Of a DNA stretch of 24,490 bases, positions 1 through 24,490 are shown piece after piece. The notes under the pieces were generated by a model that had not been told where the DNA came from, made no database searches, and saw nothing but the letters and a program-made list of their open reading frames with translations. Position 1 is the stretch's first letter. Each line of letters begins with the position of its first letter. This stretch comes from a virus (lineage: Duplodnaviria > Caudoviricetes), in the IMG/VR virus record IMGVR_UViG_3300017774_002359, positions 1 through 24,490 of that record; one strand, 5' to 3'. The translations under genes and the position numbers were made by a program.

Positions 1-347
1 AATTGATTGATCTCGCACCATTGTTTTTTATCTCGATCTCTCGCTTGAGCCTTATAAAACTCTAATTTATTCGCAAAGAAGAAGTTGTTATATTCTGTGT
101 GTTGCTGACCATGAACTTCTACAATTAATGATCTAACTGGAATAAAAAAATCCGCCTTGAGGGTGGATTTTCTATTGTCTGTTCTAGTTCCCGGCAATAC
201 TAATTCTTCAAGAATCCTCTCGTTGGGATATTTTTCTTTTAGAAGTTGTCGAGCTTTATTATGTAGTCCCGATCTTTTTTCAGTGTCAACAATATTATTA
301 CTTGGAATCCAAGAATGTTCTTTGCCGTCTAAACCTAGAATTTTCAA
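1..347 (-). CDS. DUF559/Vsr-like PD-(D/E)xK endonuclease, C-terminus runs off window (not in ORF track)
   Basis: Manual translation from TTG at 347 (overlaps the RecA TGA): MKILGLDGKEHSW...LKADFFIPVRSLIVEVHGQQH...KAQARDRDKKQWCEINQ. The DF...IVEVHGxxH...RDxxK pattern is typical of this family. Confidence 0.75.
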   Translation of the reverse strand, partial: MKILGLDGKEHSWIPSNNIVDTEKRSGLHNKARQLLKEKYPNERILEELVLPGTRTDNRKSTLKADFFIPVRSLIVEVHGQQHTEYNNFFFANKLEFYKAQARDRDKKQWCEINQ

Positions 348-1339
348 TACAACATTTCCTTGACTTTAGACTCTAGTAATGTATACAGCTCTTGATGTTC
401 AGTGAGATAATTATATACCTTTTCCTGACCCTGTAATTTAACCTTTTCGCTTTCAATAAAGTCAAGATTATACCACGACCCAGCCACTGAAATTAATCCA
501 AGGTCAATTGCAATCATAAGAATCTCTTGCACTTTATCAATTCCATGACCAAATCTAATCCAGCTATCGCACGTTTTATAAGGCGATCCTATTGAAGAAC
601 ATAATACATCCCATGTCACTTTTAACCCAATGACATTTTTATTCTCCTTGGAAGACCCCGCTGCTTCCCACGGAGAGACCGTCTTTACCTCCATGCGTGT
701 ATCCGCTTGGAATTGGATCTTAACGCCACCATCGGCCATTTTTGACTTACCATAGCCACTTGTATTCGTGATCATGTGTGTAATCATAATCACCAAACAT
801 TTTTGATTTGGAACTGCCTGACCCAGCTTTTTCACAAAGTCAGAAAGAATCTTAGGCAACCCCGGCCTCGTCATTCCACTAATGTCTTCATCAAGATCGC
901 GAGAAGGAATAAGGGATGAAATAGAATCAATAACAAGCACGCATCCTTCGTTTTCCTTGTCTAATAGTAATTTCCTTGCAATATCTAGAAAAGTTTCTGC
1001 TGCTAGTGGCTCATCTCCAGATCTAATAACTTGAACTAATGATGGATCAATTCCGGGAATTTCAAAGTTCATTTCTTTTAATCGTCCCTCAACGTCAAGA
1101 TAAATAATCTTGCGACCTAAAGCTTGGCAATTAGCAATGATTTGCATTGTTGTGGTTGTCTTGCCAACTTTTGGTGGACCCGATAGAATTACCCAAGAAC
1201 CCTCCTTAATACCACCACCGAGAGCCAAGTCAATAGCAGGGCTAATTGATATCGTTTTGTAAGATTTCTTTTGTTCAAGAACTTTATCTCCAGTTGTTAG
1301 ATAGTCGCCGTATTTTTTTACAAACTCTTTATCTGTCAT
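344..1339 (-). CDS. recA: RecA/UvsX-like recombinase
   Basis: IDLALGGG, Walker A GPPKVGKTT, YLDVE catalytic Glu, Walker B LVIDSIS, GGVKIQFQADTR, C-terminal AGSWY...QG. Start probably ATG 1339 (AAGGA upstream); the ORF track starts at 1345. Confidence 0.93.
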   Translation of the reverse strand: MTDKEFVKKYGDYLTTGDKVLEQKKSYKTISISPAIDLALGGGIKEGSWVILSGPPKVGKTTTTMQIIANCQALGRKIIYLDVEGRLKEMNFEIPGIDPSLVQVIRSGDEPLAAETFLDIARKLLLDKENEGCVLVIDSISSLIPSRDLDEDISGMTRPGLPKILSDFVKKLGQAVPNQKCLVIMITHMITNTSGYGKSKMADGGVKIQFQADTRMEVKTVSPWEAAGSSKENKNVIGLKVTWDVLCSSIGSPYKTCDSWIRFGHGIDKVQEILMIAIDLGLISVAGSWYNLDFIESEKVKLQGQEKVYNYLTEHQELYTLLESKVKEMLY

Positions 1340-1775
1340 CTTCAACTTCCTTTAGTCTTTGTATCAATGTTTTCGACCCAAATGTTTTTCTTGGGGCGAA
1401 CGAACCCTTTGCAGATTCGATTACTTCTATTGTATCACGCTTTGGAGCATTGTCAAGCAAAAACTTGATTTTTTCTATGTCTGACCTTACGTTCCTAGCT
1501 CCCAAAGAAATAGTGTTTGATCCAGCTTTAGATGATGCAAACTTTATTACTGGCTCTTCACCATATTCTTTAATTAGTTTATTGGCTAAAGACACCTGAC
1601 GAATATAAGTCTTTTTCCACTTTGGAGTATTCCAAAATTTATAGGGGAGAGTCCCAGCTTTTTCATGCTTTGCTTGTTTTTGGCATACTAACTCTGCAAT
1701 ATACTGTGCGGGAGTGCAAAAGTCTCCGGTTGACGGAGACTTGTATTTGCTTAATTCTGTTCGTTGCTTTGACAT
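1329..1775 (-). CDS. hypothetical basic protein
   Basis: Open frame in the operon; GGAG upstream of ATG 1775; overlaps the recA start. Confidence 0.75.
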   Translation of the reverse strand: MSKQRTELSKYKSPSTGDFCTPAQYIAELVCQKQAKHEKAGTLPYKFWNTPKWKKTYIRQVSLANKLIKEYGEEPVIKFASSKAGSNTISLGARNVRSDIEKIKFLLDNAPKRDTIEVIESAKGSFAPRKTFGSKTLIQRLKEVEDDR

Positions 1776-2242
1776 GTACAATCATCTCCGCATATTTTAT
1801 GACGTTTATACATTAGCGCGTCATTTTCAGGAGTCATTAGCCTAACTTCTGAACCTTCTTTTAGTTCAAATTCTGGCCAATAAAATTTAGTAACATCAAT
1901 TGTACCTTTGTCATTCAATTGTCCAAAGCACATAAATCTAAATACCATACTGTCGTCATCATTTAGATCACGTATGATGCCTCTTGTAATTAAAAAATTG
2001 TCTAAGCCTTTATCATCTTTATAGATTGATGTTTCTGGCATCCCCGGACAAAGAACTTTTACCTCTACAATATCTTTGTTATTATTATTACAGTAGAGCT
2101 TTAATCTTGTCCAAGGATCTTTTTGATCTGGGGCATCAAAATCAGACCAGACTTGAGTGCCGTCATCTAAGATGCATTTCCACAATATTTCTTGCTTCTC
2201 TAATAGAGATAATATATGAGCGTTATATCCTGTGCAAATCAT
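1751..2242 (-). CDS. hypothetical protein
   Basis: 163-aa ORF; ATGA overlap with the upstream gene. Confidence 0.75.
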   Translation of the reverse strand: MICTGYNAHILSLLEKQEILWKCILDDGTQVWSDFDAPDQKDPWTRLKLYCNNNNKDIVEVKVLCPGMPETSIYKDDKGLDNFLITRGIIRDLNDDDSMVFRFMCFGQLNDKGTIDVTKFYWPEFELKEGSEVRLMTPENDALMYKRHKICGDDCTCQSNEQN

Positions 2243-2490
2243 TCTTCGTCCCTAATTTTATGAATACATGATTTAATCCTGTCTGACATTTGGCCTTTTC
2301 TATCTATTGCAGTCTCATCAGACCTCATAGACGCTTCCTTTGTCATTGCCGTAAACCCACGCTCTTTCTTTCGGGCGAACATTTGATATGTACTTGGCAG
2401 CGTGTGCGTATTTTCATTTTGCTCGTCTGTATTGTGGTCAGATGGTTTTTGCTTTGGTACATCTGATGGTAAGACTTTCTTTTTGGCCAT
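2239..2490 (-). CDS. hypothetical protein
   Basis: ATG 2490 preceded by AAGGA; fills the operon gap. Confidence 0.7.
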   Translation of the reverse strand: MAKKKVLPSDVPKQKPSDHNTDEQNENTHTLPSTYQMFARKKERGFTAMTKEASMRSDETAIDRKGQMSDRIKSCIHKIRDEE

Positions 2491-2491
2491 A

Positions 2492-2854
2492 TTAGTTTCC
2501 TTTGTTGATATATGCACGTCTTGCTGTTGTTAAAAAATATTCTCTGCGTGTAGTTAAATATTTTGTATAACTATTGAAAATATCTTCATCTACTTTCTTG
2601 AACTGAAAATCGAATGCATTCGTTTTATTCATGTCCATTCCGTATGGATCAAATAGCTGCCCTCTTCCATGTTTTACATGGTACGTGACACTAGCGCTTT
2701 TTCCATCTTCTGTGGCAACTTGTATCGTTTTTGCGACGGCTTTTTCTTCGCCGCAAGCGTTTCCAGCTTTGTCATAGTAAAATACTAAGTTTTGTCTAAT
2801 AAAGTCAATGCCAATACTTTTTAACTCTTCTTCTGACGCTACTTTATTTACCAT
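2492..2854 (-). CDS. hypothetical protein
   Basis: 120-aa ORF overlapping the upstream gene. Confidence 0.75.
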   Translation of the reverse strand: MVNKVASEEELKSIGIDFIRQNLVFYYDKAGNACGEEKAVAKTIQVATEDGKSASVTYHVKHGRGQLFDPYGMDMNKTNAFDFQFKKVDEDIFNSYTKYLTTRREYFLTTARRAYINKGN

Positions 2855-3080
2855 TTTTTAGCCCTTCTAATAATTGCTTAACCTTTTGGACACAATCCCA
2901 TCTGTCAAATCCTTTTACGGTTAATTGTCCTTGGGATGTCATATTGTTATCTTTGAAATCATCTGAGCAGTCTATATGCTCTGGATCAATACTGCCATCT
3001 GGCAGCAATCTATGGATAAAAACATTTAATTTTACAATGCCCACATGTGGACCGATGTTTCTTTTGGGTCTATTTATCAT
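2844..3080 (-). CDS. hypothetical protein
   Basis: 78-aa ORF; ATGA overlap. Confidence 0.65.
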   Translation of the reverse strand: MINRPKRNIGPHVGIVKLNVFIHRLLPDGSIDPEHIDCSDDFKDNNMTSQGQLTVKGFDRWDCVQKVKQLLEGLKNGK

Positions 3081-3418
3081 AATTTTCCAGTCTCAATATA
3101 TTTAGTCTTTTGTTCTGGAGATAATGAAGCTATTTTTCTAGCCTGTTTCATTTTCTCTTGACTTTCTATCTTTTCTTTGACACCATCTTGAGCCATTTTT
3201 TCTTCAAGTTTGTGTCGGCCCATTTTCTTGGCATTCGCTTCAGCTAATTGGCCGATGGTCTTGATCTCCTTATTAATTATAACAGGAGCGCCATCTAAAA
3301 CAACCTCTAAAGTTTCAGCGTGACAAATTTCACAGGTTTTCCGAATTGGCTCCTTAATGCTGTGGTAAGTTTCGTACTCACCACAGCCATTGGAACACTT
3401 ATAGTGATATAAAGGCAT
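3077..3418 (-). CDS. FmdB-family zinc-ribbon protein (putative regulator)
   Basis: N-terminal MPLYHYKCSNGC...H...TCEICH matches the MPxYxYxCxxC...CxxC signature. Confidence 0.8.
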   Translation of the reverse strand: MPLYHYKCSNGCGEYETYHSIKEPIRKTCEICHAETLEVVLDGAPVIINKEIKTIGQLAEANAKKMGRHKLEEKMAQDGVKEKIESQEKMKQARKIASLSPEQKTKYIETGKL

Positions 3419-3420
3419 TA

Positions 3421-3690
3421 TTAATCCTCTTGTAATCCTTCGTATAAATCAGGATCATTCCTAAGATTTTCTTCGCTAGCATTTATCATGAAAGTTCTTA
3501 AGCTATTTCTATAAGCTGTTTTTGTTTCATCTGTTAAATCTTCGCGACTTATTGTAAATTCATAAAATTCAATATAATCTTCGTTAATTTCTTTGGTTTC
3601 TATCATTGCTTCTGCCATCTTGGATTCGCATAATGCCAAATTTCCACATAAAATTGCAGCAACAGCAATAGGTGCTAAAAATTTTCTCAT
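3421..3690 (-). CDS. small acidic protein with N-terminal signal-peptide-like segment
   Basis: MRKFLAPIAVAAILCGNLALC: basic N-terminus plus hydrophobic stretch; ATGA overlap with phoH. Confidence 0.6.
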   Translation of the reverse strand: MRKFLAPIAVAAILCGNLALCESKMAEAMIETKEINEDYIEFYEFTISREDLTDETKTAYRNSLRTFMINASEENLRNDPDLYEGLQED

Positions 3691-4391
3691 TTCAACCTTT
3701 CTAAAATACGACCAATGATTGGATTACGAACAATATCTGTTGCGTCTAATTCACAAACGCCAACTCCTTGTAATCCAAATAACCTTTCGCTAACATCTTC
3801 TAGTCCACCTCTTAGGAACTGTGGAAGATCTGATTGATCCGCATCACCATTAATTACTGCGCGAGAATGCATTCCGATTCTTGTTAAGAACATTTTAATT
3901 TGTTCATATGTTGCATTCTGGGCTTCGTCTAGAATCATAAAGCAATCGTGGAAGTTTCGCCCTCTCATATATTCAAGAGGACACATCTCTATTATACCCG
4001 CTTCTCTAAATTTTGTCAAAAGCATTTTTCCAATATATTGTTCCATCTCTTCAAGAATTGGCACAAGATATGGATGAATCTTTTCATCTTTATCGCCGGG
4101 AAGATAACCGAGACCTCTACCATTTTCAACTGTTGGACGTGTAATAATAATCTTTGCGATTTTATTTTCCAATAGCCAGCTACAAGCCAATCCTACCGCT
4201 ACTGATGATTTACCAGATCCTGCTGGACCCGTACATACTGTTACGTCATTTTCCACCATAGAAATAATATAATTTTCTTGATTAACACTTTTAGGTTGAA
4301 GAATTTTTCTATGTGGGTTGCTAACAGCGGTTGTTCTTGCTTTTTGAGCTTCTTTACGTTCTCTGTATTTTGACATGATTGTTTTTCTCAC
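3687..4391 (-). CDS. phoH: PhoH-family ATPase
   Basis: GPAGSGKS, ITRPTVE, LGYLPGD, YMRGRNF, ILDEAQN, LTRIG, GDADQSD, DIVRNP. Alternative start ATG 4376. Confidence 0.95.
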   Translation of the reverse strand: MRKTIMSKYRERKEAQKARTTAVSNPHRKILQPKSVNQENYIISMVENDVTVCTGPAGSGKSSVAVGLACSWLLENKIAKIIITRPTVENGRGLGYLPGDKDEKIHPYLVPILEEMEQYIGKMLLTKFREAGIIEMCPLEYMRGRNFHDCFMILDEAQNATYEQIKMFLTRIGMHSRAVINGDADQSDLPQFLRGGLEDVSERLFGLQGVGVCELDATDIVRNPIIGRILERLK

Positions 4392-5458
4392 GATATGGTG
4401 AATGTATTATTACTGTTCTTGTAAGTGAATTTATAGACCGTGTAACTGGATTGACCCGCTTCACCTCCACTTCTATCTGAACTTGTTAAGTAATTATTAT
4501 CTCCAAGATCTATAGTGAGCGCACCACTAATACCCAGTTGGATAGATTCGTCGTTTAGCTCACGATATACCGTGTTTAAAGTTTTCACCTTTCCATCGGC
4601 TGCATTTGCTATATTTAAATAGCCACTTTCTGGAAGTAAACCTTCCCATGCTTTATTATTATATTTTAAATAACCCCTGTCAAGCACTTCAAACGAACAT
4701 GATATGTCAAAAGGATATTTTACATACTTATTTGCAACTGTGTAAAAACCACCATATGTTGGGTATTCGCCGTATTCAAAATTAATAGAAACGTCAACTG
4801 ATCTAAGTATAGCCCCACTAGCCAGCAGTGTCGAGACTTCTCTTGGAGCTTGGGCTAAGAAAAAGTCTTGCCTTCTTTTTGTAGTCCCCGAATGAGGAAC
4901 AAAATTGCCCTCTTCTAATTTTTTATTATATTGATAATACCCCGCATCACCAACTTTTAATACACCAGATTCTAATGAATGCCCAGCAAATGAACACTCT
5001 TCTGTGAAATAACCGTCTGTAGAAAATTTATAACTTATAGCGTTAAGCACCATGTCTCTACATTTAATACCCACTGGAGTTCCTGTGGGTGATGGTGTTG
5101 ACATGTCTGAAGATGATGTTGGATTTGGGGATATCGTAATGTCTATATCTATAGGGCTTACATTAATGCCTTGGTATGGAAGTATGCCACTTTGTTTGCC
5201 AAGTTGTCTAGTTCGCGTGTTTTTATTTACGCCACTGTCAAGCACTAGTGACTGCGATGTATCTGCAATGAACTTTACAAAATTAACTGTTACGTTTGGT
5301 TTTTTATGTAGATTTGTACTTGCGAATGGATTACCCCAAGTTGATATTGATGTCACATTTTTTGTTTCATCAAAAGTCAAGCTTTGCACTCCAGATACAG
5401 GAGAGTCCTGTACCTTTAAGGAGTGTAAGCTATAATTAATTACTGTTGGTAAACTCAT
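4388..5458 (-). CDS. hypothetical protein, possibly tail-tube-like virion protein
   Basis: 356 aa, rich in S/T/G/V with beta-strand periodicity (GVQSLTFDET...PNVTVNFVK; ISYKFSTDGYFTEECSF; YPFDISCSFEV). Structural role is an inference. Confidence 0.5.
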   Translation of the reverse strand: MSLPTVINYSLHSLKVQDSPVSGVQSLTFDETKNVTSISTWGNPFASTNLHKKPNVTVNFVKFIADTSQSLVLDSGVNKNTRTRQLGKQSGILPYQGINVSPIDIDITISPNPTSSSDMSTPSPTGTPVGIKCRDMVLNAISYKFSTDGYFTEECSFAGHSLESGVLKVGDAGYYQYNKKLEEGNFVPHSGTTKRRQDFFLAQAPREVSTLLASGAILRSVDVSINFEYGEYPTYGGFYTVANKYVKYPFDISCSFEVLDRGYLKYNNKAWEGLLPESGYLNIANAADGKVKTLNTVYRELNDESIQLGISGALTIDLGDNNYLTSSDRSGGEAGQSSYTVYKFTYKNSNNTFTIS

Positions 5459-7638
5459 GTAATTTCACAGGCTCCACCAGAACACGCGAGAGCTTGCTCT
5501 AATTGGGTATCGTCATATTGTTCTTCTACAACTGTGTAATCCACTTCTTTATATTCCCTTTTTAGTTCAGTCCAGAGTTTAAAGTTATAAACATCTTTCA
5601 TGCAATATGTAAGTTCTTTGATATCGCCTTCAAAATATTTATCAGCAAATCTCTTGCACCTTTCAACCCAATCGACCTTAGCCTTGCCTTTAATGGGGCT
5701 TCCAAGGCCAGAAATGCTATCGCAAGCTGCCCACAAGTTATCTTCCCATAAGGTTAGAGCAACCTCAATTAACCCACTTACGAACATCACGCCTTCACCA
5801 TAATGAGAAATCATCTCTGTAGGTAAATACACAGCGGTGAATGGGGCTTGTGGATAATCTTTATCGCCAGTAACTGGAAGCAATGAAATGCCGCAAAAGA
5901 ATTCTCTATTTGCATAGATAAAATCTTCTACTTCATTCCATTCATCTGGTTTAACATTAATTGTATTACTCACATTATGAGTTAGCCAAGGTTTAGTGCA
6001 AAGCTCAACATTAGTTCCGGGAAGCACCCAGTTCTGCTGCGTTGACTTTACAATCTTAAGTAGCTCAATCGCTGTAATCTTATTCTTTGTTTTGCTACCG
6101 TCTGGAACTTCAATGCAGAAGGCTATTACGTCATCGGTTCTATTGGCCGACCAAACAGATTCTTCGCACGCTCTGGGGTTGATCTTGTTGAACTGTTGGT
6201 ACAACGCCTCCACCTTATTCGCCTGTACGCGACGAATGTAGCGTTTAGCATGATGAGGATGAATACCACTGGCAGTGCCAAGAATACAACTAGCAGTGCC
6301 TTCAGGCTTGACACAGGTGACTCTCGCCGCTTGATTAATTCCAATCTTCTGGGCGATAGATTTGTTGGTTTCTTTTGCAAGCTCCGCTGCCTTTCGTTGA
6401 ATATCTGGATTCAAGCAGATTTCTGGCCTTTCCAGCCAGCCAGTTCCTGAGACTCCAAGTAATGCCTCTCTAGCAAAAATCTTCTCGCTAGTTTCACCTA
6501 GATATGGAAAGCTATTAAATCCAGCCTGAAGAGTGCCAATGATAGTTACTGCTTTTACTGCGTCATAAAAGTCTTGTTCTGTATTAACTTTAGCACAGTT
6601 AACTGTAGAGAGATTACAACCTTGCCATCCACTCTTGCCAGTTTCTACATCTACTGGATACATTCCAATTTCAACACATGGATTAACAATAAAGTCTTCG
6701 TCGTCGGCCCATACAAAACCCGGCTCACCAAACTGCTTAACCGATTGCATTAACTCTGCAAATTGTTCAGGGGTTGTTTTCCCCCTTAGAAGAAGTGCTG
6801 AGTTATTTGACCGACCCCTTTGAGGATTATCAGTAAACCAATTGCCAGTTTTAGCTGTAGCCATCTCTTTATCGTCTGGCGAGAAGAGACAAATGGTAGC
6901 ACTACGGCGCACTCCACCACTAATAACAGCATCGGCAGCGTGCATAACAATATCGTATGCTTCGATTGACTTAAGTCTGCCATCTCCTCTATTAACTGCA
7001 TTGTCTAGCACTTTCTTAATATTGCCAAGAGCTTTTTTTAGCGGTTCTGCTCCCGGAGCTTTTCCACCTCCAGAAATTCTTGTCCCCTTAGCTCTAATCT
7101 TGTCAAAATTAAACTGAACTTCTTTTCCGTTGTATTCTGGAAAATCAGTTTCGCCTTCAAAATATGAACTGAGCAACACTCCGATTGCATCGCTCCAACC
7201 TTCAATTTCATCTGGTACTGTATACTTTACCTTACCAGATCTTTCCTTCGATAAATTGGGCAGTTTTTCGATATGCTTTTTTTGAACAGAAAATCCAACA
7301 CCACATCCGCACAATAACATATACATACACTCTTGAAAGAATCTAATTCGATCAATGAAAGAAACTGTACAATTAAACATACGGGCGTTATGTTTAAAGA
7401 TAGGATCTCCACCGAATTGCAATGCTCTCTGCGACCCCAACCCCTTCTTCTTGAGCATCATATCATATGCCCAGTCAATATCTGCGTGCAAGTCTTCGCT
7501 TTTATCTGCATATTGTTTATGCATCATATTCCTAACACGGTCAACACTTTCTTTGTATGTTTCTCGTCTTTTTTTATCTGGTAAATATCTGGCATATTTT
7601 GCAGAGAACGTGTAATCCTGTAAAGCTTTAATCGACAT
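5455..7638 (-). CDS. nrdJ: class II (adenosylcobalamin-dependent, monomeric-type) ribonucleotide reductase
   Basis: RRETY, MFNC, GCGVGFSV, SGGVRRSA, NPCVEI (thiyl Cys), CNLS, TCVKPEGTAS, YPQAPF, C-terminal CSGGAC. No adjacent beta-subunit gene. Confidence 0.92.
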   Translation of the reverse strand: MSIKALQDYTFSAKYARYLPDKKRRETYKESVDRVRNMMHKQYADKSEDLHADIDWAYDMMLKKKGLGSQRALQFGGDPIFKHNARMFNCTVSFIDRIRFFQECMYMLLCGCGVGFSVQKKHIEKLPNLSKERSGKVKYTVPDEIEGWSDAIGVLLSSYFEGETDFPEYNGKEVQFNFDKIRAKGTRISGGGKAPGAEPLKKALGNIKKVLDNAVNRGDGRLKSIEAYDIVMHAADAVISGGVRRSATICLFSPDDKEMATAKTGNWFTDNPQRGRSNNSALLLRGKTTPEQFAELMQSVKQFGEPGFVWADDEDFIVNPCVEIGMYPVDVETGKSGWQGCNLSTVNCAKVNTEQDFYDAVKAVTIIGTLQAGFNSFPYLGETSEKIFAREALLGVSGTGWLERPEICLNPDIQRKAAELAKETNKSIAQKIGINQAARVTCVKPEGTASCILGTASGIHPHHAKRYIRRVQANKVEALYQQFNKINPRACEESVWSANRTDDVIAFCIEVPDGSKTKNKITAIELLKIVKSTQQNWVLPGTNVELCTKPWLTHNVSNTINVKPDEWNEVEDFIYANREFFCGISLLPVTGDKDYPQAPFTAVYLPTEMISHYGEGVMFVSGLIEVALTLWEDNLWAACDSISGLGSPIKGKAKVDWVERCKRFADKYFEGDIKELTYCMKDVYNFKLWTELKREYKEVDYTVVEEQYDDTQLEQALACSGGACEIT

Positions 7639-8123
7639 TATTCTTTTGCCCTTTTGTTTTTTAATTTGATACTTAGATTACTGAATACTATATATCCAAA
7701 ATCTATTTCTTTAATTTGTAGTCCATTTTCTATTAGGAAATTGATGATTTTAATATCATCTTCGCTCATGGAATAAATCACTCCATGCTTATCTACTATA
7801 ATTTTTCTAATACCGTTCTGCCATAGGATTTTTGAACAGACAGAACATGGATACCCAGTTATATAAGCTCGCAAGTTTTTTTCTTTTACGATCATATTGG
7901 CCAAGGCATTTTGTTCTGCGTGAATCATATAAGGGTATTTATATGGTCGTATCATTGGCAGATTTTCATCTTTGGTATCGGCTGGAAAGCCGTTATATCC
8001 TATGCTAACGACATGATTGTCTTCGTTAACAATAACACAGCCCACTTGCGTTTGAGCGTCATGTGAACGCACAGCGGCTAAATGGGCCATTGCCATGAAG
8101 TATTGATCCCAGTCGGTTCTCAT
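7638..8123 (-). CDS. dCMP deaminase (deoxycytidylate deaminase family)
   Basis: WDQYFM, RS.D..TQVGCVIV, GYNG, HAEQNAL, PCSVC zinc motif; ATG 8123 in an ATGA overlap. Confidence 0.92.
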   Translation of the reverse strand: MRTDWDQYFMAMAHLAAVRSHDAQTQVGCVIVNEDNHVVSIGYNGFPADTKDENLPMIRPYKYPYMIHAEQNALANMIVKEKNLRAYITGYPCSVCSKILWQNGIRKIIVDKHGVIYSMSEDDIKIINFLIENGLQIKEIDFGYIVFSNLSIKLKNKRAKE

Positions 8124-8311
8124 TTTGTAAGATACTCTTTGTGAATCCAAGAAAGTTTGATATCTTTGTCGAGTGGACCGTAAGCTACAAGTTTATTATA
8201 ACCTTGTTTAGCTTCAAAGAAACCAAAATATCCTTCTGGATGCTTGGAATTTTCTGTGTTTGGAATTGCTACTTTTTGCAAGCTGTTCAGCTTATCTAAA
8301 TTGATTTTCAT
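8120..8311 (-). CDS. hypothetical protein
   Basis: 63-aa ORF with upstream GAGGA. Confidence 0.6.
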   Translation of the reverse strand: MKINLDKLNSLQKVAIPNTENSKHPEGYFGFFEAKQGYNKLVAYGPLDKDIKLSWIHKEYLTK

Positions 8312-8325
8312 AATATCCTCTTGTG

Positions 8326-8661
8326 TTAATCCTGAATTTTATATAACTTAAAAACATCCTGCTTATCAATTGGTGCTGCGTATTCGATTTGACAAGTTGA
8401 TGCATCTTCATCTTCAAAAGATAGAAAATAGAACTCTTGAATCTCAGAAGTGATAAGTTCATTAAGTGTTTTATTATTATAATCGGTCGCAGTAAACAGC
8501 TTATCTAACTTATCGGACAAAGAGAAAGCAAGATAGCCTTCTCTCTCGTCCAGCAGTTGTATTGCAATACCATAATATAGAACTTTATTCTGCTTAAATT
8601 TAAAAAATGTAAGAGAATCAATCTCTTCTTTGATGTGGATTTTGCCAATTTTAATACTCAT
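8326..8661 (-). CDS. hypothetical protein
   Basis: ORF fills the operon gap; ATG 8661 (track start GTG 8670). Confidence 0.6.
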   Translation of the reverse strand: MSIKIGKIHIKEEIDSLTFFKFKQNKVLYYGIAIQLLDEREGYLAFSLSDKLDKLFTATDYNNKTLNELITSEIQEFYFLSFEDEDASTCQIEYAAPIDKQDVFKLYKIQD

Positions 8662-8836
8662 TCTTGTCACTTTCTAATACGACTGTAATCTTGTTTAATC
8701 GGATGTCGATGAACGTCTTGCCGTCCACCGTTCTTACACTTACATTATCCAAGATCACCTTCACTTTGTCAAGGTCTGTTTTGGAAAATCCAAGCTCGTT
8801 CAGTAAAATTTCGACGACCTTACCTTTTAATTCCAT
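8651..8836 (-). CDS. hypothetical protein
   Basis: 61-aa ORF; GGAG upstream; overlaps both neighbours. Confidence 0.6.
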   Translation of the reverse strand: MELKGKVVEILLNELGFSKTDLDKVKVILDNVSVRTVDGKTFIDIRLNKITVVLESDKNEY

Positions 8837-9218
8837 TGGATGCTCCAGCAGTATTAGGTATCATTCCGTTCATAGGTAATACCTTTTTTGTTTCTTCTAG
8901 GATTTCATTTCTTTCAATATTTATTTTCATGATATTATCCAATTTCATTGTGTGATCATTTAATATATCTGCGTGTATTGTAAAATTTTGCACAAGTATA
9001 TCGTTTTGCTTTTCTAGAATAGTTACAGTTCTGCCTGTTGCATCTTTTAATTGTGTGACTAATTCAAAGTGGGCGTCTACTATTGGTTCTATCTTTACAA
9101 AAATCTTTTTGCCTAATTTATAAAGTACAAATCCAGTTATCAACCATAATCCAACAGGAAAGCCGGTTTTATTAATGAATTCGCCCAAATTAGGAAGTAC
9201 TTCATGCCATGACATCAT
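8820..9218 (-). CDS. single-TM membrane protein with coiled-coil tail (holin-like / YvrJ-like N-terminus)
   Basis: FINKTGFPVGLWLITGFVLYK hydrophobic segment, then a heptad-like region; strong SD GGAGGTGAG at 9221-9229. Confidence 0.55.
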   Translation of the reverse strand: MMSWHEVLPNLGEFINKTGFPVGLWLITGFVLYKLGKKIFVKIEPIVDAHFELVTQLKDATGRTVTILEKQNDILVQNFTIHADILNDHTMKLDNIMKINIERNEILEETKKVLPMNGMIPNTAGASNGIKR

Positions 9219-9231
9219 AACTCACCTCCAT

Positions 9232-9264
9232 AAAAAAATGGGGCCGAGCCTTAACTCGACCCCA
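9232..9264 (-). terminator. rho-independent terminator
   Basis: Minus strand TGGGGTCGAG-TTAAGG-CTCGGCCCCA followed by T7, just after the stop at 9278. Confidence 0.88.
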
Positions 9265-9277
9265 CGACTTATATAAA

Positions 9278-9931
9278 TTAACGACCAGTGATTGGCTTGT
9301 AGTTATAAAAGTTTGAGCTTGTAGCAGGAAGGTAGTTTACAAAGTTTGTCAAGAATACCAAGCGACCCGGAATTGCTCTTGTTGGTTGTGAAGCAACAGA
9401 TCCGAAGTCAGAACCAGCAGTTGCTGTAAGAGTTGTATTCCATGTGGTTCTTTTCTTAATTTTGCTAGCATATCCAGCGCCAGTTGAACCATATCCAGTG
9501 CGGCTGAATAAGTTAGTTCTAATAGAGCTAGTATGATTGACATAATTATCTTGAACATAATACGCAATTGAAGGAGCAATACCAACATTGCCCATAAATT
9601 GCAGGAATGTATTAGCAACACCACCAGCAAGACTTGTTGTAAGTCTAGACATGATATAGGTGCGCAGTCTGCCGCTATTGCCATTGTAAGCAAATGTGCC
9701 GCTGCTTAAGATTTTAGCTGTGTTATACGTTCTAGCGCCAGATAGCAATTTTGGCAATGGATAAATTGTCATATCGCCAGCATTAATATCTTTTACCGAG
9801 ATAGCCTTGGTGATCTTTGCTGTTGCAGCAGACAGACCAACAATCGTGCCACCTTGACGTTGTGCTGTGAATGATCCACCAGCAGTGTTGAGTAAATATG
9901 GGTTAACACCACCCGTTTGAATTGGAACCAT
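9278..9931 (-). CDS. basic, G/T/S/A/N-rich protein, probably virion-associated
   Basis: ATG 9931 with SD AAGGAG; 217 aa with 0 Glu, 4 Asp and about 20 Lys+Arg; own leader and terminator. Confidence 0.7.
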   Translation of the reverse strand: MVPIQTGGVNPYLLNTAGGSFTAQRQGGTIVGLSAATAKITKAISVKDINAGDMTIYPLPKLLSGARTYNTAKILSSGTFAYNGNSGRLRTYIMSRLTTSLAGGVANTFLQFMGNVGIAPSIAYYVQDNYVNHTSSIRTNLFSRTGYGSTGAGYASKIKKRTTWNTTLTATAGSDFGSVASQPTRAIPGRLVFLTNFVNYLPATSSNFYNYKPITGR

Positions 9932-9937
9932 AGCAGT

Positions 9938-10024
9938 TCTCCTTAAAAAAGTTAGCAATCATTATTATATAATTTTCCTATTTGTCCCTGCATACGTTCC
10001 TTTTCCTACTTAATTATACACAAT
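9938..10024 (-). promoter_or_regulatory. putative promoter (TGTGTATAAT) and GGA-rich 5' leader
   Basis: Minus strand TTGTGTATAATTAAGTAGGAAAAGGAACGTATGCAGGGACAAATAGGAAAA...AAGGAG: a -10-like TATAAT in the end of the sigma gene, then five GGA motifs. Confidence 0.5.
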
Positions 10025-10513
10025 TTCACGACACAATTCTAGAGCTTTTTTTAATTTTTTTCTAGCTGCCTCTTTGCCATAGCCATTTGCCTCGCCAATC
10101 TCTTTATTTGTCATTCCATAATAGAATTTTTGGATTAAGATTTTGTGTAATTCAGGGTTCAAATCTGCTATTGACATTAAAATATCGCGAGCTTCATCCC
10201 TAGCATGAGTGTCAACTTTAAGAATACTGTGGAAATTATCAATAAACTCACTATCTTTGCTTTGTTTGTGCTTCTTCTTGTAGAATCTTCGAGAGTTATT
10301 TTGCATACTACGATAAAGATAAGAAGAAAACTTTACTTTCTTAGAGCTGTCGAATTTTTGTATGCACCCCCACAATGTACTCATCATTATGGATTTCATC
10401 TCGTCTCTTGTGCATGTCCCCTTCAAATTTTCACTACAAACTTTATACATAATCTTCTTGTAATAATCATTATTAATAGCTTCTTCAAATTGTTTTTCAT
10501 TTACACACGACAT
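10010..10513 (-). CDS. phage-encoded sigma-70 family RNA polymerase sigma factor (regions 2 and 4)
   Basis: Region 2: LWGCIQKFDSSKKVKFSSYLYRSMQN. Region 4 HTH: ILIQKFYYGMTNKEIGEANGYGKEAARKKLKKAL. Confidence 0.88.
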   Translation of the reverse strand: MSCVNEKQFEEAINNDYYKKIMYKVCSENLKGTCTRDEMKSIMMSTLWGCIQKFDSSKKVKFSSYLYRSMQNNSRRFYKKKHKQSKDSEFIDNFHSILKVDTHARDEARDILMSIADLNPELHKILIQKFYYGMTNKEIGEANGYGKEAARKKLKKALELCREIVYN

Positions 10514-10910
10514 CTTCTATTTCCTTCCTGACATTACTGAAATTGAATAATTTTCCTACACCAATACAAAAAGTATATCTACTCATTATTCTTAATGCTT
10601 CTACGCCACTTACTATCTTCATTCTGTCTGAAACTTTATGAGTAAGATCAAAATTGGTATATCCTAGCCAGCACTGCCATCTATCTGATGGCTTAAGAGC
10701 TGATTCTGAAGGCACAGACCCAAAAGGAGTATAGATTATAGGGGCTTTTAATTCTGTTAAAAATGCCCCCATAGATCCCATATCTTCTTTTGCTTGAAAT
10801 AGTTCATTCTCCACATCCATATTGACATCCTGCGTATCATCAAAAGCTCCCATGCCATCAGCTAACTCTATTTCTTTTTCATTCCAGTTTTCCCACATTA
10901 TTTTTTTCAT
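10497..10910 (-). CDS. hypothetical protein
   Basis: 137-aa ORF; TAATG coupling; overlaps the sigma start. Confidence 0.75.
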   Translation of the reverse strand: MKKIMWENWNEKEIELADGMGAFDDTQDVNMDVENELFQAKEDMGSMGAFLTELKAPIIYTPFGSVPSESALKPSDRWQCWLGYTNFDLTHKVSDRMKIVSGVEALRIMSRYTFCIGVGKLFNFSNVRKEIEDVVCK

Positions 10911-11236
10911 TAGTTTAACTCCACTCTTGTTGGGTCTATAACTAGATTAGAAGGAGATTTTGCCTCCGAATATATTTTGCTAAAAGCTGAGAATTTTTTT
11001 CTGCCATCAGGCTCGTCTTTGGATTGCAACTTTAATTGTTCTTCGATCATTTTATTAAAGTCACCATTTGTAACGCTATTTGCTAGTGCAGCAAATTTTT
11101 TGACATCATCTATTGTATCTCCCCAAGACGCTTCAAAGGCAACACTGCCTTCTTCGTCTAGACAAAATATCATAAAAGAGGTTGGTGAGAATGATTCATC
11201 TGAAGTTGGAAGTGTTTCCTGCGATTGATTCGACAT
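10910..11236 (-). CDS. hypothetical protein
   Basis: 108-aa acidic ORF in the operon. Confidence 0.7.
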   Translation of the reverse strand: MSNQSQETLPTSDESFSPTSFMIFCLDEEGSVAFEASWGDTIDDVKKFAALANSVTNGDFNKMIEEQLKLQSKDEPDGRKKFSAFSKIYSEAKSPSNLVIDPTRVELN

Positions 11237-11588
11237 AATATTTATCCGATACTAATTTTTGAAATTCTGTTATGTTAACTATATTTCCATTTTTTTGGCA
11301 TCCTGTTATATATGGCATTGTAACTAAATAAGTAAACTCTATAGTCTTCTTATTCTTTCTACAGTTTACCAATGTTTTTTCTGGCCAATCATAGTCAACT
11401 TTTATGTATTCATTAAATAGTTCAGATAAGCAATGCTTAATATCTTTATGTAGATAGCCAATATATTTACTTAATATTTCTTCGTCTTCGTTTAATAATA
11501 TTTTTATATAGTTCGGATTGGCTTGATCATATCTGTTATCTGAAAAAACTGGTATCAATGTTACAATTGCTTCGTATTGGGCTTTCAT
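11196..11588 (-). CDS. hypothetical protein
   Basis: 130-aa ORF; SD AGGAG at 11595-11599. Confidence 0.7.
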   Translation of the reverse strand: MKAQYEAIVTLIPVFSDNRYDQANPNYIKILLNEDEEILSKYIGYLHKDIKHCLSELFNEYIKVDYDWPEKTLVNCRKNKKTIEFTYLVTMPYITGCQKNGNIVNITEFQKLVSDKYYVESIAGNTSNFR

Positions 11589-11600
11589 GCGTTCTCCTGT

Positions 11601-11633
11601 AAAAATGGGCCTAGCGTATTATACCAGACCCAT
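11601..11633 (-). terminator. rho-independent terminator
   Basis: ATGGGTCTGG-TATAATACG-CTAGGCCCAT stem (two G-U pairs) followed by TTTT, downstream of the stop at 11649. Confidence 0.75.
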
Positions 11634-11646
11634 CTAGAAAAGTCAA
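11618..11646 (-). promoter_or_regulatory. sigma70-type promoter
   Basis: TTGACT (11646-11641), 17-nt spacer, TATAAT (11623-11618), with extended -10 TGG. Confidence 0.82.
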
Positions 11647-11648
11647 TA

Positions 11649-12122
11649 TTAATTCAGTAAAATCCAAGCGATTGCACGCATTTTATCTGAAAGAGCTACT
11701 TGTTCTTCTTTAGTAATAATAGCTTCATTTTCTCCAAGAGTAGATAGAATGATTTTATACATTTTATCCCCAAGTGGTTTGTATTTATTACTAATTCTAT
11801 TGTTAAAAGTTAATTTAGCAGATTCGATATAGAAATTCTCAAAAGCAATGGAGCTTACATTTTCATAAGCTGGTAATCTTTTGCCCATTTCATTATTGAA
11901 AATTGCAATTAACTCTCTATCAAAAACTTCATCTGGTCCTGAAACAATAGTTTTTACATCTTTTAATTCTTCAATTAATTTATCCGTAGGCTTTTTCAAG
12001 TCTAATATTTTATTGTAATCTGTAGATGGAACAATTGGTTTATTAATATTAGATACTGAGATGCTATCCCAAAAGAATCCAATAATTACCAAACCTATTC
12101 CTAAAAATAGTCTTGGGTTCAT
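11649..12122 (-). CDS. N-terminally membrane-anchored protein
   Basis: MNPRLFLGIGLVIIGFFW hydrophobic anchor followed by a helical soluble domain. Confidence 0.7.
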   Translation of the reverse strand: MNPRLFLGIGLVIIGFFWDSISVSNINKPIVPSTDYNKILDLKKPTDKLIEELKDVKTIVSGPDEVFDRELIAIFNNEMGKRLPAYENVSSIAFENFYIESAKLTFNNRISNKYKPLGDKMYKIILSTLGENEAIITKEEQVALSDKMRAIAWILLN

Positions 12123-12123
12123 A

Positions 12124-12414
12124 TTATTTGTCCACTTTAATTAACATTGGGAAAATTTCATCTAGTTTAATAACGGCTTCGCTTAGACTGTTCTCTTCAC
12201 AAGCATCTTTTAGCACTTGCCATTTTTGAACGATTTCAACCAAATTGTCTTTTGTTTCTACTGGAGTCGGTGATGGCGCTGGCGTTGGAATAATATTTGG
12301 AATATCTATTTCACTAGCCTTCTTCTCTAATCTTTTAAGAAGAGAAGAGAAGTCAAATGATGATAGAATTACAGCAAGTCCAAGACCTAAAAAAATCATT
12401 TGGCCTGTACTCAT
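12124..12414 (-). CDS. N-terminally membrane-anchored protein with Pro-rich linker
   Basis: MIFLGLGLAVILSSF TM; PTPAPSPTP linker; GAGG upstream. Confidence 0.7.
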   Translation of the reverse strand: MSTGQMIFLGLGLAVILSSFDFSSLLKRLEKKASEIDIPNIIPTPAPSPTPVETKDNLVEIVQKWQVLKDACEENSLSEAVIKLDEIFPMLIKVDK

Positions 12415-12599
12415 TGGGACACCTCAGTCTTTCTAACTGAATCACCAACAATCCAGCTTGCACAAAGCAGGACAATATTTTGAATTTGGTCTGAGCTTAG
12501 AGTAGTAACTCCTAAACTTTCTGTTGCTACAGCTACAACTCCGGCTACTGCGACCCAGAATCTACGAGATTGTAACAATGCTTGAATTTTAGTTTGCAT
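12411..12599 (-). CDS. putative holin (two TM helices)
   Basis: 62 aa; LLQSRRFWVAVAGVVAV resembles the SRKFW motif of small phage holins; second TM IVLLCASWIVG; charged C-terminus. Confidence 0.65.
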   Translation of the reverse strand: MQTKIQALLQSRRFWVAVAGVVAVATESLGVTTLSSDQIQNIVLLCASWIVGDSVRKTEVSQ

Positions 12600-12933
12600 T
12601 TTTTGCCTCCTGAACGATTGATTGAAAATTTTCTGATGTTATTTTTTTTGACTCTGCCAAGATAAGATCCTGCACTTGTGGTCTTAAATGGGCATACTCT
12701 TTTGGAAGTTTATCTTTTACAGCTTTACGTAGTAGAATTTTATCTAATGGGCCGGGATTTTTAACCCGGTCTTCTAGACTTCTTCCAAATACGTTGCATT
12801 TCATTAGCAGTTGCAACACTCCAATGATGATTGATCCAATAATTATAATTAGACCGAAATCAAAGGAGTAATTGTTTTCACCATCCTCTATATTTGAGGC
12901 TATTTCTTTAGCTAAGTCTTCTGTTGCACTCAT
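12589..12933 (-). CDS. single-TM membrane protein
   Basis: FGLIIIIGSIIIGVLQLLM TM; acidic N-terminus, basic C-terminus. Confidence 0.7.
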   Translation of the reverse strand: MSATEDLAKEIASNIEDGENNYSFDFGLIIIIGSIIIGVLQLLMKCNVFGRSLEDRVKNPGPLDKILLRKAVKDKLPKEYAHLRPQVQDLILAESKKITSENFQSIVQEAKNAN

Positions 12934-13340
12934 GGGTTCACCTGAATATATTGCACTTGGGGTTGTACTTGGAGTTGTGCTTGGGGTTGAGTTGTCTGAA
13001 TTGGCGGCTCTTCTTTTGGCTTACATTTGCACACGCCACCGTCTTTTGAGCATTGACATTTGAGTTTATTGCCATCTGCCTGAACTATTTCGCCAGTCCC
13101 ATTGCACTTACATGCGATTTCAGGGGCTGGAGGAGTTGGCTTTGGCACATTTTCCTTTTTAATATTTTTCTTTTCTGTAGTATCTAAAATACTATTGACT
13201 CTCTCGACTTCTTTTTTGAGGTCTGATCCGATATCTCTAGAACCATATACTTGAGCTTGTTTGTCTGCAATATTGTATTCACTATAAGTATAGCCTACAA
13301 TTAAGCCCAAAGCGAGAACTACTACACTTTTTAAATTCAT
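12930..13340 (-). CDS. membrane-anchored or exported protein with Cys-rich (Zn- or disulfide-forming) domain
   Basis: ATG 13340 with AAGGAG; VVVLALGLIVGY TM; CKCNGTG...CQC...CKC; Q-rich tail. Confidence 0.7.
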   Translation of the reverse strand: MNLKSVVVLALGLIVGYTYSEYNIADKQAQVYGSRDIGSDLKKEVERVNSILDTTEKKNIKKENVPKPTPPAPEIACKCNGTGEIVQADGNKLKCQCSKDGGVCKCKPKEEPPIQTTQPQAQLQVQPQVQYIQVNP

Positions 13341-14272
13341 GCGAAAATCTCCTTCACTCTTGTCCAATCCATCTTTCGTTTAAAGCCATTGAAGTTAGTG
13401 TAGGCAAATGTTGCTCCAGCACCGATCATACCCTCAGCAACTTTTTGTCTAACCCAGAAACTTCCATCAGGTTGTTCATACCACTTAGGACCACTATTCC
13501 AAAGTCCCCAGCTATTCCCAACTAAGAATAGCATTTCATTAAATCTCTCATAAGTGTCATCACATGCAATTAATGCCATTGCGTGCGCCCAGCTACCTTG
13601 AGGTTCAGCTATTCCATTCTTATCTCTACGAGAAGAGAATCCATAGTTAGAGCAAACAGATAAAGCATATCCGTTGGCCAATAAGTCTCTAGCTTGTTCT
13701 ACGCTATTTACAGTTGTTACTGTAGTGATTTTATGCTCTGCACATTCTTTGACAACTGGCTCTGGTACGCCTCTGCCGCCCCAGTTCACTCCTATTTTAG
13801 CATTGTACGTGGATAAGTCAATGCCAAGATTTTCGTATTTTTGACGGAGTAAAAATCCACCCGTCACACTCACGAATCTTGCAGCTTGTGAACAGTGCAT
13901 TCCTTGGCCACTAAAGCCCCTAGAGCCGTAGATTGGTTCAGTAGCACCCCTAGCCACAAAAGATTCTTTCTCTTTGCCATAGAGAATCTCATAGGCTCTA
14001 GTGATGTCTACAGCGTTGCGTGTTGCATGACTAACGCAGTCACCAGTGGTTTGTGATTCATCTCCTCCAAAAGAAGGAAAGAAATATTGAATTGCTTTGT
14101 ATGGTAAAGATAAAACGCCTTTGCCTGTACCATATAATTGATCGCCAATACTACCAAACAATGGATTTGGCAATTCTTCCATAAGCCTAGCCATATCTAC
14201 TGGATCACATACTGCTCCTTGTAATCCATTGTTGTACTGTTCTAAAAGTTCTTCTGGACTATTAAATTCCAT
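13337..14272 (-). CDS. papain-like (clan CA, C1-type) cysteine peptidase
   Basis: QTTGDCVSHA (oxyanion Gln and catalytic Cys), WAHAMALIA (His), VGNSWG (Asn), DGSFWV; SD AAGGAG. Confidence 0.85.
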   Translation of the reverse strand: MEFNSPEELLEQYNNGLQGAVCDPVDMARLMEELPNPLFGSIGDQLYGTGKGVLSLPYKAIQYFFPSFGGDESQTTGDCVSHATRNAVDITRAYEILYGKEKESFVARGATEPIYGSRGFSGQGMHCSQAARFVSVTGGFLLRQKYENLGIDLSTYNAKIGVNWGGRGVPEPVVKECAEHKITTVTTVNSVEQARDLLANGYALSVCSNYGFSSRRDKNGIAEPQGSWAHAMALIACDDTYERFNEMLFLVGNSWGLWNSGPKWYEQPDGSFWVRQKVAEGMIGAGATFAYTNFNGFKRKMDWTRVKEIFA

Positions 14273-15332
14273 TCAAAATCTCCTTTGCTGTATTTTGCCA
14301 AGAGAAGTGCGTTGCGGTTTCAATACCAGCAATATTTAAACCTAATTCGCCTTCTTGTTTTAACGCATGAACATATCTCATTTTTTCCGCAAAACTGTTA
14401 ATTTCTTTTTCGCCAATTTTAGCCCAATTGCCCTGACCATGAAACCAAATTCCATCATGAGCTGGTTCAAGTTCTGTGATTTCTACTAGTCGTGCATTTT
14501 TTTCATTTGTAAATTCAGTATGTCCTGAATAATTTGTTGTGATAATATTTTTCCCGCATGATAAAAGCTCTAATAATTCTAAATTCCAGCCTTCGGCTTT
14601 TACAGGAAACACACCGCAATCAACTTGCCTCATTATATTATACACATGTTGCTGTGTTTTTTGACGGGGTAGTATTCGAATTTTATTGGTTAATCTGGAA
14701 TTTTTGTAATAATTGATCCATTCCTTATTAATTTGTTCAATAAATGGATTTTCACATAGTAACCAAAGTTCAACATTGTCATTTTGATTGAACGCCTTCT
14801 CAAAACATTTTAATAAAACATCGTGGCCTTTACGAATTTCCCACTTGCCACAGTTAAAGAAAATTGTTGCAGGACGGTGAGAGTTATTATTTTCATTAAA
14901 TATTGACCTGTCTACACCCAAAGGGATAACTGTTGGAGTTGTGCCAAGCTCCTCTTCGATGACACCCTTTGCCCATTTGGAACACACAAAAAGGTGATGG
15001 CATCCTTTCATGCTTCTTTTTTCTTCTTCTGTGAATTTGTTAAGTTCAAAAATAGGAAAGCCAATCTTCTTTCCCTTTCCTACAGACTCATGCAATCCGT
15101 TCTGATGCCAAATTTTAAGAGATGTGTCAGACCATTTTGTGTTTTCATCTTTGTTTCTCCAGTCGAGATGAGCTAATTCTTCATATAGTTCTGGCTCAGG
15201 CTGACCGATTGGAAATATTGTCAACTCTTGATTTGTCCAAGAGGGATTTTCTAGTTGTTTAGCTAATTGTTTAGCTATGTTATATCCGGCAACACCATAT
15301 CCCAAGCTGTTAATTGGAGCTTGTAAAAGCAT
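14262..15332 (-). CDS. glycosyltransferase family 4 (GT-B)
   Basis: SLGYG, VCSKW, IPLGVD, CGKWEIRKGHD, FPVKAEGWNLELLE (EX7E), TTNYSGHTEF, FSW; ATG 15332 with GGGAG. Confidence 0.9.
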   Translation of the reverse strand: MLLQAPINSLGYGVAGYNIAKQLAKQLENPSWTNQELTIFPIGQPEPELYEELAHLDWRNKDENTKWSDTSLKIWHQNGLHESVGKGKKIGFPIFELNKFTEEEKRSMKGCHHLFVCSKWAKGVIEEELGTTPTVIPLGVDRSIFNENNNSHRPATIFFNCGKWEIRKGHDVLLKCFEKAFNQNDNVELWLLCENPFIEQINKEWINYYKNSRLTNKIRILPRQKTQQHVYNIMRQVDCGVFPVKAEGWNLELLELLSCGKNIITTNYSGHTEFTNEKNARLVEITELEPAHDGIWFHGQGNWAKIGEKEINSFAEKMRYVHALKQEGELGLNIAGIETATHFSWQNTAKEILNGI

Positions 15333-15694
15333 TAATAACTCTCCCATAGTTTGATTATATTATCTGGAAAATACAGGCTTTTAATAGCATTATCTAAATC
15401 TTCAATAGTCTGTCCGGCTAATCCTGTTGCCAATGGAGTTAATAAGAAGACAAGATCGTCATTTCTTTGTGCGTATTTCATAAGAACTTCCAGTTGGATT
15501 CTTATAAAGTCCCATCCTATAAAACCTGTTCTTAAGTCTTTAGTTATTATAGCATAAGTTTGCCCCTGACGCCCACTATTCTTTCCATATTCTGCACCCC
15601 AAGCCATTGCGGTTTTTGCTGCTCCTGCACCATGCCTACCTTCAGTATTACTACCAAATACAAATACCTCATTCTGTAATAAGAACTCTACCAT
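15332..15694 (-). CDS. macrodomain-like phage protein (A1S_2505-type)
   Basis: EVFVFGSNTEGRHGAGAAKTA...GQTYAIITKD...FLLTPLATGLAG; ATG 15694 with AGGAG. Confidence 0.72.
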   Translation of the reverse strand: MVEFLLQNEVFVFGSNTEGRHGAGAAKTAMAWGAEYGKNSGRQGQTYAIITKDLRTGFIGWDFIRIQLEVLMKYAQRNDDLVFLLTPLATGLAGQTIEDLDNAIKSLYFPDNIIKLWESY

Positions 15695-15707
15695 TATTTC
15701 TCCTATG

Positions 15708-15733
15708 AAAAACCCCACTATTTCTAGTGGGGT
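15708..15733 (-). terminator. rho-independent terminator
   Basis: Perfect ACCCCACTA-GAAA-TAGTGGGGT stem-loop (GNRA loop) followed by TTTT. Confidence 0.85.
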
Positions 15734-15749
15734 AATATTGTTTTGTCAA
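15721..15749 (-). promoter_or_regulatory. sigma70-type promoter (perfect -35, imperfect -10)
   Basis: TTGACA (15749-15744), 17-nt spacer, TAGAAA (15726-15721). Confidence 0.5.
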
Positions 15750-15750
15750 G

Positions 15751-15921
15751 TTAAGATTGGGCTTTTTTTAACGCTTCAGGATCTGGACGATCAGGATCGC
15801 CCGGTTTAGCTGGTTTATAATTTTTACCTTCTCGCTCTTTTTTCTTGCGAATATTTTCCCACAAGCCCGGTTTTTCAGCTTCTGTATACTCACTCATAGC
15901 ATCTGTATAATTTTTTTTCAT
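15751..15921 (-). CDS. 56-aa basic protein (below the ORF-track cutoff)
   Basis: MKKNYTDAMSEYTEAEKPGLWENIRKKKEREGKNYKPAKPGDPDRPDPEALKKAQS; SD AGGAG; followed by a terminator. Confidence 0.8.
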   Translation of the reverse strand: MKKNYTDAMSEYTEAEKPGLWENIRKKKEREGKNYKPAKPGDPDRPDPEALKKAQS

Positions 15922-15996
15922 AAGTACTCTCCTATTTTTCAGCTATTATGTCGAACTGATCTACACTAATACTATACCCATATTTTTGTAATTCTG

Positions 15997-16704
15997 CTAC
16001 CTAAATAAATTTGTATATTTTTGCAAAGACTCAATCCAGTATGTATTTAAGTGGTTATTTTTATGCCATTCCGCGCTAGGAACATGAGTGCCTAAGTCAG
16101 CGCCTATATTTTGAACTCGCGACACTGCTGGGAATATTTCCCCTCGTCCATTTCTGGCTACATGATTAACTGTGGCATCCCAACTCCCTCTAGCTCCAGC
16201 AAAATCCCACACCTTTTCCATATCTTTAAAACGATCTTTCCACGTTGCCCAACCCCACGGAGTAAACCAAGATCGTCTTTCTGTCAGTTCGATATTTTGA
16301 CTTGGAGGATAGTAATGTTCTGTTTTATTGTCTGAGTTTACATATGCAGATACTGTAAATATACTCTGGTCATCTTTGTATGTCTCTCTGGCCCACTCAA
16401 AATATTTTAAACAGTCTTTCCCCGGAATTGTATCATCTTCGAAGTGAATATGATAATCGTTTTTTGCAAATCCTATTGCAAGGCACTGAAATATATTAGT
16501 ATTGCATCCATATCTACGGGGATTTACGGTGACGTGAGTTTGACTGGGCCTAAAATTTCTAGCTAGGTCTTCTATCGGTTTATGCCCCGGTTCACAGCAT
16601 ATGTTTATTTCGTAATCTTGGATTCCATAGCATTCATCTAGATATTGGAATAATCTTTCAGTATATTGCAATCTATTATAAAGTGATATAGTTAACGTCT
16701 TCAA
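15997..16704 (-). CDS. GT-A fold glycosyltransferase (GT2/GT13-like)
   Basis: ISLYNR, GCNTNI, IHFEDD, TPWGWATWKDR, SWD, SRVQNIG. Confidence 0.8.
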   Translation of the reverse strand: MKTLTISLYNRLQYTERLFQYLDECYGIQDYEINICCEPGHKPIEDLARNFRPSQTHVTVNPRRYGCNTNIFQCLAIGFAKNDYHIHFEDDTIPGKDCLKYFEWARETYKDDQSIFTVSAYVNSDNKTEHYYPPSQNIELTERRSWFTPWGWATWKDRFKDMEKVWDFAGARGSWDATVNHVARNGRGEIFPAVSRVQNIGADLGTHVPSAEWHKNNHLNTYWIESLQKYTNLFR

Positions 16705-17027
16705 GTTTTTGTTTCTACAACTTTCTTATCTGGGAAAAATTTATTCTGCAACGCCACTTTACAATTATATCTTGTCATGTTGCAACTGTCAACCTCTTTT
16801 GCAGAAATTTCCCAATATCTTGCCAACTCTACGGCGTTGAATGTTTGTGCGTTCGCGTCATAAAGATCGTGGAATTCTCTGGACTCGGTAATTTTTTTAT
16901 GTAGATCTCTTCCAATTTGAGATTCAATATGCTCATATGTTGTGTCATGATGTTGTTTGTTTCCTTTTACCGCTAATATAGCTAAGTAATCGTAGGCATA
17001 TCCTTCGTCAACAATTATTGATATCAT
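16701..17027 (-). CDS. small helical hypothetical protein (DUF6165-like)
   Basis: ISIIVDEGYAYDYLAILAVK...N..RY..K..LQ pattern; family assignment tentative. Confidence 0.55.
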   Translation of the reverse strand: MISIIVDEGYAYDYLAILAVKGNKQHHDTTYEHIESQIGRDLHKKITESREFHDLYDANAQTFNAVELARYWEISAKEVDSCNMTRYNCKVALQNKFFPDKKVVETKT

Positions 17028-17034
17028 ATTTTCC

Positions 17035-17751
17035 TCATATATCGTAATATTTTATTGAAGGGTGATTATAGCACCATTCTTCTGGGTTGAATGTTTTAGG
17101 GTTAAATTTTGGCTGGAATACGTTTGCTATTGCACCAACAGAGACGGCTAGGTGAAAATCTCCAGTGTTAGAGCCAAAGTACAAGCCCACTCTTCTCATT
17201 AAACATATATATTTTTTTATACATAAATCGCTTAGTACATTCTCATGTTCAATGTTATATTCATATTTTGATGATAGACACAATATTGGCGTATAGCCTG
17301 AAGTTTTAAGCTGATTGATTAAGTCTTCAGTCAGTTCTTTTTTCATACCTCTTATGTCTTTAGCATTCGGAGAACACATGGGTGCTATAATAACTGGATT
17401 TGGTTTATCTTTTAAATAATGACTCACCCACATTTCTGATTCCATATCGGTATAAAGAACAAGCGGTCTGTTATCCAACAGCGTCGCTTTTTCTCCAAAG
17501 AAATTTCTAAGTTGCCGTGTTGCATAATGTCCCCTTCCTAAACTTGGTAGATAGTTTCCTTTTCTTACCAATTCAGTATAAGGCATATCATCTACAAATT
17601 CAATATCTGCAATTTTATCAAAAAATATAGAAAATCTAGATACCGATTTTTGAATCTCAATCGTGAATCTATTTGGGAAAAATTTACAAACTGATGTTAG
17701 CAGCAACAAGTCTCCCATTCCATAGTTACCGCATCCAAATTTAGTAATCAT
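17035..17751 (-). CDS. GT9 (heptosyltransferase)-like glycosyltransferase
   Basis: N-terminal GMGDLLLLT; C-terminal YFGSNTGDFHLAVSVG (GxDxGxxHLAxA-like). Confidence 0.75.
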   Translation of the reverse strand: MITKFGCGNYGMGDLLLLTSVCKFFPNRFTIEIQKSVSRFSIFFDKIADIEFVDDMPYTELVRKGNYLPSLGRGHYATRQLRNFFGEKATLLDNRPLVLYTDMESEMWVSHYLKDKPNPVIIAPMCSPNAKDIRGMKKELTEDLINQLKTSGYTPILCLSSKYEYNIEHENVLSDLCIKKYICLMRRVGLYFGSNTGDFHLAVSVGAIANVFQPKFNPKTFNPEEWCYNHPSIKYYDI

Positions 17752-18542
17752 AAAATATGAGCGTACCTTTCAATATTATTTTTCACAGCTTCAGGGAAAG
17801 TCTCGTCTATCTCTGCTTTTATTAATTTATACTCGCCTCTGTCAAATAAATCAACACACTTGCCGATATTTTTTCTGATGGTCGCTTTGATCTCTTCGGT
17901 ATCGCTTTCTGTGTGGGCGAAAGATTCAATCTTTTCAATAATTTGCTGTTCATCGCCCAAGTAGGAGAAATGCCATCCAGTATTTTTAATACTTGGAAAG
18001 CTGTCTTTAAAGTGCCTGTACCAATGCAGGTCAGAATTCTCTTTTAATATTTTTCCGTTGATAACAACAGTTCCTCTCCAGTTATGAAACTCTTCTGGCT
18101 CGATAACTTTATAAGTTAGCTTATCATAGAATAACTGAGAGCATAGCGTTATGGGGTTATTTATATTGTTAAAATTTTTAAAGTATTCAGCTTTAAATGA
18201 TTGCATAAATGATCTACGTGGAATTTCATCAATATCAGATATCATGATCATATCATAGTTATTAACGTCTACTAATCCATTTATCATATATCTACGCTGA
18301 TTATTTTCTAATTGCCAGCTTGTTGCGTCTGGTGGGCAATCACTAAAAACTAAGTACTTAATTTTATCAGCATACTTTTTATATCTATCTGCATTCTCGA
18401 TATATCTTAGCGGTTTATTTTTGCCGCTATGAGTTTTAGTTGATTCGCATATGATAAACTTGTCTACCGCTGGATACAATTCTTCTAATCTTATTTCTAA
18501 TGTATCTAGCTCATTAAAAAATTGAAAGCAATCATAAACCAT
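17748..18542 (-). CDS. GT17-like (MGAT3-type) glycosyltransferase, copy 2
   Basis: VYDCFQFFNELDTLEIRLEEL, VDKFIICES..HSG..KP, ENNQR, ISDIDEIP, GWHFSYLG, KIESFAH. Confidence 0.85.
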   Translation of the reverse strand: MVYDCFQFFNELDTLEIRLEELYPAVDKFIICESTKTHSGKNKPLRYIENADRYKKYADKIKYLVFSDCPPDATSWQLENNQRRYMINGLVDVNNYDMIMISDIDEIPRRSFMQSFKAEYFKNFNNINNPITLCSQLFYDKLTYKVIEPEEFHNWRGTVVINGKILKENSDLHWYRHFKDSFPSIKNTGWHFSYLGDEQQIIEKIESFAHTESDTEEIKATIRKNIGKCVDLFDRGEYKLIKAEIDETFPEAVKNNIERYAHIL

Positions 18543-19176
18543 AATGTTGTCTCACTTCTTCTCTCGGTTGTTTCCCATGAAAACCAAAGCTGTTATATAT
18601 AGTATTTTCGTAATCCGGCAATGGCACTTCGTATGAAAATTGTGCAGCGATATCAACTGGTGCAAATTTAATTCCATTGGATTCTAAATGTGACTTATAT
18701 ATTTCGCATATTGTAAAGTCTTCATTCTCTCCATCAACTGGTAGATAGGCGCATTGCTTAAATAGATTTGTAGATCTTAATGAAAAACCTCCATTACCAA
18801 CTCTACTTTTCATTAAATGCCCATTGTGAACTAATCCCACGCCCCAAGGCGCTCCAATATAATCGTAGTCAAAAAAGATGTCTGTCCATCTTTCTGGATT
18901 TAATGGAAAACCATCATGCTGACACAATAATCCGTAACAATCTTCATCCCAAACTTCGTTCAATCGCACTACAAAATTATTGTAATCCCTATAATTTAAC
19001 TTAGGGATTTTAAAATATTTAACTAGGGGGTGTTTAAATTCAACAGGAGAATATATAATTGGATTTATAGTTTTGACTCCTGCTGCATTTAATACCTTTG
19101 TAGCATGTTCTAATATTGGAATTAAATCTACGGATTTGCCAACGCCATCCACAATAAAAGGTCTTACTATGTTCAT
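18532..19176 (-). CDS. DUF5672-like putative glycosyltransferase, copy 2
   Basis: QHDGF, FFDYDYIGAPW, VGNGGFSLRS, ED, FAP..A.QFS.E, FGFHG. Confidence 0.8.
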   Translation of the reverse strand: MNIVRPFIVDGVGKSVDLIPILEHATKVLNAAGVKTINPIIYSPVEFKHPLVKYFKIPKLNYRDYNNFVVRLNEVWDEDCYGLLCQHDGFPLNPERWTDIFFDYDYIGAPWGVGLVHNGHLMKSRVGNGGFSLRSTNLFKQCAYLPVDGENEDFTICEIYKSHLESNGIKFAPVDIAAQFSYEVPLPDYENTIYNSFGFHGKQPREEVRQHYGL

Positions 19177-19961
19177 ATTAAATCCTTAAATTTTACAAGA
19201 TTATTTTTTATTGCTTCTGGATATGAATTATCAATCTGCACTTTCTTTAGTAGGAATTCAGGTCTGCCAAGTGGATCTTTGGTATTATTTACATTATCTG
19301 CAATATTATCAAGAACTTCTTTTCTATCCCATTCGTTATGAACGTATGACGCTACTTTATCTATGATATCCTGAGCAGTTCCCATATATGAAAAGTGCCA
19401 ACTTCCAGTATTTGTGAATCTAGTCCAATTATCTTTTAGATTCCTATGATATTGCATATCTGGGATTGTTTTGAAAAATTTACCCGGAATAACTACAGTG
19501 CCTCCCCAATTTTGATGCATAGATGGTTCTATAACTTGATATACAATTTTCCCATAATATAATTTATGACATATTGTTACAGTTTGATCGTAGTCAAAAT
19601 TATTTATTAATCGCTTCAAATATGATCTCTTGGGAATTTCGTCCACATCAGATACCATGATAATGTCATCATCTTTTAATGTGTTCATATCTACGCCGTT
19701 TATCATGTAACGTCTCTGATCATTCTCAAGCGTCCAATACTCTATTTTCTCTGGGAATTTATCATAGATTACATAATTAATTTTATCTAGGTATTTTGCA
19801 TACCTATCTTTATTATTTTTAAACCTTAACTCTTTTGGTTTTCCGTTGTGAGTTAATGTTGATTCACATAATACAAATTTATCAACTATTGGATACAGTT
19901 CTTCTAATCTTATCTCTAGAGCGTCAAATTCATTGAAGAATTGAAAACAATCATATACCAT
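19173..19961 (-). CDS. GT17-like (MGAT3-type) glycosyltransferase, copy 1
   Basis: VYDCFQFFNEFDALEIRLEEL, ENDQR, VSDVDEIP, SWHFSYMG. Confidence 0.85.
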   Translation of the reverse strand: MVYDCFQFFNEFDALEIRLEELYPIVDKFVLCESTLTHNGKPKELRFKNNKDRYAKYLDKINYVIYDKFPEKIEYWTLENDQRRYMINGVDMNTLKDDDIIMVSDVDEIPKRSYLKRLINNFDYDQTVTICHKLYYGKIVYQVIEPSMHQNWGGTVVIPGKFFKTIPDMQYHRNLKDNWTRFTNTGSWHFSYMGTAQDIIDKVASYVHNEWDRKEVLDNIADNVNNTKDPLGRPEFLLKKVQIDNSYPEAIKNNLVKFKDLI

Positions 19962-20601
19962 ATAATTCCTTAACTTTCTTTACGTTTCCAGACCCATGAA
20001 ATCCAAATGTTTTTTCTATTCCGAATTTTCTTTCAGGCACAATATCTGTATCATAAGAAAAATGCATAGCTACTTCCACGGGTGCGAATTTAATTCCGTA
20101 CACATCTCTAAGTATATCACCATATCTATCGCATATTCTTGTATCTTCGGGCGAACCATCATGTACGACCACGTTTGATATTACATTTAGGCAATAAGGA
20201 GATCTTAGGCAAAAACCCCCATTGCCGACTCTTTTATGATATGGTCTATCGGTTCCCCAAGGACTGCCAATATAATCATAGTCAAAGAATTCATCTTTCC
20301 AACATTCAGGATTTAATGGGAAACCATCGTGTTGACATATAAGTGCATATGAATCATCTTGCCATATTTTACCCAAGCCAACTATAAAATCATTGTATTG
20401 CGGATAATTTAAAAAATCAATTTTTTTATGTTGAATCGTCTTATGATTAAACTCGACAGGAGAAAATAAAAATGGGTCATTACATTTGACCAATGCTTTA
20501 TTTAATACTGAAATTGCCTGTTCCAAAACTTGTATTGATTTATCTATGTCGCCGATGCCATTAACAATAATTGGAGTTATAGATTTATTATTTCCAGACA
20601 T
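19951..20601 (-). CDS. DUF5672-like putative glycosyltransferase, copy 1
   Basis: QHDGF, FFDYDYIGSPW, VGNGGFCLRS, PED, FAP, FGFHG; ATG 20601 with GAAGGA (track start 20619). Confidence 0.8.
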   Translation of the reverse strand: MSGNNKSITPIIVNGIGDIDKSIQVLEQAISVLNKALVKCNDPFLFSPVEFNHKTIQHKKIDFLNYPQYNDFIVGLGKIWQDDSYALICQHDGFPLNPECWKDEFFDYDYIGSPWGTDRPYHKRVGNGGFCLRSPYCLNVISNVVVHDGSPEDTRICDRYGDILRDVYGIKFAPVEVAMHFSYDTDIVPERKFGIEKTFGFHGSGNVKKVKELYGI

Positions 20602-21574
20602 CCGGTAATCCTTCTTCAATCTCTATATTTTTAAACTTCTTAGTTTTTACATCTAAAAGATATTTGTTATCATCTATCCACTGAAGAAATGAATCTATCC
20701 CATCTTTTAGAAGTGTGTTACACTCACCAAATTCATTAATGGCTTTGTGATGATTGCTTTGAGCGTTAACTACTTCTTGTCTAGCTGGTTGATATTTAAT
20801 TTTAACCTTTGGAAAGATTTGTTTCACCATTTTCGCTAGGTCGTTTACAGTATTTGGATTACTTGATCCTATATTGTAAACGCCAGAGATTTTTTCATCC
20901 AAGCATTGTTCGAACTGAGGAATTAAATCATCAATATAAGTCCAGCACCTTATTTGATTGCCATCTCCAAAAATATTTATCGGCTTATTTTTTATTGCAG
21001 CCCTAAGAAATATAGACACTACATTTCTGTATTTATCAGCTAAATTCTGTTTTGGCCCGTACACGTTATGCGGCCTGAGTATCGTATAGTTTAGCCCAAA
21101 CATTCTATGGGCCTGTTCTATATCTAGCTCACATGCGTATTTTGCGATCCCATATGGGTCTTCTGGCTGAAGTTCGTCCGTTTCAAGATATGGTGGAATT
21201 ATAGAACCATAAACCGCAATACTAGACGTAAAAATAAGTTTATTAACCTTATTCTTTACACATTCGTTCACCACATTAGCCGTACCAACTATATTATTTG
21301 TGTAGTTATAGTTCCTAATAAAAGGACTTAGCCCTTCTGCTGCGTATGCTGCTAAATGATAGACATAATCAAACTTTTCCGTTTGGAATATCTTTGCCAA
21401 ATTTTTCGCGTTGCAAATGGATTCTTTGTAAAATGTCGCCCCGTCTGGGATATTTTCAAATATTCCACCGCTAAGATCATCAACTATTGTAACTTTATAG
21501 TTTTTGTTTTTAAGGTGGTGAGCTAGGTTTGATCCTATAAACCCAGCTCCACCTGTAATTAAGACATGTTTCAT
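20588..21574 (-). CDS. NAD-dependent NDP-sugar epimerase/dehydratase (extended SDR)
   Basis: TGGAGFIGS, DDLSGG, HLAA, FTSSIAVYG, YGIAK, RPHNVYGP, GDGNQIR. Confidence 0.93.
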   Translation of the reverse strand: MKHVLITGGAGFIGSNLAHHLKNKNYKVTIVDDLSGGIFENIPDGATFYKESICNAKNLAKIFQTEKFDYVYHLAAYAAEGLSPFIRNYNYTNNIVGTANVVNECVKNKVNKLIFTSSIAVYGSIIPPYLETDELQPEDPYGIAKYACELDIEQAHRMFGLNYTILRPHNVYGPKQNLADKYRNVVSIFLRAAIKNKPINIFGDGNQIRCWTYIDDLIPQFEQCLDEKISGVYNIGSSNPNTVNDLAKMVKQIFPKVKIKYQPARQEVVNAQSNHHKAINEFGECNTLLKDGIDSFLQWIDDNKYLLDVKTKKFKNIEIEEGLPDVWK

Positions 21575-22104
21575 TTTTCAATATACATCAGTATGTTATC
21601 CATGTAGCATTGAGCTACGTGTAATAGATTTAAAGTTGTAAACTCTGGATTATTTCTTTGTAGAGTTTCTAAATTACATAGCTGTATATCTTCCACTACA
21701 AAGATTCCACCGTCATTTAAGAACTGCTTGTAATTCTTGCACGCATAATCTTGTGTCTCAAGACTATGTGGACCATCGTCTATAATGATATCAAACTTAA
21801 CTCCTTTATTTTTAAAGAAAGATAGTGTTGATTCATCGTATGCATTCATCATATATTTCTTAACTCTATCTGAGTGTATATATTTAGAATGATCGACTAT
21901 ATCTAGTCCATATATTTCAGCATTTGGGAAAAAATCTTCCCATAGTTTTAAAGAATCTCCAGCAAATATACCAATTTCTAGTATTTTTATATTATCATTT
22001 TTTCTTGATGTTAATTTTTCACAATAGAAATTTGATATATAATGATGAAAGTGTTCTTTATCACTTTTTCTTCCGGTTTGATTGTAAACTTCAAGTAGTG
22101 TCAT
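21571..22104 (-). CDS. class I SAM-dependent methyltransferase (probable sugar O-methyltransferase)
   Basis: SDK...HHY, ILEIGIFAGDS, YGLDI, FDIIIDDGPH, GGIFVVED; ATG 22104 in a TAATG overlap. Confidence 0.85.
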   Translation of the reverse strand: MTLLEVYNQTGRKSDKEHFHHYISNFYCEKLTSRKNDNIKILEIGIFAGDSLKLWEDFFPNAEIYGLDIVDHSKYIHSDRVKKYMMNAYDESTLSFFKNKGVKFDIIIDDGPHSLETQDYACKNYKQFLNDGGIFVVEDIQLCNLETLQRNNPEFTTLNLLHVAQCYMDNILMYIEK

Positions 22105-22673
22105 TAAGTCATATCCGATACATTGTTGCTGGACCACATTTTACACGACCAATAATTAGCTTTCCACTTTGGACCGGGGCTATCACAGTTATGACGAGCG
22201 CGATAAGACTTGCGTCTTTCTGGGTCATCTCGTTTGATTTCCATGTTGGGGTCGCCAAAATTTACTTTGACAACATTACCCTTGTCATTCTTAACATACA
22301 CCGAAAATTTCTTCGGGCCTTTTGGTGTGCGAAATGGCTTGTTAAGAGTGACTTTTGGATCTTTCTTACCTTTGCCATCATCTGCTGCGTTTACACTTGG
22401 GCCATTAAGAGTCTTATCTCTATCATCTTCGTAGAATACTCCACCCGCGAGAGTAAACTCATAAGTGAATTCATCCCACTCATCATCCCATTTAGCATCT
22501 GCAAATTGGTATGCGAGGTCTGCACCCTCCATAGCGGTCGCTCTTGATTCTTGCAAGCACACAGCGACTCTTTGCTGAGAATCCTTATAGTCCTTTTTCA
22601 TCTCTGTATCGCTCATACACCTAGATACAAATTCCTTGGAGTCTTCGTCTTTTCTTTTGCTTGGAATTGGCAT
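22104..22673 (-). CDS. two-domain phage protein: MPIP..FVSRCM..QRVAVC domain plus basic FG..RR.SYRARH.C..YWSC domain
   Basis: Two recognisable small domains joined by an acidic linker; function unknown. Confidence 0.7.
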   Translation of the reverse strand: MPIPSKRKDEDSKEFVSRCMSDTEMKKDYKDSQQRVAVCLQESRATAMEGADLAYQFADAKWDDEWDEFTYEFTLAGGVFYEDDRDKTLNGPSVNAADDGKGKKDPKVTLNKPFRTPKGPKKFSVYVKNDKGNVVKVNFGDPNMEIKRDDPERRKSYRARHNCDSPGPKWKANYWSCKMWSSNNVSDMT

Positions 22674-23152
22674 TATTTATCCTTTTTTGTTGATGATCTT
22701 GGGTGATCTTTTGGTAATAAATCATTATCTTGTACATAATTTGGATTTGAAGGTCTTCCATTATACATTAAATATAAGAAAGCTTTTACCCTTGCTATTC
22801 CCCAGCCCCTTCTATCCATAGATGGATGATGGCTAGTAGAGAAAGCCCCTTCGCCTCTTCTCTGAACTGATTTCAATTGCCCCATTGTAGCCTTAGAACC
22901 TTTGTTGTTTTTTTCTACTTTGGCGTTATGCTCTTTCATCATTGAGGATAGAGTATTAGTTGTTTCTTTTCCCTGTTTAATATCATTATTTGGCTTGCTT
23001 GCAGAGTCAGGTGGATTTTTTTTGGAACCTTCTTTTCTTTCGCTTGGCTTTGCAGGAGTCTTTCTTGGATCGTCTTTTGATGGTTTGCCATATTGCAGAG
23101 CAATGGCCTCCTCTATCATTTCAACAATCTCTTCTCTTCTATCTTTTTGCAT
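22673..23152 (-). CDS. basic protein with DUF5824-like domain
   Basis: LKSVQRRGEGAFSTSHHP...WGIARVKAFL...DNDLLP. Confidence 0.65.
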   Translation of the reverse strand: MQKDRREEIVEMIEEAIALQYGKPSKDDPRKTPAKPSERKEGSKKNPPDSASKPNNDIKQGKETTNTLSSMMKEHNAKVEKNNKGSKATMGQLKSVQRRGEGAFSTSHHPSMDRRGWGIARVKAFLYLMYNGRPSNPNYVQDNDLLPKDHPRSSTKKDK

Positions 23153-23812
23153 TTAAGAGTTCTCCCTGTTATTTATATGATAATCGTAATTCTCGTTATC
23201 TTCGAATACCCACTTCCAGTTCCCCTCAGATGTCCATATGTTTGTATGTATCTTTCTTGGGATTTGTGCATCTGGCTTTGTGCAAAATGATGGGTCGTGT
23301 ATTTTGATTCTGTTGTTTGGCTGTATTGCAAAGTTTCCGTTGTCGAGTTTTATGAAGTGTCCGCATTTATGCTGGCCCGGAGCTTCGCTAAAACCCATTG
23401 GAGTTATGTTACTTTCTTCGTTCGCCCAATCTATTGTAAACATGTACTGCCCAAAATACTCCACATTTTTTCTACTAACGTATTTAATTCTTTTATTTTT
23501 TAACACTTCAAATACTGTAACAGAAGGGTAATAGCTAAAGGAATCCCACAGCTCTATTTCTTCTAGGAATTCCTGTTCATTTGATCCAATGATTGGAGTT
23601 CCCTCTTTATGGCAAAATGCAGATATTGGTAGTCGCCAAAAAATTCCACCATCTTCTAATAATGAATGGAAAAGAGGCACTCTCCCTGTGATGCTAGAAA
23701 ATCCAAAAAGCAGACACGGATAATATAATCCATGTCCACCTTCAAGATTCTGTAAGAATTCACCCCTAACATAGCATTCTATCGGAGGTATATTAGAATT
23801 TAAATATGACAT
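23153..23812 (-). CDS. conserved phage hypothetical protein
   Basis: YLNSNIP, RLPISAF, ELWDSFSY, YMFTIDW, HKCGH, LDNGNFAIQPNNR; TAATG coupling. Confidence 0.75.
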   Translation of the reverse strand: MSYLNSNIPPIECYVRGEFLQNLEGGHGLYYPCLLFGFSSITGRVPLFHSLLEDGGIFWRLPISAFCHKEGTPIIGSNEQEFLEEIELWDSFSYYPSVTVFEVLKNKRIKYVSRKNVEYFGQYMFTIDWANEESNITPMGFSEAPGQHKCGHFIKLDNGNFAIQPNNRIKIHDPSFCTKPDAQIPRKIHTNIWTSEGNWKWVFEDNENYDYHINNRENS

Positions 23813-24426
23813 TAGTCTTCTTCTTCTTCATAATACATTACATAATCATGGACAGACTTTAAATAATCTTCTATAATTGTAATTTTTGATTGAACCCAGC
23901 CTTCAGATAAGCATGTTTGATTGGTTTCGTTTAGCCCCATCATTAATGCGTTTGCGTGCTTTACAATTGATTTAATGGAAGCTTTTGACATTTCTATATT
24001 TTCTTGGACAATTTCTTCTGGGTCATCTGAAGCTTTTGATTTATTGGCTCGCCACGCAGCTTCTACCACTTCAATCTTTTTCTTTTTTACATTTGACTCT
24101 AAATAACTATCTTCTTCTTGTTCTGTAGCCCCAGATTTTTTTGAGCCTAAATTGATATCATCCGTAGGCAGTGCTGGCATTTTTTCCTTGGGATACTTTT
24201 GACTACTGTCTCGTTTCTTTGGAGTGTAATCTAATTCCCAGTTCACCATGCTGCTTTCGTCATTTGAACCCGGAGCGGCTTTAGTTTTTTTATTTTTACT
24301 ATTGGTTTTTTCATCTGGGCTTTCTGAGGTATCAACTTGCTCATCAAATTTGACATTAGCAAGAGCTTCTTCTAAGCCTTGCAATATTCTATCAGTTAGA
24401 GGCGGTCGTTTCATCTGTAGGTACAT
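23812..24426 (-). CDS. charged, largely disordered protein with C-terminal WVQSKIT..DYL..V.DY helix
   Basis: 204-aa ORF; alternative start ATG 24414. Confidence 0.7.
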   Translation of the reverse strand: MYLQMKRPPLTDRILQGLEEALANVKFDEQVDTSESPDEKTNSKNKKTKAAPGSNDESSMVNWELDYTPKKRDSSQKYPKEKMPALPTDDINLGSKKSGATEQEEDSYLESNVKKKKIEVVEAAWRANKSKASDDPEEIVQENIEMSKASIKSIVKHANALMMGLNETNQTCLSEGWVQSKITIIEDYLKSVHDYVMYYEEEED

Positions 24427-24490
24427 CCTTTTTCTTTGATGTTTTTGGAGTGGGATCTGATACAGGGGTTGGATCTACATTTACAATTGG
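24392..24490 (-). CDS. C-terminal end of an upstream CDS (partial)
   Basis: Open frame from the window edge: PIVNVDPTPVSDPTPKTSKKKDVPTDETTASN-stop (TGA 24394-24392). Confidence 0.45.
   Translation of the reverse strand, partial: PIVNVDPTPVSDPTPKTSKKKDVPTDETTASN

Follow-up and report, generated by a model that had tools for sequence, protein, structure and literature searches.

In lambdoid phages the holin-endolysin-spanin cassette is made up of S, R and Rz/Rz1, and the position directly before the terminase genes is the lysis slot. Phage cysteine peptidases that open the host wall include the pseudomurein endoisopeptidases PeiW and PeiP, and the C1A enzyme Cwp84, which processes an S-layer protein, is a precedent for action of such an enzyme on envelope proteins. 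Planctomycetes possess peptidoglycan, and their wall is dominated by protein, with Cys-rich YTV proteins (PMC12673574); a disulfide-bonded protein sacculus has also been described (PMC2754498). Whether peptidoglycan or Cys-rich protein forms the load-bearing layer has been disputed since the 1980s (PMC12673574).

The window analysed here, a stretch of 24,490 bp from a large uncultured phage, is an entire viral record and contains a block of six coupled genes. The conservation of this block, together with the lack of any known wall-cutting enzyme in complete relatives, makes it likely to be an undescribed lysis route. We consider it probable that the module is a lysis cassette, with either wall protein or peptidoglycan as the substrate. 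A little under an even chance is given to a reading in which the protease, let out by the holin, attaches to membrane anchors and cleaves the host's Cys-rich protein wall in place of an endolysin. No published description of the module was found among papers judged by title and the start of the abstract, mostly outside subscription journals; supplements to papers on phage metagenomes could list its genes.

Gene organization and transcription signals

All six coupled ORFs of the initial annotation were present, each on the minus strand (Table 1). From PROT to TM157 the junctions are overlaps of 31, 4, 11 and 4 nt followed by a 1-nt gap; the more likely start of CYS is the ATG behind GAAGGAG, which gives a 4-nt overlap with PROT. 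The six genes had been proposed as a unit. Their coupling stood, but not the boundary, since coupling runs on upstream into the glycosyltransferase and the 128-aa gene, both probably co-transcribed with the six. These two genes lie outside the conserved core; the glycosyltransferase is about 4 kb off in lineage 2, and for lineage 3 the listed flanking genes do not include it.

The terminator noted after TM157 is a real hairpin (z −3.9), with compensatory changes in 8 of its 11 pairs among 11 close relatives, and was absent from the list produced by a terminator scan of the window. It overlaps a strong sigma70-type promoter serving the next gene. Metatranscriptome contigs from four freshwater sets covered parts of the module at 90–100% identity; strand, ends, level and timing are not readable from these contigs, and DNA may be present.

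Table 1. Features of the six-gene locus and its flanks (window positions)
Feature	Positions	Strand	Basis
PROT: papain-fold (C1A-like) cysteine peptidase, 311 aa	13337..14272	-	conserved residues, fold, hydrophobicity
PROT residues Q74; C79; H230; N253	14053-14051; 14038-14036; 13585-13583; 13516-13514	-	
CYS: N-terminal signal/anchor, Pro-rich linker, CxCxGxG..DG..C knuckle	12930..13340	-	136 aa from ATG at 13340 (145 aa from TTG at 13367)
TM114: single-pass membrane protein; accessory gene	12589..12933	-	hydrophobicity, synteny
H62: 62-aa holin-like protein, two hydrophobic segments, SRRFW motif	12411..12599	-	holin profiles matched by family
TM96: single-pass membrane protein; core gene	12124..12414	-	hydrophobicity, synteny
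TM157: N-terminal anchor and four-helix domain; core gene	11649..12122	-	structure model, fusions, charge bias, synteny
Terminator-like hairpin, stem 11633-11623 / 11615-11605, then T run	11601..11646	-	hairpin z, compensatory changes
Sigma70-type promoter of next gene	TTGACT 11646-11641; TATAAT 11623-11618 (at hairpin loop)	-	overlaps hairpin
Glycosyltransferase, coupled, upstream of the six genes	14262-15347	-	Pfam/PHROGs, gene junctions
128-aa phrog_2072 gene, coupled, upstream	15332-15718	-	Pfam/PHROGs, gene junctions

The cysteine peptidase

The earlier identification of a C1-like peptidase with intact Gln/Cys/His/Asn residues held across 64 diverse homologues, in which Q74, C79 and H230 were invariant, as was W255, and N253 was kept in at least 90%. 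Altogether 1264 homologues were found. Sequence searches with PROT (Pfam, PHROGs, NCBIfam, PDB and 50,697 GenBank phages) gave no usable match, and Pfam Peptidase_C1 (PF00112) was not matched at E 0.01; the precomputed PF00112 assignment was present on 1 of 120 listed homologues. The C1 call thus rests on motifs and fold. The AF2 model (pLDDT 86) was compared with the PDB using Foldseek, which returned 226 matches at E <= 0.001, the best being xylellain (3OIS; E 6e-9, TM 0.59/0.68) with cathepsins next. From this model PROT is filed as C1A-like by fold and not as a PF00112 member. The candidate identity of a CHAP or NlpC/P60 endolysin was rejected, there being no Pfam match and all listed fold matches being C1A. 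The protein has an N-terminal extension of about 60 residues, and its Gln stands 5 residues before the Cys; the papain spacing is one residue longer.

A signal peptide had been reported as lacking, and the N-terminus is indeed not hydrophobic (maximum KD19 0.78). Tat-like N-termini were present in 4 of 150 listed homologues, and Sec- or Tat-like ones were recognized by eye in homologues L134 and L136. Of 150 listed representatives, 48 had insertions longer than 100 aa, for the most part located at the catalytic Cys or His, and intein domains were confirmed in three of the five tested, a pattern expected of an essential enzyme.

Fusions with TM157 at the N-terminus of the protease were found in 15 of the 150 listed homologues (12 at E <= 1.4e-5), and two viral contigs, L150 and L151, carry such fusion genes. 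Four fusions end in a C-terminal Cys knuckle; for four fusion proteins the CxxC tails matched nothing in Pfam. The fusions, the thioredoxin-bearing Cys homologues described below and the Tat/Sec-like signals make it likely, as judged from sequence, that the enzyme acts outside the inner membrane.

Membrane-associated partner proteins

Five transmembrane proteins in a row had been annotated. Hydrophobic-segment scores agreed for TM114 (2.64), TM157 (2.05), TM96 (1.84) and H62 (1.73), while CYS was marginal (1.48) and its segment could be a signal peptide instead of a transmembrane helix. Residues C86, C88, G90, G92, D98, G99 and C104 of CYS are conserved, and the knuckle motif was present in 104 of 123 homologues. 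Thioredoxin matches (Pfam) were obtained for five of six long CYS homologues tested; the domain occurs in relatives L044, L058, L066, L081 and L082, and as a separate ORF in L065. No thioredoxin CxxC domain was detected by Pfam in the six genes of the window. The statement that no protein has an obvious lipobox is right for the window and does not extend to its relatives, since a lipobox-like motif was present in 15 of the 123 CYS homologues. The proposal that the anchored proteins are spanin substitutes has a weak match of CYS to the Rz-like phrog_1152 (E 0.0066) in its favor; the fusions suggest that TM157 and CYS may instead serve the protease itself, as its anchor and redox arm.

The TM157 model (pLDDT 91) consists of an anchor and a four-helix domain predicted from charge bias to be periplasmic. 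Fold searches gave a best Z of 7.0, to helical bundles (Csm2, ATP-synthase delta), a value lower than the tool advises for models made of helices; viral structures gave no match at E <= 0.001 and the ESM Atlas no usable match. These searches indicate neither a relationship nor a novel fold. TM96 has a conserved W..C..LDE.FP motif, and the C-terminal parts of both TM96 and TM114 are predicted to be cytoplasmic. The profiles of TM132, f25 and f21 gave no cross-matches, so their equivalence is positional only.

H62, with 62 residues, two hydrophobic segments in alignment and a gene adjoining that of the hydrolase, has the size and topology of a holin. Its annotation as holin-like is upheld by its family, which matches holin profiles weakly but repeatedly: 16 of 22 members matched phrog_297 and 11 of 22 phrog_9987 (best E 3.3e-5). 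The window's own protein matched phrog_297 at E 0.025 and had no Pfam match; as a lead only, 19% of the members of the family's nearest named cluster carry PF04531 (score 0.88). In other lineages H62 is swapped for the small membrane proteins H73 or v9, to which homology was not detectable (probability under 1%). One of these three unrelated genes was present in 51 of 56 clusters, and two together in one only. H73, v9 and the two-segment proteins of prophages did not match holin profiles at E 0.01.

Conservation and genomic context

Conservation was counted over 56 phage clusters, defined as protease clusters at 90% identity. The synteny check called for in the initial annotation was favorable: PROT, TM157, TM96 and CYS share one locus in 53 clusters, in three gene orders, and long insertions extend past the flank in the three others. 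The core genes lie within 3 kb in 46–48 of the 56, and TM114 is present in 29. The module is estimated to occur in about 1300 IMG/VR stretches. In lineage 2 a TM-PAS gene directly precedes the genes for the holin-like protein and the protease, and genes resembling tail fibres by sequence appearance are inserted directly after the protease.

In the four prophages examined in detail (G025, G219, G386 and G185) the protease lies 1.8–4.8 kb upstream of terL, and no endolysin was matched. Partners other than TM157 are highly variable in prophages; the G025 cassette includes a 93-aa gene with a weak Rz-like match (E 0.006), and one partner in G412 matches, at E 2e-5, a profile labelled 'virion structural protein'. 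Cassettes without surrounding phage genes were found in chromosomal cases (G299, L131/L132), and a lone protease stands among housekeeping genes in a Bacteroidota chromosome (G613), where partners were searched and none matched.

Search for an endolysin

Because the window is the entire record, endolysins were sought in its relatives, with G001 (CheckV-complete, 155 kb, protease 92% identical) as its stand-in. A conventional endolysin elsewhere in the genome would have spoken against the initial annotation, and none of a known family was found in complete relatives. With positive controls throughout, Amidase_2 and Phage_lysozyme were matched in 0 of 24 and 0 of 11 records, SLT in 0 of 24, GH25 in 0 of 17, NlpC/P60 and Hydrolase_2 in 0 of 14, and Amidase_3, M15_3, M15_4, M23, CHAP and PG_binding_1 in 0 of 5. 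The negative result covers these 12 families; GH19 and GH108 were excluded because their controls were silent. Five of the families were also searched, with none found, in 9–11 near-complete jumbo relatives, and the proteins of G002–G004 were covered by family searches only.

The only lysis-class gene in G001 was rIIB (Pfam, 150 longest of 234 ORFs; PHROGs, 140 ORFs), G001 having rIIAB-type genes. Many G001 proteins, large tail proteins included, have no family match and could conceal a hydrolase that went unrecognised. In G001, which represents the window's own lineage, DNA-metabolism genes surround the block, the virion genes are encoded on the other strand and the terminase gene is about 62 kb away; position therefore supports lysis in the prophages only.

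Host

The host is likely a member of the Planctomycetota. DUF1559 was detected in G001 (E 1.6e-43) and in none of 14 control genomes; it occurred in 1 of 17 records searched and is absent from the window. With seed genomes excluded and 400 genomes sampled from each phylum, the protease was found in 6 for Planctomycetota, 1 for Bacteroidota and 0 for Pseudomonadota. Several phage contigs were binned in non-planctomycete MAGs.

Proposed function and alternatives

Without an export signal the protease would build up in the cytoplasm, perhaps kept latent by its N-terminal extension, and TM157 and CYS would be placed with their domains in the periplasm, as topology and fusions suggest. H62, to judge from its weak holin profile matches, would open the inner membrane and let the protease out. 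The enzyme would dock on TM157 beside the Cys knuckle, an arrangement suggested by the natural TM157-protease-Cys-knuckle fusions, and the knuckle, with thioredoxin in some relatives, would protect the catalytic Cys from oxidation and/or open wall disulfides. Cutting of wall proteins or envelope tethers would then burst the cell. In the weakest step, TM96 and TM114 might time or scaffold lysis via their predicted cytoplasmic tails. Holin-released proteolysis of a protein-rich envelope, as originally proposed, gains from the likely host group, whose wall is rich in protein (PMC12673574), with wall protein as a candidate substrate; an S-layer target found no support here, and a Cys-rich protein sacculus fits better. 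As a tentative generalization, planctomycete phages from ~30-kb prophages to 240-kb jumbo phages may have replaced the endolysin with a holin-released, membrane-docked protease-redox machine that dismantles a disulfide-cross-linked wall.

The evidence from position, the holin and the absence of endolysins would fit equally if the protease of the same cassette were a new C1A-fold peptidoglycan peptidase acting on stem peptides or cross-links, with TM157 and the Cys/lipoprotein partner as anchor and spanin-like pair. The original argument that a C1-type enzyme is not a peptidoglycan hydrolase is weak, because phage C1A-fold proteins matched by Foldseek are named 'Peptidoglycan binding-like' (A0A6J5MXS7, E 3e-7) and 'N acetylmuramidase' (A0A8S5PQA2, E 2e-5) and because planctomycetes have peptidoglycan (PMC12673574). 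The weak Rz-like matches of CYS and the G025 93-aa gene and the lipobox-like motifs of CYS homologues also favor a peptidoglycan substrate. We nevertheless regard it as rather unlikely: a peptidoglycan-binding domain was absent from the 5 records searched and the six fusion proteins scanned, the papain-like wall hydrolases in passages of PMC10318531 fall in the NlpC/P60-CHAP cluster and not in C1A, a substrate of disulfide-linked protein accounts more readily for the exported thioredoxin partners that recur, and the protease family is rare outside Planctomycetota though peptidoglycan is near universal.

Three further roles were weighed. Remodelling of the envelope during infection, by degradation of receptors at the surface or of defence proteins in the periplasm (for superinfection exclusion or host takeover), would suit the coupling of the module to glycosyltransferase genes in lytic phages, in a region with sigma70-type promoters, the pilin-like DUF1559 gene coupled to it in close relatives and the chromosomal cassettes; it is distinctly unlikely, as the phages would be left without any lysis enzyme and the holin-like gene and the pre-terminase slot of all four prophages would be unexplained. 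It is very improbable that the protease has a regulatory role and cleaves its membrane partners, as a lysis timer or activation switch, with opening of the wall left to an enzyme that went unrecognised or to a product acting on membranes. Several conserved single-pass partners do have cytoplasmic tails, and the lineage 2 TM-PAS gene beside the holin-like gene and the rIIAB-type genes of G001 would be in keeping with such regulation, but judging by fusions and signal peptides the protease sits beyond the inner membrane, not where those tails are predicted to be, and partners except TM157 vary strongly in prophages. An equally slight chance is given to virion maturation or a virion-borne entry protease, which would draw on the head and packaging genes near the protease in prophages, the tail-fibre-like genes of lineage 2 and the G412 partner. 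Membrane anchors, lipoboxes and Tat/Sec signals are unfit for capsid processing, and the G001 block is distant from the structural genes on the opposite strand. A prohead maturation protease, as the sole head-module protease in the portal-capsid interval, was rejected as a candidate, since G025 and G386, both carrying the module, encode separate head-maturation proteases and the G001 module is outside the head block.

Proteolysis of the wall, if true, would be a categorically new phage lysis route, free of muralytic enzymes and used by a widespread phage group, and indirect evidence that the load in the planctomycete envelope is borne by protein and not by peptidoglycan. As the phage must cut the load-bearing layer, the protease substrate makes the question of peptidoglycan versus protein directly testable. 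Functions would be assigned to four unassigned membrane-protein families, and the protease might serve as a marker gene for planctomycete phages and perhaps as a tool for opening planctomycete cells.

Comparison with known systems

Like the lambdoid cassette, the module has a small gene of holin type, a hydrolase without a signal, anchored partners and lipoproteins and, in prophages, the pre-terminase slot, and its exported protease variants parallel signal-peptide endolysins. It differs in that the hydrolase is a C1A-fold peptidase of no known muralytic family and in that the partners, which are of unassigned families, occur fused to it; one of them bears a Cys knuckle and in some cases thioredoxin, and there is no convincing spanin pair. 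With xylellain (3OIS), C1A cathepsins and Cwp84 (4CI7) PROT shares the papain fold, Gln/Cys/His/Asn, NSWG and an N-terminal extension; unlike them it is phage-encoded within a membrane-protein cassette, and it has about 13% identity, no Peptidase_C1 match and a shorter Gln-Cys spacing. CHAP and NlpC/P60 enzymes are likewise phage cysteine peptidases that open the host wall, according to PMC10318531. Together with PeiW/PeiP they belong to another branch of the superfamily and carry wall-binding domains, whereas PROT has the membrane anchor TM157 and redox partners.

Gene block and host phage genome

All six ORFs of the block, their overlaps and the closing hairpin were found as the initial annotation described them. 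Coupling extends upstream into the glycosyltransferase gene (GT) and then a 128-aa gene; despite this, the conserved unit comprises six genes or fewer. The 11 pairs of the hairpin were kept in 11 close relatives, with compensatory changes at 8 of the 11. Equivalents of the hairpin and promoter were located in L003-L007, L010-L012, L018 and L049; in the shared element the stem covaries, whereas TTGAC and TATAAT are invariant. At the shared site L013 has the hairpin only, and L015 the promoter only.

The 24,490-bp contig is the entire record of this genome, and every long ORF lies on the minus strand. Its gene content includes a recA-like gene, phoH, class II ribonucleotide reductase, dCMP deaminase, a sigma factor and a glycosylation cluster. 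The relative G001 (locus L010; 155,259 bp, 100% complete by CheckV) has the same gene order and a protease 92% identical to that of the window; since it is complete and carries terminase, portal and tape-measure genes, the window's phage is a large tailed phage. Four freshwater RNA runs yielded contigs matching parts of the module region at 90-100% identity, which is evidence of presence, not timing.

Features of the window and arrangement of related loci
Feature	Location or order	Strand	Description
Hairpin and promoter	window 11601-11646	-	terminator-like hairpin; sigma70-type promoter on same DNA, TATAAT (-10 box) at loop
132-aa gene	window 8820-9218	-	TM and coiled coil, motif TGFPVGLW
226-aa gene	window 9278-9958	-	Gly/Thr/Ala-rich; strong terminator (9265-9238) after it
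Charged ORFs	window 15751-15921 and 22104-24426	-	several, with short repeated motifs in common
Variable glycosylation cluster	window 15997-22137	-	tandem pairs of two GT17 and two DUF5672 genes; epimerase, methyltransferase, GNT-I-like gene
Gene order 1 (window)	GT-PROT-CYS-(TM114)-H62-TM96-TM157
Gene order 2	TM/PAS-H73-PROT-(inserts)-CYS-TM96-TM157
Gene order 3	v9-v5-TM96-TM157-PROT-v7-CYS-TM114-v8		190-240 kb phages
Protease in prophage G025	4.8 kb upstream of terL
Protease in prophage G219	1.9 kb upstream of terL
Protease in prophage G386	1.8 kb upstream of terL
Protease in prophage G185	4.1 kb upstream of terL

The charged ORFs form one family (family 12) of variable domain content among relatives, with weak DUF5754/DUF5824 matches. 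The 226-aa gene occurs in 70 of the first 88 clustered sequences; it had no family match and possibly encodes a virion protein.

Conservation and holin-like genes

Viral loci were fetched (167), of which 166 contained the protease ORF and 103 extended at least 3 kb upstream and at least 5 kb downstream. Single-linkage clustering of the 103 gave 56 clusters at 90% protease identity, which do not equal 56 independent lineages, and 5 at 70%. The initial annotation had proposed synteny among related phages as a check, and the core did stay together: TM157, TM96 and the Cys protein (CYS) shared the protease locus in 53 of the 56 clusters, and TM114 did so in 29. The three remaining clusters had long genes inserted after the protease. 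Three gene orders were distinguished.

The window's H62 and its replacements in other lineages, H73 and v9, had no detectable relatedness. Of the 56 clusters, 51 had one of the three and only 1 had two; interchangeable holins behave in this way. Among 22 H62 members, 16 matched holin phrog_297 and 11 holin phrog_9987 (best E 3.3e-5); H73 and v9 representatives matched no holin profile. In other lineages, positional analogues of the 132-aa gene (f25, TM-PAS f21, v10) come after the same upstream gene; in lineage 2 (gene order 2) and in the G299 cassette they immediately precede the holin-like gene. A role as a detached holin/antiholin or as a timing gene is possible for the 132-aa gene.

Protease and partners

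The protease (PROT) had no match in Pfam, PHROGs or a PDB sequence search; its AF2 model (pLDDT 86) matched xylellain and cathepsins, and Q74, C79 and H230 were invariant in 64 diverse homologues. Of the 150 representatives listed (of 1408), 48 had an insertion of more than 100 aa, in most cases at the catalytic Cys or His, and 3 of 5 tested were Pfam inteins. The family is an intein hotspot (L081:8801-10696; P0121-P0268): the insertion sites are the catalytic Cys, the catalytic His and the vicinity of the NSWG motif, and some proteins have two insertions. In many jumbo phages a second, longer protein (515-750 aa) that matches the protease profile is encoded downstream of the module, a few genes away (L155, L172, L179, L186, L189, L195, L202, L203, L212, L227).

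Among the same 150 representatives, a TM157 domain preceded the protease in 15, a Cys knuckle ended it in 4 and Tat-like signals were found in 4. Two proteins (P0163, P0169) combined TM157, protease and Cys knuckle, and TM157-Cys fusions occurred in L068, L085, L123, L125 and L127. Pfam thioredoxin domains were detected in 5 of 6 long Cys-protein homologues tested; the CxxC tails of protease fusions were recognized at motif level, with no Pfam match. By charge bias, a crude rule, TM157 and CYS are predicted C-terminus-out and TM96 and TM114 C-terminus-in. Several prophage copies of the protease have hydrophobic leaders; a hydrophobic N-terminus was absent from all 120 closest homologues. From the fusions and signals, the parts would act jointly outside the inner membrane, with putative docking and redox roles. 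The protease would thus reach the periplasm by fusion or by its own signal; the signal-less form, as in the window, presumably passes through the holin.

In the four prophages the protease has TM157-like, lipoprotein or anchored CxxC genes on its flanks, joined in G025 and G386 by small two-segment membrane genes. When 142 ORFs from these prophages, part of G412 and other loci's module genes were scanned with PHROGs, no endolysin appeared; G025 and G386 had head proteases distinct from the module enzyme. The window's lineage has the block distant from packaging genes, so the positional argument is lost there. The cassette was also seen in planctomycete chromosomes without phage neighbors (G299, L244:9552-11881; L131 and L132, about 8.2-11.9 kb), as a candidate prophage remnant or domesticated lysis/envelope module.

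Host

In G001 a DUF1559 gene of prepilin type (L010:7410-8534) lies two genes upstream of the glycosyltransferase, and DUF1501 is present in L040; both families are typical of planctomycetes. A DUF1559 gene lies upstream of the module in close relatives and is absent from window 15718-15997; other relatives have between one and three DUF1501-like genes in the vicinity of the module. Where GTDB homologues lay on long chromosomal contigs, the taxa were Pirellulales and Thermoguttaceae; matches in other taxa were mostly on short contigs or apparent binned phage. With seeds excluded, the protease profile matched 6 of 400 sampled genomes in Planctomycetota, 1 of 400 in Bacteroidota and 0 of 400 in Pseudomonadota, all small counts. 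The Bacteroidota match (L264:9300-10235, G613; E 1e-101) is a close homologue, lone among chromosomal housekeeping genes. We infer a planctomycete host.

Search for endolysins

The block had been described as lacking a glycoside-hydrolase endolysin; endolysins were sought in relatives, and no known family was found in the records searched. For G001, the 150 longest of its 234 called ORFs were compared with Pfam and 140 ORFs with PHROGs; no muralytic or spanin family emerged, and rIIB was the sole lysis-class match. Six-frame searches, in which controls gave signal, were empty for Amidase_2 and Phage_lysozyme (0/24 and 0/11 records), SLT (0/24), GH25 (0/17), NlpC/P60 and Hydrolase_2 (0/14), and Amidase_3, M15_3, M15_4, M23, CHAP and PG_binding_1 (0/5); all 11 jumbo records were at least 90% complete, against just 2 of the 24. 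GH19 and GH108 searches, with silent controls, carry no information on absence. Most structural proteins of these phages lacked a family match, which leaves room for an unrecognized hydrolase; one may be present among them.

Proposed function

The preferred reading, held tentatively, is that the holin would release the protease, which would then proteolyse a Cys-rich protein wall; the exported thioredoxins beside the protease fit such a wall as target. The main rival, which appears unlikely, is that the protease is a new peptidoglycan peptidase; it draws on peptidoglycan terms in the annotations of other phage C1A-fold proteins, although wall hydrolases in the parts of PMC10318531 consulted are of NlpC/P60-CHAP types. 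Ranked below both are envelope remodelling, which is improbable, and regulatory cleavage of partners and virion roles, each still more so.

A literature search of titles, abstracts and passages of some papers found no published description of the module. In the portions of PMC9703825 consulted, papain-like amidases are placed solely in tail modules, and the text on phage and CRISPR in bioRxiv 2021.09.01.458585 gives predicted planctomycete phages without such module detail. Compared with a holin-endolysin cassette, the module lacks a known muralytic enzyme but is alike in its proposed working; that it is a categorically new, protein-wall-directed lysis route is plausible, with somewhat greater doubt than attaches to the wall proteolysis itself.
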